From sequence record OR062945.1: a stretch of 64,000 nucleotides of DNA, one strand, 5' to 3'. This DNA is from Escherichia phage 308Ecol101PP. Every line of letters starts with the position of its first letter. Within the stretch, counting starts at the first letter, position 1. Position numbers and translations under genes: made by a program. The notes below the pieces were generated by a model. The model saw nothing but the letters and a program-made list of their open reading frames with translations. It was not told where the DNA came from and searched no databases. This document shows positions 1 to 64,000 of this stretch, piece by piece.

Positions 1-427
1 TCGAATAATAACCAGCTTCACCACCTTGGTTTAATACGTTCGTATCACTACCTAAACGTCGCGGATACTGACCTGTCGGATCTGAAAAACCTTCAAGTTT
101 ATTAGGCTTTTCACGTACAATTCCGCCATATGTACCAAGTACAATCCCGTTTGTTTTCCATTTGTCTAAGAAATGACCATATACTCGAGTTCCTTCAACA
201 GGACCTGTAACAGAACCACCAATACCTGACATTGATGCAGACGTAATAGGTTGAATAACAGTCATCCATGGAAGTTTTTCTGTAGGAATACCTTGTACAT
301 CACCTTGTGCTCTCTGTGCCGGATGAAGACCAACGACTCGAACTCGAACTCGCCCTTGTTTTAATGGGTCCATTCTGTCCTCGACAACACCCACGAACCA
401 ATTAAGGCTGCTGCTAATCATTTCCAT
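1..427 (-). CDS. 5: Baseplate hub / tail-associated lysozyme gp5, N-terminal part (gene runs off the left edge)
   Basis: Minus-strand translation from ATG (rc of 425-427) gives MEMISSSLNWFVGVVEDRMDPLKQGRVRVRVVGLH..., the gp5 N-terminal OB-fold region; TAATG overlap with gene 53 stop. Confidence 0.85.
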   Translation of the reverse strand, partial: MEMISSSLNWFVGVVEDRMDPLKQGRVRVRVVGLHPAQRAQGDVQGIPTEKLPWMTVIQPITSASMSGIGGSVTGPVEGTRVYGHFLDKWKTNGIVLGTYGGIVREKPNKLEGFSDPTGQYPRRLGSDTNVLNQGGEAGYYS

Positions 428-1002
428 TATGCGATCTCCATCTCACGAATCAAATCTGTGATAAACGAGTTTATATCTTCTTTTGCAACAATTTTTATTT
501 TACGAAGTTTTTCATTATCTAATACTGCCGCTTCATAAGTATCTACTGCGGCTAAAGGTCCTTTATATTGCGGATACTTACGTGCTTCATCACCTTTATC
601 GTACCACACTAAAGGCTCGTCCGGATATGAAACCAAATTGTAAAATTTCTCACGATTTTCATTAATATGATAAAGAACTTGGTCACCGCCAGCATTAGCA
701 TATTTCTGAATAGAAGCTTGATACGCTGCTTCCTGAGATGTAATCCAACCATAATACGGATCATAGTTGTCATTACACATCAAAAGGACCCAGTATAATT
801 GAGGGTTGCCATAAATTATGTTTGCTAGTTCTTCAGGACGCGGAGAGCCTTTAATATAATAAGAACGTAATCTATAATTGGCAGCAACACGCTTAAAGTA
901 CTCTTTATAGTTACGAAATATGTCTGTCATAGGAATAGTAGGTGCATTCTTATTAACTGTTTTAGCACTATATCCTATTGGGTCGAAGAATGTAAATAAC
1001 AA
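427..1002 (-). CDS. 53: Baseplate wedge protein gp53
   Basis: 191 aa ORF MLFTFFDPIGYSAKTVNKNAPTIPMTDIF... matches T4 gp53 as I recall it; precedes gene 5 on the same strand; apparent TTG start. Confidence 0.85.
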   Translation of the reverse strand: MLFTFFDPIGYSAKTVNKNAPTIPMTDIFRNYKEYFKRVAANYRLRSYYIKGSPRPEELANIIYGNPQLYWVLLMCNDNYDPYYGWITSQEAAYQASIQKYANAGGDQVLYHINENREKFYNLVSYPDEPLVWYDKGDEARKYPQYKGPLAAVDTYEAAVLDNEKLRKIKIVAKEDINSFITDLIREMEIA

Positions 1003-1029
1003 GATAGTCTCCTTCCAATATGAAATTGG

Positions 1030-1037
1030 TATAAATA
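1030..1037 (+). promoter_or_regulatory. T4-type late promoter TATAAATA for gene 4
   Basis: Exact TATAAATA about 27 nt upstream of gene 4 ATG. Confidence 0.55.
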
Positions 1038-1044
1038 ATAATAC

Positions 1045-1052
1045 TATTTATA
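1045..1052 (-). promoter_or_regulatory. T4-type late promoter TATAAATA (minus strand) for genes 53-5
   Basis: TATTTATA on + strand = TATAAATA on - strand, about 43 nt upstream of gene 53 start. Confidence 0.5.
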
Positions 1053-1063
1053 AGGAGGACAAC

Positions 1064-1513
1064 ATGGCCTACTCTGGTAAATGGGTCCCAAAAAATTTAA
1101 AAAAATACCGTGGAGACCATACCAAAATAACGTATCGTTCAAACTGGGAAAAATTCTTTTTCGAATGGTTGGATAAAAATCCAGAAATTATTGCATGGGG
1201 TAGTGAAACGGCAGTAATTCCATATTTTTGTAATGCTGAAGGTAAGAAACGTCGATACTACATGGACATATGGATGAAAGATGCATCAGGTCAAGAGTTC
1301 TTTGTAGAAATAAAACCAAAGAAAGAAACTCAACCACCTATTAAGCCTGCAAATCTTACAACTGCAGCAAAGAAACGTTATATGAATGAAATATATACCT
1401 GGTCTGTGAACTGTGACAAATGGAAAGCCGCCTCAGCTGTTGCTGAAAAGAGAAATATAAAATTTCGAGTTCTAACCGAAGATGGTCTTAGAAAACTCGG
1501 ATACAAGGGGTAA
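1064..1513 (+). CDS. 4: Head completion protein gp4
   Basis: [51 protein letters not shown]...; SD AAGGAGG upstream; ORF-track start at 920 overlaps gene 53 and is rejected. Confidence 0.85.
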
Positions 1514-1515
1514 TT

Positions 1516-2337
1516 ATGAGCATATTCCAAATTATATCTGAAGGCGTACAAGCCCCTAAGATTGCTCAGTCTATGAATGAAAGAAAATGGATTGAGATAG
1601 GATTAGAATACAAGAAAGCTAAAGAGAAAGGAATCACTGCAAAAGCATTTGCAGAATCAAAAGGAATAAAATACTCGTCATTTACATCTGCAATGTCTAG
1701 ATATGCATCATCTATTAAGACTGCACAGAAAATTGAAACGCTTGAATCTAAACCTAAAAATAAACTCAATAAGCAAGAACGTCAACTTCTGATGATAAAC
1801 TCGTTTCGCAGTTCAATACGAGAAAAGATTAGAAATGAAGGCGCAGCAGTAAACAACAAATCATCTAAGTGGTTTGTTGAAACAATTAAGAAAAGTGTAA
1901 AAGGTCATAAAGTAGTCAAGCCTACGCCAGGCAAAATTTATACTTACGTGTATGATGCTAAACATAAAGATACTCTGCCGTATTGGGACCGATATCCTTT
2001 GATTATTTATTTAGGATTAGGTAAACATAATTTGATGTATGGGTTAAACTTGCACTATATCCCACCTAAAGCGCGACAACAGTTTCTTGAAGAATTGCTG
2101 AAGCAATATGCTAGCACAACTACTATTACTAATAACACAAAGTTGAAGATAGACTGGAGCAAGGTGAAAGGATTTCAAGGTGCTGACAAAATGATTAAAG
2201 CATACCTACCAGGCCACATTAGAGGAACAATAACAGAAATCGCTCCTAAAGACTGGGCTAACATAATCATGTTACCTACTCAACAGTTTATGTCAAAAGG
2301 AAAACGTTTCTCTGCGAATACTGTTTGGAAATCTTAA
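1516..2337 (+). CDS. 2: DNA end protector protein gp2
   Basis: 273 aa, same size and position as T4 gp2 (between 4 and 3); ATG 3 nt after gene 4 stop. Confidence 0.75.
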
Positions 2338-2439
2338 TTCTATTCTCTTCCGTTCTTCTGATATTCTGTTGAACCGGATTAATGGAAGAGACCTAAAACC
2401 ATTATACTGCATTTTTATTAAAGCGTTTTTGAGGTGCTT

Positions 2440-3024
2440 ATGACTCGTCCAGCGAGACAGATTTTTAACCAAACAAATATAACAAACTTTGTTGTGGATA
2501 TCCCGGATAGTACACGAACGTCAGGTTTTGTGCTCAATGCCCAAACGGCTCCATTGCCAGGTGTGAGAATTCCTGTTGTTGAAACTGTGACAGGCACAAT
2601 GGGGTTAGGACGTGCAATGCGTGCAGGCACCACATTTGAATACGACCCTTTTGTTGTACGATTTATAGTTGATGAAGACATGACGTCCTGGATGAACATG
2701 TATAAATGGATGCTCAGCACTAATAACTATATAACCGGACATAATACGGCCCACTCCGATGGTCCTGAGTTTGTTACTTTGCACATTTTAAACAACAATA
2801 AGACAGAAGTAGTTTTGACGGCGAATTTCTATAAACCATGGATTTCTGATTTGAGTGAAATCGAATTTAGTTACACCGAAGACTCTGACCCTGCCGTTAC
2901 GTGCGTAGCAACTATTCACTACGCGTATATGACGATAGAAAAGGATGGTGAAGTCATTGTATCTCAACAACCACGTCAAGCGGTCGAATCTAAATCCATT
3001 TCTAGACACCCTTCCTTGCGTTAA
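2440..3024 (+). CDS. 3: Tail completion / sheath stabilizer gp3 (by synteny)
   Basis: Position between gene 2 and gene 1; SD GAGG before ATG 2440; sequence itself not recognised. Confidence 0.5.
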   Translation: MTRPARQIFNQTNITNFVVDIPDSTRTSGFVLNAQTAPLPGVRIPVVETVTGTMGLGRAMRAGTTFEYDPFVVRFIVDEDMTSWMNMYKWMLSTNNYITGHNTAHSDGPEFVTLHILNNNKTEVVLTANFYKPWISDLSEIEFSYTEDSDPAVTCVATIHYAYMTIEKDGEVIVSQQPRQAVESKSISRHPSLR

Positions 3025-3077
3025 TCGCTTCTAGCTCCGTATGTTATAATCACTCATAAATTATATGAGGAAAACCT

Positions 3078-3812
3078 ATGGAGCTAATCTTTTTAAGTGG
3101 CATCAAACGTAGTGGTAAAGACACTACTGCTGATTACATCAATTCAAACTTTAAATCCGTAAAATACCAATTAGCATATCCAATTAAAGACGCTCTAGCA
3201 ATAGCCTGGGGACGTAGGCATGCTGAAAATCCTGATGTATTCACAGAGTTGAAATACGAATACTTTGAAGGCATTGGATACGACCGTGAAACGCCATTAA
3301 ATCTCAATAAGTTGGATGTTATTGAATTATTGGAAGAAGCGCTAATTTATTTACAAAGTCAATATTTACCAATTAATAATGTTAAAGTATTATCATCGTT
3401 AGAAGGTGGATATTCATATCTAGATATTAAACCATACGAAGCCCTGCGTGAAGCTATAAATAATATCAACGACACATGGTCAATCCGCCGTCTTATGCAA
3501 GCCCTCGGTACGGATGTTGTCGTTAATTTATTTGACCGTATGTATTGGGTTAAACTTTTTGCATTAAATTATATGGATTATATTGGAAGTGATTTCGATT
3601 ACTATGTTGTAACCGATACACGCCAAGTCCATGAAATGGAAACCGCTAGAGCGATGGGTGCTACAGTTATTCATGTGGTTCGCTCTGGTACGGAATCCAC
3701 TGATAAACATATTACAGAAGCTGGGTTGCCTATTGAAGAAGGCGATTTAGTTATTACAAACGACGGCTCTTTAGAAGAGCTTTATTCTAAAATTGAAACA
3801 ATCTTAAGGTAA
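3078..3812 (+). CDS. 1: Deoxynucleoside monophosphate kinase gp1
   Basis: MELIFLSGIKRSGKDTTADYI... P-loop; ...RRLMQALGTDVVVNLFDRMYWVKLFAL...ARAMGATVIHVVR...DLVITNDGSLEEL matches T4 gp1. Confidence 0.9.
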   Translation: MELIFLSGIKRSGKDTTADYINSNFKSVKYQLAYPIKDALAIAWGRRHAENPDVFTELKYEYFEGIGYDRETPLNLNKLDVIELLEEALIYLQSQYLPINNVKVLSSLEGGYSYLDIKPYEALREAINNINDTWSIRRLMQALGTDVVVNLFDRMYWVKLFALNYMDYIGSDFDYYVVTDTRQVHEMETARAMGATVIHVVRSGTESTDKHITEAGLPIEEGDLVITNDGSLEELYSKIETILR

Positions 3813-3816
3813 TAAA

Positions 3817-4502
<686 letters not shown>

Positions 4503-4514
4503 TTTAACAAAACA

Positions 4515-4553
4515 GTTTACATAAGGATGATGGCGTGTTACTATCATCCTATC
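4515..4553 (+). promoter_or_regulatory. Early promoter cassette (GTTTAC -35, extended -10 TGTTACTAT) with flanking inverted repeat
   Basis: GTTTAC 4515-4520; IR AGGATGAT / ATCATCCT around the -10. Confidence 0.55.
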
Positions 4554-4578
4554 AAATAAACGACCTCAAGGAAATAAA

Positions 4579-4866
4579 ATGAAAACCTATAAAGAATTTA
4601 TATCACCTGTTGCTAACGTTTCTACTCTGACCGAAGCAACCCTTACTTCCGAAGTTATTAAAGCAAATAAAGGACGTGAGGGTAAACCAATGATTAGTCT
4701 GGTTGACGGCGAAGAAGTAAAAGGTACTGTTTACTTAGGGGATGGATGGTCTGCTAAGAAAGATGGCGCTACTATTGTTATCTCTCCGGCTGAAGAGACT
4801 GCACTGTTTAAAGCTAAGCATATTTCTGTAGCTCAGCTTAAAATTATTGCAAAAACTCTTCTGTAA
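4579..4866 (+). CDS. Internal protein I-like capsid-targeted protein
   Basis: N-terminal MKTYKEFISPV... capsid-targeting leader; 95 aa; position next to 57B as T4 ipI; promoter cassette at 4515. Confidence 0.7.
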   Translation: MKTYKEFISPVANVSTLTEATLTSEVIKANKGREGKPMISLVDGEEVKGTVYLGDGWSAKKDGATIVISPAEETALFKAKHISVAQLKIIAKTLL

Positions 4867-4869
4867 GTA

Positions 4870-4908
4870 GTTTACATGCTGATAGGACTATGTTATAGTA
4901 GTCCTATC
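4870..4908 (+). promoter_or_regulatory. Early promoter stem-loop cassette (PeSL-like)
   Basis: GTTTAC; 10-bp IR GATAGGACTA / TAGTCCTATC flanking TGTTATAG. Confidence 0.6.
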
Positions 4909-4935
4909 AAATCAACAACCAAACGGAAAAAACAA

Positions 4936-5199
4936 ATGAAAACGTATAAAGAATTTATCGCTGAATCTCAATCTTCTACTCTGTCAGAGAACTACGAATC
5001 ATTCTCTTACAACAACGACCATGCAATGTTCTACGACCGAAACATCGGTACTTATGTCCATGTATGGGGTGTTAAAGATGGTAACGTAGTTGTTAAGAAA
5101 AACTCTAAAGAAGGCAATGGTCGTGGCCAGGTAAAAATTACCAGCAAGAAAGCTATCCAAGCTTACGTCGATTATGTTAAACGCGAAGCTGGTATTTAA
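4936..5199 (+). CDS. Capsid-targeted internal-protein-like protein
   Basis: Starts MKTYKEFIAESQ (CTS leader) at internal ATG 4936; promoter cassette at 4870. Confidence 0.65.
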   Translation: MKTYKEFIAESQSSTLSENYESFSYNNDHAMFYDRNIGTYVHVWGVKDGNVVVKKNSKEGNGRGQVKITSKKAIQAYVDYVKREAGI

Positions 5200-5201
5200 T
5201 A

Positions 5202-5241
5202 GTTTACATGATGATAGGACTATGTTATAGTAGTCCTATCA
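5202..5241 (+). promoter_or_regulatory. Early promoter stem-loop cassette (PeSL-like)
   Basis: GTTTAC; identical IR GATAGGACTA / TAGTCCTATC. Confidence 0.6.
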
Positions 5242-5261
5242 AAACATGAGAGGATAATAAA

Positions 5262-5447
5262 ATGAAACGCGCTGAACTGATTCGTAATGTTGCTGTAGTA
5301 ATTGCTTCAATGGCTTTTAGTTTTTCGATGTTTGTAGGATTCATTTGTGGACTACTGACGACAACTGAAAATTCTATCTCATTGGTAGTAGCATTTCTAA
5401 TCGGCTTAATCGCTATCGTTATGGATAAAATTGCAAAAGGTGAGTAA
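5262..5447 (+). CDS. Small membrane protein (61 aa)
   Basis: Hydrophobic 61 aa ORF directly downstream of promoter cassette 5202 with SD GAGAGGA; the overlapping minus-strand ORF is judged a shadow. Confidence 0.55.
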   Translation: MKRAELIRNVAVVIASMAFSFSMFVGFICGLLTTTENSISLVVAFLIGLIAIVMDKIAKGE

Positions 5448-5448
5448 A

Positions 5449-5811
5449 ATGAAATATCACGTATATGCTGATTTTGAAGCAAATCCTTCTAAAGACCCTG
5501 ATTGTCGTTTGATACGCAGACCATTTGATTCAGCAGCTCAAGCATGGGCTTGGATTAAAACTTGTACTCCTTCTTACACTTTCTTTGAAGTGGTAGACGA
5601 TAACGGAGTTCTGCATCCAGAACCTACAGAAACTATTAATTTCCTTCTGTTTGCTGGTTATGACTGTTATCCTCTTGGTGGTATTGACGACCTTGTTGCT
5701 ACAGGAAAAACTGTTGAGGCTCTTCGCGAAATTTATAAAAACGCAGAAGAAAATTTTGACTGGTATCATATTGTTGATGCTCATACCTTTGAAATGGTGG
5801 AACATTCATGA
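5449..5811 (+). CDS. Hypothetical protein
   Basis: SD GGTGAG then ATG 5449 (MKYHVYADFEANPSKDPD...); stop/start overlap with upstream ORF. Confidence 0.6.
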   Translation: MKYHVYADFEANPSKDPDCRLIRRPFDSAAQAWAWIKTCTPSYTFFEVVDDNGVLHPEPTETINFLLFAGYDCYPLGGIDDLVATGKTVEALREIYKNAEENFDWYHIVDAHTFEMVEHS

Positions 5812-6098
5812 TTCTTTATGCTAAAGTATCGTCCATTGAGAATGGATATGAAAGCGATCAACGTGCAGCTAAAGCACTAGTTGATGACTACGGTATTCTG
5901 ACTAACTTTGAGGTTGAAAAGGTTTATATCGACCGTTCATCTTCGCAAGTTAAATTACTCTGTGAAGACGATAAATTTAACACAGTTAACTTTGATTTCT
6001 TTATTGAAACAGAAAAAGGCCCTCTTGAATATGATATTTTCAAGAATCCTTTGAAATTACGTTGCATTGAATATAATTACATTAATATGGTACGGTGA
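5808..6098 (+). CDS. Hypothetical protein
   Basis: ATGA overlap with upstream gene; 96 aa. Confidence 0.6.
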   Translation: MILYAKVSSIENGYESDQRAAKALVDDYGILTNFEVEKVYIDRSSSQVKLLCEDDKFNTVNFDFFIETEKGPLEYDIFKNPLKLRCIEYNYINMVR

Positions 6099-6102
6099 GT
6101 AA

Positions 6103-6618
6103 ATGAATATTTGTTTAGGCAGTACAATTCCTAAGGGTTACGTAATTGATGTCACTACTTGGGAAAATGACGGCGACAACTATAAAACCAAAACATTATT
6201 TGGTGTAGAAGAGCATGAGCTCCAACAGTTTAAATATCTCTTAAAGAAATTTAAGAGCCGTCATTCCAGCACTAAAGCTGAACGTTACTGTGGTAATACA
6301 CTATTCAGTGATTGTTCGCTTTTAATCTATGAATACTTGGTTGAAGGACTGTTCTCAGACCAGCTTTATCCAGAATTCATTAAAAAGGTCTTTGGTATCG
6401 AAGTTGACCTTGGTGACAAATCCGAAGAAGATGAAACACGTGTATTCGACCTATTCTTTGAGAGCGGAGATGAGATATCTCAAGGACTTATTGATATTCT
6501 TGGCTATGCTTCCGAATACTATGATTACGATTTCTTGCGTGTAGTTGAACGTGTTGAATTCGCTTATATTGAAGAAGAAATTGTTTTGCCGACTGTTAAA
6601 ATGATTGATTTGCTTTAA
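6103..6618 (+). CDS. Hypothetical acidic protein
   Basis: SD GGTGAG before ATG; 171 aa. Confidence 0.65.
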   Translation: MNICLGSTIPKGYVIDVTTWENDGDNYKTKTLFGVEEHELQQFKYLLKKFKSRHSSTKAERYCGNTLFSDCSLLIYEYLVEGLFSDQLYPEFIKKVFGIEVDLGDKSEEDETRVFDLFFESGDEISQGLIDILGYASEYYDYDFLRVVERVEFAYIEEEIVLPTVKMIDLL

Positions 6619-6697
6619 GAATTATGTGTTATTATTAATTCATACCCTCTATTACCAAAGGTGCTCTAAAGTGCCTTTCATAATAGAAAGTTATTAA

Positions 6698-6772
6698 GGC
6701 CCTGTAGCTCAATGGGAGAGCTGTCAGCTCATAACTGATAGGTAGCTGGATCGAAACCAGCCAGGGTCACCA
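6698..6772 (+). tRNA. tRNA-Met (anticodon CAT; could be Ile2 if lysidinylated)
   Basis: Hand-folded cloverleaf: acceptor GGCCCTG/CAGGGTC, D stem GCTC/GAGC, anticodon stem GTCAG/CTGAT with loop CTCATAA, T arm GCTGG-ATCGAAA-CCAGC, encoded CCA. Confidence 0.8.
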
Positions 6773-6775
6773 ATT

Positions 6776-6852
<77 letters not shown>

Positions 6853-6870
6853 ACTTCAAGTGAGGAAAAT

Positions 6871-7215
6871 ATGAAAGGCAATATTTATTTGGTAGTTCAT
6901 GATTTAACGTTTTATTTTAACGAACAGGATACAGTTATTTCCGACCGGTTGATTAATTCGTTATATCAACACGCTGATTACGTTTATTTTCAAAATGAAT
7001 TCGGACATTGGAAGTTTCTTAAAAACCGTTCCGGGTTAACTAGTTTTGAATACTTTGACCGTAAAGACCTTTTAAACGAAATTCCATTACAACATCGGTT
7101 CCAGAAACGCGAATCACTATACTATTGTCGCCATATACCAAATGCTGAATGTGTTTATGAAGCGATTAATCTATGGCGTAGACGTAGAGAGCAAATTGAT
7201 GATATGCCAAAATAA
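6871..7215 (+). CDS. Hypothetical protein
   Basis: ATG 6871 after SD GAGGA; the ORF-track start at 6823 would lie inside tRNA-Arg. Confidence 0.55.
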   Translation: MKGNIYLVVHDLTFYFNEQDTVISDRLINSLYQHADYVYFQNEFGHWKFLKNRSGLTSFEYFDRKDLLNEIPLQHRFQKRESLYYCRHIPNAECVYEAINLWRRRREQIDDMPK

Positions 7216-7518
7216 GAAGCCGGGTCGCTACCGGCAAGTCGTCGGACTGATGTTCCCTGAGTAAGGACTGGTCTTAATAAATCTTTATGATTTGTTAATA
7301 TCCCCTTACATCACAGCAGAAACGGCGCAAAGAATTATCGATTCGAGGAAATATCTTTGCCGTAAGCCGAGTAGCGTTTTTGACGGAACGTTCGGATATG
7401 GTCGAGATATGGCCTTTTAAAAATATTGAGTAGCGTCAACTGCTTAATAACCGGGTTCGAATCCCGGCGTTTCGTACAAACACTTGCCTTAGTAGGTGGA
7501 AACCCCGACAAGGTATAT
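7216..7518 (+). ncRNA. Candidate structured stable RNA(s) with tRNA-like 3' T-arm (non-coding gap downstream of tRNAs)
   Basis: 300 nt without ORF, relatively GC-rich; contains CCGGGTTCGAATCCCGG T-arm-like hairpin (7451-7467) and local hairpins; bounded by terminator 7520; T4 has stable RNAs in its tRNA cluster. Confidence 0.3.
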
Positions 7519-7519
7519 A

Positions 7520-7547
7520 GCCCCTTCCGAAAGGTTGGGGCTTTTTT
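7520..7547 (+). terminator. Rho-independent terminator
   Basis: GCCCC-TTCCGAAAGGTT-GGGGC followed by TTTTTT. Confidence 0.7.
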
Positions 7548-7548
7548 G

Positions 7549-7556
7549 TATAAATA
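7549..7556 (+). promoter_or_regulatory. Late promoter motif TATAAATA upstream of CTS-protein gene 7592
   Basis: Exact 8-mer immediately after terminator 7520. Confidence 0.4.
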
Positions 7557-7591
7557 TAGTAAACAATAAACCTACTTTCTAAGGACCATCA

Positions 7592-8218
7592 ATGTATACT
7601 TTTAATGAATTTTTAGCCGAAACGGAAGTAATCACCGAAGCCGGTGTACGTATGACAAAAGAGAAATGGCAAGCTGCTTACGATGCTATTTCTGGTACAA
7701 AAACTAGTACAGAGTTTTTCAAAAACGTTCAAGCCATGTATGGTATCGACACTTCCAGCCAAAAAGAATATTACAGAGCTTCTAAAGCATTCAAAGATAT
7801 TGTTAGTGGCGGTGTTTCTGCTAAATCGGGTTCGCCTAAAGTAAAACCTGCTCCTACCGTTCCTAAACCTGCGACCCCTAAAGCAATAGCAAAACCTGAG
7901 CCTAAGCCGGAAGTAAAAGCAACTCCTAAAGCTCCTGCTCTTAAGTTTGATACTTCTAGCCTGGAAAAAAAATATAAACAACTATCTTCGCTTGTTCGTG
8001 ATATTGAATCCGATACATCTTCACTCGTTCGTGAATTCAACAGTCTTCGTAATGGCCAACATATCAACAACCTTGATACCCCAGACCTTTATCGTCTTTA
8101 TTTGACTATTGAAGGTTTGAAGTACACTCAACCACTTCATGATGAGATTAAAGAAAAACTTCGTCAGGCAGGTCGTTTGGCTGCTGACGCTGCTCAGTAT
8201 GCAAAAACTCGTAAGTAA
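7592..8218 (+). CDS. Capsid-targeted protein with Pro/Lys-rich linker
   Basis: Starts MYTFNEFLAETEV (CTS-like); PKVKPAPTVPKPATPKAIAKPEPKPEVKATPKAP low-complexity linker; TATAAATA late-promoter motif at 7549. Confidence 0.7.
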   Translation: MYTFNEFLAETEVITEAGVRMTKEKWQAAYDAISGTKTSTEFFKNVQAMYGIDTSSQKEYYRASKAFKDIVSGGVSAKSGSPKVKPAPTVPKPATPKAIAKPEPKPEVKATPKAPALKFDTSSLEKKYKQLSSLVRDIESDTSSLVREFNSLRNGQHINNLDTPDLYRLYLTIEGLKYTQPLHDEIKEKLRQAGRLAADAAQYAKTRK

Positions 8219-8223
8219 AGAAT

Positions 8224-8243
8224 GGGGACTTCGGTCCCCTTTA
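8224..8243 (+). terminator. Rho-independent terminator with UUCG tetraloop
   Basis: GGGGAC-TTCG-GTCCCC then TTTA. Confidence 0.6.
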
Positions 8244-8270
8244 GGGGGTCTATAACTTACTGAAAAAGTT

Positions 8271-8299
8271 GTTTACTTCTTCCCTAGATGTGTTACTAT
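8271..8299 (+). promoter_or_regulatory. Early promoter (GTTTAC, 17 nt spacer, TGTTACTAT)
   Basis: -35/-10 spacing as sigma70 consensus; weak IR. Confidence 0.5.
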
Positions 8300-8327
8300 A
8301 GTCCTATTAAAACATGAGGAGAATATT

Positions 8328-8831
8328 ATGAGTCTTTACACTGAACTGAATAAAAAATCTGAAGAATCCGCTGAAACTATTTTTAAAAACGTGCAAAAGC
8401 GTATTTTAGAAAAGATGTATAACACTGCAGCTAAAGGTGAAAAATCTTGCCGGTTTCCGATGAGGTGTTCTTCCGATTTATGCGCAAATACTATTGAATG
8501 GCTGGAAAGTGAAGGTCTTACGGTAGAGAAAAACCCGGCGTCTTCTATTGACAGTGAATCATATATTAGTATTTCTTGGGATAAATCAAGGGTAGAAGAG
8601 AAAGATGGTGATTGGGTTGTAGATGTTAAAACTTCTGATGGCGGACGTTCTGTTGAAGTTTCAGCTGTAGTTAAAGGTACCCACGAACAAAGGACTTGGG
8701 GATGGGGTGGTGAAGAAAAAGAAATTGTTCTTAGTGTGATTGCCAGGTCAACTAGTAATAAAATTGCACAAAGCATCATTGACGCTGCAATTGCTGAAGC
8801 AGAAAAAATTTGCAAAATTAAAAATAAATGA
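8328..8831 (+). CDS. Hypothetical protein
   Basis: Promoter cassette 8271 and SD GAGGAGA upstream; 167 aa. Confidence 0.65.
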   Translation: MSLYTELNKKSEESAETIFKNVQKRILEKMYNTAAKGEKSCRFPMRCSSDLCANTIEWLESEGLTVEKNPASSIDSESYISISWDKSRVEEKDGDWVVDVKTSDGGRSVEVSAVVKGTHEQRTWGWGGEEKEIVLSVIARSTSNKIAQSIIDAAIAEAEKICKIKNK

Positions 8832-8860
8832 TGTACAAACGCCAAGGACGGTGTTACTAT
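8832..8860 (+). promoter_or_regulatory. Early promoter (TGTACA -35, GTGTTACTAT -10)
   Basis: 17 nt spacer. Confidence 0.45.
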
Positions 8861-8889
8861 AGACCTATCAACTACAGAGGAGAAACAAA

Positions 8890-9117
8890 ATGGCTACAGT
8901 TAGTATTGATGTCGTTGATTATGAATACACCGAAGAAGTTATTCGCAGCCGTCACCCTGAAGTTCGTATCGATTCAGTCCAAGATTCCAAGTTTTGGACA
9001 ACCGAGCTTAATCTGAGTGGTCCTTATGAAGCTGTTAAGAAGTTCATGGTTGAAGAATACTGCGAAGGCATGCACCCCGAAGACGCCGAGTTTTATGTCA
9101 ATTTGATTAAAAAATAA
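8890..9117 (+). CDS. Hypothetical acidic protein
   Basis: Promoter 8832, SD GAGGAGA; 75 aa. Confidence 0.6.
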   Translation: MATVSIDVVDYEYTEEVIRSRHPEVRIDSVQDSKFWTTELNLSGPYEAVKKFMVEEYCEGMHPEDAEFYVNLIKK

Positions 9118-9125
9118 TTTACAAA

Positions 9126-9161
9126 CTCTTGAGAGCAGAGTATAATGCTCTCGTTGGATAA
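9126..9161 (+). promoter_or_regulatory. Early promoter cassette with IR GAGAGC / GCTCTC around TATAAT
   Basis: TTTACA -35, TATAAT -10 at 9150-9155; near-identical copy at 39400. Confidence 0.6.
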
Positions 9162-9187
9162 TAAACCACCAATTGAAAGGTAATAAT

Positions 9188-9781
9188 ATGAACACACTGA
9201 AGAAACTTGTTGAATTCATCCGCACTAAACTTGGTACTGCTATGGCTAAAAATCTGACTGTCGAAGAACAGTATAACGCAGCTGCAGATAAGTTGATTAC
9301 CCAAATCAAAGAACTAAAAACGGCTTCTGTTAAATCTATTAATGAAGAAAAACGTATTCGCGAACTTGTTATTGAAAAGAATAAGCAAGCCGCTTCTAAG
9401 GAACGTGAAATTCGTAAGCTCTTGGCTGAAGGACAAGATGTTACCATGCATGCCAAGCTTGGTCTTCTGTATCGTCGAACTGCCGAACAACTTAATACAA
9501 AAGCTGACGGGTACGCTGCTATGCGAATTGAAATTGCTCGTAAGGTGGTTGAACTTGATGATGCTCGTCAGAACCTGGCAATCAAACTCGAATACATTCG
9601 TGAAACTCGAGCAGCCAATGCCCTTGGTATCTCTACGGCTGATGATGTAATTGAAATCGCTGCACTGACTAAGGTTGATATCGAAGACACTCTGACTCGT
9701 GTTGAAACGTTCAATGGCACTCCAGCTGGTGTCGAAACCACTTCTGCTGATGTACAAGAATATATTAACTCTTTGAAATAA
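9188..9781 (+). CDS. Coiled-coil protein (PspA/IM30-like?)
   Basis: Promoter cassette 9126; long heptad-rich helical sequence; terminator hairpin at 9790. Confidence 0.65.
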
Positions 9782-9789
9782 AATAATAC

Positions 9790-9812
9790 GGAGGACTCCG
9801 GTCCTCCTTTTG
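9790..9812 (+). terminator. Rho-independent terminator
   Basis: GGAGGAC-TCCG-GTCCTCC then TTTTGG. Confidence 0.65.
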
Positions 9813-9830
9813 GATAATAAAGGAGTTAAC

Positions 9831-10427
9831 ATGCGAAACCAAAATAATGATATTGACTCAATGTTCGAAGAGTTCCGAGATAAGGTAAATCCACCTACGT
9901 CTTTAGTTGATTCATTACGATATGTTGCAACTGGACGTAAATGGTACTGGTCGTCTTCTTATGAGACAACTGAATATGCAAATAACCGAAAATCTTTATT
10001 AGCCCCAGGTATTATGATTCATGATATCGGAGCTATTGCTAAACTAGTTGCAGACCATGATATTAGATTCACTGATTTCATTGCTCCTACGTGGTCTGTT
10101 TGTTGTTTAAACACTGAATGGGACTACATCAGTGAACGTTCAGATGATTACGTAGGCTTTAGAGATAAGCTCTTAAGGTCTAACATGTTTTATATCGATA
10201 CAGAAGTTCTAGTCGATAATAAAAAATATTACTTTACGTTAATCGTCGATTCTGAAACTATGTATGAAGGCAAGCCTTTGCTTAAAAGAGTTGATGCTTT
10301 AAGTGCTATTGATGCGCTTTATGAAACTATGGTTGTTAGTCCTAATTTCACTAACAATTTAATCCTTGAGCAATTTATTATGGAATGTAGAGAATATGTC
10401 AAAGCCAACCCTATACATGCCAATTAA
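9831..10427 (+). CDS. Hypothetical protein; C-terminus carries QFIMECREY junction motif
   Basis: SD AGGAG then ATG 9831; ends overlapping next gene. Confidence 0.65.
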   Translation: MRNQNNDIDSMFEEFRDKVNPPTSLVDSLRYVATGRKWYWSSSYETTEYANNRKSLLAPGIMIHDIGAIAKLVADHDIRFTDFIAPTWSVCCLNTEWDYISERSDDYVGFRDKLLRSNMFYIDTEVLVDNKKYYFTLIVDSETMYEGKPLLKRVDALSAIDALYETMVVSPNFTNNLILEQFIMECREYVKANPIHAN

Positions 10428-10791
10428 GCCCTGGGCATACGAATACAAACGTAAATTAATTCCTAATGAAGTGTTGTTTGGTCCTATTTTAGCTTTAGCA
10501 TTTTTAATCTTTATGATTATAGGAGCTATTTTAGATTCCAATAAAGTTATATCGTCTGATGCAGCATTTTCATTAATGTTCGTCGCACCACTTATTGTAC
10601 CGTTTTTATTAATGCCTATTAATTGGGTAGGATATTGGCACCAAGGCCGTCATCACAGAGCCCGATTAAGAGAATGGAAAGTTCAGTGCGCAAAAGCCCA
10701 AGCTCAATATGATGAAGCTGTTAAAAAGTATGAATATGAAGAAGCTATGGAATTCGTTAAGGAAATAAGATGCAAAAGCCTCAACTCTTAA
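10396..10791 (+). CDS. Small membrane protein, FIKECR-tail family
   Basis: ATG directly after GAATGTAGAGAAT junction motif; two hydrophobic segments; C-terminal ...MEFVKEIRCK. Confidence 0.55.
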   Translation: MSKPTLYMPIKPWAYEYKRKLIPNEVLFGPILALAFLIFMIIGAILDSNKVISSDAAFSLMFVAPLIVPFLLMPINWVGYWHQGRHHRARLREWKVQCAKAQAQYDEAVKKYEYEEAMEFVKEIRCKSLNS

Positions 10792-11129
10792 CCGTATGGC
10801 CGTCTCTTGGTGAGAACATTCTAATTTTTATTATGAGTATTGGCATGGGATTTGCCTTTGGATTAGTTGGATTTCTTATTGACGGAGTTGTGTTAGGATT
10901 TATAGGGAATACAGGTGGATTCACAGACCAATGGCAGGACCTAAGATACACCCAAGCTTTTGCATCTATCGCATCATTTTGTACTGTAGTCTATTTTTAC
11001 TACGATTTTATAAACCATAACAAGAAAAATAAAAAGGTTTACGCTTCTCAAATGATTAGTTATAATGAACTCCTAGCTAGACGTGAAAATGAAACAATAG
11101 AAAACTTTATTAAGGAATGTAGAAAATGA
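10770..11129 (+). CDS. Small membrane protein, FIKECR-tail family
   Basis: Hydrophobic segments; C-terminal ...ENFIKECRK; ATGA overlap with downstream gene. Confidence 0.65.
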   Translation: MQKPQLLTVWPSLGENILIFIMSIGMGFAFGLVGFLIDGVVLGFIGNTGGFTDQWQDLRYTQAFASIASFCTVVYFYYDFINHNKKNKKVYASQMISYNELLARRENETIENFIKECRK

Positions 11130-11431
11130 GTAAGATTATTGAAATTAAAGTACCAGAGTTTAATGATGCTAAATCCGCTTCAGATGCAATTTATAAACTT
11201 CTGAATCAAGCTGAACGTATCGAAGAAGAAGCAACAAAGATCGCGGACCAATATGCTGTATCATTTTCTGTAGGTGATTATGGTAGCGGTCGTACTTATT
11301 ATCCTAAGGGTGAAATTGTATCCCAGTGGATGAAAGATGAAATTGAAAATAATGGTGGTGATGTTAAACGTGAAGGTAATGGTTACGTTATTACTGAAGG
11401 TGCTTGGGTTTCGTCTTCTGCGATGTGCTAA
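11126..11431 (+). CDS. Small protein, tandem paralog 1 (C-terminal GAWVSSSAMC)
   Basis: First of three adjacent ORFs sharing C-terminal G-W-x-S/A-S-S-x-x-C tail. Confidence 0.65.
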   Translation: MSKIIEIKVPEFNDAKSASDAIYKLLNQAERIEEEATKIADQYAVSFSVGDYGSGRTYYPKGEIVSQWMKDEIENNGGDVKREGNGYVITEGAWVSSSAMC

Positions 11432-11440
11432 GGAATCATT

Positions 11441-11713
11441 ATGTCTAAAGAACAAACCGAACTGGCTGAAGCCGTAGCAAAAATCTATGCAGCTATTGAG
11501 GCTGCCAAAGAAATTGCTGATAAACAAAACACAACATTCAACTTGTATCCAGCTTATGGTATGGGTGGAACCTATCATTCACCCGGACAACTTAAAGCCG
11601 ATCTTGAACGTTGTACAAAAAACGGCTATGCCGAATGGGCTGACGTTTACCAATACGACTACAACCTGAGCCTCGAAACTGGTGGTTGGATTGCATCTTC
11701 TCACACTTGCTAA
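11441..11713 (+). CDS. Small protein, tandem paralog 2 (C-terminal GGWIASSHTC)
   Basis: SD AAGGAA then ATG; shared C-terminal tail. Confidence 0.65.
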   Translation: MSKEQTELAEAVAKIYAAIEAAKEIADKQNTTFNLYPAYGMGGTYHSPGQLKADLERCTKNGYAEWADVYQYDYNLSLETGGWIASSHTC

Positions 11714-11722
11714 GGAAACCAT

Positions 11723-11920
11723 ATGTCTCGTGAATTAGATTGTGCTGTACGTACGGCAGTAGCTGCTCTGGAAAACCTGTTCCAAATTGCAACAGAAGAA
11801 CGCGAAGAAGTTACATTGTGGATTGAAGATAACGCAGGTCTGAATCTCCAGGACGCGATCTCATTATCCAATAATAGCATTACTGTTCAAGGCTGGGTAT
11901 CATCTAGTTATTCTTGCTAA
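11723..11920 (+). CDS. Small protein, tandem paralog 3 (C-terminal QGWVSSSYSC)
   Basis: SD AAGGAA then ATG; shared C-terminal tail. Confidence 0.6.
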   Translation: MSRELDCAVRTAVAALENLFQIATEEREEVTLWIEDNAGLNLQDAISLSNNSITVQGWVSSSYSC

Positions 11921-11924
11921 AACA

Positions 11925-11963
11925 GTTTACAACAAGATAGGGCTATGTTATAGTAGTCCTATC
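11925..11963 (+). promoter_or_regulatory. Early promoter stem-loop cassette (PeSL-like)
   Basis: GTTTAC; IR GATAGGGCTA / TAGTCCTATC. Confidence 0.6.
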
Positions 11964-11982
11964 AAATTAAATGGAGTCCACA

Positions 11983-12222
11983 ATGATTTATTACGAAAGT
12001 ATCGGAACCAAAGTGGTTGGTAAAACCATTACTCGCGAAAAGTTTGCAAAGATATTCGATATGCGTTATAAAAAATCTGAACACAAAGGCATCCGATTCG
12101 AAGATGCGCACTGTACAATTTGTCCTTATAATGAAGACATAAACGGTACAATCGTTCCATTGGTAGAGGCTTCACATGATGACCTCTGGGATGAATATAA
12201 TATCGCATGTCGTGAAATTTAA
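11983..12222 (+). CDS. Hypothetical protein
   Basis: Promoter cassette 11925; SD GGAG before ATG 11983 (alternative start 11971). Confidence 0.6.
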   Translation: MIYYESIGTKVVGKTITREKFAKIFDMRYKKSEHKGIRFEDAHCTICPYNEDINGTIVPLVEASHDDLWDEYNIACREI

Positions 12223-12246
12223 GTTAATTAATCCGAGGAAAATATT

Positions 12247-13203
12247 ATGATGTTAGTTATTGGTTCTCGTGCACTTCACTATCATGGTCTTATTGATTCT
12301 AACGCTATCAAAAATAGTGATTGGGACTTTATTGCAGACCAAGGTTCTTGGAATGCATTCAAAAATCAAATGATGGGTGTATATGTTCATCAAGATAACC
12401 CTGATGTCCAAGTTTTCAAATGCTTCCATAATGGACGCGAAACTCATTTTGAAGCATATATTGTTCCGGCAATCACTAATGTCCGTGAATTAGTCGGTGA
12501 ACTCACTCCTGAAGATTTCACGTCTTCTTATGACCTTTTAAAATACGCCAAGAAAAATTTGACTAAAGACCGTTTGAACGGGTTTTACTGGGCAACTCCT
12601 GAGATATGTCTTGCAATTAAGATGTCTCATCGTTTCAAGAAAAATAATCCATTCTTTTTAAAGACTATGAACCATATTCAGTATCTTCGTGGTAAAGGTG
12701 TTACACTGAACGATGAACTTACTGAAATTATGCTGAAACGCCAGAAAGAAACCTTGAACTATGCTCACCCGATTCTTGACACTTCTAAAAGTGCGTTCTT
12801 TAAAGATGACATCTATACATATGACCATGATACTATTCATGAAGCCATTGCACTAACAGACCGTCCGGCTTATACGTTTTATATGAAAGACGGTTCTGAA
12901 GTAATGACCTCACGCGAGAAGTTTGAATCACTTCCGGAAATGGTCAAATTGGCCGGTGTATATGAAGAAACATGTGTACTAGCGTTAGAACGTTCTCAGA
13001 TTCCTAATGGCTTTGAAATCCATCCTCGTGATAGTTTTATGATGGCATTAGAAAAGGTCTGTACTTCAATCACATCAGGCTGGTTCCGTGAGTATGCCTG
13101 GGAGAACTATGGCAAAGTAGTAAGTATGTATCAAAGCTTAGGACACGACGATTACGTCAAGCGTTTCAAACAAAATTTTCATATGGTAAAACCTTTCAAA
13201 TAA
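12247..13203 (+). CDS. Hypothetical protein (318 aa)
   Basis: Long ORF with SD GAGGAAA; no fold recognised. Confidence 0.7.
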   Translation: MMLVIGSRALHYHGLIDSNAIKNSDWDFIADQGSWNAFKNQMMGVYVHQDNPDVQVFKCFHNGRETHFEAYIVPAITNVRELVGELTPEDFTSSYDLLKYAKKNLTKDRLNGFYWATPEICLAIKMSHRFKKNNPFFLKTMNHIQYLRGKGVTLNDELTEIMLKRQKETLNYAHPILDTSKSAFFKDDIYTYDHDTIHEAIALTDRPAYTFYMKDGSEVMTSREKFESLPEMVKLAGVYEETCVLALERSQIPNGFEIHPRDSFMMALEKVCTSITSGWFREYAWENYGKVVSMYQSLGHDDYVKRFKQNFHMVKPFK

Positions 13204-13215
13204 TTTCACCAAACT

Positions 13216-13253
13216 GTTTACAAGGTCTGTAGTTGTTGATACTATAGACCTAT
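13216..13253 (+). promoter_or_regulatory. Early promoter stem-loop cassette (PeSL-like)
   Basis: GTTTAC; IR GGTCTGTAG / CTATAGACC. Confidence 0.55.
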
Positions 13254-13282
13254 CAAAACAAATGAGTGAATGGAGATACAAA

Positions 13283-13483
13283 ATGACTACTTTGAATAAA
13301 CGTTTCGGTAAAGCTAAACCTGGCTGTGCAGCAGAACGTCGTTACATTTTCGCTCAGTTAGAAGATGTAGAGTATCAGATTAATCAAGTTCACATTACTG
13401 GCATCGAGCCTATGTGTGGCCTTGAAGCTCTTCGTGAAGTTCGTGACGGGTATCGTCGTGATATCGAAGAAATGTCAAAATAA
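13283..13483 (+). CDS. Hypothetical protein
   Basis: Promoter cassette 13216; SD GGAGA before ATG 13283 (alternative start 13262). Confidence 0.55.
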   Translation: MTTLNKRFGKAKPGCAAERRYIFAQLEDVEYQINQVHITGIEPMCGLEALREVRDGYRRDIEEMSK

Positions 13484-13522
13484 GTGTACAAACTGATAGG
13501 GCTATGTTATAGTAGTCCTATT
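13484..13522 (+). promoter_or_regulatory. Early promoter stem-loop cassette (PeSL-like)
   Basis: GTGTAC; IR GATAGGGCTA / TAGTCCTATT. Confidence 0.55.
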
Positions 13523-13541
13523 AAAACATGAGGAGAATAAT

Positions 13542-13847
13542 ATGAAATTAACAGAAACCAACCGAATTGGTCTTTTAACAATACTTGCATCACCTTTTTA
13601 CGCAGCTCTTTCTGTTGCAGTATTACAAAAGGCTTACGATATGGATGGTGTTCCTGGTTTTGTATTCTTATCACCGTTTTTGCTATTCGTTGGAGCATTG
13701 TTATTATACGCCACGACTAGTTTCGACCATAATGTCTGGGTCAATTATAAATGTAAATTGTCTGAAGAAGAACACGCAGAAGCTCGTAAAAAAGCTATTG
13801 AATCTACCAATCTAGAAAATTTCATTAAAGAATGTCGAGGAAAATAA
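13542..13847 (+). CDS. Small membrane protein, FIKECR-tail family
   Basis: Promoter cassette 13484; hydrophobic segments; C-terminal ...ENFIKECRGK. Confidence 0.65.
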   Translation: MKLTETNRIGLLTILASPFYAALSVAVLQKAYDMDGVPGFVFLSPFLLFVGALLLYATTSFDHNVWVNYKCKLSEEEHAEARKKAIESTNLENFIKECRGK

Positions 13848-13848
13848 T

Positions 13849-14535
13849 ATGAATAGTTCTAAAGTGTTTAATAGTCAAGCTCGTGCAGTAGGTGGTTTTG
13901 CTCATGCGATTAAAAACGACCAGATTAAAAACGAGCCTATGTTCTTTAACTGCGATTTGAATTTTGCTTTTGATAATGGCGGCCCGATTACTCGTAGCTT
14001 TATCCAAAATCTTCCTGATGATTGGAAAGACTCGGATGTAGTATTTGATTCACGAGTCCACATGCTGATGCCTGGTTGGTATCCTGCTATTCCTGGATAT
14101 CACCATGATGACGTACCACGCCCAGATATTCCAACAGGACAACATTTTATTACTGCAGGACAACCTGATTATGACAACCCTCGTTACCATTCTGAACATA
14201 TTCTTGGTCTTGTTAACGCTGATGTGTGTCCTACTCATTTTGCAACAGGAACTGCAGAGTTCAGTCAGATTCCTGATGGCGAACTTATCTATCGCCAGTG
14301 GCACAAAGAAGTCCTCGAAAAAATTGAAAAAGGTGAACTAGAGAAATGGGAAGCTCCAGATCGTACTCTTCTTCAGTTTGATTGGCAAACATGGCACACT
14401 GGTTCTCGTGCAATTAGTAATGGATGGCGTTGGTTCGGACGTGTATCTCGTAATACAGACCGAGTTAAAAAGATTACCAATGAAATTCGTGTCAACGCTC
14501 AAGTTTATCTAGAATTCCCTATGGAAGGCTGGTAA
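13849..14535 (+). CDS. Hypothetical protein (228 aa)
   Basis: Starts immediately after FIKECR junction; no fold recognised. Confidence 0.7.
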   Translation: MNSSKVFNSQARAVGGFAHAIKNDQIKNEPMFFNCDLNFAFDNGGPITRSFIQNLPDDWKDSDVVFDSRVHMLMPGWYPAIPGYHHDDVPRPDIPTGQHFITAGQPDYDNPRYHSEHILGLVNADVCPTHFATGTAEFSQIPDGELIYRQWHKEVLEKIEKGELEKWEAPDRTLLQFDWQTWHTGSRAISNGWRWFGRVSRNTDRVKKITNEIRVNAQVYLEFPMEGW

Positions 14536-15026
14536 TGATTAACAAAACATATTGGTCTAATATAGACGATGACAACGAAGGTATTTCATACTATTCAGTA
14601 GATTGGACGGGATGTCCATCCTACTTAGTGAAACATATTTGCCAAGAATTTAAAATCGACCAGCCAGCAGGTATTATTGTGAACAGATACATTAATGGAT
14701 ATCAACCTATCGATGAAGTAATACGAACAACTCAAGCTGATCTTGAAAAGTTTTTCAATAAGTGCCAATGGATAACAGGATGGATTATATTTGTACCGTC
14801 GGTATGGTTTTTTAGTACTAAAGTAAGTGCCTTTGCTGTACTAGATATTATCGCTATCTTATTAGCATCTACTATTGTAAGTATTATTGGTGGTATTATT
14901 GGTGGAGGTACTGTAGGCATCATTATTAATCTTGTTAAAAGTAGTTTACAGGAACGTAAAGACAAGATAAAGGCCAAGAATAATGAAGTTGAACGTTTTA
15001 TTACCGAATGCAGGAATTTGAGATGA
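14535..15026 (+). CDS. Membrane protein, FIKECR-tail family
   Basis: Gly/Ile-rich transmembrane segment; C-terminal ...ERFITECRNLR. Confidence 0.65.
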   Translation: MINKTYWSNIDDDNEGISYYSVDWTGCPSYLVKHICQEFKIDQPAGIIVNRYINGYQPIDEVIRTTQADLEKFFNKCQWITGWIIFVPSVWFFSTKVSAFAVLDIIAILLASTIVSIIGGIIGGGTVGIIINLVKSSLQERKDKIKAKNNEVERFITECRNLR

Positions 15027-15259
15027 GTATAGCAATTTACATTAAATCAGAATCATGTGATAGTTATCTGTACACATACGATAAAGACGTGTCAGAAGAA
15101 AAAATCAAAGACGATCTTAATATGGACCTTGATATGTTCTGTCCTATTGCAGATTACAAACTTGCGGTCTCTAATAGTGAAAGTCCATCTAAAGAAACGC
15201 GCATTGAAGAATTTATGTCCGAATTAATGGCTAAATCATGGGACCGAGATGATGAGTAA
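15023..15259 (+). CDS. Hypothetical acidic protein
   Basis: ATG 15023 after GAATGCAGGAA junction (alternative start 15008). Confidence 0.55.
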   Translation: MSIAIYIKSESCDSYLYTYDKDVSEEKIKDDLNMDLDMFCPIADYKLAVSNSESPSKETRIEEFMSELMAKSWDRDDE

Positions 15260-15707
15260 GAAAAATAAAGTGAAAGAACTATCAGCCGGTATTATTTTCC
15301 TTACCGAAGATAAAGAATTATTCATGGGGCGTGTAACTGGTTCTCGTCCTAAAGGTTCTTTAGCTCATCGGTGGGATATTCCTAAAGGTCGTGTCGAGCC
15401 CGGTGAATCTCCTATCGAAGCCGCTATTCGTGAATGCGAAGAAGAAACTGGGTTTACACAATATGACCCTGCCTTCCTGAAAGACCTAGGTGAACATCAT
15501 TACTCAGACAATAAGAATATTCATCTGTTCCTATATACCATCCCTGTAGAGCACGAGCAATTCAGAAACAGTGTTTGTAATTCCTATCATACGTTCCCAG
15601 ACGGACGACAGATTCCTGAATTTGATGCATTCGCTTTAATTAAACCTTCTCAGTGGGAATATGTAATGGGCAAATCATTATATAAGGTGCTCACTACCAT
15701 CCTATAA
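15249..15707 (+). CDS. nudE: Nudix hydrolase NudE
   Basis: Nudix box GRVEPGESPIEAAIRECEEETG; position immediately upstream of lysozyme as in T4. Confidence 0.85.
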   Translation: MMSKKNKVKELSAGIIFLTEDKELFMGRVTGSRPKGSLAHRWDIPKGRVEPGESPIEAAIRECEEETGFTQYDPAFLKDLGEHHYSDNKNIHLFLYTIPVEHEQFRNSVCNSYHTFPDGRQIPEFDAFALIKPSQWEYVMGKSLYKVLTTIL

Positions 15708-15709
15708 GT

Positions 15710-15739
15710 AATAAATACCTCCTATAAACGTGGGAGGTA
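15710..15739 (+). promoter_or_regulatory. Lysozyme RBS-sequestering hairpin with embedded late-promoter-like AATAAATA
   Basis: TACCTCC (15716-15722) pairs with GGAGGTA (15733-15739), which contains the lysozyme SD GGAGG; 7/8 match to TATAAATA at 15710-15717. Confidence 0.45.
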
Positions 15740-15741
15740 TT

Positions 15742-16230
15742 ATGAATATATTTGAAATGCTTCGTAATGACGAAGGTCTTAGACTGACTTTATACAAAGA
15801 CACTGAAGGCTTTTGGACAATTGGCATAGGTCATTTAGTAACAAAGAACCCGTCTTTAGCTGTAGCTAAAGCTGAACTTGACAGAATGATCGGGCGTAAA
15901 TGCAACGGTACAATTACCCTTGATGAGGCTGAAAAGTTATTTAATGAAGACGTTGATAAAGCTGTTCGCGGAATCTTGGGTAATGTTAAACTTAAACCGG
16001 TATATGATTCTTTAGATGCGGTTCGTCGATGTGCATTGGTCAATATGGTCTTCCAAATGGGTGTAGCAGGCGTCGCTGGTTTTACTAATTCTCTTCGTAT
16101 GCTTCAACAGAAACGTTGGGATGAAGCGGCAGTAAATCTAGCACAATCTAAATGGTATCGTCAGACACCTAATCGCGCGAAACGCGTAATCTCAACATTT
16201 AAAACAGGAACTTGGAAAGCGTATATATGA
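15742..16230 (+). CDS. e: Endolysin (T4 lysozyme e)
   Basis: [32 protein letters not shown]...[27 protein letters not shown]: near-complete match to T4 lysozyme. Confidence 0.95.
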
Positions 16231-16508
16231 AAACATATAGTGAATTTTTATCAGAATCTATTCTTAACGAAGCTACTGACACATTTGCAACTAAGCTAGG
16301 TGCAGCTTTGGTTGAAGCTGAAAGTCTATTAGCACGTATTTCTGAACTTGCTAGTAAGATAGATACTCGCAAATTTGAGCGCACCAGTGATATCGTTAAG
16401 CTTGAAGCCTTGTTGCGTATGTGCGATAAACCGGAAGAAATCGCTAAGAACGGCTCGCTGATGAAACAACGTCTTGAAAAATATATTTCAGGCGCTTCAG
16501 AAAAATAG
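16227..16508 (+). CDS. Capsid-targeted internal-protein-like protein
   Basis: Starts [12 protein letters not shown] (CTS leader); ATGA overlap with lysozyme stop. Confidence 0.65.
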
Positions 16509-16509
16509 T

Positions 16510-16564
16510 GTTTACTTCCTCCAAGGGTTTTGATACTATACATTCATCAACTACTTGGAGGAAA
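16510..16564 (+). promoter_or_regulatory. Early promoter cassette; IR pairs an anti-SD segment with the denV SD
   Basis: GTTTAC; TTCCTCCAAG (16517-16526) complementary to CTTGGAGGAA (16555-16564), which holds the SD; -10 TACTAT inside the loop. Confidence 0.6.
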
Positions 16565-16566
16565 TT

Positions 16567-16980
16567 ATGACTCGTATCAATTTAACACTTGTTTCTGAAC
16601 TGACCGACCAACATCTTATGGCTGAGTATCGTGAATTACCACGCGTATTTGGTGCAGTCCGTAAACATGTTCAAAACGGTAAACGTGTAAAGGATTTTAA
16701 AATCTCTCCAACATTTATCTTAGGCACAGGTCACGTAACATTCTTTTACGACAAACTCGAATTTTTACGTTTACGTCAAATCGAGCTAATCGCCGAATGC
16801 TTGAAACGTGGTTTCAAAATCAAGGACACATCTGTCCAAGATATTTCCGACATCCCTGCCGAATTTCGTAATAATTATGTCCCGTCCGAAGCGTCCATTG
16901 CGATAAGTCAAGCACGCTTAGATGAAAAAATTGCTCAGCGCCCGACTTGGTACAAATACTATGGTAAATCAATTTACTAA
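16567..16980 (+). CDS. denV: Endonuclease V (pyrimidine dimer DNA glycosylase)
   Basis: [35 protein letters not shown]...[10 protein letters not shown] matches T4 DenV. Confidence 0.95.
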
Positions 16981-16986
16981 GGAAAA

Positions 16987-17247
16987 ATGAAAATGTATCA
17001 AGAATTTATCGCTGAAGCAGATGCCAAAGGTCCTAAATTTAAAGTTAAAGCTTTCATTGGTGATGCGGAAGACTTTGGCTCATTAAAACGTAATGGGTAT
17101 TCTTTCTTAGGTGGCGATGGTAAAGAAATCAACACCTATGCAAAACGTAGTGAAATTGCTTATGTTGTAGCAAGCCCTAAAGTAGATGTTGACGATATTG
17201 GATACGATTTTAACAACTTTGGAATTATTTCTGGCGGTAAAGCTTAA
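16987..17247 (+). CDS. Internal protein (ipII/ipIII-like), capsid-targeted
   Basis: Starts MKMYQEFIAEA (CTS leader); adjacent to denV as T4 ipII/ipIII. Confidence 0.65.
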   Translation: MKMYQEFIAEADAKGPKFKVKAFIGDAEDFGSLKRNGYSFLGGDGKEINTYAKRSEIAYVVASPKVDVDDIGYDFNNFGIISGGKA

Positions 17248-17250
17248 ATT

Positions 17251-17280
17251 GTTTACGCTTAAGTATTAATATGGTATAAT
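17251..17280 (+). promoter_or_regulatory. Early promoter (GTTTAC, 18 nt spacer, TATAAT)
   Basis: Consensus hexamers upstream of CTS gene 17311. Confidence 0.55.
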
Positions 17281-17310
17281 TACTCTATCAAAACAAATAA
17301 GGAAACAAAA

Positions 17311-17640
17311 ATGAAAACGTATCAAGAGTTTATCACTGAAGTTACATTATCTGCGGAACAGAAAGCTGCTATCGAAGAAGGTAAAAATCCCAAAGTAACA
17401 TATAAAGTAAATGGTAAAGGCGTTTTTGATGGCTTGGTTCAAGACCCTGAATTGAAAAAAGCTCTTTCTAAAACTAATGCGTACTTTGCTCCTAAATTTA
17501 ACGCAGCCGGTGTACTTATTGGATTGGATGTATTCAACTCTAAAGGTGTTCTATCTAATGCCTTTGGTTATGCCGCTAACAAAATTACCAAAGCCGAATG
17601 GGAATCCAATACCAAACAAGCTCAAAAGCCTAGAGTATAA
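17311..17640 (+). CDS. Internal protein (ipII/ipIII-like), capsid-targeted
   Basis: Starts MKTYQEFITEV (CTS leader); promoter 17251. Confidence 0.65.
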   Translation: MKTYQEFITEVTLSAEQKAAIEEGKNPKVTYKVNGKGVFDGLVQDPELKKALSKTNAYFAPKFNAAGVLIGLDVFNSKGVLSNAFGYAANKITKAEWESNTKQAQKPRV

Positions 17641-17812
17641 TTCTTGCCTAATAAAGGGAAACGCAACCTCTCCTTATGAACGTCGAGTCCTCTAAGTGAT
17701 GTACCTTTTCCAACCTGTAATAAGGTCGAGCGCAATGCGGTAATGGGTTTACATAGCGAGTCGAAGGACCTAACATGTGCCACGGAACGGCCCAAACCTT
17801 AAGAGAAATAAT

Positions 17813-18352
17813 ATGAGAACATTTTTAACTGGACCTTATCTATCCCTGATGAATGCTTTTACACACCATTCTGATGCTAGAGTAGAAGAAATTTGTAAGA
17901 ACGGTTATGTCCCACCATTTGAAGACGTACTCAAGCAGTACTGTACACTTCGTTTAGACGGTGGTAGACAATCAGGTAAATCGACCGCAGTAACTAATTT
18001 TGCTGTTAATTGGCTGTATGACGGTGGAACAGTTATTGTTCTTTCTAATACTTCAGCTTACGCTAAAATTTCTGCTGGCAACATTGAAAAAGAATTTTCT
18101 CGTTATTCTAGCGACGATATTCGATTCCGTTTATTTACTGATTCTGTCCGTAGTTTTATTGGCAATGAAGGTTCTAAATTCCGTGGATTAACGCTTTCTC
18201 GTATTCTGTATATAATTGACGAGCCTATTAAAGCTCCTGATATGGATAAGATTTACAACATACATATTAAAACAGTCCAACACTGTTGCAAAAGCAAATA
18301 TTGCATCAGTGGTATTGCTCGTCCTCAATTTTTTGTGATTGGAATGCAATGA
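17813..18352 (+). CDS. P-loop NTPase-like protein
   Basis: Walker A-like GGRQSGKST; ATG 17813 after SD AGAGAAA. Confidence 0.6.
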   Translation: MRTFLTGPYLSLMNAFTHHSDARVEEICKNGYVPPFEDVLKQYCTLRLDGGRQSGKSTAVTNFAVNWLYDGGTVIVLSNTSAYAKISAGNIEKEFSRYSSDDIRFRLFTDSVRSFIGNEGSKFRGLTLSRILYIIDEPIKAPDMDKIYNIHIKTVQHCCKSKYCISGIARPQFFVIGMQ

Positions 18353-18657
18353 TGACCACTATTGAAGTTTTTGAGTATTGTTATAACAGCCCAGTATGCA
18401 ATAAAAGGGCTCTTGTAGAAAATTACGAGATTTACCATTTTAAACCTAAACGATATCGTTTGACTAAAGGTCCGTTCGCAGGGCAGCAGGTTCTTTGTAC
18501 TGCTCCTAATGCACGGTTGATGACTAGTATTCCGCATTTCAAAATGGAATTTATTGATGGGCCATTTAAGGGATTAATCACTCAAAGTTTAATGGCGTTT
18601 AATTCCGACCCATTTTTGATTAAAGAAAAATCTTGGATAAATTTATTTTCTAATTGA
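18349..18657 (+). CDS. Hypothetical protein
   Basis: ATGATGA overlap with upstream gene; 103 aa. Confidence 0.55.
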   Translation: MMTTIEVFEYCYNSPVCNKRALVENYEIYHFKPKRYRLTKGPFAGQQVLCTAPNARLMTSIPHFKMEFIDGPFKGLITQSLMAFNSDPFLIKEKSWINLFSN

Positions 18658-18663
18658 GGTTAT

Positions 18664-19026
18664 ATGAAAGCATATCAAATTCTTGAAGGCACACACAAAG
18701 GCACTATTTATTTTGAAGACGGTACTCAAGCCCGGATTATTGTCTCTAAGACTTTTAAAGAAGACGCTATTGTAGACCCGGAAATTTTCTACGGTTTGAA
18801 TGCCCGTGAAATTGAAATTGAACATCAACCTAAAGTTAAAATTGAAGGTGGTCAACACCTGAACGTTAACGTTCTGCGTCGTGAAACTCTGGAAGATGCA
18901 GTTAAGCATCCGGAAAAATATCCGCAGCTGACCATCCGTGTATCTGGTTATGCAGTTCGCTTTAACTCTCTTACTCCAGAACAGCAGCGCGACGTTATCG
19001 CTCGTACCTTTACTGAGAGTCTATAA
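18664..19026 (+). CDS. grcA: Autonomous glycyl radical cofactor (GrcA/YfiD; T4 Y06I-like)
   Basis: C-terminal ...[60 protein letters not shown] with RVSGY glycyl-radical motif; matches E. coli GrcA as I recall it. Confidence 0.85.
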
Positions 19027-19229
19027 TGGCTAAATTGATTATAGAAGGGACTGAAGATGTTTTAAAATGTTTTGCCGCCTGGTTTAGTTGCTCAGGCGAG
19101 CAATCATTCATTGAAGCATTTAGAATGGGTGATATTACTGGAAAATATCCGTCAACCGATATCACTGTACGCGGATATGGTATTAATGAGCCTATCCAAT
19201 TGGTCGAATATGACCCTTGCCACCGATGA
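19026..19229 (+). CDS. Hypothetical protein
   Basis: TAATG overlap with grcA-like gene; 67 aa. Confidence 0.5.
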   Translation: MAKLIIEGTEDVLKCFAAWFSCSGEQSFIEAFRMGDITGKYPSTDITVRGYGINEPIQLVEYDPCHR

Positions 19230-19240
19230 GGAAATTCCTT

Positions 19241-19507
19241 ATGTCGATTGAAGACATCAAAGGCTACAAGCCACATACCAATGATAAAATCAGTAAAGTG
19301 AACGCTATTAAAGACGCAGAAGTCCGTCTTGGATTGATGTTTGATGCTCTGATTGAAGAAGCATATATCTTGAAAGAAAATGAATCAGAGCAACAAACCA
19401 AAGAAGATATGGATGCAGTGCAGGCTCTTAAGTATGCTAAGCAACATCTAAAAGAAGCCAGCATGTGGGCATGTCGTGCAGTATTTCGACCTGAGGAAAA
19501 ATACTAA
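19241..19507 (+). CDS. Hypothetical protein
   Basis: SD GAGGAAA then ATG 19241. Confidence 0.55.
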   Translation: MSIEDIKGYKPHTNDKISKVNAIKDAEVRLGLMFDALIEEAYILKENESEQQTKEDMDAVQALKYAKQHLKEASMWACRAVFRPEEKY

Positions 19508-19722
19508 TGGCTTCTACTATTACTGGGTTATTGGACTTTCAAGAAAAGGTCAACAAAATTTGTAGTGAATACTTAAAGTATCTTGAAGAAGACCTTGAAG
19601 ATTGTAAGGAAGAAGGCGAAGAAGACTATGCTGACCAGCGTCGTCGCCAAATCGAAGAGATGAGGCATTTCGCCGATATGGTATCTAAAGAATCTTGGGC
19701 TTTAACTCCATTTTATCAATAA
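19507..19722 (+). CDS. Hypothetical acidic protein
   Basis: TAATG overlap; 71 aa. Confidence 0.55.
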   Translation: MASTITGLLDFQEKVNKICSEYLKYLEEDLEDCKEEGEEDYADQRRRQIEEMRHFADMVSKESWALTPFYQ

Positions 19723-19726
19723 AGTA

Positions 19727-19777
19727 GTTTACTTCTCCTCTAGTTGTGTTACTATAGACCTGTCAACTAGAGGAGAA
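19727..19777 (+). promoter_or_regulatory. Early promoter stem-loop cassette; 14-bp perfect IR pairing anti-SD with SD
   Basis: GTTTAC; TTCTCCTCTAGTTG / CAACTAGAGGAGAA flanking TGTTACTATAGACCTGT. Confidence 0.65.
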
Positions 19778-19783
19778 ATCAAA

Positions 19784-20242
19784 ATGACTATCAATTCAGA
19801 CGTTTTTATCCGCCGCAATAAACTCCGTCGAATCTTTGAAACGGAGTTCCGCAAAATAAATGCCGGTATAAAAGATGCTGCAAAGTCTCTTGGACTACCA
19901 GGCTTTCATATCAAGTATTCTCAACATCTCTTAGATCGTGCCATCCAGAGAGAAATAGATGAGAACTACGTTTTTGAATTATTTCGTAAAGTAAAAAATC
20001 ATGTTAAAGAAGTTGCAGAATTTTTATCAATGCCGGCACGTCCAGATGTTGATGAAGATTTTGTCGAAGGTGTCGAATACCGTCCAGGCCGTTTAGAAAT
20101 AACTGACGGAAATCTTTGGTTAGGACTTACAGTTTGTCGCGAAAATCCAGCATTCAAAATGAAGACTCTTCAATGCAGAATGGCTATTATTAACAGTAAA
20201 CGACTACCAGGAAAAGCTTCTAAAGCAGTGATTAAAATCTAG
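19784..20242 (+). CDS. regB: RegB-like endoribonuclease (tentative)
   Basis: 152 aa (T4 RegB is 153 aa); lies between denV and tk as regB does in T4; promoter cassette 19727; call rests on size, position and partial recall of the sequence. Confidence 0.55.
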   Translation: MTINSDVFIRRNKLRRIFETEFRKINAGIKDAAKSLGLPGFHIKYSQHLLDRAIQREIDENYVFELFRKVKNHVKEVAEFLSMPARPDVDEDFVEGVEYRPGRLEITDGNLWLGLTVCRENPAFKMKTLQCRMAIINSKRLPGKASKAVIKI

Positions 20243-20250
20243 AGGTAAAC

Positions 20251-20793
20251 ATGAGAAAAGCACTACTCGCTGGTCTATTTGCTCTTTCATTATCAGCACA
20301 TAGCTCCGAGCATACTTTTAGTAATGTCCAACTCGATAACTTGAATTATGCTTATCAGTTTGGGGAACAGTTTTCTAAGGACGGAAAATTTAAAACGCAT
20401 GAAAATATGCATAAGAAAGGACTTGGATACATAATGGCCGCAATACTATGGCAGGAATCATCTGCCGGTATTAATCTTAAAGATAAGAAAGGTCACCATG
20501 CGTATGGAATGTTCCAAAATTATCTACCAACAATGAGGGCAAGAATTAACCAGCTTGGTTATAATATGACTGATGCCCAAATTAAGAAAATGCTATCTAA
20601 GCGGTCTAATTCAGCCAGATGGGCTTATATCGAATTTTCTTATTGGTTAAATATACATAATGGGGATATAAGAAAAGCTATATCCTCATATAATGCGGGA
20701 TGGAAGACAAGTGCTGGAAGTAAATATGCTTCTGAAGTCCTAGAAAAGGCTAATTACCTTAAATCAAACAAACTACTGGAAATAAAAGAATGA
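20251..20793 (+). CDS. Secreted lytic-transglycosylase-like (SLT-domain) protein
   Basis: N-terminal signal peptide MRKALLAGLFALSLSAHS; ...AILWQESSAG...AYGMFQ resembles the SLT catalytic E-S ... G-x-x-Q motif. Confidence 0.6.
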   Translation: MRKALLAGLFALSLSAHSSEHTFSNVQLDNLNYAYQFGEQFSKDGKFKTHENMHKKGLGYIMAAILWQESSAGINLKDKKGHHAYGMFQNYLPTMRARINQLGYNMTDAQIKKMLSKRSNSARWAYIEFSYWLNIHNGDIRKAISSYNAGWKTSAGSKYASEVLEKANYLKSNKLLEIKE

Positions 20794-21137
20794 CCAAAAT
20801 GTTGGCTTTAATAGTTGGCTTGGTTTCATTTAACGCTCTTGCTAATACTACATATACTGATGTAACGGAGTATACAAACAGAACAGCGTCTGATTATTGT
20901 GGTAAAAGTCAAGAGTGTAAAGTAGATTTTTCACAAAAATTGTTATATGCGTATAAAGACGGAGAAAAAGATGGGGCGTCTAGTAGGTTCAAGGCGTCTA
21001 CCTTAATTAAAAGATACTATAAAAAATGGCAAATATTAGAATGCTCGGTGGCGGAACCTAAAGATAAGGCAGCATGCAATTCTATGGTGGACCGTCTAGT
21101 TGACTCTTATACTAGAGGACTTGCAGCAAGTGATTAA
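20790..21137 (+). CDS. Secreted small protein
   Basis: Signal peptide MTKMLALIVGLVSFNALA; ATGA overlap. Confidence 0.6.
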   Translation: MTKMLALIVGLVSFNALANTTYTDVTEYTNRTASDYCGKSQECKVDFSQKLLYAYKDGEKDGASSRFKASTLIKRYYKKWQILECSVAEPKDKAACNSMVDRLVDSYTRGLAASD

Positions 21138-21597
21138 AAACTATATCAAGGGCGATATTGTCGCCCTGTTTTCTAAAGGTAATAATATCGCTCATGGGTG
21201 TAATTGTTTTCATACAATGGGCGCCGGCGTGGCAGGACAATTAGCAAAGGCTTATCCAAAAATTCTGGAAGCCGATAAACTTCAAACCGAATTTGGAGAC
21301 GAGTCTAAACTCGGGACTTATTCGGTTTATGAAAAATATTTTAAGACCCATAAAGCTTATTGCTTTAATCTTTATACACAGTTTGAGCCTGGACCTAATT
21401 TTGAGTACTATGCTTTAATGAATTGTATAATAGAATTAAATGAATTCGGAAAGAATAAGATAACAAAGCCTGTACTTTATATGCCAAGAATTGGTGCAGG
21501 TATCGGTGGCGGAAACTGGGATGTCATCGAAGAGATTTTAGATACGTATTCCACTAAACTAGAAATTGTGATTGTTGATTGGGAACCATTATTATGA
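21100..21597 (+). CDS. Macro-domain protein (ADP-ribose binding / hydrolase candidate)
   Basis: GDIVALFSKGNNIAHGCNCFHTMGAGVAGQL and YMPRIGAGIGGGNW resemble macro-domain Gly-rich loops; start uncertain (ATG 21100 overlaps upstream gene; GTG 21130 possible). Confidence 0.6.
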   Translation: MTLILEDLQQVIKNYIKGDIVALFSKGNNIAHGCNCFHTMGAGVAGQLAKAYPKILEADKLQTEFGDESKLGTYSVYEKYFKTHKAYCFNLYTQFEPGPNFEYYALMNCIIELNEFGKNKITKPVLYMPRIGAGIGGGNWDVIEEILDTYSTKLEIVIVDWEPLL

Positions 21598-21806
21598 ATA
21601 TACATTATCCACATCCATATGACCCAAAGAATAAGGCAGTAATTATTCGTCAATGGGAACGCATTTGTCGTACCAAATGTCCAATTAATAGTCCACATGA
21701 TGTAGATAAAGACTACATCGGAACATTCGTTGAATATACCTTTATTGATAAGAAAGGCCGTAAACAACATGTAGAAGAATATTGCTTAAAGGTGTCATGG
21801 CTATGA
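21594..21806 (+). CDS. Hypothetical protein
   Basis: ATGA overlap at 21594. Confidence 0.5.
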   Translation: MNIHYPHPYDPKNKAVIIRQWERICRTKCPINSPHDVDKDYIGTFVEYTFIDKKGRKQHVEEYCLKVSWL

Positions 21807-22009
21807 GTCAAACAAAAATTCTTACAGGTGCTAAATGCGAAAAATGCGAATGGCCTGTAGTTTTTGCTTTATGCAATAACGAAATGGCTTGTGATTTTGA
21901 TTATTGGTGTTACTGTTCGAACAAAGGTTGTAGCAATCATAAAGGTGAAGGGTTTTACTCAGGATTTTACCCTTACCCGGATTTCGTTAAAGAAGGTGAA
22001 CCTAAATGA
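21797..22009 (+). CDS. Cys-rich small protein (possible Zn-binding)
   Basis: CEKCEW...CNNEMACDFDYWCYCSNKGCSNHKG. Confidence 0.5.
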   Translation: MAMSQTKILTGAKCEKCEWPVVFALCNNEMACDFDYWCYCSNKGCSNHKGEGFYSGFYPYPDFVKEGEPK

Positions 22010-22188
22010 AATTAACTAAAGAAGAGAAAGCTAAACTGTTCGAACTTATCCATGACCTATTGGATGAACAAGCAGCCACCAATGCGTATGATGAATATGC
22101 TCCTTTAACAGATGAAGAATATCAAGCATTGTTGGAATCATTTGACAGGAAAGAACAAGAACTTATTGACTACGTGAATTCACTATAA
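22006..22188 (+). CDS. Hypothetical acidic protein
   Basis: ATGA overlap; 60 aa. Confidence 0.5.
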   Translation: MKLTKEEKAKLFELIHDLLDEQAATNAYDEYAPLTDEEYQALLESFDRKEQELIDYVNSL

Positions 22189-22197
22189 GGGACTCTT

Positions 22198-22779
22198 ATG
22201 GCTAGTTTAATTTTTACATATGCCGCTATGAACGCTGGTAAGTCTGCTTCATTACTTACTGCCGCACATAACTATAAAGAACGTGGCATGGGTGTATTAG
22301 TTCTTAAACCGGCTATTGATACTCGCGATTCAAAAGGTGAAATAGTCTCTCGTATTGGTATTCGTCAGGACGCCAATATAATTACAAAAGACATGGATAT
22401 CTTTGAATTCTATAAATGGGCTGCAGCACAAAAGGATATTCATTGTGTATTTGTTGACGAAGCTCAGTTCTTAACTACTGAAAAGGTGTATCAACTTAGT
22501 CGTATTGTTGACGTATACAATGTGCCGGTAATGGCATATGGACTACGAACAGATTTTAAAGGTAATCTATTTGAAGGTTCTCAAGCATTAATGGCTATTG
22601 CCGATAAGCTTGTTGAACTTAAAGGTGTCTGTCATTGTGGTAAAAAGGCCACAATGGTAGCTAGAGTCACGGAAGACGGACTTCCAATTACGGATGGCAG
22701 TCAAATTGAAATTGGTGATACCGATAGATATGTGTCATTATGCCGGAAGCATTGGAATGATTTGACAGGGTTGTTATAA
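22198..22779 (+). CDS. tk: Thymidine kinase
   Basis: MASLIFTYAAMNAGKSASLL P-loop; ...VDEAQFL...CHCGKKATM... typical TK. Confidence 0.95.
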   Translation: MASLIFTYAAMNAGKSASLLTAAHNYKERGMGVLVLKPAIDTRDSKGEIVSRIGIRQDANIITKDMDIFEFYKWAAAQKDIHCVFVDEAQFLTTEKVYQLSRIVDVYNVPVMAYGLRTDFKGNLFEGSQALMAIADKLVELKGVCHCGKKATMVARVTEDGLPITDGSQIEIGDTDRYVSLCRKHWNDLTGLL

Positions 22780-22782
22780 ATA
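22775..22782 (+). promoter_or_regulatory. TATAAATA motif overlapping tk stop (possible late promoter)
   Basis: Exact 8-mer 25 nt upstream of ATG 22807; could be chance in AT-rich DNA. Confidence 0.25.
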
Positions 22783-22806
22783 CTAATATCTAACCAAGAG
22801 GTATAT

Positions 22807-23019
22807 ATGCAGCAATTAAACGAAAGACAACTTCGTAATCTTACTGTAACCCAATTGGATGAAATCCGAAGAGAATTAGGACATTCTATTTCTCATTTAA
22901 ACGAGGATATCCGTCAAACTGGTTCTAAAGCTGATTATACACGCAAGCGCAAGCTGGAAAAATACCTCACAGATGTTAAGGCCGTCCAAAGGCGAAAAAT
23001 AAATACTGGCCAAAATTAA
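22807..23019 (+). CDS. Hypothetical protein
   Basis: SD GAGG; TATAAATA motif at 22775. Confidence 0.55.
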
Positions 23020-23031
23020 CAGGAGGCCTAT

Positions 23032-23334
23032 ATGGCCTTAAGAGCGATAGCTGTCATGGCGATGCTGGGGTTTTTTGCAGCAACAACTCCTATCGTTGGT
23101 ACTGCGTACACTGACCCATATTTTGATAACTTTATGGAATCAGGGATTAAAAACGTATATACTTTGTTTGAAATTCAAAATGTCGAGAATTCTGAAAAAT
23201 TCTATAAGTATATGGCAAAGCATTACAAAAATAGCCCCTGTGATGATGCATTTGAATGTCATGAACAAGGCATAAAAACTGCCAGACAATTTGCCGAGTT
23301 CATGAAAATAAAATTAGAGCCTACATCTATCTAA
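23032..23334 (+). CDS. Secreted/periplasmic small protein
   Basis: Signal-peptide-like MALRAIAVMAMLGFFAATTPIVGTA; followed by terminator 23341. Confidence 0.6.
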   Translation: MALRAIAVMAMLGFFAATTPIVGTAYTDPYFDNFMESGIKNVYTLFEIQNVENSEKFYKYMAKHYKNSPCDDAFECHEQGIKTARQFAEFMKIKLEPTSI

Positions 23335-23340
23335 TTTAAT

Positions 23341-23369
23341 AGCCCCTTCCTTATGGTTGGGGCTTTTTT
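23341..23369 (+). terminator. Rho-independent terminator
   Basis: AGCCCC-TTCCTTATGGTT-GGGGCT then TTTTTG; near-copy of the 7520 terminator. Confidence 0.7.
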
Positions 23370-23379
23370 GCATTTAGCA

Positions 23380-23431
23380 GTTTACTTCTCCTCAGGTTGT
23401 GTTATAGTAGACCTTACTTACTAGAGGAGAA
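23380..23431 (+). promoter_or_regulatory. Early promoter stem-loop cassette
   Basis: GTTTAC; TTCTCCTC / GAGGAGAA IR; -10 TGTTATAGT. Confidence 0.55.
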
Positions 23432-23435
23432 CGTT

Positions 23436-23615
23436 ATGTCACGTAAAGAAAAAATTTCTAAGTTAATGTTTTTGATTGAAGAGTACGCTAATGCGGTATC
23501 TGATTGGGAAAATGCTCATGGTTGCGAAGATGGAGACATCGACATTAACAGAGCTATGAAAAAGATGGCAGATGCCCACACCGAATTGCAAATGTATGTT
23601 AACGAGATTATGTGA
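23436..23615 (+). CDS. Hypothetical protein
   Basis: Promoter cassette 23380, SD GGAGA then ATG 23436. Confidence 0.55.
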   Translation: MSRKEKISKLMFLIEEYANAVSDWENAHGCEDGDIDINRAMKKMADAHTELQMYVNEIM

Positions 23616-23622
23616 GGATATT

Positions 23623-23790
23623 ATGCTTTACGATTATACTGGAAAATCTGAAGACGGTGTACTTGAACTTTTACCTGAAAGCGCTGAAGATGATGATATG
23701 GTGGTGATATATTGTGTTGGTTGTCAATCAATGCATGATGAAATTTTTAAACGTGAACCAAGAAACTGTTGGCACAGGAGCATGAGATGA
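23623..23790 (+). CDS. Small protein, MLYD paralog 1
   Basis: MLYDYTGKSEDGVLELLPE...C..C; SD GAGGA. Confidence 0.5.
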   Translation: MLYDYTGKSEDGVLELLPESAEDDDMVVIYCVGCQSMHDEIFKREPRNCWHRSMR

Positions 23791-23881
23791 TTTATTATCT
23801 TGAACCTTGGGCTTGGTTAACAATGGCTGTAGGACCTGTTTTAATTGGTTTATTCTTTTCATGGTTGGCGAGGAAACTGTA

Positions 23882-24097
23882 ATGTTATATGACCCAAGCG
23901 GTTGTTCTGAAGATGGTGTGATTGTTCTGGAGCCTGAGCATCCAGTTGGTGATGTATATCGCACCGTTGAAGTATGTGAATGTAATTTCGTTGAAGGTAA
24001 TACTGGCGGAATTTCCATTGAGCAAGAAGATGATGTTATTTACCTGGATGCAAGCCAAGTAGAAGCTCTTTATAGCATTTTAAAACATAATCGGTAG
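23882..24097 (+). CDS. Small protein, MLYD paralog 2
   Basis: MLYDPSGCSEDGVIVLEPE...C.C; SD GAGGAAA. Confidence 0.5.
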   Translation: MLYDPSGCSEDGVIVLEPEHPVGDVYRTVEVCECNFVEGNTGGISIEQEDDVIYLDASQVEALYSILKHNR

Positions 24098-24137
24098 TTT
24101 ACGTCTTGGTAGGACTATGTTATAGTAGTCCTACCAA
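24097..24137 (+). promoter_or_regulatory. Early promoter stem-loop cassette (PeSL-like)
   Basis: GTTTAC; IR TTGGTAGGACTA / TAGTCCTACCAA. Confidence 0.6.
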
Positions 24138-24154
24138 AACAAATGGAGAACAAA

Positions 24155-24265
24155 ATGAAACTTTTGCTTATCGCTTATGTTGTAGTACAATACAATTATC
24201 CGATGTTTACTTATAACATGGTAAACGGCATAGTGAATCTTATTGAAACGAGTATGGTAAAATGA
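24155..24265 (+). CDS. Very small hydrophobic ORF (36 aa)
   Basis: Directly downstream of promoter cassette 24097 with SD GGAGAA; ATGA coupling to next ORF; below ORF-track threshold. Confidence 0.3.
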   Translation: MKLLLIAYVVVQYNYPMFTYNMVNGIVNLIETSMVK

Positions 24266-24441
24266 CCCGTGAACAAGCTAATAAATTGATGGACCTTATT
24301 CGTGACTTGCGCGAAGCTGATTCAGATTTGAATGATGTAGCTTATCATGCGGTAAATGATAATGTAGACTTTTATGAAAATCAGGTTGATGCTTGTCAGA
24401 ATGCTTTGGTGAATTTTGTTGAAACTTTAATTGGTGAATAA
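24262..24441 (+). CDS. Small acidic ORF (59 aa)
   Basis: MTREQANKLMDLIRDLREADSDL...; fills the gap between 24265 and 24443; below ORF-track threshold. Confidence 0.4.
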   Translation: MTREQANKLMDLIRDLREADSDLNDVAYHAVNDNVDFYENQVDACQNALVNFVETLIGE

Positions 24442-24442
24442 T

Positions 24443-24973
24443 ATGAAAACTGTAATTGAAACAACCGAGTTGTTTGGTGATTTATGTATCGAAAAACGTG
24501 GTTATGTGTATGTTCTGACACAAGAAGATGATGCTGCTACTATTCTTCCTATGGAACTGGACAAGATTTTGAAACTCAATCCACCGGGTCATGCATCTGT
24601 AATTAACATTAATGAAGACCTTCAAGTTCGTTTTTATCATGGACTTTATAGTGGGGTTAATATCGAAACTGAAGACGAATGTTTTTCTATTAATAATTGG
24701 AAAACATTCGTCACTAAGGTGAAAGAATTCGTGGAATCTGAAACAGCCAAAAAGGCCAAACTTCAATGGGCTAAATGCCGTAATGCTTTTATTACAAATC
24801 AGGACCGCCCTGACTATACAACAGTCCTAGGCGTTAATCCTTCTTATGAAGATGGTGATGTCGTAGTTATTCGTCAAATTGATGACCTTCGACAACATAT
24901 CATTACATTAGACAAAGATGAAGCAGTTGCTCTTAAAGCTTATCTTGATTCTATTATCCCGACTTTGAAATAA
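24443..24973 (+). CDS. Hypothetical protein
   Basis: ATG 24443 two nt after upstream stop; 176 aa. Confidence 0.65.
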   Translation: MKTVIETTELFGDLCIEKRGYVYVLTQEDDAATILPMELDKILKLNPPGHASVININEDLQVRFYHGLYSGVNIETEDECFSINNWKTFVTKVKEFVESETAKKAKLQWAKCRNAFITNQDRPDYTTVLGVNPSYEDGDVVVIRQIDDLRQHIITLDKDEAVALKAYLDSIIPTLK

Positions 24974-24982
24974 GGAATTATT

Positions 24983-25456
24983 ATGATTATCAATGAAAAC
25001 TCTTGGCACTTTAAAATTTATGCCGCGTTCAATAGTACATGGAATCGCCCGAAAACATTATGTGCTTATTTTTGGAAAACGTTAATCCCGGTATTGTCTG
25101 TTTCAATTATTGGATTTGCGATTTTAGCAGCAGTCGTAATCATTGGCCAGGAAATTTTAACTAAATTCTTTGTTTTTAGCAGTCTATGGACATTAGTTCC
25201 AGCCTCAATTGGTGTAGGCATTTTAATTGTAGCAGTCATGGCTTTTATTGCTACCGGGTTGGTAATTGGTCCGTCTTGGTTGTTAGACAAATATAACGAC
25301 AGAAAATATTATAAAGAAATTGAGCTCATTGCACAAAACCAAGAACGAATTAAAAATGGACTTGCGCCTATTGAACGTAAGAAATCATTAATAGGCGAAT
25401 ACCTTAAAGCTCGTAAAGAAAAAGTCTGTCCTACTCTTGAATATAAGGCTAAATGA
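24983..25456 (+). CDS. Membrane protein
   Basis: Multiple hydrophobic segments followed by a basic C-terminal helix. Confidence 0.65.
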   Translation: MIINENSWHFKIYAAFNSTWNRPKTLCAYFWKTLIPVLSVSIIGFAILAAVVIIGQEILTKFFVFSSLWTLVPASIGVGILIVAVMAFIATGLVIGPSWLLDKYNDRKYYKEIELIAQNQERIKNGLAPIERKKSLIGEYLKARKEKVCPTLEYKAK

Positions 25457-26442
25457 TGAAAACAATTATGAAAGGCTACTTTGGTAGTCACCTTTATGGA
25501 ACGTCTACTCCTGAATCTGACGTCGATTTTAAAGAAATTTATGTCCCTCATGCTCGTGATATCTTGACCGGTAACGTTAAAGAACACATGAGCAAGAACA
25601 CGAATAACACATCTTCTAAGAACACAAAAGACGACGTGGACCATGAGTTGTATAGTCTCAAATATTTCTTTAAACTAGCTGCGGACGGTGAAACTGTCGC
25701 ATTAGATATGCTTCACACTCCACAAAGTTTAGTAGTTAAATCTGATTTGCCTGATGTATGGAAGTATATTCAAGATAACAGGTCTCGTTTCTATACCACT
25801 AACATGAAATCTTATTTAGGGTACGTCCGTAAGCAAGCTTCTAAATATGGTGTCAAGGGTTCTCGACTGGCTGTTCTTCGTCAAGCCCTTAAACGTTCTA
25901 ATGAATGGGGACAATACTTTGATAATGGTGCAGTAATTCGTTTATCACATATGAAGAATGTTCTGCCTGTAGGTGAATTTGCTTCATGGGTTGAAACCGA
26001 AAACGAGAAAACAGGTAAGCAAACATTCTATAATCTGTTAGACCGTAAATTCCAAGACACGTTAACCAATAAAGAGTTCAATGCCATCCTTGTTAAACTA
26101 GAAGAGAACTATGGCGAACGTGCTCGTAAAGCAGAAGCTAACGAAGGTATTGACTGGAAAGCATTGAGTCATGCATGCCGTGGTGGACTTCAATTATTGG
26201 AAATTTACAAAACAGGCGACCTGGTTTACCCACTTCAGGATGCTCCATTTATTCTCGATGTTAAGCTTGGTAAACATACTTTTAAAACTGTACAAGAATT
26301 CCTAGAAGATATCGTTGACCAAGTTGAACATGCGTCAGAACAAGCTGCCAAGAACGGTATGCAACAAAAAGTAGATATGAGTTTCTGGGATGACTTCCTT
26401 GAACAGGTCTATCTCGAAAATCATAATTCTTACTATAAATAA
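25453..26442 (+). CDS. Pol-beta-superfamily nucleotidyltransferase-fold protein (candidate)
   Basis: N-terminal GSHLYGTSTPESDVDF fits the G-S-x(9-13)-D-x-D NTase signature; 329 aa. Confidence 0.6.
   Translation: MMKTIMKGYFGSHLYGTSTPESDVDFKEIYVPHARDILTGNVKEHMSKNTNNTSSKNTKDDVDHELYSLKYFFKLAADGETVALDMLHTPQSLVVKSDLPDVWKYIQDNRSRFYTTNMKSYLGYVRKQASKYGVKGSRLAVLRQALKRSNEWGQYFDNGAVIRLSHMKNVLPVGEFASWVETENEKTGKQTFYNLLDRKFQDTLTNKEFNAILVKLEENYGERARKAEANEGIDWKALSHACRGGLQLLEIYKTGDLVYPLQDAPFILDVKLGKHTFKTVQEFLEDIVDQVEHASEQAAKNGMQQKVDMSFWDDFLEQVYLENHNSYYK
26434..26441 (+). promoter_or_regulatory. TATAAATA motif (possible late promoter)
   Basis: Exact 8-mer 33 nt upstream of ATG 26474; could be chance. Confidence 0.25.
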
Positions 26443-26473
26443 GTAGATAAATAACCATTAACTTGAGGTAAAT

Positions 26474-26737
26474 ATGAAAAAATTGGTAATTGGTTTATTC
26501 GCAGTAATGATGGCATTCTCTGTTGGTGCTACCACGGGTGCAGCCGGCGGTAACCAGTCTTCTGGGCCTTCTAATGGTTCGGTAAATGCATCACATTCTC
26601 AGGGTATTGAGAACATTAAATCAAGCTATATTAATAGCACGGCCGGACAAGCAACTGAAGCATGGTCAAAGGGACGAGTAGTTACTCGCTCCGTATTCTG
26701 TGATATGCCTAATTATGTTGCTAAGTGCGATAAGTAA
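26474..26737 (+). CDS. Secreted small protein
   Basis: Signal peptide MKKLVIGLFAVMMAFSVGA; terminator at 26742. Confidence 0.6.
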   Translation: MKKLVIGLFAVMMAFSVGATTGAAGGNQSSGPSNGSVNASHSQGIENIKSSYINSTAGQATEAWSKGRVVTRSVFCDMPNYVAKCDK

Positions 26738-26741
26738 ATGT

Positions 26742-26762
26742 GGGGACCTTCGGGTCCCTTTA
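26742..26762 (+). terminator. Rho-independent terminator with UUCG tetraloop
   Basis: GGGGACC-TTCG-GGTCCC then TTTA; near-copy of the 8224 terminator. Confidence 0.6.
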
Positions 26763-26789
26763 GGGGGTTAAAATATTTTTAAAAAAGTA

Positions 26790-26818
26790 GTGTACATGCT
26801 TTTAGGATATGTTATTAT
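26790..26818 (+). promoter_or_regulatory. Early promoter (GTGTAC, 17 nt spacer, TATTAT)
   Basis: Follows terminator 26742. Confidence 0.5.
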
Positions 26819-26856
26819 AGACCTATCAAAACGAAATGAGTAAATTGGAGAATAAA

Positions 26857-27837
26857 ATGTTCAACGTTCAAATCAAAAAAGGTATCTATCGTAATAACGA
26901 AATCTCTGGTTCTTATGTTGCCACAAAGACCTGGTTCCCAGCAAAGCTTAATCCTGAATGTTCCCACTTAGGTGATGGTAAAATTTTCGTTATGATTGAT
27001 GGTTCTGAACGCGGAGTATGGGTCTTCAAATCAGACATCGTAATGGAAGGAGTTGAGACGTCACCAGTTGCAGTTGTTGAAAGCACTGAAGATATGAAAA
27101 CTCGTATCAACAAACGCTTTAAAGTAATGAACATGATGACGAATGGCATTATCGATGGCAAAATTCGTTCACTCATTATTTCAGGTGCAGCTGGTATTGG
27201 TAAGACGTATTCTCTGGATAAAGCACTTAATAATGCTAATGATAACGGTTTCATCAAATACAAAAGCATTAATGGTAAAATCTCTGGTATTGGCCTTTAC
27301 GAACAACTTTGGCTCAACCGTGATGCGGACAGCGTTCTCTTAATCGACGACGTTGACGTATTCTCAGATATGGACATCTTGAACCTTCTTAAAGCAGCAT
27401 TAGATACTGGAGATAAACGCAAAGTTTGCTGGAGCACTGCGTCATCTTATCTCGATGATAAGGGTATTGATAAAGAATTTGAGTTTGAAGGTACTATCGT
27501 TTTCATTACAAACGTTGATATCGATAAAGAGTTAGAACGCGGTTCGAAACTTGCCCCACACCTTCAAGCTTTAGTATCTCGTTCAGTGTATCTCGACCTT
27601 GGAGTACACTCTAATGAAGAGATTATGGTTCGAGTTGAAGATGTAATATTATCTACTGACATGATGCAGAAACGTGGTCTGACAGATGCAGAAACGTATA
27701 AAGCATTGTCCTGGATGAAGGCTAACGTATCTCGTCTTCGCAATGTATCATTACGTACGGCTCTTTACGTAGCAGATTTTATTTCAACTGATAAAGATGG
27801 TTGGGAAGAAATCTCGGAAGTTACTTTACTGAAATAA
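26857..27837 (+). CDS. AAA+/P-loop ATPase
   Basis: Walker A ISGAAGIGKTY and Walker B VLLIDDVD; promoter 26790 (alternative start 26836). Confidence 0.75.
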   Translation: MFNVQIKKGIYRNNEISGSYVATKTWFPAKLNPECSHLGDGKIFVMIDGSERGVWVFKSDIVMEGVETSPVAVVESTEDMKTRINKRFKVMNMMTNGIIDGKIRSLIISGAAGIGKTYSLDKALNNANDNGFIKYKSINGKISGIGLYEQLWLNRDADSVLLIDDVDVFSDMDILNLLKAALDTGDKRKVCWSTASSYLDDKGIDKEFEFEGTIVFITNVDIDKELERGSKLAPHLQALVSRSVYLDLGVHSNEEIMVRVEDVILSTDMMQKRGLTDAETYKALSWMKANVSRLRNVSLRTALYVADFISTDKDGWEEISEVTLLK

Positions 27838-27975
27838 GCTTATAGGAAGTTCTGAGGTAACAAAAGCCATAAAGATGAATAATCATATGGCTTACCTCAA
27901 AGAAGGACACCAGGAACCTACTGAGGGCATAGAAATATTTAAAAATAATGATGTACAAATCAAAGAGGATATGTT

Positions 27976-28263
27976 ATGGATTTTATGCAAAAAATTAAAG
28001 CCGCAGTAGAACTCTATGCTCATCGTATGGTTAGTTCTACAATGCAATATAGCGAGGAGGTTCGCCAGGACTCTTCCTTGAAAGGAAAAACTAAAGCCTT
28101 AATTACCTTAGATCGTTTGCAAAAGAATGCCATAGAGATGCTCCAGTACGACAAGGCTGTATATAAGAAAGAACAGGAAGAGAAACTTAAATCTGAAAAA
28201 TTACAGAAAATTCCGAAATCGGTTTGGTTCAGTGGAAAAAATACCGAAAAAAGTTTCTTTTAG
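27976..28263 (+). CDS. Hypothetical protein
   Basis: SD AAGAGGA; 95 aa. Confidence 0.55.
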   Translation: MDFMQKIKAAVELYAHRMVSSTMQYSEEVRQDSSLKGKTKALITLDRLQKNAIEMLQYDKAVYKKEQEEKLKSEKLQKIPKSVWFSGKNTEKSFF

Positions 28264-28265
28264 TT

Positions 28266-28300
28266 GTTTACAAGGTCTATAGTTATGTTATTATAGACCT
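28266..28300 (+). promoter_or_regulatory. Early promoter stem-loop cassette
   Basis: GTTTAC; IR AGGTCTATA / TATAGACCT. Confidence 0.6.
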
Positions 28301-28321
28301 ATCAACTACTGGAGGTAAAAC

Positions 28322-28849
28322 ATGAACGCTAAAGATATTTTCAACCTGGTAAATTATAACGACGGTAAATTTAAATCTGAAGCACAAAGCAAGTTCTTTA
28401 ATGACGTTGCTTATGGTAACGAGATTACCGTGGACGGAGGTCAGATTTTCAAATCTCGCTGGAATTGGATTGCTATCATCGATTCAGTTGGAATTGTGGA
28501 AGTCTACAAAAACACTAACAAAAAACGTACATTATTCTGGTCTCGTGAAACTAACGAGCAGTACAAAAAGGATAAAGCATCTCGTTTATCCAAAGTAACC
28601 CAGGAAGATATCGAGTTTATCAAGAAAGATATCGAGATGTACGAAAATTTAATCGCTGAAGACCAGGCAGTACTCGATAAGTTTGATGAAATTAAAGCTT
28701 CTCGTGAAATCCCTGACTTCATGAAAGAAACAGTAAACGAACGATACGCTCTCACTTCAGAACGTATTGCAAACTATACAAAACAGAAAGCAGAACGTAT
28801 TAGTACTCTTCGGAAATTTGAAGAACGTTTAAAGACGGTTCACGCATAA
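28322..28849 (+). CDS. Coiled-coil protein
   Basis: Promoter cassette 28266, SD GGAGG; 175 aa. Confidence 0.65.
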   Translation: MNAKDIFNLVNYNDGKFKSEAQSKFFNDVAYGNEITVDGGQIFKSRWNWIAIIDSVGIVEVYKNTNKKRTLFWSRETNEQYKKDKASRLSKVTQEDIEFIKKDIEMYENLIAEDQAVLDKFDEIKASREIPDFMKETVNERYALTSERIANYTKQKAERISTLRKFEERLKTVHA

Positions 28850-28911
28850 ACGCTTTACCCAAGGACGGGTTATAATGGTTTTGAGTTCCAATTCAATCTG
28901 AGGAAATAGAT

Positions 28912-29907
28912 ATGAGCATTACATCTGATGCGGTAAAACATGAAATTAACGGTTTATGTGCTTCACAGATTAAAGTGTGGTTTAAAGACCATAATGATCG
29001 CAGAGCACTTAATTATGAGCAAATTGCTATCCAAGTTCATCAATTACTGACTAGTAAATTTGATTTTCATATGCCGTCTGAAATTTATACTAATCTACCG
29101 CGAGCGCTTATTAAAGCGTGTAAAGGTTACGGAAAATCAATGGCTGATGGAATCTTCAGCGCGCTGAATAAACTTAACGTTCTGTCGATGATTAACTCTA
29201 ACAACATTCTGCGTAATCTAGGACGTACTGATTTGTTCGGTCGTGAACAGTGTAAAATGCCTTTGAAATGGATTGTTGCTCATCTTAACGAGAACCAAAC
29301 ACGTTTTATGGCCGTATCAGCACGCTTACAAATGGGCCTAGATCGTCAGATGAACTTTAAAACTCATCCACGGTATTCAGGTTCAACAGACTTTTATAAA
29401 TGTGAGCTTCAAAAGGTTGCAGGTAAAACTGTCTTAGTAGTTCGTGTAACGTTTGAAGGACGACGTCAAGGATATTTTGACCTAATCGGCTCTGGTCTTA
29501 AACATTGTGGATTTATTGACGAAGTTGATATTAAGCGAGACGGCATTGGATACCGTATTGGATATGTTTGTACTCTTAAAGAAGAGATTTCAGGACCAGC
29601 ACCAGGACTAAAAGACGTTAGATATAAAGACGAGCTTGTTGAAGAAATAAAAGAAGTTGAATATGATATCAACCAAGAAGATGCTCTTAAAGACCTTATT
29701 GATGAACTAAACCAAGACATTATTCCGGTTCAGAAATTTGAATCAAAACATGCTGAGCAAATCAAATACTTTGAAGCTTTGATTAACGAACTTAATGTAA
29801 CTATTCAACAGACTGATGATGAAATCTCACGATTAGCAGGCTTAAATGGTAAAAATAAAACGGAACGAGCTAATCTTATTCAAGTAGTAAAACTTCTTAA
29901 GGAATGA
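28912..29907 (+). CDS. Hypothetical protein with C-terminal coiled coil (331 aa)
   Basis: SD GAGGAAA; first of three similarly sized genes. Confidence 0.7.
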   Translation: MSITSDAVKHEINGLCASQIKVWFKDHNDRRALNYEQIAIQVHQLLTSKFDFHMPSEIYTNLPRALIKACKGYGKSMADGIFSALNKLNVLSMINSNNILRNLGRTDLFGREQCKMPLKWIVAHLNENQTRFMAVSARLQMGLDRQMNFKTHPRYSGSTDFYKCELQKVAGKTVLVVRVTFEGRRQGYFDLIGSGLKHCGFIDEVDIKRDGIGYRIGYVCTLKEEISGPAPGLKDVRYKDELVEEIKEVEYDINQEDALKDLIDELNQDIIPVQKFESKHAEQIKYFEALINELNVTIQQTDDEISRLAGLNGKNKTERANLIQVVKLLKE

Positions 29908-29936
29908 TGTACAACCAGGGATGGTTGGAGTATAAT
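29908..29936 (+). promoter_or_regulatory. Early promoter (TGTACA, 17 nt spacer with CAACCA/TGGTTG hairpin, TATAAT)
   Basis: Near-identical to promoter at 30903. Confidence 0.55.
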
Positions 29937-29962
29937 AAATTTTTCAACATGAGGAATATAAA

Positions 29963-30898
29963 ATGGCTTCTATTACACGTAGAGAACTTATCAAAGAATT
30001 TACCTCGAACGCATATACCCCAGGTCCTAATCCTATCCGTATGCCTGTAAAGACTCCTGAAGAGATTGAGGAAATCTGTTCATATTATGGGATTACTTCT
30101 CGTAAGTTTACTCAATTTGAATGCGTTACTAACACACCAGTTAAAGAGTTCATTAAAAATGGCGAGTTCAGTCGTTTATTAGCCAAACAGAAACTTCGTA
30201 ATTTTTGTATTGGCGGTGAAGGACAATATTTTGCTAAACAGTTCAGAAATAACCTTAACAATCTGATGGCCATTGCTTCTCGTATTCGTCCTCAAGCAAT
30301 TAACATGAAACATTTGAAATATACTTACGATAAGTTAGAAATCATGGTTATCAGTGAGAACGAGTTCACTCTTACGTATAAACCTAAGAATGATAACGTT
30401 GCTCGTGTATTCCACCAAGCGTTGGAAGTGTTAGGTGATAATATTTACCAGATTAAAGCAATTTATTCTCGTGAGCTTAATATTATCAACCCTATCAAGA
30501 ATAAGGGCCATATCGCTATCCAGGCTCGTGTATCTATTGGTAAAAAGGTTCCTGCGCCATGGTGGCACAAAGACTCTGAATACTATCAAAATCTTAAAAA
30601 GGAAAATGCAACGTTCGAAGCGTCAATTACTGCAACCCCAATTGGCAACGCTGAAGTTCTAGGTGCATATTCTACTGCTCCATCTATATACACTTCACCG
30701 TCGACTAAACTGGAAATCTCTAACGGTCTTCTTCCTGCCGAAGATTACTATTATAATCAAATCAAAGCCACTGTGGACCAACTGTCTGTTGAACTTGACA
30801 AAGCACAAGCTAAGCTTCGTGATGCTCAACAAGTAGTTACCAAGCTCCAGTTGCAGTACTCTAAACTTTTTAACGCAATGAATGCATTAAAATCATAA
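29963..30898 (+). CDS. Hypothetical protein with C-terminal coiled coil (311 aa)
   Basis: Promoter 29908; SD GAGGAA. Confidence 0.7.
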   Translation: MASITRRELIKEFTSNAYTPGPNPIRMPVKTPEEIEEICSYYGITSRKFTQFECVTNTPVKEFIKNGEFSRLLAKQKLRNFCIGGEGQYFAKQFRNNLNNLMAIASRIRPQAINMKHLKYTYDKLEIMVISENEFTLTYKPKNDNVARVFHQALEVLGDNIYQIKAIYSRELNIINPIKNKGHIAIQARVSIGKKVPAPWWHKDSEYYQNLKKENATFEASITATPIGNAEVLGAYSTAPSIYTSPSTKLEISNGLLPAEDYYYNQIKATVDQLSVELDKAQAKLRDAQQVVTKLQLQYSKLFNAMNALKS

Positions 30899-30902
30899 AT
30901 CA

Positions 30903-30932
30903 GTTTACAACCAAGGATGGTTGGAGTATAAT
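30903..30932 (+). promoter_or_regulatory. Early promoter (GTTTAC, spacer hairpin, TATAAT)
   Basis: Near-identical to promoter at 29908. Confidence 0.55.
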
Positions 30933-30960
30933 CTTTCTATCTTAACGAGAGGAAAATATT

Positions 30961-31905
30961 ATGACACGTTCACATTACATTGATTATTTTGCAGGTCTTA
31001 TCGCTAACGTTCATGCCCAACGTGCTTCTGGTTCATTAGGATTTGATGTTCCACACCGAGTTGTAGTAAGTGGTATTCTTCGCGATTTTGGTACATACAC
31101 AGGCCAAGAAAATCATATCTGTAAAGATACTCAGAATGCATATTCTCATTCATTAGGGACACTGCTTCAATGGTTCAAACGTTCTCGTTTATTATCTTCT
31201 ACTGTAGCTCGCGATAACATTAAAAACTTTATGAAGCCGAGCTTTATTAAATCTGTGACATCTAAAACCGATTTGGTTGAATTCACTATTGTTAATGATG
31301 TTAAAAAGACTCATTTGGCTGATTGGTTATCTACCATTCCTGAAACTAAATTTGCTGATAAATTTGCTTGTGAATTCAATAACCAAGTGAATATGCTTTT
31401 TAAACATTCACGTAAATTATTCACAGGTGGCGATGATCGTACAAATACAGTTCATGCTAAAGATTGGGTTACTGCAGTGTTCAAACCAACAGGTAATGGT
31501 ACCGCATCATTATCAATTGATATCCAGGTTCCTTATTACTACTCACGTAATCTCGGTACCATGAAAGCCGAAGAAATTAATAAGCACAACAAAACCATTC
31601 GTTCGCTGTCTTATAAACTTCGCATGATGTTAAGAATCATGGACGTGGTAGAAATGTATGATGAAACCGAAGATAATGGTTCAATGTTATACAGTTCTCG
31701 CATTCAAATTAAGTTGAAGAACCCTAACGAGTATAAGCCTATTAAAGAGCCTAAAGCAGAAAAAGTTGATAACTTAAGAGAAGAACGCGAATATCTCAAA
31801 TCTCGCCTGAAAGAAGTCGAAGCCCAGATTGCAGAACAAACTAAATCATTAAAAGCTCTGAATGCAAAAGCTGATGGTTTACGAAATGCCATTGAGGTTT
31901 TATAA
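30961..31905 (+). CDS. Hypothetical protein with C-terminal coiled coil (314 aa)
   Basis: Promoter 30903; SD GAGAGGAAA. Confidence 0.7.
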   Translation: MTRSHYIDYFAGLIANVHAQRASGSLGFDVPHRVVVSGILRDFGTYTGQENHICKDTQNAYSHSLGTLLQWFKRSRLLSSTVARDNIKNFMKPSFIKSVTSKTDLVEFTIVNDVKKTHLADWLSTIPETKFADKFACEFNNQVNMLFKHSRKLFTGGDDRTNTVHAKDWVTAVFKPTGNGTASLSIDIQVPYYYSRNLGTMKAEEINKHNKTIRSLSYKLRMMLRIMDVVEMYDETEDNGSMLYSSRIQIKLKNPNEYKPIKEPKAEKVDNLREEREYLKSRLKEVEAQIAEQTKSLKALNAKADGLRNAIEVL

Positions 31906-32210
31906 TGAAACTACGTCTTTTAGAGGATATTGATATGAGCACTAATCACGGCTTGGTTAAGTTTATTGACGATAGTTCAAAGATTGAATTTGTTCAGCGA
32001 GATAAAATCCACGGTGAAGAAGAGTTCGTTCCTCCGGCATGGAACGAAATAATGAAAATGGTTGAACGACGTGAAAATGCTGCCAAATCGGCAGCAAAAC
32101 ATCCGTGCCCGGAATGTGGAACTATCCAAGTCCAACTGGTTAACTGGACCACTAATAACTTGAAATTGAAATGCCGTAAATGCTTCCACAAATTTGAGAG
32201 AACATTATAA
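31905..32210 (+). CDS. Small Zn-ribbon-like protein
   Basis: CPECG...CRKC pair of CxxC motifs; TAATG overlap. Confidence 0.55.
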   Translation: MKLRLLEDIDMSTNHGLVKFIDDSSKIEFVQRDKIHGEEEFVPPAWNEIMKMVERRENAAKSAAKHPCPECGTIQVQLVNWTTNNLKLKCRKCFHKFERTL

Positions 32211-32623
32211 TGAGATATAGCCTTCGTTGTTTTATCGCAGCTTTAGTTTTTGCTATTATTCCATTCATTTGGAACAGCCAGAATACTTACATGGAAACTA
32301 AAGTAATTCCTGTGGAGGTAGTGGAATTAATCTCAGGCCAATCTACAGGAAAATATTCTAAATTAGAATTTATTGCAGTCTATAAAGATGAGCAAGGACG
32401 AGTTTTTGACAGGCGTGTATCGCCATCGTTTTATACGCTTCTGAATAAAGGTGATACGATAGCTATAGAAATTCGTGAGATGGATATCAAACAAACTACT
32501 AAAGATAACTTGATTTGGTTCTTTGGTACAGTGTTGTTGGTTTCTATCTGTATCACAGGTTTTATTACATGTATTGTATTTGGCATTGCATATTTAATCG
32601 ATGAAAGGAAAAATAATGTTTAA
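32210..32623 (+). CDS. Membrane protein
   Basis: N- and C-terminal hydrophobic segments. Confidence 0.6.
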   Translation: MRYSLRCFIAALVFAIIPFIWNSQNTYMETKVIPVEVVELISGQSTGKYSKLEFIAVYKDEQGRVFDRRVSPSFYTLLNKGDTIAIEIREMDIKQTTKDNLIWFFGTVLLVSICITGFITCIVFGIAYLIDERKNNV

Positions 32624-32879
32624 AGTGTACGGGTATGACTCTACTATTCATAAATGCATTTATTGCGATAATGCGAAACGATTGCTGACTGTTAAGAAAC
32701 AACCATTCGAATTCATTAATGTTATGCCAGAAAAAGGTGTGTTCGATGATGAGAAAATTGCTGAGCTTCTGGTTAAGCTTGGTCGTGAATCACAAGTTGG
32801 ATTGACTATGCCTCAAGTGTTTGCTCCTGATGGAACTTCGATCGGTGGCTTTGACCAACTACGAGAATATTTTAAATGA
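32616..32879 (+). CDS. nrdC: Glutaredoxin (T4 thioredoxin NrdC)
   Basis: MFKVYGYDSTIHKCIYCDNAKRLLTVKKQPFEFINVMPEKGVFDDEKIAELL...GGFDQLREYFK with CxYC active site. Confidence 0.9.
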   Translation: MFKVYGYDSTIHKCIYCDNAKRLLTVKKQPFEFINVMPEKGVFDDEKIAELLVKLGRESQVGLTMPQVFAPDGTSIGGFDQLREYFK

Positions 32880-33232
32880 CATATTCATTAAATCTTAAAG
32901 ATTTCCAAGATGTATACGAAGTTTGTGCCAATGAACTTGGTCCTGATGCTCCAACTATTATTGAAGTTTTAAATGTGCTCCCTTCATCATTAGCTTACGA
33001 AGCCAAATCATGTGGTTGGAACGACACTGTCGTTCGTGATGACCTTTACGTCCTGATGAACGATATGATGGTTAAAAAGGCAGAACCGGTTGCACCAATG
33101 GTTACCATTACCGTTGAAGAATATAATCGCCTGCAAGCCATTGAAGAGCTTCTGTGGAACATTGAATGTGACCTGCCATCCGGACTAGAATCCTGGATTG
33201 ATTATGAAGAGCTCAATAAACTCCGGGGTTAA
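32876..33232 (+). CDS. Hypothetical protein
   Basis: ATGA overlap with nrdC. Confidence 0.6.
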   Translation: MTYSLNLKDFQDVYEVCANELGPDAPTIIEVLNVLPSSLAYEAKSCGWNDTVVRDDLYVLMNDMMVKKAEPVAPMVTITVEEYNRLQAIEELLWNIECDLPSGLESWIDYEELNKLRG

Positions 33233-33281
33233 ACCGTGGTATTCGGCTCGATGGGAGACAGTCGAGCCAGACGTCGAAACA

Positions 33282-33312
33282 GTTTACAATGACGAAGAAA
33301 CGTGTTATGATG
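33282..33312 (+). promoter_or_regulatory. Possible early promoter (GTTTAC ... GTTATGAT)
   Basis: -35 consensus only; weak -10. Confidence 0.3.
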
Positions 33313-33360
33313 AACCTTCAATAAATGAATTAATTGATATGGAAATGGGAAGAGATTATT

Positions 33361-33531
33361 ATGCAAGTTAAATTATTGTACCGTTTATTAAAAAATGGCA
33401 AGCATGATTGGTATTTGCTTATTAAAACCGATCCGAATTTTTTCTCTGGACAACCATTTACAGTTCGTCCTACTAAACGTCAGCTTCGCAAAGCTAAACG
33501 TTCCCATCGTAACTTTTATAGAGAATATTGA
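33361..33531 (+). CDS. Small basic protein, VRPTKRQ-tail family
   Basis: C-terminal ...FTVRPTKRQLRKAKRSHRNFYREY. Confidence 0.5.
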   Translation: MQVKLLYRLLKNGKHDWYLLIKTDPNFFSGQPFTVRPTKRQLRKAKRSHRNFYREY

Positions 33532-33532
33532 T

Positions 33533-33946
33533 ATGAATATTTCTGAAACTCGCGGTAAATGGTTCAAGATTGTTAAAGAAGACGAAGAACTCCAAGATAA
33601 GTTTCCTGAATTAAAGAAAGATACGATCATCAAGGTAATTGGTACTACTACCGAAGATGGTTATGGCGACCATGGCATTATCGAAGTGATGTTGAACACA
33701 GGTGAGAAACTTTGCATCTATGACCGTGATACTTCTCTTTGGTGCTTCTGGGAATCCCATTCAATAGATGAACTCGAAGAAATTGACCAAGTAGTTTGTG
33801 ATGGTGGACTTGGCGAATTCGAAGGTGAACGTATTTCTTATGCTTTAGCTAAATTAGCCGCCCAAGAAAATAATGACGGTTATGAAGGTAATCTGATGCA
33901 AGCCGCAGCGGAATACATTGAATATTTAGAAAGACGTTTAAGTTAA
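33533..33946 (+). CDS. Hypothetical acidic protein
   Basis: ATG 33533 right after upstream stop; flanked by two VRPTKRQ-family ORFs. Confidence 0.65.
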   Translation: MNISETRGKWFKIVKEDEELQDKFPELKKDTIIKVIGTTTEDGYGDHGIIEVMLNTGEKLCIYDRDTSLWCFWESHSIDELEEIDQVVCDGGLGEFEGERISYALAKLAAQENNDGYEGNLMQAAAEYIEYLERRLS

Positions 33947-33955
33947 GGGCTTATT

Positions 33956-34135
33956 ATGAAAACTGCATTATTTTTTGGCGAAAGAACAAACGGTCAAAAA
34001 TCTTGGAAATTTGTTATAATTGGTGCTCCAAACAATCCGAACATGAGGACTTCAATCATTTCGGTAACACGTCCTACTAAAAGAATGATTCGCCAATACA
34101 AACGTTTCCATCGTGACTTTTATAACATTTATTAA
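33956..34135 (+). CDS. Small basic protein, VRPTKRQ-tail family (59 aa)
   Basis: MKTALFFGERTNGQKSWKFVIIG...SVTRPTKRMIRQYKRFHRDFYNIY; paralog of 33361 ORF; below ORF-track threshold. Confidence 0.45.
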   Translation: MKTALFFGERTNGQKSWKFVIIGAPNNPNMRTSIISVTRPTKRMIRQYKRFHRDFYNIY

Positions 34136-34137
34136 AT

Positions 34138-34168
34138 TATAAATACCCTTATCTAATATGGTAAGGGT
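34138..34168 (+). promoter_or_regulatory. Gene 49 late promoter TATAAATA plus hairpin sequestering the gene 49 ribosome-binding site
   Basis: TATAAATA 34138-34145; inverted repeat ACCCTTA (34145-34151) / TAAGGGT (34162-34168) whose 3' half contains the SD AAGGG. Confidence 0.5.
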
Positions 34169-34173
34169 TTATT

Positions 34174-34647
34174 ATGTTATTATCTGGCAAATTATACAAA
34201 GAAGAAAAACAAAAATTTTATGATGCACAGAATGGTAAGTGTCCTATTTGCCACCGTGAATTAGACCCTGATGTTCAAGGTAACCATCTTGACCACGACC
34301 ACGAATTAAACGGGCCAAAAGCAGGTAGAGTTCGTGGGTTACTCTGTAATCTGTGCAACGCAGCAGAAGGCCAAATGAAGCATAAGTTCAACCGTTCCGG
34401 TCTTAAAGGACGTGATGTCGACTACCTCGAATGGCTTGAAGCTCTTCTTGCTTATTTGAAACAAGATTATTCTGATAATAATATCCATCCTAATTTTGTT
34501 CCAGACAAAACTAAAGAGTTCTCAAGACTAGGTAAAGAGGAAATGATGGCTGAGATGCTTCAAAGAGGATTTGAATATAATGAATCTGATACCAAAACAC
34601 AATTAATAGCTTCATTCAAAAAGCAGCTTAGAAAGAGTTTAAAATGA
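34174..34647 (+). CDS. 49: Endonuclease VII (Holliday junction resolvase) gp49
   Basis: MLLSGKLYKEEKQKFYDAQNGKCPICHRELDPDVQGNHLDHDHELNGPKAG...; near-identical to T4 gp49. Confidence 0.95.
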   Translation: MLLSGKLYKEEKQKFYDAQNGKCPICHRELDPDVQGNHLDHDHELNGPKAGRVRGLLCNLCNAAEGQMKHKFNRSGLKGRDVDYLEWLEALLAYLKQDYSDNNIHPNFVPDKTKEFSRLGKEEMMAEMLQRGFEYNESDTKTQLIASFKKQLRKSLK

Positions 34648-36461
34648 AAATTGAAAAAGAAATTGAAGGATTAATTCATAAAACTAATAAAGATCTTTTG
34701 AACGAGAATGCTAATAAAGATTCTCGTGTTTTTCCAACTCAACGGGACCTTATGGCTGGTATTGTGTCTAAGCACATTGCCAAAAATATGGTCCCGTCTT
34801 TTATTATGAAAGCACATGAAAGCGGAATTATCCATTTCCATGATATTGATTATTCCCCTGCTCTTCCATTTACTAATTGCTGTTTAGTAGATTTAAAAGG
34901 AATGCTTGAAAACGGGTTTAAGCTAGGTAATGCTCAAATTGAAACGCCTAAATCGATTGGTGTTGCTACTGCAATTATGGCACAAATTACCGCACAGGTT
35001 GCTTCACATCAGTACGGCGGAACGACTTTTGCTAATGTAGATAAAGTACTTTCTCCTTATGTTAAACGCACCTATGCAAAACATATTGAGGATGCAGAAA
35101 AATGGCAAATCGCTGATGCGTTGAATTATGCCCAATCTAAAACAGAAAAAGACGTATACGATGCATTTCAAGCTTATGAGTATGAAGTAAATACTCTTTT
35201 TAGCTCAAACGGTCAAACGCCTTTTGTAACAATTACATTTGGTACTGGAACTGACTGGACTGAACGAATTATTCAGAAAGCAATTCTTAAAAACCGCATT
35301 AAAGGCCTTGGTCGTGATGGAATAACTCCTATTTTCCCTAAACTTGTTATGTTCATTGAAGAGGGTGTCAATCTTTATAAAGACGACCCGAACTATGATA
35401 TTAAGCAGCTTGCTCTAGAGTGTGCAAGCAAAAGAATGTATCCTGATATTATTTCAGTTAAGAACAATAAAGCTATCACTGGTTCATCTATTCCTGTTTC
35501 TCCAATGGGTTGTCGTAGTTTCTTGAGTGTATGGAAAGATTCGACTGGAAATGAAATTCTTGATGGACGTAATAATCTTGGTGTTGTAACACTGAATCTT
35601 CCTCGTATTGCGTTAGATTCTTATATTGGAACACAATTCAATGAACAGAAATTTGTTGAGCTATTTAATGAACGAATGGATCTGTGTTTTGAAGCCTTGA
35701 TGTGTAGAATTAGTTCTTTAAAGGGTGTTAAAGCAACTGTTGCTCCTATTCTTTACCAAGAAGGTGCATTCGGGGTTCGTCTTAAACCTGATGACGATAT
35801 AATTGAGTTATTTAAAAACGGTAGAAGTTCAGTGTCCTTAGGATACATTGGTATTCACGAATTGAATATTCTTGTCGGTCGTGATATTGGACAAGAAATT
35901 TTAACTAAAATGAATGCTCGTCTTAAGCAGTGGACTGAAAGAACCGGTTTTGCTTTTAGCTTGTATTCTACTCCTGCTGAAAACCTGTGCTATCGCTTCT
36001 GTAAACTTGATACCGAGAAATATGGAAGTGTAAAAGATGTTACTGATAAAGGCTGGTACACTAATAGTTTCCATGTTTCAGTAGAAGAAAATATCACTCC
36101 GTTTGAAAAGATTTCTCGCGAAGCCCCATATCATTTCATTGCGACTGGCGGACATATTTCTTATGTTGAACTTCCTGATATGAAAAATAACCTAAAAGGT
36201 CTTGAGGCTGTATGGGATTATGCTGCACAACATTTAGATTATTTTGGTGTTAATATGCCAGTAGATAAATGTTTTACATGTGGAAGTACTCATGAAATGA
36301 CTCCTACTGAAACCGGATTTGTTTGTTCTATTTGTGGAGAAACTGACCCTAAAAAGATGAACACCATAAGAAGAACATGCGGTTATCTTGGAAATCCTAA
36401 CGAACGCGGATTTAATCTCGGCAAAAATAAAGAAATCATGCATAGGGTTAAACACCAATGA
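34644..36461 (+). CDS. nrdD: Anaerobic ribonucleoside-triphosphate reductase NrdD (no intron)
   Basis: 605 aa continuous ORF; C-terminal Zn ribbon CFTCG...CSICG and glycyl radical motif RRTCGYLG. Confidence 0.95.
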   Translation: MKIEKEIEGLIHKTNKDLLNENANKDSRVFPTQRDLMAGIVSKHIAKNMVPSFIMKAHESGIIHFHDIDYSPALPFTNCCLVDLKGMLENGFKLGNAQIETPKSIGVATAIMAQITAQVASHQYGGTTFANVDKVLSPYVKRTYAKHIEDAEKWQIADALNYAQSKTEKDVYDAFQAYEYEVNTLFSSNGQTPFVTITFGTGTDWTERIIQKAILKNRIKGLGRDGITPIFPKLVMFIEEGVNLYKDDPNYDIKQLALECASKRMYPDIISVKNNKAITGSSIPVSPMGCRSFLSVWKDSTGNEILDGRNNLGVVTLNLPRIALDSYIGTQFNEQKFVELFNERMDLCFEALMCRISSLKGVKATVAPILYQEGAFGVRLKPDDDIIELFKNGRSSVSLGYIGIHELNILVGRDIGQEILTKMNARLKQWTERTGFAFSLYSTPAENLCYRFCKLDTEKYGSVKDVTDKGWYTNSFHVSVEENITPFEKISREAPYHFIATGGHISYVELPDMKNNLKGLEAVWDYAAQHLDYFGVNMPVDKCFTCGSTHEMTPTETGFVCSICGETDPKKMNTIRRTCGYLGNPNERGFNLGKNKEIMHRVKHQ

Positions 36462-36928
36462 ATTATGATAGATTTTATCCTTGCGATTTTGTGAATGGCC
36501 CTGGTTGCAGGGTCGTTCTTTTCGTTACAGGTTGTTTGCATAAATGCGAAGGGTGTTATAATAAATCAACATGGAACGCTAGAAATGGTATTCCATTCAC
36601 GGGTGAAACACTAGAGCAATTAATTGAATGTTTGAATAATGATTATATAGAAGGATTAACTATAACTGGAGGAGACCCTCTCTATCCCGATAACAGAGAT
36701 GTTGTTCATTGCATTGCTCAAACAGTAAAAAATCTTTATCCCAATAAAAGCATTTGGTTGTGGACAGGATATAAGTTTGAAGATATTAAACAACTAGAAA
36801 TGCTTAAATATGTTGATGTTATTATTGATGGGAAGTATGAGAAAAATCTTCCGACTAAAAAGATGTGGCGAGGATCAGATAATCAGCGACTTTGGTCAAA
36901 TACCGATGGGGTGTGGAAACATGATTAA
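36458..36928 (+). CDS. nrdG: Anaerobic RNR activating enzyme NrdG (radical SAM)
   Basis: CLHKCEGCYN Cys cluster near N-terminus; ATGA overlap with nrdD. Confidence 0.9.
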   Translation: MNYDRFYPCDFVNGPGCRVVLFVTGCLHKCEGCYNKSTWNARNGIPFTGETLEQLIECLNNDYIEGLTITGGDPLYPDNRDVVHCIAQTVKNLYPNKSIWLWTGYKFEDIKQLEMLKYVDVIIDGKYEKNLPTKKMWRGSDNQRLWSNTDGVWKHD

Positions 36929-37038
36929 ATTGAATTACATTATGGATACTATAAATGATATGATTTTTCGTTTTGGTCCAGAATTTTATTCGCAGTATAG
37001 TTTGGTGTTTATCAATGCTTAGTTAATTAAGGGTAAAT

Positions 37039-37254
37039 ATGTACAAATTTCGTAAAGGTTTAGCTGATTTTCTTACAACTGTAACGTTCTTTTTGTTTAT
37101 GGCAGTTGGAGCTATTTTTCTTATTCCTTTTACTGTTGTATTTTTCTTGATTAGTTTAATTTCTCCGGAAAAGGGTTTATCCTCCAGCGAATTCAATGAA
37201 CGTTTGGACAAAATTACTAATAAACTGAATTCTGTTCTTGATAAAAAGGCTTAA
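37039..37254 (+). CDS. Small membrane protein
   Basis: Two hydrophobic segments; 71 aa. Confidence 0.55.
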   Translation: MYKFRKGLADFLTTVTFFLFMAVGAIFLIPFTVVFFLISLISPEKGLSSSEFNERLDKITNKLNSVLDKKA

Positions 37255-37256
37255 TT

Positions 37257-37574
37257 ATGATTAGTTTTGAGCGGTATGTGGTAGAGAGTTGGAAAGGTTT
37301 TGATATGTTCGGTAATGACTATTATTTTTACGAATGTAATCTAAATCCTAGTTTTTGGGCTGGACGTGAACGAGATCTCGAAGAAATTAATGCTCGTGCC
37401 GAATTGTTAGGTGAACTGCCTACGGTTTATTTTACCTTTGATGAATCTGGATTTGTTATCCAGGTTTATTTTCCTGAAGAAAACTCTGGTGAGGATTCTG
37501 TTAATCCTCCTTATTGGGCTTACCAAGGAATTATTTCTCGTGGAACAAAACTCGAACTTAAAGAACAAGATTGA
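37257..37574 (+). CDS. Hypothetical acidic protein
   Basis: 105 aa; ATG 2 nt after upstream stop. Confidence 0.6.
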   Translation: MISFERYVVESWKGFDMFGNDYYFYECNLNPSFWAGRERDLEEINARAELLGELPTVYFTFDESGFVIQVYFPEENSGEDSVNPPYWAYQGIISRGTKLELKEQD

Positions 37575-37863
37575 AATTTATGGCATCCCTGAAGAAGTAG
37601 GACGTTGTCCAGGATGTTATACTGTTACAAAACTTTTAAAGGAGCTCAATGCTCCTTATACATTTTATAAAGTCCTCACTAATAATGGTAAGATTGAATA
37701 CGACCGTCCTTTAATCGTATCTCTTGCTAAACGTGCAGGATTCACTTCACTTAATATTCGTTATCCTGTCATATTTTTAAATGATAAGAAACAAAAGAAT
37801 ATTGCAGAGTTTAAAAAGTCCTTGATTTCATTAGGATACGACTCTGATATCATAGAAGATTGA
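37540..37863 (+). CDS. Glutaredoxin-like protein (NrdH-like, CPGC motif); start codon uncertain
   Basis: ...IEIYGIPEEVGRCPGCYTVTKLL...; no ATG in frame near the domain start, GTG 37540 proposed; terminator hairpin at 37862. Confidence 0.5.
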   Translation: MEQNSNLKNKIEIYGIPEEVGRCPGCYTVTKLLKELNAPYTFYKVLTNNGKIEYDRPLIVSLAKRAGFTSLNIRYPVIFLNDKKQKNIAEFKKSLISLGYDSDIIED

Positions 37864-37888
37864 CCAGGTGCCGCCTGGTCTTCTTTAT
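37862..37888 (+). terminator. Rho-independent terminator
   Basis: GACCAGG-TGCCG-CCTGGTC then TTCTTTAT. Confidence 0.6.
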
Positions 37889-37971
37889 CTCATTTCTAAT
37901 ATAATCCATTGGAATCTTCACTTCACTATCTCCTTGTGCCCCTCTCAAATCGAAAATATTTTCATAAAACA

Positions 37972-38012
37972 GTTTACATCCTCAATAGATGTGTTAAGAT
38001 TAAACCATCTAC
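37972..38012 (+). promoter_or_regulatory. Early promoter cassette with IR TAGATG / CATCTA
   Basis: GTTTAC; -10 GTTAAGAT. Confidence 0.5.
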
Positions 38013-38028
38013 TATAGAGGAAAATAAA

Positions 38029-38211
38029 ATGACAATTGAAGATAAAGAAATTAAGGTCGACCAGTACTATTCTGTCAATGGTAATGCAGTACAGATAACC
38101 AGAGTTTCAAGCCTGGATGTTTGGTACCGTTCAATCAAATATCCAGAAATTGGTGAAATGCTTTGTGACCGTGGTATCTTCTGTTCAATTGCAAAGGAAA
38201 TTAAGCCATGA
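38029..38211 (+). CDS. Hypothetical protein
   Basis: Promoter cassette 37972; SD AGAGGAAA then ATG 38029. Confidence 0.5.
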   Translation: MTIEDKEIKVDQYYSVNGNAVQITRVSSLDVWYRSIKYPEIGEMLCDRGIFCSIAKEIKP

Positions 38212-38456
38212 TTAGTTTAGATTCAAAGAAAGTTGTTCTAACTCTTAATGTAAACAACGAACGTCTGGTGTTCATTACCATTTCTGATTTGAACGTTGAA
38301 ATTGCTAATGGCGTCCGTACTTATCAAACGTATAAAACACATTGGGACTATATCCCAATGTTGACGCTTACTCAGCGTTTAGAATCAATTGGTCTTAAAG
38401 ACCTTTCAGTAAGTGAAGTGAATTTTATCAAACGCATTGTATCAATCAACCTCTGA
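38208..38456 (+). CDS. Hypothetical protein
   Basis: ATGA overlap; 82 aa. Confidence 0.55.
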   Translation: MISLDSKKVVLTLNVNNERLVFITISDLNVEIANGVRTYQTYKTHWDYIPMLTLTQRLESIGLKDLSVSEVNFIKRIVSINL

Positions 38457-38463
38457 GGTACTT

Positions 38464-38757
38464 ATGGGTAAAACGTATCGTCGTAAAGATTTGAAAGTTC
38501 GCGATTACGACTATTTTGGTAAGCGTAAAGCTCCTGACGGTGTTAGTCACAAAGACATGGTTGAAAACATTTTCCGCTCAGATAAATGGAAACGTATGAA
38601 AGGCGTTGATTCCGAAGTCAAGAACGAAATGAATCGACAACTCCGCAAAGAAGTTCGTAAGTTGAAAAAAGATGTTTACAGTAAAGAAGATTATGATTAT
38701 AATACTTCTCATACTGAAGCCAAACGTAAAGCTAACGAATGTTATCGTTACAGTTGA
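38464..38757 (+). CDS. Hypothetical basic protein
   Basis: SD GAGGT then ATG 38464. Confidence 0.55.
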   Translation: MGKTYRRKDLKVRDYDYFGKRKAPDGVSHKDMVENIFRSDKWKRMKGVDSEVKNEMNRQLRKEVRKLKKDVYSKEDYDYNTSHTEAKRKANECYRYS

Positions 38758-38764
38758 GGAAATT

Positions 38765-38899
38765 ATGAATATCAAACGAATGCTTTTTAAGCAGGGATTA
38801 TATACTTTAAATGTTAATCCAAAGGGTGATACAACTAAATGGTCCGTAAATGACTGGATTAAGTTCATCGATGAAAATGGGGCGTGGAACACAAAATGA
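38765..38899 (+). CDS. Small ORF (44 aa)
   Basis: SD GAGGAAA then ATG 38765; ATGA overlap with next gene. Confidence 0.4.
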   Translation: MNIKRMLFKQGLYTLNVNPKGDTTKWSVNDWIKFIDENGAWNTK

Positions 38900-39096
38900 A
38901 TCCTGAAAATATTGTGTCATGGCAACTTCGTGAAGAACGTGCCGAATTCTTTGCCAATATGAAACTCAACGGCGTTGAGGACGAAGACTTTTTACGTTGG
39001 TTCTGGATTTACAAATACAAAGAATGCCAGCACGCTGTACTACTGACTTGTGCAGCTATGTATGAAGGCTGGAAAGGCGCTAAAAAGTTCGGTTAA
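38896..39096 (+). CDS. Hypothetical protein
   Basis: 66 aa, ATGA-coupled. Confidence 0.5.
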   Translation: MNPENIVSWQLREERAEFFANMKLNGVEDEDFLRWFWIYKYKECQHAVLLTCAAMYEGWKGAKKFG

Positions 39097-39099
39097 TAA

Positions 39100-39138
39100 T
39101 GTACAACGATAGGAAGACGTGTTATTATCTTCCTATCG
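39100..39138 (+). promoter_or_regulatory. Early promoter stem-loop cassette
   Basis: TGTACA; IR CGATAGGAAGA / TCTTCCTATCG flanking GTGTTATTAT. Confidence 0.6.
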
Positions 39139-39159
39139 TCTTAAAATGAGGAAAATATC

Positions 39160-39399
39160 ATGGAACAAGAATTAGACGTTATTACATCGAAAAAACGTCT
39201 TGAAGTCGTAGTGAATGGCTCAACTATTAAGTTTGTATATGACACTTTAACTGATGCTATTACCGTTAGTTGTGGTGGAAAGGCTTTTAGTCTAGATTCT
39301 ACTGAAAACAAATACCCGTTCTATAAAGGTATCTTTGATATGGGTGTTGATATCAGTGTTCGTCAAGCAAACTATTTACATTATCTTATCACGGAATAA
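39160..39399 (+). CDS. Hypothetical protein
   Basis: Promoter cassette 39100; SD GAGGAAAA. Confidence 0.55.
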   Translation: MEQELDVITSKKRLEVVVNGSTIKFVYDTLTDAITVSCGGKAFSLDSTENKYPFYKGIFDMGVDISVRQANYLHYLITE

Positions 39400-39434
39400 T
39401 GCACAAACTCTTGAGAGCAGAGTATAATGCTCTC
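39400..39434 (+). promoter_or_regulatory. Early promoter cassette, duplicate of the 9126 cassette
   Basis: AATGCACAAACTCTTGAGAGCAGAGTATAATGCTCTC, nearly identical over about 40 nt to 9124-9161. Confidence 0.6.
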
Positions 39435-39467
39435 TCATTGGATAATAAAATAACCGAGGAAAATAAT

Positions 39468-39800
39468 ATGTCTACTAAAATCAAAAACGTAGTTAATTCT
39501 TTCGCTTTCGATAAAGTTGTTGCTCTTCTGGAATCCGGCAATATTGTTACTCCTCAAGTCCTTGACGCGTGGGAATTCCGTCTTTATGAAATCATGCAAA
39601 AACACGACCAGAAAATTGGACGTAATTCTATTCGTGAAATTCTAGTACAATATATTCTTTCTGAATTTGACGTTGCTGCATTTGGTGTTGAATCTAAAGC
39701 TTATCAGAAACATGAAATCTCTGAAAAGACTATCCGTCGTATGAAAAATCAACGTAAGAAAAAATTCGTTGACCTGAAAATTGTTAAGGCGGTAAAATGA
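39468..39800 (+). CDS. Hypothetical protein
   Basis: Promoter cassette 39400; SD GAGGAAAA then ATG 39468. Confidence 0.6.
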   Translation: MSTKIKNVVNSFAFDKVVALLESGNIVTPQVLDAWEFRLYEIMQKHDQKIGRNSIREILVQYILSEFDVAAFGVESKAYQKHEISEKTIRRMKNQRKKKFVDLKIVKAVK

Positions 39801-40024
39801 GCGTATTAACAGAATCTTTGATTAATGACCTGCGTCTAGCTGGTTACGAAGTTGGTACAAATAGCCTAGGTCTTTCTCAGATTGAAGGGCTTGGATTTAT
39901 CCTAGAATATGAATTCAAACAATGGTGGCTATATGCTACGGCTGACGATGCGTTGAATATCGATTTCGTTGACCAATTTGATTCGTTGGATGATGCTCTT
40001 GAAGCAGCAAAGGAACTAGAATGA
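39797..40024 (+). CDS. Hypothetical acidic protein
   Basis: ATGA overlap. Confidence 0.55.
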   Translation: MSVLTESLINDLRLAGYEVGTNSLGLSQIEGLGFILEYEFKQWWLYATADDALNIDFVDQFDSLDDALEAAKELE

Positions 40025-40290
40025 AATTAACTCGAATCAGTATAACTGAAGAAAAGCTGGGCGAATTTTATGTTGACGAATATATGAAAGTCACGTATTT
40101 TCCATTCGTTAAAGGTGTTGGTTTTTGGGAAACTCATGTATCTCAATTAAACGAAGGCGACTATAACGAAACACATGAGAACTTTTTAGATTTTCTTTAT
40201 AATGCCGGTCTTACTGAGCTTTATATCGATATCCATGAGTTCAAACGTTTAATGGAAAAAGTGTTTCAGGCTTATTGTTTGCTCCGATAG
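40021..40290 (+). CDS. Hypothetical protein
   Basis: ATGA overlap. Confidence 0.55.
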   Translation: MKLTRISITEEKLGEFYVDEYMKVTYFPFVKGVGFWETHVSQLNEGDYNETHENFLDFLYNAGLTELYIDIHEFKRLMEKVFQAYCLLR

Positions 40291-40296
40291 TATCTC

Positions 40297-40345
40297 GTGC
40301 TTTAAGATAGGTCTCTAAATATTATGATATAATAGACCTATGAAT
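40297..40345 (+). promoter_or_regulatory. Possible MotA-type middle promoter (TGCTTTA box) with IR, upstream of gene 55
   Basis: GTGCTTTA box, TAAATA/TATAAT-like -10 candidates, IR ATAGGTCT / AGACCTAT. Confidence 0.3.
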
Positions 40346-40362
40346 TGAGCTAAGAGGTACTT

Positions 40363-40920
40363 ATGACTGAACAAAAACCTAAAAATAACTATGTGAATAA
40401 TAAAGAGCTTCTCGCCGCTATAATCGAGTGGAAAAAGGAGCTCTTAAATAATAAAGACCCAAACAAAATTATTCGTCAGAATGATACCATCGGTTTAGCA
40501 ATTATGCTTATCGCCGAAGGCCTGTCCAAACGTTTCAACTTTTCAGGATATACCCAGTCTTGGAAGCAGGAGATGATTGCAGATGGGATTGAAGCCTCTA
40601 TTAAGGGACTTCATAATTTCGACGAAACTAAGTACAATAACCCACATGCATACATAACTCGAGCTTGTTTTAATGCTTTTGTCCAACGTATCAAAAAAGA
40701 ACGTAAGGAAGTTGCAAAGAAATATAGTTACTTCGTTCATAATGTCTACGACAGTCATGACGATGATATGGTAGCGTTGGTAGATGAAACGTTTATTCAA
40801 GACATCTACGATAAAATGACGCATTATGAAGAATCCGCTTATAAAGCTCCTGGGGCTGAAAAGAAGGAAGTTGTTAGCGATTCGCCTAGTTTGGATTTTT
40901 TATATGAGGATGACAATTGA
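40363..40920 (+). CDS. 55: Late-transcription sigma factor gp55
   Basis: [117 protein letters not shown]...: near-identical to T4 gp55. Confidence 0.95.
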
Positions 40921-41119
40921 CATCTCTAACTACTTAGAAGAACCTTTTGACGAAGCAATCCCTTATTTGGTAAAACTGTTGGGTCGTGAATTTAAGATTA
41001 ATTTTGACATCGACCCTTTGAACCCACATGACGTGTCATTTTCGATAAATGGGACTCCGGTTGAGTATGAGTTCTGTATTGAAGAGGATGGACGTTTTTA
41101 TTTTAATTTAATGAGATAA
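40910..41119 (+). CDS. Hypothetical protein
   Basis: Start overlaps gp55 stop (ATG 40904 or 40910). Confidence 0.5.
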
Positions 41120-41120
41120 T

Positions 41121-41444
41121 ATGACTACCGAGATTATTGAAAATAAAGAAGCAGAAGATGCAGTAGCTAAAATGCTACAAGAAATCCAAAAGAAAAATGA
41201 AGCTGAAGCACGTAAAAAATCCGAAAAGATTCTTAAAAAGAATCGTTTTGAACTAAACCGTCTTTATGCTCATGCTCAAGAAGCAGCAATTCAAAACAAC
41301 TTCGAAGCTTACGAATATGCTATTAAGAAATCTCGGGATATTCTACGACAACCATATAATGACAAGTTAATTAAAATCCAGTGGGTTACTACTCGTCAGG
41401 CTATTGAGGACATCATTAACGGCGCTAGTTCAAACAAAGTTTAA
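41121..41444 (+). CDS. Hypothetical coiled-coil protein
   Basis: ATG 41121 right after upstream stop. Confidence 0.6.
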   Translation: MTTEIIENKEAEDAVAKMLQEIQKKNEAEARKKSEKILKKNRFELNRLYAHAQEAAIQNNFEAYEYAIKKSRDILRQPYNDKLIKIQWVTTRQAIEDIINGASSNKV

Positions 41445-41664
41445 ACGTCTGAAGCTGAACGCAGGGTTCACTCTTAAATTGGGAGGTCCTCTTTGTGTTA
41501 AAATCTCTGAAAAGGAATATCACGACGGTTCTATTACAGAAATTTGTCCGCCTATTGTAAAGGCAGACCCAAAACAACTCGTGTGGGTCGATTCATTTCA
41601 AGTTAAGAAATGGTGGAAACGATGAGAGAAATCGATTTAGGTATTTTCTGAGAGGTGATTATGC

Positions 41665-41838
41665 ATGACGAACGACCTGACCTCTGAAAATTTCGATAAA
41701 ATCCGTAAAGGCAAAGCAGAAAGAATGAGACGTTTTAAAGAGTCTTATGATAAAGCTAAAGCCGAAGGAACTATTACATACAAGCCCATTCGATTTAAAA
41801 GTTCAAATGAGCCTCTGTACGGTGTACTATGTGGATAG
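41665..41838 (+). CDS. Small basic ORF (57 aa)
   Basis: SD AGAGGTGA then ATG; ends exactly at terminator hairpin 41838; below ORF-track threshold. Confidence 0.4.
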   Translation: MTNDLTSENFDKIRKGKAERMRRFKESYDKAKAEGTITYKPIRFKSSNEPLYGVLCG

Positions 41839-41861
41839 GAACTCTTCGGAGTTCCTTTTTT
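41838..41861 (+). terminator. Rho-independent terminator with UUCG tetraloop
   Basis: GGAACTC-TTCG-GAGTTCC then TTTTTT. Confidence 0.7.
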
Positions 41862-41907
41862 GCTTTATAAACGGATGATAGAATGAATTAACTAATGAGG
41901 AAATAAT

Positions 41908-42927
41908 ATGAAAATTTTGCACTTAGGCGACTTCCATATCGGAGTCAAACAAGATGACCCATGGGTTCAAGATATTCAACGTGATGGTATTCGTCAAGCA
42001 ATTGAATACTCTAAGAAACACGGGATTAAAACTTGGATTCAGTACGGTGATTGGTTTGACGTCCGTAAAGCAATAACACATCGTACAATGGAATTCAATC
42101 GTGAAATCGTTGATATGATTTCTAAAGCAGGCATTCACGTTCATGTCACGATAGGAAACCACGACATGGCGTTTAAGAATACAATAACACCTAACACTGT
42201 TTCTGAATTGTTAACTCAATTTGAAAACTTTACTATTTATGAGCATCCAACTACTGTAGATTTTGACGGATGTCTGATTGATATCGTTCCATGGATGTGT
42301 GAAGAAAATACGGGTGAAATCTTAGAGCACATCAAGACTTCTTCTGCTGCGTATTGTGTTGGGCACTGGGAACTGAATGGCTTTTATTTCTATAAAGGAA
42401 TGAAGTCTCATGGGCTTGAACCTGATTTCTTAAAGACCTATAAACAAGTCTGGTCCGGCCACTTCCACACAATCTCTGAAGCTGCTAACGTCAAATATAT
42501 TGGGACACCATGGACCCTTACTGCAGGTGATGAGAACGACCCGCGCGGATTCTGGGTATTTGACACTGATGTTGAACGTATGGAATTTATTCCTAATGAA
42601 ACAACATGGCATCGACGAATCACTTATCCATTTAAAGGCAAAATCAATTATTCTGATTATACTAATCTAGCCGTACGTGTTATAGTATCAGAAATTGATT
42701 CAGAGTTGACTAAGTTTGAATCTGAACTTGAAAAAGTAGTTCACTCTCTTCGTATGGTTTCTAAAGTTGATAACAGTGTTGAATCTGATGACGACCAGGA
42801 AATCGAGATTAAATCACTTCAAGATATCATTAAAGAATATATTGACGCGATTCCAGATATCTCAGACGAAGACAGAGAAGCGCTGGTCAAATATTCCAAC
42901 GAACTTTATATTGAGGCAACACAATGA
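41908..42927 (+). CDS. 47: Recombination nuclease gp47 (Mre11-like)
   Basis: MKILHLGDFHIGV... calcineurin-like phosphoesterase motifs (GDxHxG, GNHD); precedes gp46 as in T4. Confidence 0.9.
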   Translation: MKILHLGDFHIGVKQDDPWVQDIQRDGIRQAIEYSKKHGIKTWIQYGDWFDVRKAITHRTMEFNREIVDMISKAGIHVHVTIGNHDMAFKNTITPNTVSELLTQFENFTIYEHPTTVDFDGCLIDIVPWMCEENTGEILEHIKTSSAAYCVGHWELNGFYFYKGMKSHGLEPDFLKTYKQVWSGHFHTISEAANVKYIGTPWTLTAGDENDPRGFWVFDTDVERMEFIPNETTWHRRITYPFKGKINYSDYTNLAVRVIVSEIDSELTKFESELEKVVHSLRMVSKVDNSVESDDDQEIEIKSLQDIIKEYIDAIPDISDEDREALVKYSNELYIEATQ

Positions 42928-43181
42928 CTTTAGATGAATTTAACAATGCTGGACTCGGGCTTGAAGTTGAAATAGACGTTAAAGATGATGATGGATTCGA
43001 GAACACTATCAAGTATTGGATTGAGCCATTACGCGTTGAAGGCAATGAAGTTAAAGCAGTTCATGTCTGCACAGACTGGGCTATTGAATTTAGCTTTAAT
43101 ATAATGGACAACGATACTCCTGGCTCTATTCTTAAAATGGCTGAAGCGTGTATTGAGGACGCGTATAATGACGAAGACTGA
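42924..43181 (+). CDS. Hypothetical acidic protein
   Basis: ATGA overlap with gene 47. Confidence 0.55.
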   Translation: MTLDEFNNAGLGLEVEIDVKDDDGFENTIKYWIEPLRVEGNEVKAVHVCTDWAIEFSFNIMDNDTPGSILKMAEACIEDAYNDED

Positions 43182-43407
43182 TTATGAAATCCATCGTCAT
43201 GAATTTAGTATTGGTGACGGTTATATTGGTGTCGTTGAATGGACTGAGAATTACGAGGAATCAACTCCTCGTTTCTTTGGAACAATGTATGTTACCTGTG
43301 AGTACGCGCCAGGTGTTGTTATTTATGCAGAACTAGATGAATATTTTGCTGATAGAGATGACATGTTAAAATATGTAGAGGACTTCATTCGAAGAGAATA
43401 CATATGA
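43168..43407 (+). CDS. Hypothetical protein
   Basis: ATG 43168 overlaps upstream gene end. Confidence 0.5.
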   Translation: MTKTDYEIHRHEFSIGDGYIGVVEWTENYEESTPRFFGTMYVTCEYAPGVVIYAELDEYFADRDDMLKYVEDFIRREYI

Positions 43408-45092
43408 AATCATTTAAATTAAATCGTGTTCGTTATCAAAACATCATGTCGGTAGGTGGGAATCCTATTGACATCCAATTAGATAAAGTCCAAAAGACAT
43501 TAATCACTGGTAAAAATGGCGGTGGTAAATCTACGATGTTAGAAGCCATTACTTTCGGACTTTTCGGTAAACCATTTCGTGATGTTAAGAAAGGGCAAAT
43601 CATTAATAGCACGAACAAGAAAGAGCTCTTAGTTGAGCTTTGGATGGAATTCGATGGTAAAAAATACTTCATTAAACGTGGCCAAAAGCCCAATATTTTC
43701 GAAATCTCCGTTGACGGTGTTCGTCTCGATGAATCTGCCAGCAGTCGTGACTTCCAAGAAGAATTTGAACGTAGCATCGGAATGTCATACGCGTCTTTTA
43801 AACAAATCGTTGTGCTTGGGACGGCAGGGTATACCCCTTTCATGGCTCTTAGCACCCCTGCTCGTAGAAAACTTGTCGAAGACCTTTTAGAAGTCGGCAC
43901 ACTCGCCGAAATGGATAAAATCAATAAGTCTCAAGTTCGAGAACTTAATTCTCAGGGACAAGTTCTTGATGCCAAGAAAGATGGTATTATCCAACAAATT
44001 AAGATTTATAATGAGAATATCGAACGTCAAAAGAAATTATCTGGTGATAATGTAGCGCGTCTACAGAATATGTATGACGACCTAGCCAAAGAAGCTCGTT
44101 CATTAAAAGCAGAAATCGAAGAAGCTAATGAGCGACTACTTAATATCGTTCTTGATGAAGACCCTACTGAGGCATTCAACAAGATCGGACAAGAAGCATT
44201 CTTGATTAAATCTAAAATCGACTCATATAACAAAGTTATTAAGATGTATCATGACGGTGGTACATGTCCTACTTGTGCATCGCAGTTGCACCAGGGTGAT
44301 CCTATTGTCTCTAAGATTACCGATAAGCTTCACGAATGTAATCACTCATTCGAGCAACTTACATGTCACAGAGATAATCTGAGTGTCCTAGTGGACGAAT
44401 ATAGAGCTAATGTTAAGACTAAACAGGACCTTGCATCTGATATTCGTACCAAGAAACAAGCAATGATTGCCACTATTGATAAAGCTAAGAAAGTTAAAGC
44501 TGCAATAGAGCAAGCCTCAGCAGAATTTATCGACCATGCCGATGAGATAGCTTTGCTTCAAAAAGAACTTGATAAAATCATTAAAACAAAATCAGATATC
44601 GTTCTTGAAAAATACCATCGTGGTATTATCACAGATATGTTAAAAGATTCTGGTATTAAAGGTGCTATCATTAAAAAATATGTGCCTCTGTTCAACAAGC
44701 AGATTAACCATTATCTTAAAATCATGGAAGCTGATTACGTGTTTTCTATTGATGAAGAATTCAATGAATCTATAAAATCACGTGGCCGTGAAGAGTTCAG
44801 TTATGCTTCATTTAGTCAAGGCGAAAAAGCGCGTATCGATATCGCATTGTTGTTTACATGGCGAGATATTGCTGAAAAGGTCTCTGGTGTTAGAATCAAT
44901 ACATTAATTATGGACGAAGTCATGGATTCCGCGACTGATTCTGAAGGTATTAAAGCTATTTCAACAATTCTTAACTCTCTAACCGATGCAAACGTGTTTA
45001 TAATTAGTCACAGAGACCATGACCCACAAGCTTATGGACAACATCTTCAAATGAGCAAAGTTGGACGATTTACTGTAATGACTGTTTCATAA
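43404..45092 (+). CDS. 46: Recombination ATPase gp46 (Rad50/SbcC-like)
   Basis: Walker A GKNGGGKST at N-terminus, long coiled coil with central CPTC zinc hook, C-terminal signature/Walker B LIMDEV. Confidence 0.9.
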   Translation: MKSFKLNRVRYQNIMSVGGNPIDIQLDKVQKTLITGKNGGGKSTMLEAITFGLFGKPFRDVKKGQIINSTNKKELLVELWMEFDGKKYFIKRGQKPNIFEISVDGVRLDESASSRDFQEEFERSIGMSYASFKQIVVLGTAGYTPFMALSTPARRKLVEDLLEVGTLAEMDKINKSQVRELNSQGQVLDAKKDGIIQQIKIYNENIERQKKLSGDNVARLQNMYDDLAKEARSLKAEIEEANERLLNIVLDEDPTEAFNKIGQEAFLIKSKIDSYNKVIKMYHDGGTCPTCASQLHQGDPIVSKITDKLHECNHSFEQLTCHRDNLSVLVDEYRANVKTKQDLASDIRTKKQAMIATIDKAKKVKAAIEQASAEFIDHADEIALLQKELDKIIKTKSDIVLEKYHRGIITDMLKDSGIKGAIIKKYVPLFNKQINHYLKIMEADYVFSIDEEFNESIKSRGREEFSYASFSQGEKARIDIALLFTWRDIAEKVSGVRINTLIMDEVMDSATDSEGIKAISTILNSLTDANVFIISHRDHDPQAYGQHLQMSKVGRFTVMTVS

Positions 45093-45146
45093 ACGCTTTA
45101 ACACGATGTGGTTATAATGACCACATCAAATTAAATGGAGAACAAC

Positions 45147-45335
45147 ATGGAGTATTCAACTGGCCAACATCTTCTCGTTGTCCCTGAAATTAAAAAATAT
45201 GTTTTGACCAATACGTTTTCAGGTGAAGAACATATTGTTACTGAACAAATGCTCAAATCTGCTTTTAAAGATGAGTATAATAAAATAATGTCTAATCGCA
45301 ATTCCGCATGGACAGTTACCGACTTCTACGAATAA
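45147..45335 (+). CDS. Hypothetical protein (45.2-position)
   Basis: SD GGAGAA then ATG 45147. Confidence 0.5.
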   Translation: MEYSTGQHLLVVPEIKKYVLTNTFSGEEHIVTEQMLKSAFKDEYNKIMSNRNSAWTVTDFYE

Positions 45336-45347
45336 GAGAGAAATAAT

Positions 45348-45764
45348 ATGTTTACTACTGCTAAAGGTTTCACTGCTGCTGATCTGAAAGTTACTTCTAT
45401 CCGTACTGACGCTAACCCACATAACCATAATCGTGTTCGTAAAGCATGGGTCCTGCATTGTGATGACGCAAGTGCTAAAAAACTCCAATCTTTGCCACAA
45501 GAAACTCGTTTTATGATTTATGGTTTTATTGATAACGATGTATCTGATATGTGGATTCATCTGATGCGTAAGCACTATAAAGATTCTATTGAAGCCGGCG
45601 GAAAAATCGTTCTTGATAAAGATGGTTCTGAGCGTCTGGAAGATCTCTACTGTGTTGATGCCGACGAACAACTAATTGCAGCTGGTGAAATTGTTGCTTC
45701 TAAAATTCCAGAATATATTGAATCACTGCCTGAAGCTATTAAAAAGCAGATGGTTGCTGCATAA
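45348..45764 (+). CDS. RNA polymerase-binding protein RpbA-like (by position)
   Basis: 138 aa ORF between genes 46 and 45, where T4 has rpbA. Confidence 0.5.
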   Translation: MFTTAKGFTAADLKVTSIRTDANPHNHNRVRKAWVLHCDDASAKKLQSLPQETRFMIYGFIDNDVSDMWIHLMRKHYKDSIEAGGKIVLDKDGSERLEDLYCVDADEQLIAAGEIVASKIPEYIESLPEAIKKQMVAA

Positions 45765-45806
45765 TAAATTTGTTATAAACTTTGAATTGTCTTGAAAGGA
45801 AATAAA

Positions 45807-46493
45807 ATGAAACTGTCTAAAGATACTATCGCTATTCTGAAAAACTTTGCCTCTATTAACTCCGGCATTCTGCTGAGTCAAGGTAAATTTATTATGACTC
45901 GTGCAGTTAATGGCACCACTTATGCGGAAGCAAATATCTCTGATGAAATTGATTTTGACGTAGCACTTTATGATTTGAATAGCTTCTTAAGCATTTTGAG
46001 TCTAGTGTCTGATGATGCTGAAATTTCGATGCACACCGATGGCAATATTAAAATTGCAGATACACGTTCCACGGTTTATTGGCCTGCCGCTGACAAGAGC
46101 ACCATTGTTTTTCCTAATAAGCCAATTCAATTCCCAGTGGCTTCTGTGATTACTGAAATTAAAGCCGAAGACCTTCAACAATTGCTTCGAGTTTCACGTG
46201 GTCTTCAGATTGATACAATTGCTATTACAAATAAAGATGGTAAAATTGTTATCAACGGCTATAATAAAGTTGAAGATTCTGGACTAACTCGTCCTAAGTA
46301 TTCTTTGACTCTTACCGATTATGATGGTTCTAACAATTTTAACTTCGTAATCAATATGGCTAATATGAAAATCCAGCCAGGTAACTATAAAGTAATGTTG
46401 TGGGGAGCTGGTGATAAAGTTGCAGCCAAGTTTGAAAGCTCTCAAGTAAGTTATGTTATTGCGATGGAAGCCGATTCTACTCACGACTTCTAA
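45807..46493 (+). CDS. 45: Sliding clamp gp45
   Basis: MKLSKDTIAILKNFASINSGILLSQGKFIMTRAVNGTTYAEANISDEIDFDVALYDLNSFL... matches T4 gp45. Confidence 0.95.
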   Translation: MKLSKDTIAILKNFASINSGILLSQGKFIMTRAVNGTTYAEANISDEIDFDVALYDLNSFLSILSLVSDDAEISMHTDGNIKIADTRSTVYWPAADKSTIVFPNKPIQFPVASVITEIKAEDLQQLLRVSRGLQIDTIAITNKDGKIVINGYNKVEDSGLTRPKYSLTLTDYDGSNNFNFVINMANMKIQPGNYKVMLWGAGDKVAAKFESSQVSYVIAMEADSTHDF

Positions 46494-46568
46494 GTCAAAG
46501 CTTTACGTTTATTGTGATACGATTATGGAGGAGAAATCCTCCGGTTTAATGATAATGAGGAAAATTAC

Positions 46569-47531
46569 ATGATTACTATCAATTCCAAAGAACACATTCT
46601 AGAACAGAAATATCGTCCTTCTTCCATTGACGAATGTATTCTGCCTGCGTATGACCATGAAACATTCAAGTCTTTAGTATCTAAAGGAAAACTTCCTCAT
46701 ATTATTTTGCACTCTCCTTCTCCTGGTACAGGTAAAACAACCGTAGCAAAAGCATTATGTAATGATATCAATGCCGAAATGATGTTCGTCAACGGTTCTG
46801 ATTGTAAGATTGATTTTGTACGGGGACCGTTAACCGCATTCGCTCGTTCAGTCTCAATGGAAGGCAAGCCTAAAGTTATTGTTATTGATGAATTTGACCG
46901 TAGTGGCCTCGCCGAATCACAACGTCACCTTCGTACGTTTATGGAAGAATTCTCTAGTAACTGCTCTATTATTATTACTGCTAACAACATCGATGGAATT
47001 ATTGAACCATTACGTAGTCGTTGTCGAGTTATCGAATTCGGACGTCCAACCGAAGAAGATAAAATCTCGATGATGAAGAAAATGATTCATCGTATGGTTG
47101 AAATCTGTAAGAACGAAAATATCGAAATCGCTGATATGAAAGTTGTTGCAGCTCTGGTTAAAAAGAACTTCCCAGACTTTCGTCGAACAATTGGCCAATT
47201 AGACCAGTACTCGTCTAAAGGTGTTCTTGATGCGGGTATTTTGTCTATCGTAACTAATGACCGTGGCACAGTCTCTGATGTTATCGAAGCAATGAAGAAC
47301 AAAGATATCAAACAGCTTCGTGCATTAGCTCCAAAATATGCCGCAGATTATTCATGGTTCATCGATAAATTAGTTTCAGAATGTTATGACCAAGTTGCAC
47401 CTGGTAAAAGTATTATTTCGCTTTATGAAATTGCAGGCGAAAACAATAAGTTTCATGGATTAGCAAGTAATATTGAATTACATGTTATGTATATGCTTCT
47501 TCAACTGACCTGCGAACTGACTTGGAAATAA
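46569..47531 (+). CDS. 44: Clamp loader large subunit gp44
   Basis: [27 protein letters not shown]...[15 protein letters not shown]...VIVIDEFD... AAA+ motifs; matches T4 gp44. Confidence 0.95.
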
Positions 47532-47532
47532 T

Positions 47533-48096
47533 ATGAACTTATTCGATGATGACGTCCAGCTTAACGAGCACCAAATTGCATGGAAGTCTAATGACGCTGA
47601 TGCGATTCAAAAATGTGCTGATATGTTTAAAGAAAAACCTGAGAATGAATTCTTTAAAATCATTAATGCTATTAATGAAAAGAAATCTATGTCAATTGCT
47701 CAGGTCGACTACTCAAAATTTATGGTTGAGAACTCATTATCCCAGTTCCCAGAATGTATGCCAGCTGTTTACATGATGAACTTAGTCGGTTCTGAATTAA
47801 GTGATGAAGCGCACTTCAACTATATGATGGCGGCAATTCCGCGTGGTCGTCGATTCTCTAAATGGGCTAAACTAGTCGAAGACACTTCAGAGTTACTAGT
47901 TATCAAACTGTTGATGAAACATTACACAATCAACATGAATGATGCTACTGAGTATAAGCGGCTCCTTGAAAAAAATAACAAGTTGCCAATAGTCCTTAAA
48001 GAACTGAAGGCCATGGTCACTGATGAGTTTCTCAAAGAAGTTACAAAAAATGTGAAAGAACAAAAACAATTTAAAAAATTAGCATTGGAATGGTAA
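47533..48096 (+). CDS. 62: Clamp loader small subunit gp62
   Basis: 187 aa ORF immediately after gene 44 (stop/start 1 nt apart), as in T4. Confidence 0.9.
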
Positions 48097-48098
48097 AA

Positions 48099-48467
48099 AT
48101 GATTGAAATTAAATTGAAGAACCCTGAAGATTTTCTGAAAGTCAAAGAGACTTTGACCCGTATGGGCATCGCTAATAACAAGGATAAAGTCCTTTACCAG
48201 TCTTGTCATATCCTCCAAAAGCAAGGTAAGTACTATATCGTCCACTTTAAAGAAATGCTGCGTATGGACGGACGTCAGGTTGATATTGACGGTGAAGACT
48301 ATCAGCGACGTGATTCGATTGCTCAGTTGCTTGAAGACTGGGGATTGATTGTTATTGAAGACTCTGCTCGTGAAGATCTGTTTGGCCTGACTAATAACTT
48401 CCGTGTTATCTCTTTTAAACAGAAAGATGACTGGACTTTGAAAGCAAAATATACAATTGGTAATTAA
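48099..48467 (+). CDS. regA: Translational repressor RegA
   Basis: MIEIKLKNPEDFLKVKETLTRMGIANNKDKVLYQSCHILQKQGKYYIVHFKEMLRMDGRQV...NFRVISFKQK matches T4 RegA. Confidence 0.9.
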   Translation: MIEIKLKNPEDFLKVKETLTRMGIANNKDKVLYQSCHILQKQGKYYIVHFKEMLRMDGRQVDIDGEDYQRRDSIAQLLEDWGLIVIEDSAREDLFGLTNNFRVISFKQKDDWTLKAKYTIGN

Positions 48468-48474
48468 AGCAATG

Positions 48475-48494
48475 GGACTTCGGTCCCATTTGGA
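48475..48494 (+). terminator. Terminator-like hairpin after regA
   Basis: GGGAC-TTCG-GTCCC then ATTTGG. Confidence 0.5.
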
Positions 48495-48548
48495 GTATAA
48501 TAAGTTCATCAACAAACAAAAGACAATAACTCGTCTAAAGGAAATTAA

Positions 48549-51260
48549 ATGAAAGAATTTTACTTAACGGTTGAACAGATTGGTGATTCAATTTTTGAAC
48601 GTTACATCGATTCTAACGGCCGTGAACGTACTCGTGAAGTAGAATATAAACCATCACTGTTTGCTCATTGTCCAGAAAGTCAGGCTACGAAATATTTCGA
48701 TATCTACGGTAAGCCGTGTACTCGTAAGTTGTTCGCCAATATGCGTGATGCCTCCCAATGGATTAAACGCATGGAAGATATCGGACTTGAAGCACTTGGC
48801 ATGGATGATTTCAAATTGGCGTATTTGTCTGACACTTATAACTATGAAATCAAATACGACCATACAAAAATTCGTGTGGCTAACTTCGACATCGAAGTAA
48901 CATCTCCGGACGGGTTCCCTGAGCCGTCACAAGCAAAACATCCGATTGATGCTATCACTCATTATGACTCAATTGATGACAGGTTTTATGTATTTGACCT
49001 TTTGAATTCTCCATATGGTAATGTAGAAGAATGGTCTATTGAAATCGCTGCTAAGCTTCAAGAACAAGGCGGTGATGAAGTTCCATCTGAAATTATCGAT
49101 AAAATCATTTATATGCCGTTCGATAACGAAAAAGAATTGTTGATGGAATATCTCAACTTCTGGCAACAGAAAACTCCTGTCATTTTGACTGGATGGAACG
49201 TTGAGTCATTTGATATTCCATATGTGTATAACCGAATCAAGAATATTTTTGGCGAATCTACTGCGAAACGTTTATCACCACATCGTAAAACTCGTGTTAA
49301 AGTTATCGAAAACATGTATGGTTCTCGTGAAATCATTACATTGTTCGGTATCTCTGTTCTTGATTACATTGACCTTTACAAAAAATTCTCTTTTACCAAT
49401 CAACCATCATATTCTCTGGATTACATTTCAGAATTTGAATTGAACGTTGGTAAACTGAAATATGACGGCCCTATTTCTAAGCTTCGTGAAAGCAATCACC
49501 AACGATATATTTCTTATAACATTATCGACGTGTATCGTGTATTGCAAATTGATGCTAAACGTCAGTTCATCAACTTGAGTTTGGACATGGGTTATTATGC
49601 TAAGATACAGATTCAATCTGTGTTTAGCCCAATTAAAACATGGGATGCTATTATTTTTAATAGCCTTAAAGAGCAGAACAAGGTGATTCCACAAGGTCGT
49701 TCTCACCCGGTTCAACCTTATCCCGGCGCTTTTGTTAAGGAACCTATTCCAAATCGATACAAATATGTAATGAGTTTCGACCTTACATCTCTGTATCCAA
49801 GTATTATTCGCCAAGTGAATATTAGCCCAGAAACAATAGCAGGAACGTTTAAAGTAGCTCCACTACATGATTATATTAACGCAATCGCTGAACGTCCTTC
49901 TGATGTGTACAGTTGTTCTCCTAACGGCATGATGTATTATAAAGACCGTGACGGTGTTGTTCCAACTGAAATCACTAAAGTCTTTAATCAACGTAAAGAA
50001 CATAAAGGTTACATGCTTGCAGCTCAACGTAATGGCGAAATAATTAAAGAGGCATTGCATAATCCTAATCTTTCTGTTGACGAACCATTAGATGTTGATT
50101 ATCGTTTCGACTTCAGTGATGAGATTAAAGAAAAGATTAAAAAGTTGTCTGCTAAATCTCTTAATGAAATGTTGTTTAGAGCTCAACGTACTGAAGTTGC
50201 AGGTATGACTGCCCAAATTAACCGTAAATTGCTTATCAACTCACTTTATGGTGCACTTGGCAACGTTTGGTTCCGTTATTATGATTTGCGTAATGCTACT
50301 GCAATCACAACATTCGGGCAAATGGCTTTACAGTGGATTGAACGTAAAGTTAATGAATATCTGAATGAAGTTTGTGGCACAGAAGGTGAAGCTTTCGTTC
50401 TTTATGGTGATACAGACTCTATTTACGTATCTGCTGATAAAATTATCGATAAGGTTGGTGAATCTAAATTCCGTGATACCAACCATTGGGTAGACTTCTT
50501 AGATAAGTTTGCACGTGAACGTATGGAACCAGCTATTGATAGAGGTTTCCGTGAAATGTGTGAATACATGAACAATAAACAACACTTAATGTTCATGGAC
50601 CGAGAAGCTATCGCTGGGCCTCCACTCGGTTCTAAAGGTATTGGTGGATTCTGGACTGGTAAGAAACGTTATGCATTAAACGTGTGGGATATGGAAGGAA
50701 CCAGATACGCTGAGCCTAAACTCAAAATCATGGGTCTAGAGACTCAGAAATCTTCGACTCCTAAAGCAGTACAGAAAGCTCTTAAAGAATGTATTCGTCG
50801 TATGCTTCAAGAAGGTGAAGAATCATTACAAGAATATTTTAAAGAGTTTGAAAAAGAATTCCGTCAATTGAATTATATTAGCATCGCGTCGGTATCTTCT
50901 GCGAATAACATTGCTAAATATGATGTAGGTGGATTCCCTGGTCCTAAATGCCCGTTCCATATTCGTGGAATTCTGACGTATAACCGGGCTATCAAAGGTA
51001 ATATCGATGCACCGCAAGTTGTAGAAGGTGAAAAAGTATATGTTCTGCCTTTACGTGAAGGAAACCCATTCGGTGATAAATGTATCGCATGGCCTTCTGG
51101 TACTGAAATCACAGATTTAATTAAAGACGATGTACTTCATTGGATGGACTACACTGTTCTCCTTGAGAAGACATTTATTAAACCACTTGAAGGATTCACA
51201 TCAGCAGCGAAACTCGATTACGAGAAGAAAGCATCTCTGTTCGATATGTTCGATTTTTGA
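48549..51260 (+). CDS. 43: DNA polymerase gp43 (family B), uninterrupted
   Basis: 903 aa; exo motifs FDIE and YNIIDV, pol motifs DLTSLYPSII, KILINSLYGALG, YGDTDS; sequence matches my recollection of RB69 gp43. Confidence 0.97.
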   Translation: MKEFYLTVEQIGDSIFERYIDSNGRERTREVEYKPSLFAHCPESQATKYFDIYGKPCTRKLFANMRDASQWIKRMEDIGLEALGMDDFKLAYLSDTYNYEIKYDHTKIRVANFDIEVTSPDGFPEPSQAKHPIDAITHYDSIDDRFYVFDLLNSPYGNVEEWSIEIAAKLQEQGGDEVPSEIIDKIIYMPFDNEKELLMEYLNFWQQKTPVILTGWNVESFDIPYVYNRIKNIFGESTAKRLSPHRKTRVKVIENMYGSREIITLFGISVLDYIDLYKKFSFTNQPSYSLDYISEFELNVGKLKYDGPISKLRESNHQRYISYNIIDVYRVLQIDAKRQFINLSLDMGYYAKIQIQSVFSPIKTWDAIIFNSLKEQNKVIPQGRSHPVQPYPGAFVKEPIPNRYKYVMSFDLTSLYPSIIRQVNISPETIAGTFKVAPLHDYINAIAERPSDVYSCSPNGMMYYKDRDGVVPTEITKVFNQRKEHKGYMLAAQRNGEIIKEALHNPNLSVDEPLDVDYRFDFSDEIKEKIKKLSAKSLNEMLFRAQRTEVAGMTAQINRKLLINSLYGALGNVWFRYYDLRNATAITTFGQMALQWIERKVNEYLNEVCGTEGEAFVLYGDTDSIYVSADKIIDKVGESKFRDTNHWVDFLDKFARERMEPAIDRGFREMCEYMNNKQHLMFMDREAIAGPPLGSKGIGGFWTGKKRYALNVWDMEGTRYAEPKLKIMGLETQKSSTPKAVQKALKECIRRMLQEGEESLQEYFKEFEKEFRQLNYISIASVSSANNIAKYDVGGFPGPKCPFHIRGILTYNRAIKGNIDAPQVVEGEKVYVLPLREGNPFGDKCIAWPSGTEITDLIKDDVLHWMDYTVLLEKTFIKPLEGFTSAAKLDYEKKASLFDMFDF

Positions 51261-51300
51261 TATAATGACATGGACGGTAAACTAATTAAATGAGAGAAAT

Positions 51301-51936
51301 ATGAAAACTACTCCTATTACTATCGCTATTGACGCAATCATAAAACAAGCTTCTTCTTTGGCCGCTATGGCCAAAGTAATTAGTCAAAACCCTGCTCGTT
51401 ATAATGCTATTCTAGAAACTCTTCGACGCCCAGGACTTAGTAATTATGAAAGCCGAGTAATTATTACAGGTGTTGGTAAGAATGCTAATATTGCAACTAA
51501 AGCTTCTGAGACATTTGCTTCACTTGGTATCCCGAGTATGTACTTGAACACTGGGCATTATTCTCACGGTGATGCAGGATTCATTGCGCCTAATGATGTG
51601 TTGATTCATATTAGTCGTTCTGGTAAAACTGAAGAAATGATAGGCGTGGCTAAGCATCTTAAAATGATTCGTCCGAACGTCAAACAGATTCTGTTGCATT
51701 GTAACCCGGACATTCCACAAGAATACGAAGCTCTTTTTGATTATACGTTCTGTACAGGCATCGCAGTAGAGGTTGATGAGAATTCTCTGGCTCCGACCAT
51801 GTCCACTACATTGTTGTTAGCGCTTATCGATACGTTTGCTATCAACCTTTCGTCTGAACGTGGATTTACCTCTAATGACTTCCTTAAGTTCCACCCTGGT
51901 GGTGCACTAGGTGCCATGTTACGAGGCGAACAATGA
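51301..51936 (+). CDS. SIS-domain sugar-phosphate isomerase (KdsD/GmhA-like)
   Basis: VIITGVGKNANIATKASETFASLGIP...VLIHISRSGKTEEM: SIS-domain Gly-rich loop plus S-x-S-G-x-T-E motif. Confidence 0.7.
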   Translation: MKTTPITIAIDAIIKQASSLAAMAKVISQNPARYNAILETLRRPGLSNYESRVIITGVGKNANIATKASETFASLGIPSMYLNTGHYSHGDAGFIAPNDVLIHISRSGKTEEMIGVAKHLKMIRPNVKQILLHCNPDIPQEYEALFDYTFCTGIAVEVDENSLAPTMSTTLLLALIDTFAINLSSERGFTSNDFLKFHPGGALGAMLRGEQ

Positions 51937-52076
51937 AAGCAATAACAATAGGACTTTTACTATTGATGCTTGTCATGACTATCTACTGGAGCTTAACGGC
52001 TCCAGTAATGATTCCGACTCTTATAATCGGATGGATTATGATTGGACTACAAGCAAAGTATGAATGCTTTAACTAG
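51933..52076 (+). CDS. Small membrane ORF (47 aa)
   Basis: MKAITIGLLLLMLVMTIYWSL...; ATGA-coupled to SIS gene; below ORF-track threshold. Confidence 0.4.
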   Translation: MKAITIGLLLLMLVMTIYWSLTAPVMIPTLIIGWIMIGLQAKYECFN

Positions 52077-52117
52077 AATAGTGTACAATACTCCTACTTA
52101 CCAATGAGGACCACAAC

Positions 52118-53803
52118 ATGAAAAAAGCTGTTATTCTTGGTGCTGGACTGGCAACTCGTTTGTATCCAATAACGCATCATATTCCTAAGGTGCTTGTTAA
52201 CTATAAACAAGACACTATTCTGAGCAATTTGTATACAATTTATTCTGACCTTGGCGCAGATGAAATTATTGTAGTAGTTCATTCAAAATTTGCTGAAACT
52301 GTTCGAGCTTATTGTGAGCAAGAAGGGTTCAATGTGACTATTCGTACAGTTGATGAAGCGTATGGTTCTGCTTATGCTCTTGCTAAATTGCACAAAGATT
52401 TAGACGGCCATAATGTAATTGTTAACTGGTGTGATATTATTCCTGATTTTGGTTCGTGGTCTTGGAATGTTAACGCAATCTATGTTAAGGGTGACGAATG
52501 TCGATATAATTTCGACGGTGAAAATATCACTAATGTAGGTTCAACAGGTGGTAATGTTGTAGGAATTTATCAGTTCAAAGACTGGGAATTCTATATGGGT
52601 TCTACTGATGAGGAAATTCATGAATACTGCAAAGGACGTGATTTCGTAGAATTCCTTTACGGCAGCGCATTCAATAAATCAGAGCTTATGAATCTAATTG
52701 ATTTAGGTGATATGCCTAAACTTGAAAAAGCTCATGAAGTTCGTGAACTTAATCGTAGTTTTAATGCAGTTGAAATTGGTGAAGAAACTGTAACTAAATT
52801 CGCATTAACCGAACAGGGCCGAGCTCTTCAGAAAGATGAGATTTCATGGTATCTTAAAGTGAAATCAGATTCAGTTCCTCAGTTAGTTTCTGTTAATGAA
52901 AATAACTTTGAAATGGAACGCATTAAAGGTAAGCCGGCATTTGAATATATTAAATCCAAATCAAGTCTTGCTCGTCCACAAATTGTTGATGCAATTTTAG
53001 ATGCACTGAAATTCAGCACAGACACTTATTTTGTAAGTCCTGAAACTGTTCGTCGTGATTTCACTAAAGAATTCTATACTAAAGTTATTGATCGTTGTGA
53101 AAGTATTCAACCATTGATTGATTCATTTGGTAAAATCACACATGTGAACTACACTAAGATTGGGCGTCTGAAGCCAATGTTGAAACAAGCTTTAGAACAC
53201 CTTATTCGTTATCATAACCGTTCTCAGGGACAGTACTCTGTTATTCATGGTGACCCGAACTTCAGTAATACTATGATTACTGATAATGGTGAAGTCAAGT
53301 TTATCGACCCTCGTGGATATTTTGGTGAAACCAAGATTTATGGGCCAAAATTGTATGATGAAGCTAAAGTGCTTTACGCTGTTTCAGGTTATGATGAATT
53401 CAACGCTAATCCGACTTGGGGACAGTTTACTATTGATGAAACAACTTGTAATGTGACTATTAACATCAATCCGTTAGTTTACAAATATGGAAAGATGAGT
53501 TCGTTTAACGAGTATCATCATTTGGCAGTGGCAATTATCTGGATTGCATTAGGTGGTTATTTCAAGAATAATCCACTTAAAGCGGTAGCCGCATATTATA
53601 AAGGTATGGAACTTCTGACTAAGCAATTACGTAATATGGGCCGTGTACTTCAGGACGGCACTATTAGTTATGATGTAGCAGAACCTGTAACGGCTACTCT
53701 GATTACAAAAAATCCTGGTAAATGGGTACTAACTGATAAAGAAACTGGTGTTTCTTATCGTCCAATCGGTGGCGATATCACTCATCAATGGGAACGAATC
53801 TAA
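52118..53803 (+). CDS. Bifunctional sugar-1-phosphate nucleotidyltransferase (N-terminal) / kinase-like (C-terminal) protein
   Basis: N-terminal MKKAVILGAGLATRLYPIT resembles RmlA/LicC G-x-G-x-R-L motif; C-terminal ...VIHGDPNFSNTMITDNGEVKFIDPRGYFG... resembles choline/aminoglycoside kinase-fold catalytic loop. Confidence 0.7.
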   Translation: MKKAVILGAGLATRLYPITHHIPKVLVNYKQDTILSNLYTIYSDLGADEIIVVVHSKFAETVRAYCEQEGFNVTIRTVDEAYGSAYALAKLHKDLDGHNVIVNWCDIIPDFGSWSWNVNAIYVKGDECRYNFDGENITNVGSTGGNVVGIYQFKDWEFYMGSTDEEIHEYCKGRDFVEFLYGSAFNKSELMNLIDLGDMPKLEKAHEVRELNRSFNAVEIGEETVTKFALTEQGRALQKDEISWYLKVKSDSVPQLVSVNENNFEMERIKGKPAFEYIKSKSSLARPQIVDAILDALKFSTDTYFVSPETVRRDFTKEFYTKVIDRCESIQPLIDSFGKITHVNYTKIGRLKPMLKQALEHLIRYHNRSQGQYSVIHGDPNFSNTMITDNGEVKFIDPRGYFGETKIYGPKLYDEAKVLYAVSGYDEFNANPTWGQFTIDETTCNVTININPLVYKYGKMSSFNEYHHLAVAIIWIALGGYFKNNPLKAVAAYYKGMELLTKQLRNMGRVLQDGTISYDVAEPVTATLITKNPGKWVLTDKETGVSYRPIGGDITHQWERI

Positions 53804-54189
53804 TGCACCGTGTAAAAAACATGCTTAATCTTTGTTTTGATGTCGATGATTGTATAACAGAGTGGAATAACAATCGTGATTACGTGAACTTCAAACCAGA
53901 CGTCGAAATGGTGTCTGCCATTAATGCCCTGTATGATGCAGGGCATACCATAACGCTTTACACTGCTCGCGGTATGAAGTCAGTAGGTCCTGGTCGTATA
54001 GCAATTGACATTCTCCCAAGTCTGATTCAGAACTTGGCAAACATTGGATTGAAGTACCATAATTTGCTAACACATAAACCAGTATATGATTGGATTATCG
54101 ACGACAAAGCTATGCGTCCTGACGAATTCAAAGCTCTTATGAATAAAGGCGAATTCGAAACATTTAAATCATATAAACCGAATCTATAA
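53803..54189 (+). CDS. HAD-superfamily phosphatase-like protein (tentative)
   Basis: N-terminal LNLCFDVDDCIT resembles HAD motif I (D-x-D); TAATG overlap with upstream gene. Confidence 0.5.
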   Translation: MHRVKNMLNLCFDVDDCITEWNNNRDYVNFKPDVEMVSAINALYDAGHTITLYTARGMKSVGPGRIAIDILPSLIQNLANIGLKYHNLLTHKPVYDWIIDDKAMRPDEFKALMNKGEFETFKSYKPNL

Positions 54190-54235
54190 TAATTTAAGTA
54201 AGACCTGCAAAAACCATCGCATCAATTAACGTGGG

Positions 54236-55411
54236 ATGCAAAAAAAAAAAATGAATACTTTTAAAATCGGAACGAATTTTGATTTAGCTCTTCTTGATAA
54301 AATCGTAGAGCTCAATAAAACTTATCCTAATAGCTTGATAAACGAAGTATACGGCTCTACAAGAGAAATGGCTTTTGTAGCAGCCAGACCTGATTTTAGG
54401 CTTCCTGACGTTGACAAAAAGATGTTAGAAGATTACGTTAAACGTTGTAACGAATTAGGTATTTGCTTTAACTATACACTCAACACGATAAATCCTGGTT
54501 CAAAAAGAGAACTAGTTGAGTGGAAGAAGAAAGCTATTCAGGATTATGTTCAGTATCTTTGGTCAATAGGCGTATGGCGTATTACTATCGCTAACCCTGT
54601 TGTTATGGAAATTGTTCGTGAAGTCAATAAAGACATTGAGATTGAAGTTTCAACAATTCTACATGTCGATGCTGTAACTCAAATCAAATACTTGCATGAC
54701 CAATATAATATCAAAAAGGTCTGCTGTGGAATTCATAAGAACCGTTCAGTTTCTTTCCTGAAACGTGCAGCAGAGTTTTGTAATAAGAACAATATAATAT
54801 TTGAAGTTCTTGTAAATGAGTTCTGTTCTAATGCTGGTAAAGGGTACACAACACATTGTAGCTATCGTGACTCTTGCTATATTTTCCATAGCACCGATGT
54901 TACAGTAGATGATGCCAAATCCTTAAATGGATATCCAATGCAACACTGTATTAAAGCTCGTGATACAGATCCATTTAACTGGTTGAGAACTCGTTTTGTT
55001 CGTCCTCAAGATTTGAAACTTTATAATGATATTGGTATCACTCAATTTAAAGTTTCAGGACGTACAGGTAGCACCGACTACATTTTAAAAGTTCTTGAAG
55101 CTTACGCTTCTGAAAAGTTTGAAGGTAATTTGTTGGAATTGTGGAAGCCTTTAGAGACCATTTTCACTCTTGAAAATGAGACTGAGTTTTCACATACGGT
55201 AAATATTGAAACCTCTTTGTTAGACGGCTTTTTAGAAAAAAGGTGGTTCAAACATCCAGATTTCGATTGTGCTAATGAAATCTGCGGGACGACGTGTACA
55301 TATTGTGAAAGATATTATAAACGTCAGTTATCTAAAAATGGGTTATCAGAAAACTCTATATCTATTATTGATATAACTAACTCTGATGACGCTTTGAGGT
55401 ACCCAGAATGA
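54236..55411 (+). CDS. Hypothetical protein with Cys-rich C-terminus (candidate modification enzyme; fold not recognised)
   Basis: 391 aa; C-terminal CANEICGTTCTYCERYY; A12 homopolymer at 54240-54251 between two candidate start codons (54236 and 54251). Confidence 0.65.
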   Translation: MQKKKMNTFKIGTNFDLALLDKIVELNKTYPNSLINEVYGSTREMAFVAARPDFRLPDVDKKMLEDYVKRCNELGICFNYTLNTINPGSKRELVEWKKKAIQDYVQYLWSIGVWRITIANPVVMEIVREVNKDIEIEVSTILHVDAVTQIKYLHDQYNIKKVCCGIHKNRSVSFLKRAAEFCNKNNIIFEVLVNEFCSNAGKGYTTHCSYRDSCYIFHSTDVTVDDAKSLNGYPMQHCIKARDTDPFNWLRTRFVRPQDLKLYNDIGITQFKVSGRTGSTDYILKVLEAYASEKFEGNLLELWKPLETIFTLENETEFSHTVNIETSLLDGFLEKRWFKHPDFDCANEICGTTCTYCERYYKRQLSKNGLSENSISIIDITNSDDALRYPE

Positions 55412-55569
55412 TTTCTAGAAAAACTTTTAACCACCAACTTAACGAAGAGATTTTGACTATTAAAATTAACAGCAACGAACAAATTCTTAAAAAGGCCCTT
55501 ATGGGCCTGTTTGAAACTAAAGCGGCTAAAGTGATTAAAGAAACCTGTTCAACTAGAATACTACGCTGA
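55408..55569 (+). CDS. Small ORF (53 aa), doubtful
   Basis: ATGA overlap with upstream gene, but contains a GGCCC-TTAT-GGGCC hairpin that may instead be a terminator. Confidence 0.25.
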   Translation: MISRKTFNHQLNEEILTIKINSNEQILKKALMGLFETKAAKVIKETCSTRILR

Positions 55570-55689
55570 TGCATTTCTTCATAGTGTTCTTGGAAATATC
55601 GATGCTGAAGCTTTACGTTATATCAACATCGCTAAGAAATTCAAATAAGCTTTATGAATTGAGTATATAATAACTGTATTGAGGTAAAC

Positions 55690-56406
55690 ATGGGAAAACA
55701 TAACACAATGAAATATATTAAAGCCGCAGATTTTCAATCCGCATTTAAAGCTGTCAATCGTGAAATTTTAGAAAATCCACAGTTCGTTACTGATTCTCGT
55801 ATTGGACGTTGTAATGAAATTGGGTCTATGACAGTAGTTGTTGATACCCCTTCATCATTCAAAATGACCGACCCACGTATTAATCGCATCTCTTATGAAT
55901 ATGCTGAAGATTTCTGGAAATTTATGATTTCTGGTGGTACTGATGCAAAAGAAGCATTTAAGGCATATCCTAACGTTGCTAAATTTATTTCTAAACCTAA
56001 ATCAGACGCTTTGCCTGCAAACTTCAACACTTTCTATGGTCCACGAATTGCGGCCCAGTTACCAGCTCTTCTCAAAGAACTTAAAGAGAAACCTAATTCA
56101 CGAAGAGTTGTGTTTCAAATTCTTGAAAGTTCAGATCAGGCTTTGCTTGATTCGGATGAAACGCTTGAATATCCATGTACTGACTCAGTGACTTATTATA
56201 TTCGTGATGGTAAGCTTTATACCCACTGTCATATGCGTTCTCAGAACTGTGCTGTTGTTATGCAGTTGGATTTTTATCTCCAAGGAAAATTACTTCATTA
56301 TATCGCTAACGAATGTGGTGTAGAAGTTGGTGATTATACTCATACCATGGTAAGTGCCCATGTGTTTGAACGTGATTTTGATTATGTTAAAGGATTCCTT
56401 GACTAA
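55690..56406 (+). CDS. 42: Thymidylate-synthase-fold pyrimidine hydroxymethylase (gene 42-like, divergent)
   Basis: ...KPNSRRVVF...YPCTDSVTYYIRDGKLYTHCHMRSQNCAV...SAHVFERDF parallels T4 gp42 NPDSRRG...CTNTVQYLIRDKKINAVVNMRSNDVV...SLHVYSRHF; N-terminal half diverges. Confidence 0.7.
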   Translation: MGKHNTMKYIKAADFQSAFKAVNREILENPQFVTDSRIGRCNEIGSMTVVVDTPSSFKMTDPRINRISYEYAEDFWKFMISGGTDAKEAFKAYPNVAKFISKPKSDALPANFNTFYGPRIAAQLPALLKELKEKPNSRRVVFQILESSDQALLDSDETLEYPCTDSVTYYIRDGKLYTHCHMRSQNCAVVMQLDFYLQGKLLHYIANECGVEVGDYTHTMVSAHVFERDFDYVKGFLD

Positions 56407-57305
56407 TGGCTATTTTCCGCGTACCTATCTTGAGTATGCGGTCTTATGAAACTGGACAGTATGCTATCCTTAAGGATGGCAACTTCCAACTTCATTTGCA
56501 CCGTGCTAATCCGGGTGATGTGATTACATATCCACGTAATGCATCTGATATTAAAGAATGCGAACGTCTTTTTCCAGAATTTAAGTTTGTTCCATTATGG
56601 TATAAAGATAACGCGTATAACACTCGTAAATATTTCTGGTCTGAAAATGAATTTGTGGTTGATTCATTAATTGCTTATTATGATTGTGATTTTCTAATCA
56701 CAGATATCACTGGATATGACGGCGCTTTTGATGTGGAATTCAATTTCAATATCACTGCAGACCCTAATAAACCACGTTTTTATATTGACGAATTCTTAAA
56801 AACCGACATGTTGTCGGTTAATCGTTCACTTCAAACTACTGTGTTGAATGAACGTCAAAAAGAAGTGCTGGTTAACGCAGGTGCAGATGGTAATAAGATT
56901 ATCGTAACCCAGAAAGTTATACGTCCTTCCATCATGCAGCGTCTTGTAGGTGATTTGGCTCCTATTCATCTAGATGGTATTTTTCATCCATTTCGAATTA
57001 GTGACCCGTGCTATCGTTTTGAACAAGTGGTTGAATGTGCAATTCAATTAGGTCAACCGCTTTATATAACTGATCCAAATAATAGTTTCGACAGAAATAA
57101 GTATCCTGAAGAAGCGCTGATTCGAATTTTTAATCCAACTAAAACTGAGTACTATCAAATTCTTAAAGGACGTCCGAAGATTCAATATTTCGAAAATCCT
57201 GAAGAAGTATTCCATCCAGGTCTTGGTGAGTTCATCTACTTTAATGCTTTAATTTCTTCGCCGTATAATATACCTAAATACGAAGATGTCGTAATCGAGG
57301 AATAA
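56406..57305 (+). CDS. Hypothetical protein at the beta-gt position (candidate glycosyltransferase; fold not recognised)
   Basis: 299 aa; TAATG overlap with gene 42-like; occupies the slot where T4 has beta-glucosyltransferase. Confidence 0.6.
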   Translation: MAIFRVPILSMRSYETGQYAILKDGNFQLHLHRANPGDVITYPRNASDIKECERLFPEFKFVPLWYKDNAYNTRKYFWSENEFVVDSLIAYYDCDFLITDITGYDGAFDVEFNFNITADPNKPRFYIDEFLKTDMLSVNRSLQTTVLNERQKEVLVNAGADGNKIIVTQKVIRPSIMQRLVGDLAPIHLDGIFHPFRISDPCYRFEQVVECAIQLGQPLYITDPNNSFDRNKYPEEALIRIFNPTKTEYYQILKGRPKIQYFENPEEVFHPGLGEFIYFNALISSPYNIPKYEDVVIEE

Positions 57306-57306
57306 A

Positions 57307-57855
57307 ATGGTTAAAATTATTTTAGTAGATGGCCCGGATAATGCCGGTAAAACAACTTTCATTAATGACATAATGGAAATTAGTGAAAGATATGTAAAGA
57401 TTGATTTCCCTAAACGAACAGTTGATGGACGTTTCGATGTTAAGTCTCGAAATGAAGTTGGCTGTTTCGAAACGATGTTGAATTATTTAGACCCTACTAA
57501 GATTTATCTGTTAGACCGTGGATATATTAGTAACTGGGTTTATGGACGTATTCGACAAGATGCGGACTCGGTTCTTGACGTTTATGAACAGGATTATGTT
57601 CGTCTTTGCCAAAACCATGATGTGTTCACAATTATTTTAACACGTAACGAAATGACTGAAAGTTTTGAAGACGACCTTATTACTTTGTCTTCATTCGGTT
57701 TTAATACAGTCATTTCATATTTTGAAGAGTTTGCAATTCATAACAAAATCCAAACGTATCAATTACTTAATCATGACGGTGCTAACAAAGTTATAGGATT
57801 TAATGCAAGCGAACGTAATTATTTGATTACAGAAATTATCAAATGGGCTCGTTAA
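57307..57855 (+). CDS. P-loop nucleoside/nucleotide kinase-like protein
   Basis: MVKIILVDGPDNAGKTTF Walker A; LLDRGYISNWVYG resembles the thymidylate-kinase DR(Y/H) region. Confidence 0.65.
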   Translation: MVKIILVDGPDNAGKTTFINDIMEISERYVKIDFPKRTVDGRFDVKSRNEVGCFETMLNYLDPTKIYLLDRGYISNWVYGRIRQDADSVLDVYEQDYVRLCQNHDVFTIILTRNEMTESFEDDLITLSSFGFNTVISYFEEFAIHNKIQTYQLLNHDGANKVIGFNASERNYLITEIIKWAR

Positions 57856-57954
57856 GAGCCTGTTTAAAGTTTTAAATGCTGTATAACCCTTAGTATATAA
57901 TCGTCTTATCTTTTAAACATGAGTAAAATATAATGATGCCTATGGAAAAATACA

Positions 57955-59127
57955 ATGTCTGATTTAAAATCTCGTCTGATTAAAGCTTCTACTTCTAAAA
58001 TGACTGCAGACTTGACTAAGTCTAAGCTGTTTAATAATCGTGATGAAGTCCCTACTCGTATTCCGATGTTGAATATTGCATTAGGTGGTGCACTGAATGC
58101 CGGGTTGCAATCAGGCTTAACTATTTTTGCTGCTCCTTCTAAACACTTTAAAACGTTGTTTGGGCTGACCATGGTTGCAGCATATATGAAGAAATATAAA
58201 GATGCAATTTGTTTGTTCTATGATTCAGAATTTGGTGCTTCAGAATCTTATTTTCGTTCAATGGGTGTTGATTTAGACCGTGTAGTTCATACTCCTATTC
58301 AATCTGTCGAACAACTTAAAGTTGATATGACTAATCAGCTTGACGCGATTGAACGTGGTGATAAAGTTATTATCTTTATCGATTCAATCGGTAATACTGC
58401 ATCTAAGAAAGAAACCGAAGATGCGTTGAACGAGAAAGTCGTAGGTGATATGTCTCGTGCTAAGGCACTTAAATCTCTTTTCCGTATTGTGACCCCGTAT
58501 CTGACTATTAAAGATATTCCGTGTGTTGCAATTAACCATACAGCAATGGAAATCGGCGGATTGTATCCTAAAGAGATTATGGGCGGTGGTACAGGTATTC
58601 TTTATTCTGCCAACACGGTATTTTTTATCTCTAAACGTCAGGTTAAAGAAGGCACAGAATTGACCGGTTATGACTTCACGTTGAAAGCAGAAAAATCTCG
58701 AACCGTTAAAGAAAAATCTACTTTCCCAATCACGGTTAATTTTGATGGTGGTATCGACCCATTCAGTGGCTTGTTAGAAATGGCAACTGAAATTGGTTTT
58801 GTAGTTAAGCCTAAAGCCGGGTGGTATGCTCGAGAATTCCTTGACGAAGAAACAGGCGAAATGATTCGTGAAGAAAAATCATGGCGTGCTAAAGCTACTG
58901 ATTGTGTAGAATTCTGGGGACCGTTGTTTAAACACAAACCTTTCCGAGACGCAATTGAAACTAAATATAAACTAGGTGCTATCTCTTCTATTAAAGAAGT
59001 TGATGACGCTGTTAATGACCTTATTAATTGCAAAGCAACAACTAAAGTTCCGGTTAAAACTTCTGATGCACCGTCTGCAGCAGATATAGAAAACGACCTT
59101 GACGAAATGGAAGATTTCGATGAATAA
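57955..59127 (+). CDS. uvsX: Recombinase UvsX (RecA-like)
   Basis: MSDLKSRLIKASTSKMTADLT...; matches T4 UvsX throughout. Confidence 0.95.
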   Translation: MSDLKSRLIKASTSKMTADLTKSKLFNNRDEVPTRIPMLNIALGGALNAGLQSGLTIFAAPSKHFKTLFGLTMVAAYMKKYKDAICLFYDSEFGASESYFRSMGVDLDRVVHTPIQSVEQLKVDMTNQLDAIERGDKVIIFIDSIGNTASKKETEDALNEKVVGDMSRAKALKSLFRIVTPYLTIKDIPCVAINHTAMEIGGLYPKEIMGGGTGILYSANTVFFISKRQVKEGTELTGYDFTLKAEKSRTVKEKSTFPITVNFDGGIDPFSGLLEMATEIGFVVKPKAGWYAREFLDEETGEMIREEKSWRAKATDCVEFWGPLFKHKPFRDAIETKYKLGAISSIKEVDDAVNDLINCKATTKVPVKTSDAPSAADIENDLDEMEDFDE

Positions 59128-59461
59128 TCTCGATGATTTAAATCTAGAAATCGTTGATGAATCCCCTTCTTCGGAAGGGGAAGACATTCGCAAAGAACGA
59201 GTGTTTAATGAATCTCTTAAAATTATCCGTTCAGCAATGGAAAATGTCATTCAAGAGATTCTGATTACACTTGAAGACGGTTCTCATCATATAGTCTATA
59301 TTACAAAACTAGACTGGGTTGATGGTAAAATCGTAATGGACTTTGCAGTTCTTGACCAGGATAGAAAAGCAGAACTTGCACCACATGTTGAAAAATGTGT
59401 TACAATGCAAGTACAACAAGCTTTTAATGAACGGACCAAGAAAAAATTTAAATTCTTTTAA
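59120..59461 (+). CDS. 40: gp40-position protein (head vertex assembly chaperone in T4)
   Basis: 113 aa ORF overlapping uvsX stop, upstream of gene 41, as T4 gene 40. Confidence 0.6.
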   Translation: MNNLDDLNLEIVDESPSSEGEDIRKERVFNESLKIIRSAMENVIQEILITLEDGSHHIVYITKLDWVDGKIVMDFAVLDQDRKAELAPHVEKCVTMQVQQAFNERTKKKFKFF

Positions 59462-59470
59462 GGAGTTATC

Positions 59471-60913
59471 GTGGTAGAAATTATTTTGTCTCATCTAGTA
59501 TATGACCAGGCTTATTTTTCTAAGGTCTGGCCTTATATGGATTCTGAGTATTTTGAGCGTGGACCGGCAAAAAATGTCTTTAAAATTATAAAGAGCCACG
59601 TTAACGAATATAATGCAATGCCATCTATCAATGCGTTAAAGGTGGCTTTAGATAACAGTTCTTTAACTGAAGCCGAATATAAAGGAACTTCAGACCTAAT
59701 TGAAAAATTGGCTGATACTCCTGAAGACCATGAATGGTTGGTTAAAGAAACTGAGAAATATGTCCAGCAAAAAGCGATGTATAATGCTACGTCCAAAATC
59801 ATTGAGATTCAGTCTAATGCTGAATTACCTCCAGAACAACGTAACAAGAAAATGCCTGATGTAGGAGCTATTCCTGATATTATGCGTCAAGCACTTTCAA
59901 TTTCGTTTGATAGTTATGTTGGGCATGACTGGATGGAAGACTATGAAGCACGCTGGCTTTCTTATCTAAACAAAGCACGTAAGGTCCCGTTCAAATTAAA
60001 CATTCTGAATAAAATCACTAAAGGTGGTGCTGAAACCGGTACACTGAATGTTTTAATGGCTGGTGTTAACGTTGGTAAATCTTTAGGCCTTTGTTCACTT
60101 GCTGCAGATTATCTTCAAACAGGTCATAACGTTCTTTATATTTCTATGGAAATGGCTGAAGAAGTTTGCGCTAAGCGTATAGATGCAAACATGCTTGACG
60201 TATCACTTGATGATATTGATGATGGTAACGTATCTTATGCTGAATATAAAGCCAAGATGGAAAAATGGCGTTCAAAATCCACATTAGGACGTTTAGTAGT
60301 TAAACAGTATCCTACTGGCGGAGCTAATGCTAATACATTCCGTGCATTGCTTAATGAATTGAAACTCAAGAAGAACTTTGTGCCATCTGTAATCATGGTT
60401 GATTACTTAGGTATTTGTGGGTCTTGTCGTATCAGAGTTTACACTGAAAATAGTTACACATTAGTTAAAGCTATCGCAGAAGAACTTCGTGCATTAGCAG
60501 TAGAATCTGAAACAGTTCTATGGACTGCAGCTCAAGTAGGACGTGCAGCATGGGATGCTTCGGATATGAACATGAGCGATATTGCAGAATCAGCAGGTTT
60601 ACCAGCAACGGCAGATTTCATGTTGGCCGTAATTGAAACCGAAGAACTTGCACAAGCCGAACAACAACTTATCAAACAAATCAAATCACGATACGGCGAT
60701 AAGAATAAGTGGAATAAATTCCTGATGGGTGTACGTAAAGGCAACCAGAAATGGATTGAGATTGAGCAAGAAGGCATGAACACATCTAACACAGTAAATG
60801 AAAACGCAGGTGCTCAGATGCGTCAGGCAGAGGTGAATCGTACGGAACGCGTAGGTAAAGCCAAAGCAACACGTGCTGACCTAGATAGCTTAGCCAATGA
60901 GTTAAAATTTTAA
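59471..60913 (+). CDS. 41: Replicative DNA helicase gp41 (DnaB-like)
   Basis: GTG start; MVEIILSHLVYDQAYFSKVWPYMDSEYFERGPAKN...; Walker A AGVNVGKS; matches T4 gp41. Confidence 0.95.
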   Translation: MVEIILSHLVYDQAYFSKVWPYMDSEYFERGPAKNVFKIIKSHVNEYNAMPSINALKVALDNSSLTEAEYKGTSDLIEKLADTPEDHEWLVKETEKYVQQKAMYNATSKIIEIQSNAELPPEQRNKKMPDVGAIPDIMRQALSISFDSYVGHDWMEDYEARWLSYLNKARKVPFKLNILNKITKGGAETGTLNVLMAGVNVGKSLGLCSLAADYLQTGHNVLYISMEMAEEVCAKRIDANMLDVSLDDIDDGNVSYAEYKAKMEKWRSKSTLGRLVVKQYPTGGANANTFRALLNELKLKKNFVPSVIMVDYLGICGSCRIRVYTENSYTLVKAIAEELRALAVESETVLWTAAQVGRAAWDASDMNMSDIAESAGLPATADFMLAVIETEELAQAEQQLIKQIKSRYGDKNKWNKFLMGVRKGNQKWIEIEQEGMNTSNTVNENAGAQMRQAEVNRTERVGKAKATRADLDSLANELKF

Positions 60914-60918
60914 TAAAA

Positions 60919-60938
60919 AGGAGACTTCGGTCTCCTTT
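60919..60938 (+). terminator. Terminator-like hairpin after gene 41
   Basis: GGAGAC-TTCG-GTCTCC then TTTCGGGG. Confidence 0.55.
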
Positions 60939-60942
60939 CGGG

Positions 60943-60996
60943 GTTTACATCTTCCTCTAGGCATGATACGATGTACTTACACCAACCAAGAGGAAA
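60943..60996 (+). promoter_or_regulatory. Early promoter cassette with anti-SD/SD inverted repeat
   Basis: GTTTAC; TTCCTCT ... AGAGGAA. Confidence 0.5.
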
Positions 60997-61001
60997 ACAT
61001 T

Positions 61002-61376
61002 ATGAATATGTCTCAAGCAATTTTTACTGCAATCACCGAAAACACAACTGTTGAAGTAGTTTCTCCACTGGCAACCTACGTTATTCTTGCTCCTAAAACT
61101 ATTGTATCTCGTATGGAAAACATGGGCAAACGTATCGTACAAATTGTTGGAGCCGGAAATCAAAAACTTGATTATCTGCGAACCATCAAAGCTTATGAAC
61201 ATTTCCAACTCGAAAAAGGTTCTCCTATCCAGGTAGAACTCGTAAATGGTGATATCGTTCGAGCAATGTTCCATCATTTCTATGCATTGAATGACCCATC
61301 TAAAGCAGTTCGTTTAATTGCATACGACGCAAACCAAACCGAAATCAACGCAGATGTATCTAAATTACGTTTTTAA
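61002..61376 (+). CDS. Hypothetical protein
   Basis: Promoter cassette 60943; SD AGAGGAAAA then ATG 61002. Confidence 0.6.
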   Translation: MNMSQAIFTAITENTTVEVVSPLATYVILAPKTIVSRMENMGKRIVQIVGAGNQKLDYLRTIKAYEHFQLEKGSPIQVELVNGDIVRAMFHHFYALNDPSKAVRLIAYDANQTEINADVSKLRF

Positions 61377-61427
61377 GTTTACTTCTCCAGTAGTTGTGTT
61401 ATTATAGACCTATCAACTACTGGAGAA
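61377..61427 (+). promoter_or_regulatory. Early promoter stem-loop cassette; 14-bp perfect IR
   Basis: GTTTAC; TTCTCCAGTAGTTG / CAACTACTGGAGAA; differs from the 19727 copy by compensatory changes. Confidence 0.65.
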
Positions 61428-61431
61428 CAAA

Positions 61432-61749
61432 ATGAAAACCATCGATTGTAAAGCAGAATTTAAGATTTTTTATCACGGTTCAAGTAGTTCAGCTAACATC
61501 GAAAACATGCTTTGTCCTCCTGAGGAAACAGGAGTTCTGTCTGAAACCGGACGTAAGAAAAACTTGGATCGTGTATTCTTTACTGAAGATATCGGTTTAG
61601 CAAAGATTTATGCAGGACGAGCAGCACGCTCTTATGGAGGTGAACCACGTCTCTATCGAGTAATTTCTCCGGTAGACGTAGTTCAAATGAATGATACTAA
61701 AGGTGCTACAGTTTATCACGCTGAATGGGCATTTTGTGAGGAAATATGA
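61432..61749 (+). CDS. Hypothetical protein
   Basis: Promoter cassette 61377; SD GGAGAA. Confidence 0.6.
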   Translation: MKTIDCKAEFKIFYHGSSSSANIENMLCPPEETGVLSETGRKKNLDRVFFTEDIGLAKIYAGRAARSYGGEPRLYRVISPVDVVQMNDTKGATVYHAEWAFCEEI

Positions 61750-61937
61750 GCAAATTAACTAAAGTTACTTTTATAGGTTGGTTTAAAAGCGGTGAGATGT
61801 TCACTAAAGATATCATGTTATCAGGTGATCGCGAAGAAATCGAGTGGGTTACGGTACAACTTGCTGAAGTGAACAACGCATTAGTTAAAGCATTTGTTAA
61901 TGACGAGAAAGTTTTTGAAGCTGATTTCAGAGGATAA
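61746..61937 (+). CDS. Hypothetical protein
   Basis: ATGA overlap; 63 aa. Confidence 0.5.
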   Translation: MSKLTKVTFIGWFKSGEMFTKDIMLSGDREEIEWVTVQLAEVNNALVKAFVNDEKVFEADFRG

Positions 61938-61938
61938 T

Positions 61939-62151
61939 ATGTATTCAACTGTGTTTAAACCATCAACATACGAATTTGCATCAACTACACAATGGAAAGC
62001 TCTTATTCTGGAAGGATGGGAACTAATGATGGACTGTGAAGCATCTGAAAAGTTTCCGCACGGCAAAGTGGACTTCGTTAAATTTGCTGTACGTCCGACT
62101 AAACGACAGATTCGTCAAGAAAAACGCAAATTTCGCAAAAGTTTAAAATAA
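61939..62151 (+). CDS. Small basic protein, VRPTKRQ-tail family
   Basis: C-terminal ...FAVRPTKRQIRQEKRKFRKSLK; SD GAGGATAA then ATG 61939. Confidence 0.5.
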   Translation: MYSTVFKPSTYEFASTTQWKALILEGWELMMDCEASEKFPHGKVDFVKFAVRPTKRQIRQEKRKFRKSLK

Positions 62152-62153
62152 CT

Positions 62154-62183
62154 GTTTACAAGCACCACATACTGTGTTACTAT
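62154..62183 (+). promoter_or_regulatory. Early promoter (GTTTAC ... TGTTACTAT)
   Basis: Consensus hexamers upstream of lipoprotein gene. Confidence 0.5.
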
Positions 62184-62211
62184 CTTTTTATCAACTACAG
62201 AGGAAATTAAA

Positions 62212-62580
62212 ATGAAAAAATTAATCGCTTTAGCAATGGTATTTGGATTAACCGGATGTGGTGCCCATGGCTTTATCCCTAATAACGTTGGCCAATTGAT
62301 TTACAATCCGAATGTTAAACAATATGAACAACCTAAAGTTGAAGTGGAAGACCCGGTTACTGTAGGTAATCGAATGATTCAAGCTGATGCCCATGCTCAA
62401 CGTTATCGTGACTCTGATACTGTAGCTGTGTCAAAGGAACAGCGCGTTAAAGAACATTGCTTACAGGCTACTGAAATCGCATTCATTCGCTATGTTGAAA
62501 CAACCGGTAAAGAGCCTACCCAGAAACAAATCGCGAATAACTACGTCCAGTGTATTGAACGTTTAAACAAATTTAATTAA
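62212..62580 (+). CDS. Lipoprotein
   Basis: MKKLIALAMVFGLTGC signal peptide with lipobox; promoter 62154. Confidence 0.6.
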   Translation: MKKLIALAMVFGLTGCGAHGFIPNNVGQLIYNPNVKQYEQPKVEVEDPVTVGNRMIQADAHAQRYRDSDTVAVSKEQRVKEHCLQATEIAFIRYVETTGKEPTQKQIANNYVQCIERLNKFN

Positions 62581-62641
62581 TTGGTTTACGCCAAAGTTAA
62601 AACAAGATGCTATAAACATAACAAATCAAGAGGAAATTAAC

Positions 62642-62890
62642 ATGGAATTATTCGTGGCTAGTTCAGTAGCAGTTTTAATCGCAGGTATTGGTTCAATCAT
62701 CATTTACATGTTGCCTTGGGTAATCGCACTTATTCGTGGCACAAAAAGCACAACAGCAATCTTCTTTGTATCTTTACTCTTTAACTGGACGATGATTGGT
62801 TGGATTGGAACTTTAATTTGGTCTATTGTTGCCGAAAAGAAATCTGCTCAGCAGCCTCAACAAGTAATTATTATTCGCGAAAAAGAATAA
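62642..62890 (+). CDS. Small membrane protein
   Basis: Two hydrophobic segments; 82 aa. Confidence 0.55.
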   Translation: MELFVASSVAVLIAGIGSIIIYMLPWVIALIRGTKSTTAIFFVSLLFNWTMIGWIGTLIWSIVAEKKSAQQPQQVIIIREKE

Positions 62891-62894
62891 ACTT

Positions 62895-62933
62895 GTTTAC
62901 ATTATAGATGGACTATAGTATAGTAGTCCTATC
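62895..62933 (+). promoter_or_regulatory. Early promoter stem-loop cassette (PeSL-like)
   Basis: GTTTAC; IR GATGGACTA / TAGTCCTATC. Confidence 0.55.
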
Positions 62934-62953
62934 AAATCAACTAAGGAGTTAAA

Positions 62954-63247
62954 ATGAAAAAGTTATCATTGGCAGCAATCTTACTCGCAGTATCATGTGC
63001 ACCAGCTCCAGTTACGGCAGGTTATGATAAAGACCTCTGTGAGTGGTCAATGACTGCAAATCAAGAAGATGTTGAACAACAAATCTTCTCTGATATCATG
63101 AACATCACTAAACGAGACCGTCCTAATATGGTTAATAAAGTTGTTGAACAACTTAAGTCCGGTGGTATCATGCAGTACAATTATGTTTTGTATTGTGACC
63201 CTAATTTCGATAACAAAGATATCGTAACCGAAATCACAGGTGAATAA
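62954..63247 (+). CDS. Lipoprotein
   Basis: MKKLSLAAILLAVSC signal peptide with lipobox; promoter cassette 62895. Confidence 0.6.
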   Translation: MKKLSLAAILLAVSCAPAPVTAGYDKDLCEWSMTANQEDVEQQIFSDIMNITKRDRPNMVNKVVEQLKSGGIMQYNYVLYCDPNFDNKDIVTEITGE

Positions 63248-63248
63248 T

Positions 63249-63899
63249 ATGATTTATTACATGCACAAAAACGCGCCATTTAAATATGGTAAATTTCCTA
63301 ATGCACAATGTTATAATATAACGCCGAATGAAAATAATAACGGTTATCATATTGGTGTAATTTTTGTAATTGTTAAAGATAACGAAATCGTTGCCTGGGC
63401 TGATTTTAAAGGTACAACGTATGATGTTAATCCGGTGCCTTTCACATATTACAATATAATGGATTTGGCATATGATTATAATTGGTTTAATCATGACGCG
63501 TTGGCTCATATTGAAGGTGTAGGATTTGACATCTCTTATTCTAGCTATTCATTATGTCCTATGAGCCGAGCTCACGGTAAAGATGCATCATATCTTTCAT
63601 TTCGGAAACGTGTAAACTTCAAACGTAGTACAGAGTATGTCGGTGGACTCTTTGTTAAAGATAATAAAATAACCCGTATTAGTTATCCTTTAAGTGTAGG
63701 TCAAAAAGATGTTGATGTTGATTTAGACTTAACTGAAAATAACATTAATCATATTGCTTCTGTATATTTTGATATCGATGAAAAAATTGTAGTGTGTGGA
63801 TACGAATTACCACCTGAAGAAAAGGCTGAAGCAATTGAAGTCGAATTAGAAATTTCTGTTGATGACCAAATATTTAATGCATTTATGAATCGAGGTTAA
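63249..63899 (+). CDS. Hypothetical protein (216 aa)
   Basis: ATG 63249 two nt after upstream stop. Confidence 0.65.
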   Translation: MIYYMHKNAPFKYGKFPNAQCYNITPNENNNGYHIGVIFVIVKDNEIVAWADFKGTTYDVNPVPFTYYNIMDLAYDYNWFNHDALAHIEGVGFDISYSSYSLCPMSRAHGKDASYLSFRKRVNFKRSTEYVGGLFVKDNKITRISYPLSVGQKDVDVDLDLTENNINHIASVYFDIDEKIVVCGYELPPEEKAEAIEVELEISVDDQIFNAFMNRG

Positions 63900-63900
63900 A

Positions 63901-64000
63901 ATGACTACTGCAATTTGCACTGGTTCTAAAATTAGTGTTTTTACAAGTTTTGAAGATTATGAAGTTGTTTCAAAACACCAATACCATATTAGCGTAAAAG
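63901..64000 (+). CDS. Hypothetical protein, 5' part only (runs off right edge)
   Basis: ATG 63901 two nt after upstream stop; open to window end. Confidence 0.4.
   Translation, partial: MTTAICTGSKISVFTSFEDYEVVSKHQYHISVK

Follow-up and report, generated by a model that had tools for sequence, protein, structure and literature searches.

What does a T-even phage do with a macrodomain of its own, and by which chemistry? The question is raised by a plus-strand gene in a 64,000-nucleotide stretch of Escherichia phage 308Ecol101PP (record OR062945.1; this whole stretch is hereafter called the window), for which the original prediction had proposed a macrodomain protein that erases defensive ADP-ribose marks, e.g., those set by DarT. 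We consider it quite probable that positions 21130-21597 encode the Mosigvirus orthologue of T4 Tk.4/AdfM, a Gln-type hydrolase that would neutralise the DarTG2 system by erasing the marks left by DarT2 on DNA. The original reading is correct in substance, but it is already in the literature: the gene has carried a macro/A1pp label since the annotation of the T4 genome, and a function was assigned to it in 2025.

The macrodomain gene and its T-even neighbourhood

A megablast search with positions 20200-22800 retrieved 657 phage records, the best of which are Escherichia phages of the genus Mosigvirus (98.5-99.3% identical), and by these matches the window is a Mosigvirus, i.e., a JS09/RB69-like T-even phage. 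Several near-identical Mosigvirus records label the gene either 'macro domain protein' or 'phosphatase'. The genes of the window run in the order regB, vs.1, vs, the adfM copy, a tk.3-like gene, small ORFs and tk, matching the order regB-vs.1-vs-tk.4-tk.3-tk.2-tk.1-tk of T4 (Pfam, PHROGs, and the annotation of SA79RD and T4); the features of the locus are collected in Table 1. The stop of vs and the start of adfM overlap by 8 nt (GTGATTAA), and the TGA stop of adfM overlaps the ATG of the tk.3 homologue (ATGA, 21594-21597). Translationally coupled gene blocks of T-even phages typically show such overlaps, and the ATGA overlap suggests that adfM and the tk.3 homologue are translationally coupled within one operon. 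A scan for sigma-70-like promoters between 18.5 and 23.5 kb was uninformative (15 sites against 16.8 expected from shuffles).

Table 1 Features of the adfM locus in the window
Feature	Coordinates	Strand	Evidence or remark
vs (valyl-tRNA synthetase modifier), upstream gene	20790..21137	+	PHROG 1256, 5e-35; annotation
Ten extra in-frame codons from TTG 21100, within the 3' end of vs	21100..21129	+	
GAGGA Shine-Dalgarno, 10 nt 5' of the GTG start	21115..21119	+	window/T4 DNA alignment
adfM / tk.4 CDS, single-domain macrodomain protein	21130..21597	+	155 aa, GTG start, TGA stop
Loop 1 region N19-L38, NIAHGCNCFHTMGAGVAGQL; His22, Asn25 and first Gly-rich ADP-ribose-binding loop	21184..21243	+	
CAG codon of Gln84, aligned with the catalytic lysines K84 of TARG1 and K80 of DarG	21379..21381	+	
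Loop 2 Y117-W130, YMPRIGAGIGGGNW, diphosphate-binding Gly-rich loop	21478..21519	+	alignments to TARG1 and DarG
tk.3 homologue (DUF7202), downstream gene	21594..21806	+	Pfam DUF7202, 1.9e-38; annotated start

The predicted ORF, which spans 21100-21597 and counts 165 codons starting with TTG, is present on the plus strand in the ORF listing, and both of the glycine-rich segments named for it lie within it. While the ORF stands at its full length, the protein of 165 residues does not: the most likely start, and by comparison with related genomes almost certainly the true one, is not TTG 21100 but GTG 21130, giving 155 residues. This GTG has the position at which the CDS starts in near-identical annotated genomes, it yields a CDS of the same length as T4 tk.4 (468 nt), and in the DNA alignment it is homologous to the T4 ATG and preceded by a Shine-Dalgarno sequence that is identical in the window and T4. 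The TTG is not conserved in the same alignment, and an in-frame TAG directly precedes the ATG of T4 tk.4, so that no N-terminal extension is possible in T4. The homologues all start with M-I-x-x-Y-I-K-G-D, and the ten codons upstream of the conserved start are probably untranslated. A terminator-like hairpin at 21149-21167 falls within the CDS, where it encodes the conserved KGDIVALF, and was treated as a by-product of coding.

Pfam, PHROG, PDB profile searches and the predicted fold all agree that the proposed macrodomain is genuine. The Pfam Macro family (PF01661; gathering threshold 22) is matched with 25.4 bits (E=1.5e-5), and the match runs from residue 32 to 146 of the 165-aa ORF and takes in positions 2-117 of the 118 in the profile; PHROG 335 (named 'phosphatase') is matched at 7e-66. 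When a profile of 61 family sequences was compared with the PDB, the matches comprised TARG1 (4e-17), BT1257 (5e-17), SCO6735 (3e-14), Poa1p (2e-13) and the DarG proteins of Mtb (1e-12) and Taq (1e-10). An AlphaFold2 model built from the family alignment (mean pLDDT 96, pTM 0.91) has the three-layer alpha/beta/alpha macro fold, and not the non-macro fold that the original prediction had named as its refutation when asking for structure prediction. The best Foldseek matches of this model in the PDB are TARG1, Poa1p, BT1257, DarG and SCO6735 (probability 1.00, TM 0.7-0.8), and the top 50 contain no natural proteins other than macrodomains (probability 1.00, TM 0.6-0.8); designed OSH55 serine hydrolases also occur among these 50. 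The glycine-rich loops (MGAGVAG and IGAGIGGG) align to those of TARG1 and DarG, the counterparts of the second being PRIGCGLDRLQW in TARG1 and PPLGAGNGGLPW in DarG, and their glycines are present in at least 249 of 250 family members. Taken together, homology and modelling identify the ORF as a genuine macrodomain. Some records and PDB titles carry the labels YmdB or 'RNase III inhibitor', which we rejected, as there was no YmdB-type NCBIfam match.

Orthology to T4 Tk.4 and a proposed role against DarTG2

The window protein aligns to T4 Tk.4 (NP_049723) over 155 residues, 129 of which are identical (83%), with no gaps (BLASTP, E=2e-103). Because this identity is accompanied by synteny and a homologous start, the protein is, as judged by comparative genomics, the syntenic orthologue of T4 Tk.4. 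Both proteins have 155 residues, their genes share neighbours, orientation and the start with its Shine-Dalgarno sequence, and the residues that are invariant in the family are all present in the window copy. The two differ by 26 substitutions in 155 positions, among them Gly (the family norm) in the window against Lys in T4 at residue 127 and Ala against Ser at residue 32, by the start codon (GTG in the window, ATG in T4) and by the overlap with vs, which is 8 nt in the window and 4 nt in T4.

The function of the T4 gene has been approached by genetics. Phage T4 lacking both adfA and adfN was still fully resistant to DarTG2, pointing to an additional anti-DarTG factor (PMC11825919). When T4 transposon mutants were screened genome-wide on a host expressing DarTG2, tk.4 was the single significant conditionally essential gene; its clean deletion rendered T4 sensitive to DarTG2, and it was given the new name adfM, for 'anti-DarT factor macrodomain' (bioRxiv 10.1101/2025.11.20.689424, preprint of 20 November 2025). 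The proposal that the protein erases defensive ADP-ribose, for which DarT had been given as the example, finds its support in this DarTG2-sensitive knockout of the orthologue; the evidence in T4 is genetics only, and the authors of the preprint word the removal of ADP-ribose from DNA as something that 'seems likely' (10.1101/2025.11.20.689424). By analogy, we infer that the window copy acts as the T4 copy does, that its activity is the hydrolysis of thymidine-linked (dT) ADP-ribose and that its chemistry is of the Gln type.

The mechanism that we propose is as follows. AdfM would be made from the same-strand block regB-vs.1-vs-tk.4-tk.3-...-tk, and its macro fold would bind the ADP-ribose that host DarT2 puts on thymidine of single-stranded phage DNA. 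With Gln84, held by Asn25, positioning the distal ribose, a water-initiated reaction would hydrolyse the bond between ribose and thymine, restoring replicable DNA and thereby neutralising the DarTG2 defence.

T-even phages encode ADP-ribosyltransferases, and the substrates of the TARG1 class include protein, DNA and RNA. It is conceivable on these grounds that the protein erases other ADP-ribosylation, i.e., the phage's own Alt, ModA and ModB marks or marks on RNA (e.g., in CmdTAC-type defences), and that the effect on DarTG2 is secondary; SCO6735 of Streptomyces coelicolor, a cellular macrodomain discussed below, also removes ADP-ribose from protein (PMC9411070). We regard this as highly improbable, given that DarTG2 was the only defence for which the reported T4 screens picked out tk.4 (10.1101/2025.11.20.689424) and that no ADP-ribosyltransferase (ART) gene adjoins the adfM copy in the window (ORF list, Pfam, PHROGs and annotation). 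A 105-aa ORF at 61432-61749 looked ART-like by eye, but it had no Pfam match and was rejected.

The window holds a second anti-DarT gene, an AdfA ORF at 63240-63899 (Pfam PF23813, 402 bits) whose product is 67% identical to T4 gp61.2. By homology, the phage stacks at least two anti-DarT genes, AdfM and AdfA, within 64 kb. The presence of both in a coliphage of the RB69/JS09 group bears on predicting how such phages plate on clinical E. coli strains that carry DarTG.

A glutamine at the position of the catalytic lysine

The residue that sets the protein apart from DarG and TARG1 is Gln84. In the HMM alignment Gln84 corresponds to K84 and Gly126 to D125 of TARG1, and Gln84 falls on the lysine of the 'PTK' motif shared by Taq and Mtb DarG and PhiKZ gp104 (MAFFT; hhalign probability 98.6%, E=1e-15). 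Asn25 aligns to N22 of DarG and N23 of PhiKZ AdfM, with His22 three residues before it (i-3). Conservation was counted in an alignment of 250 family members gathered from two large protein searches: Gln84, Tyr82 and Asp49 are found in all 250, Asn25, Asn80, G33, G122 and G124 in 249, and His22 in 244. None of the 250 has a lysine at position 84 or 32; position 32, which is aligned to the lysine of the DarG MGKG motif, is Ala, Ser or Gly, and positions 88-89 are Gly-Pro. In DarG, the K80A mutant is inactive (PMC5179494). The exchange of lysine for glutamine implies that inhibitor or mutagenesis work modelled on K80 of DarG would be misdirected here, and designates Q84 and N25 as the key residues.

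A precedent for such a site is provided by SCO6735, which lacks the catalytic residues of TARG1 and DarG and has Gln85 at that position (PMC9411070). Activity is abolished in its variants Q85A and Q85E and nearly so in N27S; Asn27, the equivalent of DarG N22, locks Gln85, and His24 lies three residues before Asn27 (PMC9411070). The enzyme cleaves ADP-ribose from the thymidine of DNA, its turnover being high compared with DarG and TARG1, it protects cells from DarT, and a water-initiated mechanism has been proposed for it (PMC9411070). We propose, by transitivity through the alignments to TARG1 and DarG, that Q84, N25 and H22 of the window protein are equivalent to Q85, N27 and H24 of SCO6735. 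By analogy, T-even AdfM is most likely a Gln-type enzyme like SCO6735 and not a Lys-type enzyme like DarG, TARG1 or PhiKZ AdfM.

The absence of the catalytic lysine of DarG and TARG1 could also be taken as a sign that the macrodomain is a non-catalytic or mixed inhibitor, which mainly binds DarT2 or shields ADP-ribosylated DNA. The catalytically dead Q85A variant of SCO6735 strongly inhibits DarT by direct interaction, so that protection need not be purely hydrolytic (PMC9411070), and AdfA and AdfB were described as counter-defences from escape mutants, not as erasers (PMC11825919). However, H22, N25, D49, N80, Y82 and Q84 are near-absolutely conserved in the 250 members, including bacterial ones that have no recurrent DarT neighbour, which speaks for a conserved catalytic pocket and against an interface specific for the toxin, and the K80A variant of the DarG macrodomain alone did not inhibit DarT (PMC5179494). 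We thus judge an inhibitor of this kind to be very unlikely.

Family distribution and comparison with known macrodomains

The family is large, with 5,113 clusters (50% identity) at E≤1e-3 and 1,507 at E≤1e-10. By tblastn, a homologue is present in 2,834 of 50,697 phage records, the hosts of which include Escherichia, Klebsiella, Salmonella, Pseudomonas, Vibrio and Acinetobacter, and bacterial relatives were found at 222 loci (including Rhodobacterales, Verrucomicrobia, Planctomycetes, Desulfobacterales and Bacteroidota). Cellular neighbourhoods were analysed at 80 loci, from which 393 neighbour ORFs were clustered and 126 immediate neighbours scanned with Pfam. Only clade-specific housekeeping synteny was seen, and no recurrent DarT/DUF4433 gene was found beside the cellular homologues among the 25 most frequent of 72 neighbour families. 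A few bacterial loci adjoin NAD-salvage genes (NAPRTase, NrtR/NUDIX), and distant phage homologues adjoin genes for NAMPT and PRPP synthetase. The breadth of the family and its occasional link to NAD salvage may mean that its substrate range is wider than DarT2 marks.

These neighbours are also what might be expected of a protein of small-molecule ADP-ribose metabolism, i.e., a Poa1p-like ADP-ribose-1''-phosphate phosphatase or an O-acetyl-ADP-ribose deacetylase serving NAD/ADP-ribose housekeeping or recycling. T4 tk.4 has the historical annotation 'phosphatase; contains A1pp phosphatase motif', and PHROG 335 likewise bears the name 'phosphatase'. Poa1p, the yeast ADP-ribose-1''-phosphate phosphatase with its small-molecule substrate, is among the best structural and profile matches (PDB 6lfq/6lfr; TMq 0.80, ~25% identical) and has the HxCNC..[S/T]xGxG loop in common with the window protein (HGCNCFHTMGAG in the window protein, HSCNCNGSWGGG in Poa1p; the loop residues H23 and S30 are mutated in PDB 6lfs and 6lft). 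However, pairwise alignment places a serine of Poa1p, not a glutamine, at the position of Gln84, and a housekeeping role leaves unexplained the DarTG2-specific phenotype of the T4 knockout, in which the gene is otherwise dispensable (10.1101/2025.11.20.689424). Activity on small molecules and on dT-ADP-ribose is not mutually exclusive; as the explanation of the gene, small-molecule metabolism appears unlikely to us, and we retain the erasure of DarT2 marks from DNA.

Human TARG1/OARD1 (PDB 4j5r) is, like Poa1p, among the best structural and profile matches, and differs from the window protein by having K84 and D125 where the latter has Gln84 and Gly126. DarG (PDB 5m31, 5m3i) has the same fold (TM ~0.75), the conserved asparagine (N22) and the glycine-rich loops, and it too counters DarT2, yet its catalytic Lys80 is replaced by glutamine in the window protein. 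The DarG model NF048014 (cutoff 250) gives the window protein 28.8 bits, T4 Tk.4 30.3 bits and PhiKZ gp104 137.8 bits, and the match of the window protein is confined to positions 4-146 of the 338 in the profile. The two-domain architecture of DarG was not found: the protein lacks a C-terminal domain for binding DarT, and its gene is flanked by vs and tk.3 and not by darT. The bacterial relatives, too, are stand-alone genes that resemble those of SCO6735 and TARG1 and not toxin-antitoxin modules, which speaks against an origin as an 'orphan DarG antitoxin'; by architecture and profile scores, the T-even AdfM family is not a captured or DarG-derived antitoxin.

The name AdfM was given independently to gp104 of phage PhiKZ, which in vitro strips a TNTC oligonucleotide of the ADP-ribose added by DarT2 and whose N23A variant shows reduced removal (PMC13309987). 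Both are single phage macrodomains directed against DarTG2, with a conserved asparagine (N23 in gp104, N25 here), and the Ala, Ser or Gly at residue 32 of the Tk.4 family is also like the active PhiKZ enzyme. However, BLAST finds only a local match of 23 residues between the two, and gp104 is DarG-like and keeps the 'PTK' lysine. Their DarG scores and catalytic residues differ, which places the two proteins named AdfM in different macro subfamilies. We lean, if only slightly, towards the view that T-even AdfM is a Gln-type thymidine-ADP-ribose glycohydrolase recruited from stand-alone cellular macrodomains and that PhiKZ AdfM is of the Lys type, i.e., that phages have arrived at two independent and mechanistically distinct solutions to DarT2, which go by one name at present. 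What this adds to the literature is modest, namely the invariant glutamine that replaces the catalytic lysine seen in DarG and a possible recruitment independent of the DarG-like AdfM of PhiKZ.

SCO6735 (PDB 5e3b) is also among the closest known systems, and the window protein is matched to it at 1.4e-4 as a single protein and at 3e-14 as a profile, with a structural TM of 0.71-0.74. Both are stand-alone single macrodomains of the TARG1/ALC1-like class, with glutamine at the catalytic-lysine position together with the asparagine and the histidine. The two are only ~22% identical, and SCO6735 is cellular, whereas the Tk.4-type copy is viral; Lys34 and Lys89, which position DNA in SCO6735, are absent from the window protein, by a mapping of K34 and K89 that is indirect.

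Two anti-DarT genes and their neighbours

Besides adfM, the tk.4 orthologue that encodes the macrodomain protein, we found an orthologue of AdfA (anti-DarT factor A, T4 gp61.2), whose ORF shows 67% identity to the T4 protein and likely has its true start at the ATG at 63249; the window therefore holds two anti-DarT genes. The 105-aa ORF that adjoins dmd contains a FYHGS...TG...FFTED pattern resembling, by eye, an ADP-ribosyltransferase, and a comparison with Pfam at E≤0.1 returned no match.

Features located in the window
Feature	Coordinates	Strand	Remarks
Vs.6 homologue, 120 aa	18664-19026	+	Glycyl-radical domain PF01228, 67 bits
Vs.1 homologue, 180 aa	20251-20793	+	Only hypothetical in reference genome annotation
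GC-rich hairpin, 8-bp stem, then T-run	21149-21167	+	AGGGCGAT-ATT-GTCGCCCT GTTTTCT
adfM codon 127	21508-21510		Diphosphate-binding loop; Gly
105-aa ORF, RB69ORF040c-like	61432-61749	+	Adjoins dmd
spackle	62954-63247		Immediately upstream of AdfA ORF
AdfA orthologue (T4 gp61.2)	63240-63899	+	Pfam PF23813, 402 bits

Homologues of Vs.6 and Vs.1

The Vs.6 homologue, with the motif RVSGYAVRF in its glycyl-radical domain, looks like a phage-encoded "spare part" protein of the GrcA/YfiD type. The Vs.1 homologue begins with a signal-peptide-like segment, and its match to the SLT lytic-transglycosylase domain fell below threshold (18.8 bits vs a GA of 21.3).

Relatives of the macrodomain protein

Distant macrodomain homologues in Acinetobacter and Vibrio phages (three records) adjoin genes for nicotinamide phosphoribosyltransferase or ribose-phosphate pyrophosphokinase, and a few bacterial homologues of the window protein are adjoined by NAPRTase and NrtR/NUDIX genes; such neighbours hint that part of the macrodomain family is tied to NAD/ADP-ribose salvage. 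A protein of 1,314 aa aligns with the macrodomain query at 23 separate places, the best of which spans query residues 20-69; it seems to consist of partial macro-loop repeats arranged in tandem.

The adfM hairpin and loop residue 127

The hairpin lies 20 nt into the adfM coding sequence, and T4 keeps its stem. Probably the conserved KGDIVALF codons give rise to it as a side effect, but it could affect translation initiation of adfM or the stability of its mRNA. In the diphosphate-binding loop, T4 Tk.4 carries Lys at position 127, whereas the window protein has Gly, as do 235 of the 250 aligned Tk.4-type family members; thus it is T4 Tk.4, the one tested, that is atypical at this position.

Follow-up and report, generated by a model that had tools for sequence, protein, structure and literature searches.

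Genes and promoters at the locus

The window, that is, the whole 64-kb stretch of DNA from Escherichia phage 308Ecol101PP that was analyzed, derives from a Mosigvirus, an RB69/JS09-type T4-like coliphage (96-99% nucleotide identity to Mosigvirus genomes). Three tandem open reading frames of similar size, which had been pointed out in an earlier note made from the sequence, were called on the plus strand, and the same CDSs are annotated in the near-identical phage genomes (96-99% nucleotide identity). A GAGGA/GGAA Shine-Dalgarno sequence lies in front of each of the three ATGs. The gene order of the window matches that of Mosigvirus, tk-rI-...-nrdC.11-.10-.9-.8-(three ORFs)-nrdC.2-.7-nrdC-pin-49-nrdD, with nrdC.2 directly after ORF3, at 31905. 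All three ORFs are genuine early genes and lie in the nrdC-mobD accessory region of a Mosigvirus. The ORFs and associated features are as follows.

28854..28876, plus strand: degenerate promoter-like site 5' of ORF1 (TTTACC, 11-nt spacer, TATAAT), read directly and absent from the promoter scan list
28912..29907, plus strand: ORF1, 331 aa, orthologue of tequatrovirus NrdC.6; subfamily C6; PHROG 2257; PF26899 precomputed on close homologues
29752..29901, plus strand: C-terminal helical tail of ORF1 (aa 281-330), heptads interrupted at GLNGK (aa 309-312)
29908..29936, plus strand: early-type promoter-like site 5' of ORF2 (TGTACA-17-TATAAT, 10/12), spacer palindrome CAACCA-GGGA-TGGTTG
29963..30898, plus strand: ORF2, 311 aa, member of Pfam DUF7235 (PF23882), the family of T4 NrdC.5; subfamily C5; PHROG 2351
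30737..30895, plus strand: C-terminal coiled-coil tail of ORF2 (aa 259-311), by heptad score
30904..30932, plus strand: early-type promoter-like site 5' of ORF3 (TTTACA-17-TATAAT, 11/12), palindrome CAACCA-AGGA-TGGTTG
30961..31905, plus strand: ORF3, 314 aa, orthologue of T4 NrdC.3; subfamily C3; PHROG 1435; PF26897 precomputed on homologues; paralogue of T4 NrdC.4
31777..31899, plus strand: C-terminal coiled-coil helix of ORF3 (aa 273-313), by AlphaFold2 and heptad score

The promoter-like sites upstream of ORF2 and ORF3 are identical at 26 of 27 nucleotides, and nrdC.5 of T4 has been termed an early gene (PMC9391042). The arrangement proposed in the earlier note, in which each gene has its own promoter, holds for these two genes; a promoter upstream of ORF1 is doubtful because the spacer there is only 11 nucleotides long and non-canonical.

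Assignment of the three ORFs to T4 gene families

Each of the three ORFs belongs to a separate Pfam/PHROG family, and ORF1, ORF2 and ORF3 are, by similarity and gene order, the counterparts of T4 nrdC.6, nrdC.5 and nrdC.3, respectively. ORF1, located after nrdC.8, scored 425 bits against PHROG 2257 and has full-length similarity to tequatrovirus NrdC.6. In BLASTP searches it was 29% identical to T4 NrdC.6 (E 3e-18) and 32% identical to full-length RB6 NrdC.6 (E 9e-32), and residues 1/27-330 matched NrdC.6 of RB6, a48 and IsaacDaniel with 32-34% identity (E 1e-32 to 2e-33). Among Tequatrovirus/Dhakavirus proteins, ORF1 can be aligned from end to end with the NrdC.6 proteins (295 aa) of RB6, a48 and ACG-C40 (32-34%, E ~1e-32), from which it differs by an acidic insertion of ~36 aa before the tail, the tail itself being 60% identical to that of RB6. 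The reference T4 copy of nrdC.6 is frameshifted by a 1-nt deletion and lacks the tail.

ORF2 matched DUF7235 with 383 bits (E 1.5e-114; residues 15-310 on profile positions 1-307), the gathering score being 30 bits and a full-length match above that score being taken as membership. T4 NrdC.5 scored 420.6 bits against the same model, which had no match in ORF1 or ORF3. ORF2 and T4 NrdC.5 also share their position in the array, their length class and a terminal coiled coil ending in ...KL.NA.NAL(K/N). They differ in that their identity is just 24% (BLASTP E 1.5e-7; 23% in the head) and in that the Mosigvirus version forms a separate clade of 132 phage records, with mutual identities of 80% or more.

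ORF3, which lies upstream of nrdC.2, shares 57% identity with T4 NrdC.3 over its full length of 314 aa (E 2.5e-122) and 78% with the RB6-type protein. PF26897 is carried, as a precomputed match, by all 34 of the ORF3 homologues found, and it is through these homologues that ORF3 is placed in that Pfam family. T4 NrdC.4 is also similar to ORF3 (E 6e-5); the window, in a further difference from T4, has no NrdC.4 copy.

In searches of Pfam, NCBIfam and PDB sequences with the three ORFs, DUF7235 in ORF2 was the sole real match, and every other match, for instance to Mer2, haemagglutinin HA2 and troponin T, was weak coiled-coil noise. Catalytic-looking conserved residues, known domains, and enzyme or nucleic-acid-binding domains were not detected in the family searches. 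The thioredoxin label carried by many GenBank records was rejected, as there was no thioredoxin-family match in Pfam or NCBIfam; the label has spread from the adjoining nrdC gene.

Profile and structure comparisons indicate one paralogous family

As the earlier note had remarked of the N-terminal domains, the heads are not obviously similar, and pairwise BLASTP among the three ORFs gave nothing significant (best E 0.24-2.7). Profile-profile comparison with hhalign connected them. The ORF2 family matched the ORF3/NrdC.4 family over its full length (90.5%, E 1.3e-6), C3 matched C4 (98.6%, E 5.6e-15), which makes NrdC.4 a clear paralogue of the ORF3 family, and C5 matched C4 (92.5%, E 6.5e-8). 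The ORF1 subfamily C6 matched the combined C3, C4 and C5 profile (68%, E 4.7e-5) and a broader profile (94.6%, E 6.5e-8), in the core only (85-119 columns, ORF1 residues ~75-196). This link became significant only once diverse C6 members and single-copy outgroup proteins were added: the shallow ORF1 profile compared with the ORF2 and ORF3 families (E 0.04-0.31) and ORF1 with the local four-subfamily profiles (E 0.018-0.12) gave no significant match. Proteins of X20, UTI-K4 and id4496 matched the subfamily profiles weakly (E 2e-4 to 0.4) in single-sequence comparisons. Multiple alignment of the subfamilies showed shared motifs and termini; mixed-family MAFFT alignments that lacked the bridging NrdC.4 sequences misaligned the N-terminal motif and were not used for modelling.

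AlphaFold2 models of ORF1 (pLDDT 65) and ORF3 (pLDDT 56, a poor model with 29 close homologues in the alignment) have their secondary-structure elements in the same order, with TM-scores of 0.2-0.45 and a beta-containing middle part of low confidence in both. With the ORF1 model, Foldseek gave full-length matches (E 2.6e-6 to 4e-3) to proteins of ~300-335 aa from T4-like phages of Enterobacter, Klebsiella, Acinetobacter, Yersinia and Serratia, and also a match to a model from the NrdC.3 family (E 1.8e-3, probability 0.96). The fold, described as unrecognized in the earlier note, had no match among solved structures when searched with these models, which are of only moderate quality (pLDDT 56-65).

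The architecture that the family appears to share consists, from the N- to the C-terminus, of five N-terminal helices; two helices with the motifs '(F)K.SRLLS...L.NF' and 'N..N.L....(A/S)R(L/I)..GD'; a unit of beta-hairpin, helix and beta-hairpin; a poorly ordered Pro-rich linker; and, at the very C-terminus, a helix with a heptad pattern and a length of 40-50 residues. Collinear profile-profile alignments join NrdC.3 to NrdC.6, ORF1 through its core alone, and we propose that these proteins form a single superfamily, to which ORF1 would be linked by the core alignment and by its architecture. The profile homology, together with the common order of elements in ORF1 and ORF3, argues for a tandem paralogue array and against unrelated heads joined to a common module. 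The three ORFs thus appear to be old, strongly diverged tandem paralogues of one superfamily restricted to T4-like phages, and do not fall into three unrelated known families.

C-terminal tails share an architecture

A heptad-rich helix ends all three proteins, as the earlier note had observed. The best 28-residue heptad window, by a home-made score rather than COILS or MARCOIL, was the C-terminal one in each ORF and lay above the 95th percentile of shuffle maxima. In the last 42 residues, hydrophobic residues occupy 11 of the 12 a/d positions in ORF2, 10 in ORF3 and 8 in ORF1; hydrophobic a/d positions over at least four heptads of a predicted helix were taken as the mark of a coiled-coil domain. 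Every heptad window of ORF2 starting at aa 259-284 exceeded the shuffle threshold. Helices were predicted for the other two tails: a single helix in ORF3 (273-313), with pLDDT climbing from ~50 to 80 along it, and two helices in ORF1 (281-307 and 313-330). The break between the latter, at GLNGK, makes the coil of ORF1 weaker and interrupted.

In end-anchored BLOSUM62 comparisons against heptad-preserving shuffles, the tails of different ORFs were not more alike than the shuffles: a proportion of 0.03 of the shuffles for ORF1-ORF2, 0.88 for ORF1-ORF3 and 0.14 for ORF2-ORF3 scored at least as high as the real tails. The same comparison within subfamilies gave z values of 3.6-8.5. What the three tails have in common is position and heptad pattern, an architecture; their sequences are subfamily-specific, with no common targeting peptide, and the idea of a shared oligomerization or targeting module is not supported. 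The accompanying idea of a family with variable heads was borne out in part: within each subfamily, identity is lower in the head than in the tail (27 vs 60% in C6, 55 vs 71% in C3, 42 vs 64% in C4 and 23 vs 38% in C5), suggesting visibly stronger constraint on the tails, but the heads are homologous and not unrelated grafted domains.

Distribution and copy number

Members of the family occur in T4-like phages only. An hmmsearch of 1.84 billion representatives gave 11 matches, one of which was a spurious repeat protein, and a scan of IMG/VR yielded 14 loci and zero new diversity. T-even-type phages carry two to four copies (two in ESCO47, three in the window and in Dhakavirus, four in T4 and RB6), and other T4-like genera apparently carry one. 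Deletion remnants of the array are present in ACG-C40 and Pinarejo. Full-length genes were found in 741 records for ORF1, 132 for ORF2 and 653 for ORF3.

Possible role in counter-defence

The T4 gene nrdC.5 counteracts Dsr1, an E. coli SIR2-domain defence protein (Srikant, Guegler and Laub, eLife 2022, PMC9391042) that has been described as poorly characterized (PMC13464706). An evolved T4 clone with a deletion removing nrdC.5 was viable on MG1655, and this clone regained the ability to plate on MG1655 with dsr1 when nrdC.5 was supplied in trans, a result that comes from a single trans-complementation experiment and gives no mechanism (PMC9391042). This is the only report found on DUF7235 or on an "anti-Dsr1" protein, and the literature search yielded no paper on NrdC.3, NrdC.4 or NrdC.6 or on a function for them. 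The effector role suggested in the earlier note is plausible because T4 NrdC.5, which is from the Pfam family of ORF2, overcomes Dsr1. By analogy, the full-length DUF7235 member ORF2 is a candidate anti-Dsr1 protein of Escherichia phage 308Ecol101PP; since its identity to T4 NrdC.5 is no higher than 24% (23% in the head), its target specificity may differ.

More generally, we infer that ORF1-ORF3 encode accessory proteins of the host-range type, which are not essential and are synthesized as soon as infection has begun. Because T4 NrdC.5 lets T4 plate on E. coli with Dsr1, each paralogue would most likely bind and neutralize a host immune protein, with ORF1 and ORF3 acting on different defence proteins or on variants of them; as the searches turned up no conserved catalytic-looking residues or known domains, direct binding is an assumption made by analogy. 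More speculatively, the fast-evolving head would determine target specificity, and the slow-evolving, subfamily-specific coiled-coil tail would, judging from the heptads alone, drive homo-oligomerization. Such homo-oligomers would gain avidity against oligomeric defence proteins and would avoid mixing of paralogues. A functional analogy, with no claim of family membership, is offered by DSAD1, a small SPbeta-type phage protein that neutralizes a defence-associated sirtuin and is reported to inhibit DSR2 by binding it (PMC10973363, PMC10981675, PMC11087589). DSAD1 differs in belonging to another phage group and in targeting DSR2 rather than Dsr1.

The explanation as a whole, a T4-like paralogue array encoding accessory early counter-defence proteins, seems to us somewhat better than an even bet. 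A wider version is possible but doubtful: NrdC.3, NrdC.4, NrdC.5 and NrdC.6, together with the apparently single-copy relatives of the Karam, Jiaoda, Winkler and Acinetobacter types, would be a single family dedicated to counter-defence and diversifying fast, its fold being new to solved structures. Each paralogue would inhibit a different sensor or effector of host immunity (Dsr1 in the case of NrdC.5), and the subfamily-specific terminal coiled coils would prevent mixing, so that every paralogue forms its own homo-oligomers, matched to oligomeric defence proteins.

Alternatively, the proteins might have no part in immunity and be early factors for host takeover or for modulating housekeeping functions, for example modulators of host or phage nucleotide metabolism, transcription or replication proteins, with the effect of NrdC.5 on Dsr1 being indirect. 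Such a role would suit their place among nrd genes: the three ORFs sit between nrdC/nrdD/tk and the genes for two conserved proteins, the ATPase NrdC.10 and the nucleotidyltransferase NrdC.11. Many T4-like genera seem to retain one homologue or more at the locus, which suggests a role wider than one strain-specific defence, and the anti-Dsr1 effect has no known mechanism. We nevertheless consider this unlikely, as copy number varies, the family shows natural deletions and a frameshift, nrdC.5 is dispensable on laboratory E. coli while its loss causes a Dsr1-specific plating defect, and no enzyme or nucleic-acid-binding domain was detected. It is very improbable, and already largely refuted, that three unrelated head domains were each fused to one shared oligomerization or targeting module: the missing pairwise BLASTP matches, the three separate Pfam/PHROG families and the heptad-rich helix at the end of all three proteins would fit, but profile-profile comparisons connect the heads, Foldseek matches cross subfamilies, the order of secondary-structure elements agrees between the models of ORF1 and ORF3, and the tail sequences are no more alike than heptad-preserving shuffles. 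That most of the array consists of duplicates decaying within a hyperplastic region, encoding proteins with little or no present function, is scarcely credible, since the remnants, deletions and frameshift in relatives and the narrow phage range of the family are set against three intact ORFs with ribosome-binding sites, strong promoter-like sites for ORF2 and ORF3, full-length genes in hundreds of genomes (the 741, 132 and 653 records), tails more constrained than heads, and a demonstrated phenotype for one member, T4 NrdC.5.

As the genes were already catalogued (T4 nrdC.x, Pfam DUFs), the finding involves no discovery of new genes. The analysis adds that four "unrelated" hypothetical T4 proteins appear to constitute one paralogous family, with relatives in other T4-like phages apparently included, and that one member of this family, T4 NrdC.5, is a proven anti-Dsr1 factor. 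Three anonymous ORFs become concrete candidates for counter-defence screens, and the diverged paralogues offer a natural series for mapping the specificity determinant against Dsr1-type immunity. Elsewhere in the nrdC region, the paper on DRT1 mentions only nrdC.8, as down-regulated.

Identity and genome setting of the array

The three tandem genes of the array were taken from a six-frame ORF list:
28912-29907, + strand, ORF1, 331 aa, counterpart of T4 NrdC.6
29963-30898, + strand, ORF2, 311 aa, counterpart of T4 NrdC.5
30961-31905, + strand, ORF3, 314 aa, counterpart of T4 NrdC.3

These coordinates agree exactly with those of the earlier note, whose description of three tandem proteins with coiled-coil ends was confirmed. 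All three are already known T4-type genes. ORF1 matched T4 NrdC.6 (29% identity, E 3e-18) and, better, the full-length 295-aa NrdC.6 of RB6, a48, ACG-C40 and IsaacDaniel (32-34%, E about 1e-32). ORF2 matched T4 NrdC.5 (24%, E 1.5e-7) and belongs, over its full length, to Pfam DUF7235 (383 bits; T4 NrdC.5 scores 420 and the Dhakavirus counterpart 402 bits). ORF3 matched T4 NrdC.3 (57%, E 2.5e-122); its match to T4 NrdC.4 was weak (E 6e-5).

The array lies downstream of genes for NrdC.11 nucleotidyltransferase, the P-loop protein NrdC.10, NrdC.9 and NrdC.8, and upstream of those for NrdC.2, NrdC.7, NrdC, Pin, endonuclease VII and NrdD, which identifies the locus as the T4 nrdC-mobD accessory region. 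Composition was uniform throughout the window and gave no sign of a foreign insert. Many Escherichia and Shigella Mosigvirus phages (JS09/RB69 type) share 96-99% identity with this 3-kb stretch and annotate the same three CDSs, often under the wrong name "thioredoxin". In phage pEK20 and many GenBank records the entire nrdC.1-nrdC.11 block, these ORFs included, bears this label, which evidently spread from the gene-name prefix; no thioredoxin signature was found in ORF1, ORF2 or ORF3.

Membership of one superfamily

Placing the three ORFs in a single paralogous superfamily, of which an anti-Dsr1 protein is also a member, is the new element here. BLASTP among the three found no relationship. 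Profile alignment joined the ORF2 family to the ORF3/NrdC.4 family over the full length (90.5% probability, E 1.3e-6), and locally built profiles of the NrdC.3, NrdC.4 and NrdC.5 subfamilies (C3, C4, C5) gave 98.6% (E 5.6e-15) for C3-C4 and 92.5% (E 6.5e-8) for C5-C4. The MAFFT alignment of C3, C4 and C5 revealed a common N-terminus, M(K)TR..YI..F, as well as the motifs FK.SRLLS...L.NF and F..F(R/N).N.N.L.K.(A/S)R(L/I)..GD.R. Also common to them are an MDVVE helix, a linker with P..KP and a terminal helix that closes in L.NA...L(K/N).

Initial profile comparisons of the ORF1 family with the others were not significant. With diverse sequences added, the NrdC.6 profile (C6) aligned collinearly with C3+C4+C5 (68%, E 4.7e-5), and a broader profile, including single-copy proteins of the Serratia X20, Klebsiella UTI-K4 and Enterobacter id4496 phages, matched the ORF1 family at 94.6% (E 6.5e-8) across two motif helices. 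The idea of a single family with divergent heads and a coiled coil at the C-terminus stands, except that the heads, dissimilar by eye, are homologous by profile comparison.

AlphaFold2 gave moderate models of ORF1 (pLDDT 65, pTM 0.52) and ORF3 (pLDDT 56, pTM 0.39), in which the predicted order of secondary-structure elements is identical: five N-terminal helices, the first of which spans residues 3-23 in each model, are followed by a further two; then come a beta-hairpin, built of two strands in ORF1 and of three in ORF3, one helix and another beta-hairpin, before a linker of low confidence leads into the long helix at the end. Foldseek matches of the ORF1 model in BFVD fell into three groups, one being its own family. 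They included full-length matches (E 2.6e-6 to 4e-3) to uncharacterised 300-335 aa proteins of T4-like phages of Enterobacter (IME523), Klebsiella (Mineola), Acinetobacter (fHyAci03, Acj9, 133, Acj61), Yersinia and Serratia, and an NrdC.3-family model (E 1.8e-3, probability 0.96) that was also the best match of the ORF3 model.

Coiled-coil tails

The strongest heptad window is C-terminal in all three proteins and exceeds 95% of shuffle maxima, with hydrophobic residues at 11/12 a/d positions in ORF2, 10/12 in ORF3 and 8/12 in ORF1, where GLNGK breaks the pattern. Within orthologous subfamilies, conservation is higher in the tails (final 45-50 residues) than in the heads (identity 60 vs 27% in C6, 71 vs 55% in C3, 64 vs 42% in C4 and 38 vs 23% in C5), and tail pairs exceed heptad-preserving shuffles (z 3.6-8.5). 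Between subfamilies, likeness in the three window pairs was no greater than in such shuffles (fraction reaching the observed score 0.03, 0.88 and 0.14). What is conserved is therefore the terminal coiled coil as architecture; tail sequence is subfamily-specific, not one common targeting peptide.

Copy number and distribution

T4 and RB6 carry four consecutive genes (NrdC.6,.5,.4,.3), the window and Dhakaviruses three, and ESCO47 two. ACG-C40 (L007) retains NrdC.6 and, at 5805-6213, a 71-aa N-terminal fragment of NrdC.5 with the final ~70 codons of NrdC.3 after it; in Pinarejo (L006, 5001-5135) just the final 45 codons of NrdC.6 survive. These remnants are natural deletion products, and recombination and deletion within the array appear frequent.

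In reference T4 (NC_000866, about 9997-10140, minus strand), nrdC.6 has at its 3' end a 1-base deletion relative to RB6 (GCTGAATATT in RB6, GCTG-ATATT in T4), a frameshift that cuts the protein to 275 aa. The lost tail (ISIQQYDDEIFRLSGLSSKAKSEREKLIKIVDLLKS) persists in another frame, reaching the nrdC.5 start, so that the annotated 70-nt "intergenic gap" is the remainder of nrdC.6.

In the phage collection, tblastn found relatives of ORF1 in 741 records and of ORF3 in 653; for ORF2, its Mosigvirus form was found in 132. When 1.84 billion cluster representatives were searched exhaustively by hmmsearch with a profile of all three families, the result was 11 proteins, 10 of them T-even-type relatives or fragments and one a spurious repeat protein, which was rejected; an IMG/VR scan gave 14 loci. 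Judged by sequence, the family is limited to T4-like phages of enterobacteria, while predicted structures place relatives in other Straboviridae.

A well conserved 257-262 aa protein (...DDRPHAPFDGYLWENELGEVEAYHAGSYLPY...), found neither in the window nor in T4, precedes the single superfamily member in three phage types:
L012:11226-11999, Winkler-type
L013:11296-12084, Jiaoda-type
L014:11835-12608, Karam-type

Expression signals and possible function

Strong early-type promoter-like sites precede two of the genes:
29908-29936, before ORF2
30904-30932, before ORF3

The two sites are identical at 26/27 positions, and no further copy occurs elsewhere in the window. The site before ORF1, with an 11-nt spacer, is doubtful; ORF1 may be transcribed from the promoter that precedes nrdC.8, at about position 28267.

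The proteins are early, dispensable, variable in copy number and fast-evolving in their heads, and a set of accessory counter-defence proteins is therefore the best-supported reading. In the one relevant experiment found, an evolved T4 clone with deletions no longer plates on ECOR17, plates again when dsr1 is deleted from that host, and is resisted by MG1655 with plasmid-borne dsr1; nrdC.5 supplied in trans let the clone plate on MG1655 with dsr1 once more (PMC9391042). ORF2 is the candidate anti-Dsr1 factor; a literature search found no paper on NrdC.3, NrdC.4 or NrdC.6. The head would bind its target directly and the tail would drive oligomerisation. Of the earlier proposal of effectors with a shared module, the effector role remains plausible, but the shuffle test does not bear out a common tail sequence.

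Early-type promoters before array members carry in the spacer a stem of 6 bp around an A/GGGA loop, and GAG-TATAAT comes next:
29912-29927 and 30908-30923, window
L005:6847, L009:7752 and L011:11929, other phage records
8966-8949 and 7893-7908, T4 (L001), flagged terminator-like

The stem varies by lineage through paired changes (CAACCA/TGGTTG, CATCCA/TGGATG, GCCACA/TGTGGT, GAGCCA/TGGCTC). The element could combine an overlapping terminator or RNA-stability hairpin with a promoter, adjoining a GGAG (RegB-type) site. A second promoter-containing direct-repeat pair (44 nt, 80% identical; 26786-26829 and 28262-28305) precedes the homologues of NrdC.10 and NrdC.8.

Other features of the region

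The NrdC.10 homologue (26836-27837), P-loop/AAA-like with weak clamp-loader PHROG matches, is kept in 1303 phage records, including Vibrio, Aeromonas and Acinetobacter T4-like phages and some jumbo phages, a much wider spread than that of the adjoining array. Between the NrdC.11 and NrdC.10 homologues, an 87-aa ORF (26474-26737) with a signal-peptide-like N-terminal segment had no T4 counterpart among the nrdC to nrdC.11, 49.2 and 49.3 proteins compared. The NrdC.7 homologue, a predicted membrane protein (32210-32623), lies between nrdC.2 and nrdC, unlike in T4, where it lies between nrdC.8 and nrdC.6, indicating that gene order around the array was rearranged between genera. At 6698-6852, genes for tRNA-Met (CAT) and tRNA-Arg (TCT) lie side by side.

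Follow-up and report, generated by a model that had tools for sequence, protein, structure and literature searches.

Why does a single early gene of a T-even phage stand between two nearly identical promoters, and can it be gained or lost through them? The question is raised by the nrdC region of Escherichia phage 308Ecol101PP (sequence record OR062945.1), from which one strand of 64,000 nucleotides, referred to here as the window, was analysed. A sequence-only reading of the window had proposed that near-identical promoters directly flank the gene at 29963-30898, the middle of three similarly sized genes that each end in a coiled coil, and that the arrangement is that of a cassette exchanged by recombination between the repeats. 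In our judgement it is very probable that two T-even early promoters of the promoter-early stem-loop (PeSL) class flank an optional nrdC.5 cassette that can be removed by crossover between them.

The region is 97-99% identical to phages of the RB69/JS09/APCEc01 type, genus Mosigvirus, and under the RB69 annotation its genes run nrdC.8, nrdC.6, nrdC.5, nrdC.3, nrdC.2, nrdC.7, nrdC on one strand, within the nrdC hyperplastic early region. The left flank of the cassette is nrdC.6 (28912-29907, + strand, 331 aa), a member of PHROG 2257, for which no putative function is given. The cargo, nrdC.5 in RB69 naming (29963-30898, + strand, 311 aa), is an intact open reading frame with the Pfam domain DUF7235 and a long C-terminal heptad helix, and the right flank is nrdC.3 (30961-31905, + strand, 314 aa, PHROG 1435, likewise a group with no assigned function), which retains a promoter when the cassette is lost. 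Many GenBank records give the nrdC.x genes the wrong label 'thioredoxin'.

The NrdC.5 protein encoded in the window matches Pfam PF23882 (DUF7235) over its full length, with an E value of 1.5e-114 and 383 bits against a gathering cut-off of 30, and T4 NrdC.5 belongs to the same family (E = 5.3e-126). In Mosigvirus and T4 alike, the gene that immediately follows nrdC.6 in the nrdC-mobD early region encodes a DUF7235 protein. Identity between the Mosigvirus and T4 proteins is only 24% for NrdC.5 and 29% for NrdC.6, compared with 57% for NrdC.3 and 83% for NrdC.8. A single-sequence search for homologs of NrdC.5 returned only relatives of at least 84% identity, and an alignment-based search added the T4-type subfamily and, beyond T-even phages, just a few records labelled bacterial.

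With lengths of 331, 311 and 314 aa, the three neighbouring genes are indeed similar in size. The statement that each ends in a coiled coil is supported for two of them by a C-terminal heptad-register test, namely NrdC.5 (z = 4.0) and NrdC.3 (z = 2.3), and not clearly so for NrdC.6 (z = -0.4). An AlphaFold model of NrdC.5, based on a 19-sequence DUF7235 alignment, contains a single long C-terminal helix (residues 258-310), which is its sole usable part, as the model is poor overall (mean pLDDT 41.6) and too poor for fold comparison. As to the relatedness that had been implied for the three genes, no homology among NrdC.6, NrdC.5 and NrdC.3 was detected by BLASTP (best E = 0.24) or by hhalign with shallow profiles from the fetched loci (E = 0.037-0.093, probability ∼1%), and paralogy of the three was rejected as undetectable.

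Both promoter copies were read from the window sequence on the + strand. Copy 1, TGTACAACCAGGGATGGTTGGAGTATAAT, occupies 29908-29936, where the sequence-only reading had placed it, and copy 2, TTTACAACCAAGGATGGTTGGAGTATAAT, occupies 30904-30932, one position beyond the start of 30903 given there. The copies agree at 27 of 29 positions, which bears out the near-identical direct repeat around the gene, and their starts are 996 bp apart. Copy 1, the predicted PeSL-type early promoter of nrdC.5, has a -35 box TGTACA at 29908-29913, a 17-nt spacer and a -10 box TATAAT at 29931-29936 (sigma-70-type score 10/12). Copy 2, the predicted PeSL-type early promoter of nrdC.3, has TTTACA at 30904-30909, the same spacing and TATAAT at 30927-30932 (11/12). 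Copy 1 directly abuts the TGA stop of nrdC.6 and copy 2 begins 5 nt past the TAA of nrdC.5; in both cases a Shine-Dalgarno (SD) sequence and ATG follow 15-28 nt 3′ of the -10 box, and A+T makes up 72% and 76% of the 25 nt before copy 1 and copy 2, respectively, as counted from the sequence. Activity and early timing of the two promoters are predicted from these features.

The likeness of the two copies exceeds the consensus shared by T-even early promoters. The window contains 15 early-type promoters with a 17-nt spacer, and their 105 pairings have on average 15.2 ± 2.5 identical positions of 29 and 5.3 of 17 in the spacer; the copy 1/copy 2 pair has 27/29 and 16/17, and the runner-up pair 22/29. 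With up to three mismatches allowed, the 64-kb window holds no match besides the two copies, with 0 expected in shuffles, and the likeness stops abruptly at each edge of the 29-mer. The window also has further families of repeated promoters, at scattered positions.

Each copy carries a hairpin with a 6-bp stem and a 4-nt loop between its -35 and -10 boxes. In copy 1 (29912-29927, + strand) it reads CAACCA-GGGA-TGGTTG, with an A-to-G change from the AGGA loop of relatives, a minimum free energy (MFE) of -7.8 kcal/mol and z = -2.2; in copy 2 (30908-30923, + strand) it reads CAACCA-AGGA-TGGTTG, directly followed by GGAG, with an MFE of -6.9 kcal/mol. At each of the six sites folded, the hairpin came out as the MFE structure (-6.8 to -10.5 kcal/mol), with stability modestly above that of shuffled sequences (z = -1.2 to -2.2). 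Related promoters, namely those of T4 before nrdC.7, nrdC.4 and nrdC.3, that of Mosigvirus before nrdC.6, that before motB and that at window position 8832, share the loop and the CA/TG closing pairs and show compensatory changes in the distal pairs. An alignment of 11 such sequences, hand-chosen, centred on the loop and evolutionarily related, has 87.9% of cells paired compared with 64.7% in shuffles (0/500), changes on both sides in four of the six pairs and a covariation score of 0.53, against at most 0.14 in slid controls. The loop is AGGA in 10 of the 11, the exception being GGGA in window copy 1.

The promoter-like element before nrdC.6 (28852-28876, + strand) reads GCTTTA-N13-TATAAT and contains the AGGA hairpin core ACCC-AAGGAC-GGGT; its spacing is one that we take, as a putative reading, to resemble a MotA-box middle promoter of T4. 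Rfam had no match at E ≤ 1 in 28000-32500, and no intrinsic terminator was called at either repeat copy; the hairpin has no U-tract after it. A translation start formed by AAGG and ATG inside the hairpin was considered and rejected because no spacing separates the SD-like bases from the ATG. The hairpin could conceivably function as an RNA signal in early transcripts that read through it, possibly as a RegB substrate, in addition to being the stem-loop of a recombination linker, a suggestion that we hold to be rather doubtful. In the loop GGA is unpaired, the next base is in the closing pair and GGAG follows directly; such an RNA context is reported to favour cleavage by T4-type RegB endoribonuclease (PMC3014915). 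If the suggestion is true, selection would act jointly on RNA processing and promoter function and hold the element almost unchanged at several loci, with the incidental effect that accessory genes between copies would stay permanently excisable.

Natural variation at the locus bears directly on the cassette proposal. By tblastn, nrdC.5 was found in 132 phage records, all of Mosigvirus type and with one copy each, and the flanking genes nrdC.6 and nrdC.3 in 741 and 653 records, respectively. A synthetic deletion junction, made by joining the 400 bp of left flank up to and including copy 1 to the 400 bp following copy 2, was matched by 20 phage records at 96-98% identity, in each case over the full 800 bp in one unbroken alignment. 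These represent 18 distinct phages, as F2 and p000v were each entered twice. Phage ESCO47, counted beside the 20 records, also has nrdC.6 and nrdC.3 adjacent and nrdC.5 absent. In all nine gene-absent loci that were fetched, the join consists of ...GGAATGA (the nrdC.6 stop), TGTACAACCAAGGATGGTTGGAGTATAAT and (ctttc/gaatc/gaatt/gaacc/cattc)tatcttaac..., followed by nrdC.3. This is the left context of copy 1, one promoter and the right context of copy 2, and every breakpoint in these loci lies inside the promoter repeat. Judged by the synthetic junction matches and the fetched loci, the unit missing from gene-absent relatives measures 996 bp (29937-30932, + strand) and comprises the nrdC.5 leader, nrdC.5 and one promoter copy; its boundaries are defined only to within the repeat, because crossover is possible anywhere in the shared part.

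The 132 records with the gene, the 20 without it and ESCO47 add up to 153, compared with ∼154 records that have a Mosigvirus-type nrdC.6, which is consistent with nrdC.5 not having been relocated elsewhere in the genomes that lack it from this position. The gene is missing in roughly one in eight sequenced Mosigvirus relatives. It is accordingly not invariant, and the exact single-promoter variants without the gene that are expected of a cassette gained or lost between its repeats exist in nature. The sequence-only reading had also envisaged variants with a duplicated gene; tandem duplication, the reciprocal product of unequal crossing-over, was not found among the 132 records.

Genomes with and without the gene are closely intermixed. 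Both groups contain each of the leader haplotypes ctttc, gaatc and gaatt, and neighbour-joining trees from ∼1 kb per flank interleave absent with present alleles on both sides. On the left flank, G2469 (absent) and APCEc01 (present) differ at 3 of ∼995 positions, and on the right flank, AV110 (absent) and moha (present) differ at 3 of ∼1000. In a four-gamete test against presence/absence, all four combinations occurred at 70 of 80 informative sites on the left and 98 of 125 on the right. Even within one classification, Mosigvirus mar005p1, G2469 lacks the gene and APCEc01, p000y and moha carry it. This interleaving fits repeated events at the repeat, free recombination of the flanks, or both; one old event reshuffled by flank recombination may account for it instead of repeated events.

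The direction of change is suggested by T4. Because its DUF7235 gene also lies directly downstream of nrdC.6, the gene is old in the slot between nrdC.6 and nrdC.3, and absence is therefore most simply read as loss. T4 has an extra gene, nrdC.4, before nrdC.3, and ESCO47 has no gene in the slot, so that the nrdC.6-nrdC.3 interval is a variable slot of 0, 1 or 2 genes.

Phages moha, EP32a and ESCO47 and the motB.1 locus of RB69 provide other REARRANGEMENTS at this promoter element. Between nrdC.6 and nrdC.5, moha has a 66-aa hydrophobic open reading frame, a 27-bp remnant of the nrdC.5 3′ end and a TTTACA-type promoter copy, and the remnant stands in front of the upstream promoter copy. EP32a retains nrdC.5 with a 35-aa in-frame linker deletion. 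An exact-match scan of IMG/VR for the promoter core returned only four stretches and uncovered an extra copy near dexA/motB.1: in RB69 and IMG/VR contigs, the same promoter with ∼14 nt of leader stands before motB.1, downstream of dexA, in direct orientation and at a distance of ∼42 kb from those in the nrdC region. In RB69 it is followed 560 bp later by a related copy, so motB.1 is bracketed as well. The single promoter of ESCO47 (CAACCA-AGGA-CGGATG), in which one stem pair is broken, looks like a chimera of the 5′ arm and 3′ arm of the nrdC and motB.1 subtypes.

The pattern of presence and absence would be equally expected from insertion of the gene at a single promoter. A single promoter would then be ancestral in Mosigvirus, and a module of nrdC.5 plus promoter, for example a PeSL mini-circle, would have integrated at the nrdC.3 promoter and so made the duplication. 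The junction structure is symmetric, and integration would give the same picture; T4 is also without a promoter between nrdC.6 and nrdC.5. The low identity of NrdC.5 to its T4 counterpart, set against the values for NrdC.3 and NrdC.8, would fit replacement by a foreign allele, but NrdC.6 is equally divergent, so fast evolution explains that low identity. Since the DUF7235 gene is directly downstream of nrdC.6 in both genera and genomes with the gene form the large majority (132 versus ∼20 records), we regard insertion as unlikely.

Still less probable, to a degree that makes it a poor candidate, is that gene and promoter were duplicated in tandem, the three genes being diverged paralogs and the repeat a mere by-product. 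NrdC.3, NrdC.4 and NrdC.5 are alike in size and C-terminal helices, and remote homology is probable between NrdC.4 and NrdC.3 of T4 (BLASTP E = 8e-5; hhalign probability 73%, E = 3e-5). NrdC.5, however, has no detectable similarity to NrdC.3 or NrdC.6, yet the promoters agree at 27/29 with sharp edges, and diverged proteins beside an undiverged 29-mer require separate conservation or homogenisation of the promoter. The same promoter also stands ∼42 kb away before an unrelated gene, and exact absence alleles are left unexplained. The least credible proposal, to which we attach hardly any weight, is that gene-absent genomes are assembly collapses or that the identity reflects the T-even early-promoter consensus, without a role in rearrangement. 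A long consensus is common to T-even early promoters and there are many promoter repeat families in the window, but a spacer identity of 16/17 is far from the 5.3/17 typical of promoter pairs; a repeat of only 29 bp that encloses 1 kb of unique sequence is not collapsed by assemblers, the phages without the gene, 18 distinct ones, originate from various laboratories and countries, and every breakpoint falls within the repeat. Both the assembly-artefact and the consensus-only versions were rejected on the spacer identity, the breakpoints and the independence of the phages.

Under the preferred explanation, an excisable cassette between two PeSL-class promoters, each promoter would sit between the upstream stop codon and the next ribosome-binding site, one driving nrdC.5 and the other nrdC.3. 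The two direct repeats share ∼27 identical bases and lie 996 bp apart in a phage with very active T4-type recombination and replication machinery, which makes crossover between them feasible. Such crossover within the shared bases, by phage homologous recombination or by replication slippage, would excise the 996-bp unit and leave one intact promoter before nrdC.3, so that downstream expression would be undisturbed. The gene could be regained through the same element in reverse or through ordinary flank crossovers during co-infection. We infer both the pathway of recombination and the direction of each event, loss or gain.

What is carried in the cassette suggests why both states persist. The product of nrdC.5 belongs to the family of T4 NrdC.5, which counters the sirtuin defence Dsr1, and the cargo is therefore a probable anti-defence gene whose retention is probably host-dependent. 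By analogy with T4, the NrdC.5 of the window may itself act against Dsr1, although at 24% identity its function may differ. The balance between states would be set by an anti-defence benefit on some hosts and by headful-packaging or genome-size pressure, and whether nrdC.5 is kept or dropped probably depends on the hosts met and on that pressure.

The evidence supports interpretation of the bracketing pair as a PeSL gene-shuffling cassette, a mechanism that has already been published (PMC2839356, PMC4122927), so the idea of the sequence-only reading is right without being new. Neither PeSL paper describes the nrdC.5 cassette of Mosigvirus or its polymorphism, RB69 is not mentioned in PMC2839356, and a description is likewise missing from the three papers listed, of four matching, in a full-text search on the gene and DUF7235 names. 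So far the main support for the PeSL model has come from a single laboratory, through inverse PCR and the comparison of genomes in pairs, and ∼150 Mosigvirus genomes segregating for a one-gene cassette provide a natural example on a population scale. With a cargo from the same family as a proven counter-defence gene, the locus connects the architecture of promoter repeats with anti-defence genes being rapidly gained and lost, and so with host range. Matched natural phage pairs are available, such as APCEc01 (gene present) and G2469 (gene absent), and the value of the locus is chiefly as a ready natural test case, not as a new principle.

PeSLs were described in phages RB49 and phi1 by Arbiol et al. 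in 2010 (PMC2839356), where they flank ORFans in hyperplastic regions and mediate insertion, deletion and replacement; inverse PCR demonstrated mini-circles formed by recombination of pairs around single ORFs, and the commonest position of the stem-loop is between -35 and -10 or overlapping -10. The Mosigvirus elements share with them a composite intergenic element of stop codon, A/T-rich stretch, sigma-70-type boxes, stem-loop, SD and ATG, as well as pairs flanking accessory ORFs and relatives that differ by exact presence or absence of an ORF with one chimeric element left. All sequence-level features of a PeSL (promoter, stem-loop, gene context and accessory-ORF polymorphism) are found at both window copies. 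The differences are that the earlier elements are from the RB49 group and have polyG/polyC stems, whereas the stem in Mosigvirus contains A/T and encloses a nearly invariant AGGA loop, and that terminator activity and mini-circles were demonstrated experimentally in RB49/phi1, whereas the Mosigvirus element is known here from its sequence. One genome pair was compared in that work, and ∼150 genomes on a population scale can be compared for the present cassette.

In T4 and its relative PST, Comeau et al. in 2014 gave the PeSL consensus TTTACW-N17-TAYWAT and found full or degraded PeSLs near indels at ∼43-51 kb of PST (PMC4122927), which by T4 coordinates would be the same nrdC hyperplastic region. 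In hexamers and spacer length, both window copies agree with this promoter consensus. The T4/PST stem-loops are drawn just upstream of the promoter, whereas the Mosigvirus stem-loop is inside the spacer.

The T4 homolog of the cargo offers a second comparison. Srikant et al. in 2022 showed that T4 nrdC.5 restores plating on cells with the sirtuin defence gene dsr1, and that it is lost by spontaneous laboratory deletions between short homologies under genome-size pressure (PMC9391042). The two genes share DUF7235, a position beside nrdC.6 and the character of an early accessory gene that is dispensable in laboratory hosts and lost by short-homology recombination. The T4 deletions are multi-kilobase and use microhomologies, with amplification boundaries typically of 6-10 bp, whereas in Mosigvirus one gene lies between 27-bp promoter repeats; the proteins are only 24% identical, and activity against Dsr1 was shown for the T4 protein only.

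Finally, according to work cited in these papers (Singer et al. 1982, Kumagai 1993 and Wu 1991, as cited in PMC2839356 and PMC9391042), patches of homology well below 50 bp are enough for T4 recombination, and on that account a dedicated recombinase would not be needed. The classic T4 deletions and duplications, as represented in those citations, involve arbitrary repeats inside genes, whereas the Mosigvirus repeat is a predicted regulatory element, and because the repeat would itself be functional in regulation, the product of recombination would stay correctly expressed.

In phage moha, an insertion lies between nrdC.6 and nrdC.5 (positions 1399-1700 of the fetched locus) and contains, in order, a 66-aa hydrophobic ORF, a 27-bp piece left over from the 3′ end of nrdC.5, and a TTTACA-type promoter copy. 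The insert is the trace of an event, either insertion or duplication, at the nrdC.5-flanking promoter element. The nrdC.6 allele of ESCO47 (2459-3436 of its locus) encodes a protein only 68% identical to that of the window, while its surroundings, the promoter upstream and the nrdC.3 gene on the other side, match their counterparts in the window at about 96-99% identity. This looks like allele replacement with the intergenic promoter elements as its bounds.

In RB69-type genomes, the same type of promoter, with its AGGA-centered spacer hairpin, also lies on both sides of motB.1, a gene located downstream of dexA. These additional family members stand at positions 8372 and 8932 of the RB69 record (locus L025) and in two other fetched loci, L007 (1327 and 1876) and L008. 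One of them has the same sequence as the nrdC.3 promoter, with identity running through about 14 nt of leader.

NrdC.5 has a linker of variable length between its globular part and C-terminal helix (30621-30740 in the window), giving protein forms of 276, 309-311, 315, and 319 aa among relatives; that of EP32a (1927-2757 of its locus) is without 35 linker residues, in frame. A protein from a 167-kb T-even contig, P0076, is a natural in-frame chimera in which the middle of a T4-type NrdC.5 runs into NrdC.3, of which the C-terminal two-thirds are kept; the joint is a short microhomology, ..VN.., and the fusion deletes nrdC.4. T4 NrdC.4 and NrdC.3 (4439-5440 and 5495-6421 of the T4 locus) are themselves apparently distant relatives: over 149 columns, hhalign gives a probability of 73% and E = 3e-5. 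Their resemblance points to an ancient tandem duplication at this site.

Many GenBank phage records label nrdC.3 through nrdC.10 as "thioredoxin", a label that apparently spread from the nrdC gene names; Pfam found no thioredoxin domain in the five proteins scanned (NrdC.3,.5,.6,.8, and.10). The short ORF at 29904-30050 (MMYNQGWLEYNKF...) is the promoter read as codons. The first-ATG ORF at 1877 in L007, a start taken from our own ORF scan and not from database annotation, begins within the corresponding promoter (MFYIQGWMEYNEF...); translation of this gene therefore probably begins at an ATG further downstream.

Other promoter repeats are present in the window. A second family, ATGTTATTATAGACCTATC, brackets nrdC.10 and nrdC.9 (26810-26835 and 28285-28310). 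RB69 (locus L001) has three copies, at about 1215, 1500, and 2830, and the small RB69ORF102c lies between two of them, so the arrangement looks like another candidate cassette. Long inverted repeats are found at many early-type promoters, with the 5′ arm in the promoter spacer and the 3′ arm covering the Shine-Dalgarno sequence of the downstream gene (19728-19790, 61378-61440, 39100-39140, 16511-16560, 9118-9152, and 28267-28300), one example being the 13-bp TCTCCTCTAGTTG...CAACTAGAGGAGA. Such pairing would sequester the Shine-Dalgarno sequence in read-through transcripts and leave it free in those from the local promoter. A 40-nt promoter-like repeat (AATAAT..ACAAACTCTTGAGAGCAGAGTATAATGCTCTC), whose stem encloses the -10, occurs at 9113-9152 and 39395-39434 in copies 95% identical and 30 kb apart. 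Five dispersed promoter/leader families (D1-D5), each with 5-9 copies and made up of repeats 41-64 nt long, are spread window-wide (e.g., 4869, 5201, 11924, 13483, 24096, and 62894). They typically take the form GTTTACA..GATAGGACTATGTTATAGTAGTCCTATC, in which a stem of 10 bp surrounds the -10. Elements resembling promoter-early stem-loops (PeSLs), the published class that flanks accessory genes in T4-type phages, are abundant across the whole window.

Follow-up and report, generated by a model that had tools for sequence, protein, structure and literature searches.

The two short genes that flank pin in Escherichia phage 308Ecol101PP belong to the same protein family as the RNA-dependent toxin inhibitor TifA (ToxN inhibitory factor A), and recombination between genes of this kind has deleted pin in several related isolates. 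The DNA analysed is a stretch of 64,000 nucleotides from sequence record OR062945.1 (hereafter, the window). It carries three members of the family: copies A and B, on either side of pin, and copy C, next to dmd (Table 1). All three fall in a known family of which C is the founding member, and current understanding of that family is not overturned. What is new is modest, namely the two loop-shortened TifA paralogs by pin, the presence of three family genes and the paralog-mediated loss of pin.

Over positions 32500..34700, identity is 100% with Escherichia phage vB_EcoM_JQD51 and 99.3% with JS09, and the sequence assigns the window to the RB69/JS09-like T-even phages (Mosigvirus, RB69 group). 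Gene order at the pin locus was read from our own list of open reading frames (ORFs) and from the JS09 and RB69 annotations. The original prediction had picked out three ORFs with basic VRPTKRQ tails and, between two of them, an acidic gene upstream of gene 49. All three ORFs are present with the C-terminal ends attributed to them, and the acidic gene is indeed unrelated to A, B and C in sequence. The gaps between A and pin and between pin and B measure 1-9 bp in the window. Copy C starts 1 nt after the dmd stop codon, in the position of RB69 gp61.4; A and B, which adjoin pin about 28 kb away from dmd and C, are not part of a dmd operon.

Table 1. Features of the pin and dmd loci in the window (positions count from the first letter of the 64,000 nucleotides).
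Feature	Position	Strand	Description
nrdC	32616..32879	+	ORF list and JS09/RB69 annotation
RB69ORF091c-like ORF	32876..33232	+	ORF list and JS09/RB69 annotation
49.1	end at 33371	+	ORF list and JS09/RB69 annotation
Copy A (RB69ORF089c)	33361..33531	+	56 aa; slot between 49.1 and pin; DUF7279, short type; ATG at 33361, GGGAAGAG ahead of start codon
3' end of A, CGTTCCCATCGTAACTTTTATA	33499..33520	+	20 of 22 positions agree with the corresponding part of B
pin (PinA)	33533..33946	+	137 aa, acidic; Pfam Inhibitor_I24, PF10465
Copy B (RB69ORF087c)	33956..34135	+	59 aa; slot between pin and gene 49; DUF7279, short type; ATG at 33956, TAAGGG ahead of start codon
3' end of B, CGTTTCCATCGTGACTTTTATA	34103..34124	+	partner repeat of the A stretch
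Crossover 9-mer, ACTTTTATA	33512..33520 and 34116..34124	+	identical copies 604 bp apart
T4-type late promoter motif, TATAAATA	34138..34145	+	read from the sequence
Hairpin	34145..34168	+	just 5' of the gene 49 start codon (34174)
Gene 49, endonuclease VII	34174..34647	+	ORF list and JS09/RB69 annotation
nrdD	3' of gene 49	+	ORF list and JS09/RB69 annotation
dmd	61746..61937	+	directly 5' of copy C
Copy C, tifA (gp61.4)	61939..62151	+	70 aa; directly 3' of dmd; ATG at 61939, GAGGA ahead of start codon

The downstream edge of the B slot is formed by a late promoter motif, TATAAATA, followed by a hairpin. Across the T-even genomes listed, identity in the stretch containing them is about 92-96%. 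Both elements, which lie 3' of B, we take from the T4 literature to belong to the regulation of gene 49. A scan of the sequence for consensus sigma-70 promoters found 14, as against 11.3 +/- 3.3 in shuffled sequences; this is no better than chance, and we therefore make no claim as to the promoter driving A and B. An Rfam scan of positions 32000..35000 returned a chance hit only (E 0.081; 25.6 bits compared to a gathering score of 140).

Alignment of the A and B proteins extends from end to end, with 36% identity (pairwise E 1e-11) and a score that lies 15.6 standard units (z) above that of 2000 shuffles. The likeness persists when everything from RPTK onward is removed (z = 5.5), the score then being reached by 1 of the 2000 shuffles. 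Pairwise likeness of A and of B to C is limited to a 15-18 residue stretch around RPTKR, and comparing the N-terminal parts of C with those of A and B gives non-significant scores (z = -0.6 and 0.8, respectively). Thus, of the three-way resemblance originally perceived, the A-B side holds over the full length and the two sides involving C hold, in pairwise alignment, over the RPTKR stretch only. On these pairwise data the similarity of C to A and B comes close to being a matter of a short basic stretch, but profiles, on which we relied because the pairwise comparison outside the tail is not significant, reveal a wider homology.

All three proteins match Pfam family DUF7279 (PF23945) over most of its 53-position model, with E values of 1.1e-14 (A), 1.8e-14 (B) and 3.5e-20 (C) and scores of 54.5, 53.8 and 72.1 bits, the gathering cutoff being 24.5. 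In addition, hhalign was run on the short (A/B) against the long (TifA) subfamily, represented by alignments of 13 and 14 sequences, respectively, and gave a probability of 98.9% (E 1.9e-17) over 43 columns. The aligned columns run from a conserved Trp strand via a loop and the third strand into the helix, and their start is not at the basic motif. These matches bear out the proposal that A, B and C are true paralogs. When the N-terminal parts alone are compared with DUF7279, the matches are weak (E 0.059 for A and 0.11 for B), indicating that most of the signal resides in the PT-capped basic helix of about 20 residues. Within the family, A and B can be assigned to a separate short subfamily: both fall in phrog_3272 (E 5.8e-27 and 1.8e-30), whereas C falls in phrog_2375.

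When all six frames were scanned with an HMM, across the window and the other 105 kb or so of the JQD51 genome, whose sampled stretches are 100% identical, exactly three copies of the family were found. An attempt to count copies by tblastn with the motif alone yielded two places per genome, missing B, and was replaced by the whole-genome HMM scan. A word-indexed protein search with C returned only 2 clusters, and an exhaustive profile search only 29 clusters at E <= 1e-3; the TifA family would be either small or too short for wide detection. Cluster members already bear the NCBI name "DUF7279 family protein", none of A, B and C is covered by an NCBIfam model, and the papers searched make no mention of DUF7279, ORF087c or ORF089c. 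The Pfam entry, of which A, B and C are members without distinction, gives no function; one is established, though, for TifA, the member best known.

The C protein is identical to RB69 gp61.4 at 70 of 70 residues and 57% identical to T4 TifA (gp61.4). Judged by its sequence C is TifA, the same protein in the same place next to dmd. TifA has been described by Srikant et al. (2022, eLife) and by Guegler et al. (2023, NAR). The T4 gene (61.4) inhibits the type III toxin ToxN; amplification of the dmd-tifA locus lets T4 evade the type III toxin-antitoxin system toxIN, with the homolog from RB69 being the stronger inhibitor (PMC9391042). TifA_RB69 binds RNA with a KD of 0.36-2.3 uM, shows a similar affinity for single- and double-stranded DNA in vitro, and loses both RNA co-purification and ToxN neutralisation when either P53 and T54 or K55, R56 and R59 are changed to alanine (PMC10853763). 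Toxin and TifA end up trapped on abundant RNA, for example 16S rRNA, and the RNA binding has no evident sequence specificity (PMC10853763). Copy C is an early protein, co-transcribed with dmd, which binds cellular RNA and ToxN together, so trapping the RNase in an inactive ribonucleoprotein and protecting the phage from toxIN abortive infection; this mechanism was demonstrated on the identical RB69 protein. The product of the neighbouring gene, Dmd (T4 gp61.5), is another small protein that T-even phages make early and that counteracts a toxin of the host, the RNase RnlA/LsoA. Dmd is unrelated in sequence, and according to the TifA authors it inhibits RnlA directly, whereas inhibition by TifA also needs RNA binding. 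The same authors note that dmd is co-operonic with tifA and suggest a possible "anti-TA island".

The original prediction had also proposed that the Arg/Lys-rich tail is a nucleic-acid-binding element. The VRPTKRQ or RPTKRxxR motif corresponds to the helix cap (P53 T54) and the RNA-binding residues (K55 R56 R59) of TifA, represented by P37 T38 K39 R40 R43 in A and by P41 T42 K43 R44 R47 in B. Since C is identical to TifA_RB69, and since mutations in RPTKRQIR of that protein abolish RNA co-purification (PMC10853763), the proposal was correct and, for the protein encoded by C, already established.

The published TifA fold consists of a three-stranded sheet packed against a basic C-terminal helix, with a protruding loop of about 20 residues predicted at low confidence (PMC10853763). 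AlphaFold models of A and C, which rest on shallow alignments of 23-25 sequences, both fit this description. In the model of A (pLDDT 85.6) the strands span residues 2-9, 15-24 and 27-33 and the helix residues 39-55, with tight turns; in that of C (pLDDT 79.6) the strands span residues 2-6, 27-33 and 43-49 and the helix residues 55-69. The two models differ in the connections. Strands 1 and 2 are joined by 5 residues in A (10-14) as against 20, of low confidence, in C (7-26); strands 2 and 3 by 2 residues in A (25-26) as against 9 in C (34-42). The latter loop of C contains the position of residue 41, a loop residue of TifA that tunes ToxN inhibition (PMC10853763). Aligning B with the others gives connections of about 5 and 8 residues, respectively. 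Hence, the protruding loop of about 20 residues and the full residue-41 loop, both placed at the predicted interface with ToxN, are features of C that A and B lack.

As modelled, A is a minimal TifA core, and we infer that B has the same core apart from the connection between strands 2 and 3. Besides the Pfam family and the Trp strand, A and B have in common with TifA the K/R/R residues, the helix cap formed by PT and a predicted fold of a three-strand sheet with a C-terminal helix. They differ from TifA_RB69 in being 11-14 residues shorter, in their PHROG (3272 rather than 2375), in lying beside pin rather than dmd, and in their loops, the one between beta1 and beta2 being mostly absent and the residue-41 loop partly or wholly so. 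When the A model was compared with the BFVD by Foldseek, the only hits were hypothetical proteins of the same subfamily (PTK, Merlin, S16) and noise, with no functional lead.

Given that A and B are very short and that several genomes leave them uncalled or label them "hypothetical protein", one may ask whether either is a chance ORF or a decaying remnant without function. The A copy of the RB69 reference, which is frameshifted (B is intact), could be cited in the same sense. Selection argues otherwise: among B orthologs dN/dS is 0.12-0.23, synonymous sites are near saturation between genera, and the frame is intact across at least three genera; A orthologs show few differences, mostly synonymous. 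Both genes have Shine-Dalgarno-like motifs, both are tightly coupled to their neighbours, and both have confident predicted folds or family matches. This makes absence of function very improbable. Contigs with the exact protein sequence number 261 for A, 27 for B and 341 for C, and tblastn finds A-type orthologs of at least 80% identity in 145 phage records and B-type matches in 367 records, mostly at 50-60% identity. The frameshifted A of RB69, along with the many relatives in which A or B is missing, indicates that neither gene is essential. One A-type protein has been seen before: the protein that represents the A cluster (UniProt A0A0U4JDN8) is one of ten "TifA homologs" in Fig. 5C of PMC10853763, so that the homology of A-type proteins to TifA was already implicit in the literature.

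The gene bracketed by A and B matches PF10465 with an E value of 3.4e-47 (its residues 7-137 cover positions 2-136 of the 136 in the profile) as well as phrog_2167, and is annotated as Pin in JS09 and RB69. We identify it, from these matches, as pin, the gene for PinA, an inhibitor of the host Lon protease. PinA (T4 pin) resembles A, B and C in being the product of another host-takeover accessory gene; it differs from them in having no sequence relation, in being acidic rather than basic, and in being a protease inhibitor.

The occupancy of the pin locus was surveyed with gene 49 as anchor in T4, 44 IMG/VR loci and a number of GenBank genomes. Pin lies between 49.1 and gene 49, with no TifA-like gene there, in 21-22 of the 44 loci and also in T4; these loci include relatives in which pin identity falls to 31-43%. 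The B slot, just 5' of gene 49, holds a TifA-family gene in 14 of the 44, named examples being KIT03 (Tequatrovirus), VR20 (Gaprivervirus) and G2285 (Mosigvirus). The Tequatrovirus and Gaprivervirus genomes carry B orthologs of 50-60% identity in this slot, which elsewhere also holds a Merlin-type 54-aa form and, at locus L043, an 84-aa member of the long type. The A slot is filled only in the window, in one near-identical IMG/VR locus and in Mosigvirus genomes such as JS09, RB69 and APCEc01. Every combination is represented: A, pin and B (the window, JS09, RB69); A and pin (APCEc01); pin and B (G2285, KIT03); pin only (T4); and B without pin (locus L017). The record counts from tblastn given above are in accord with this distribution.

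A further arrangement is found in phiE142 (locus L009) and ST0 (locus L052), which have a single gene between 49.1 and gene 49 and no pin. Its product reads as A up to ...HRNFY and then ends with the B tail NVY (...HRNFYNVY). At the nucleotide level (BLASTN against the window), the phiE142 locus is A-like (97%) up to ACTTTTATA and continues with the last codons of B and the gene 49 leader. The same uninterrupted junction is present in Shf125875 and FL18, and a B-type tail, NVY or NIY, occurs in 5 of the 15 A-cluster protein variants listed. The 9-mer lies within a longer repeat formed by the 3' ends of the two genes (CGTTCCCATCGTAACTTTTATA in A and CGTTTCCATCGTGACTTTTATA in B; Table 1). In several Mosigvirus isolates, recombination between A and B within ACTTTTATA has thus deleted 604 bp, including pin: the two genes served as direct repeats, leaving an A/B chimera behind. 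We considered whether the NVY and NIY tails mark two independent deletions. Over the 171-nt junction only one base separates Shf125875 from phiE142, which leaves no ground for claiming independence; a single point mutation could account for the difference between the two tails. Loss of pin is the only rearrangement seen, and it is the reverse of the event originally envisaged.

That event was the insertion of pin into a tandemly duplicated A/B locus. Such a model is suggested by the position of pin between closely spaced paralogs in the window, and the pin-less loci with a single A-like gene (phiE142 and ST0) might pass for its empty target. These single genes are A/B chimeras, however, which is the signature of a deletion and not of an empty site. 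Furthermore, pin occupies the interval between 49.1 and gene 49 in so many and such distant genomes that have no TifA-like gene there, and genomes exist in which pin is accompanied by B alone or by A alone. Finally, with A and B sharing only 36% identity, any duplication must be far older than the polymorphism of the A slot. Insertion of pin is therefore contradicted by the survey and hardly credible, and the comparison with related phages speaks for small genes having been added around a resident pin instead of the reverse. The most parsimonious history has pin as the resident gene. A B-type gene would have entered the junction between pin and gene 49 long ago, and an A-type copy would have been added later between 49.1 and pin, where we find it in only a part of Mosigvirus. 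Compared with G2285, genomes that carry A have about 171 extra bases (33344..33514 in the window), flanked by ATTGATATG at 33333 and 33526. G2285, which has no A, has extra bases of its own at the junction; as the A junction is not clean, we draw no mechanism for gain or loss of A at the ATTGATATG repeats.

What A and B do may be approached from their likeness to TifA. We think it somewhat probable, by analogy, that they are RNA-binding accessory counter-defence proteins which act by RNA-dependent tethering on a target other than that of TifA, with the pin-resident history outlined above. They would bind RNA through the conserved PT-capped helix and trap a host nuclease in the manner of TifA, the target probably being either a ToxN of a different variant or some other host nuclease directed at RNA. 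The setting fits counter-defence, in that A and B lie beside the gene for a host-protease inhibitor, in a variable accessory stretch 5' of gene 49 that undergoes frequent gain, loss and recombination. A bolder version of this proposal, which we advance tentatively and consider rather doubtful, is that A and B define a "minimal TifA" class, reduced to the RNA-anchoring module and trapping nucleases other than ToxN (e.g., other type III toxins), and that together with Pin they would make up a second counter-defence island, reshuffled by recombination.

Two other functions have to be weighed against RNA-dependent trapping of a different nuclease. A and B might be redundant or allele-specific inhibitors of ToxN itself, widening the range of toxIN systems withstood. 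They have TifA's family, fold and RNA-binding residues, each TifA has been proposed to be "tuned" to its cognate ToxN (PMC9391042), and RB69, with an intact B, is much less restricted by toxIN than T4, which has neither A nor B. The advantage of RB69, however, has been attributed to TifA_RB69 itself (PMC9391042). Moreover, six other TifA homologs neutralised none of seven ToxN/TenpN toxins tested (PMC10853763); these further homologs of Guegler et al. are longer proteins, none of them of the A or B type, so that proteins closer to TifA already fail on all the ToxNs tested. Because both of the loops implicated in ToxN contact or specificity are shortened in A and B, another toxin or a divergent ToxN is a more likely target than E. 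coli ToxN, and we consider direct ToxN inhibition unlikely.

The inactivity of these homologs on the toxins tested also implies that membership in the family does not predict the target, and some members may have a role outside defence. A and B could then be general small RNA- or DNA-binding proteins with a housekeeping role in mRNA stability, translation or nucleoid handling. In keeping with this, strict conservation is confined to a generic basic helix, binding by TifA has no evident specificity as to RNA sequence and extends to DNA in vitro, and several family members have no known toxin target. Yet the patchy presence of A and B in close relatives, including losses by frameshift (RB69) and by deletion, is typical of accessory host-range genes rather than housekeeping genes, and the one relative that has been characterised is a counter-defence factor; a housekeeping role seems to us no less unlikely than inhibition of ToxN. 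The proposal of RNA-dependent counter-defence against a different target is thus the one we retain.

Few counter-defence proteins of phages have a mechanism that needs RNA as a co-factor, TifA being one, and phages of the RB69/JS09 type have three TifA-family genes per genome. With 56 and 59 residues, A and B are candidate inhibitors of other RNase-type defences, and they offer a natural test of which parts of TifA serve RNA binding and which serve target choice. Their recognition also corrects the annotation of widespread "hypothetical proteins" beside pin. Finally, the chimeric loci provide a natural case in which paralogous genes, whose role in counter-defence would follow from their kinship with TifA, acted as direct repeats to delete the Lon-inhibitor gene lying between them.

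Comparison of copy A, the short-type TifA-family gene that precedes pin, with its counterpart in the RB69 reference (NC_004928, 48375..48545) revealed a difference in a homopolymeric run: six A residues in the window (33390..33395) versus seven in RB69. The additional A shifts the reading frame of copy A, which explains why RB69ORF089c is annotated as a 38-aa protein only. Either the laboratory strain carries a genuine pseudogene, or the extra base stems from an early sequencing error. In the Mosigvirus phage G2285, an approximately 171-bp segment carrying copy A (33344..33514) is missing; the segment is bracketed by the 9-bp direct repeats listed in the table.

The position immediately upstream from gene 49 is also occupied by a TifA-family gene in a more distant T4-like genome (L043, IMGVR_UViG_2974769608_000001). 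Here, an 84-aa long-type member (2707..2958) directly follows nrdC, without pin. Thus, the same slot can hold different TifA-family subtypes. In the window, the late promoter motif ahead of gene 49 is directly followed, on its 3′ side, by a hairpin with a 9-bp stem that ends 5 nt upstream from the start codon (ATG) of gene 49. Among the T-even genomes listed, this element, which we take to resemble the leader hairpin of T4 gene 49, is about 92-96% identical.

Features in the vicinity of the TifA-family genes (window coordinates)
Feature	Position	Location	Basis
ORF, 118 aa	32876..33232	between nrdC and 49.1	phrog_3402 match
Direct repeat, 9 bp (ATTGATATG)	33333..33341, 33526..33534		
T4-type late promoter motif (TATAAATA) and hairpin	34138..34168	5′ of gene 49	
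ORF	60963..61376	between gene 41 and dmd	phrog_10668
ORF	61432..61749	between gene 41 and dmd	phrog_2110
Lipoprotein-like ORF, Imm.1 homolog	62212..62580		Pfam DUF5481, E 1.7e-9

The 118-aa ORF may be a further counter-defence candidate in the stretch of copy A, pin and copy B (the short-type gene following pin). Its C-terminal 55 residues match phrog_3402 with E 1.2e-32, a family described as "antitoxin from a toxin-antitoxin system"; they also show a weak, below-threshold match to the Pfam family of the T7 gp5.9 RecBCD inhibitor (E 0.015). RB69 has two short annotated ORFs (091c and 092c) in its place.

At the tifA locus, the two ORFs upstream from dmd, neither of which has a Pfam match, are absent from the corresponding T4 locus. 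As the second of these ORFs extends over the start codon of dmd, its co-transcription with dmd and tifA is probable. The authors of the TifA study raised the possibility that the dmd-tifA genes form an "anti-TA island". On the other side, tifA is followed by the Imm.1 homolog, then by imm and sp. Unlike in T4, superinfection-exclusion genes are grouped with the dmd-tifA genes in this phage group.
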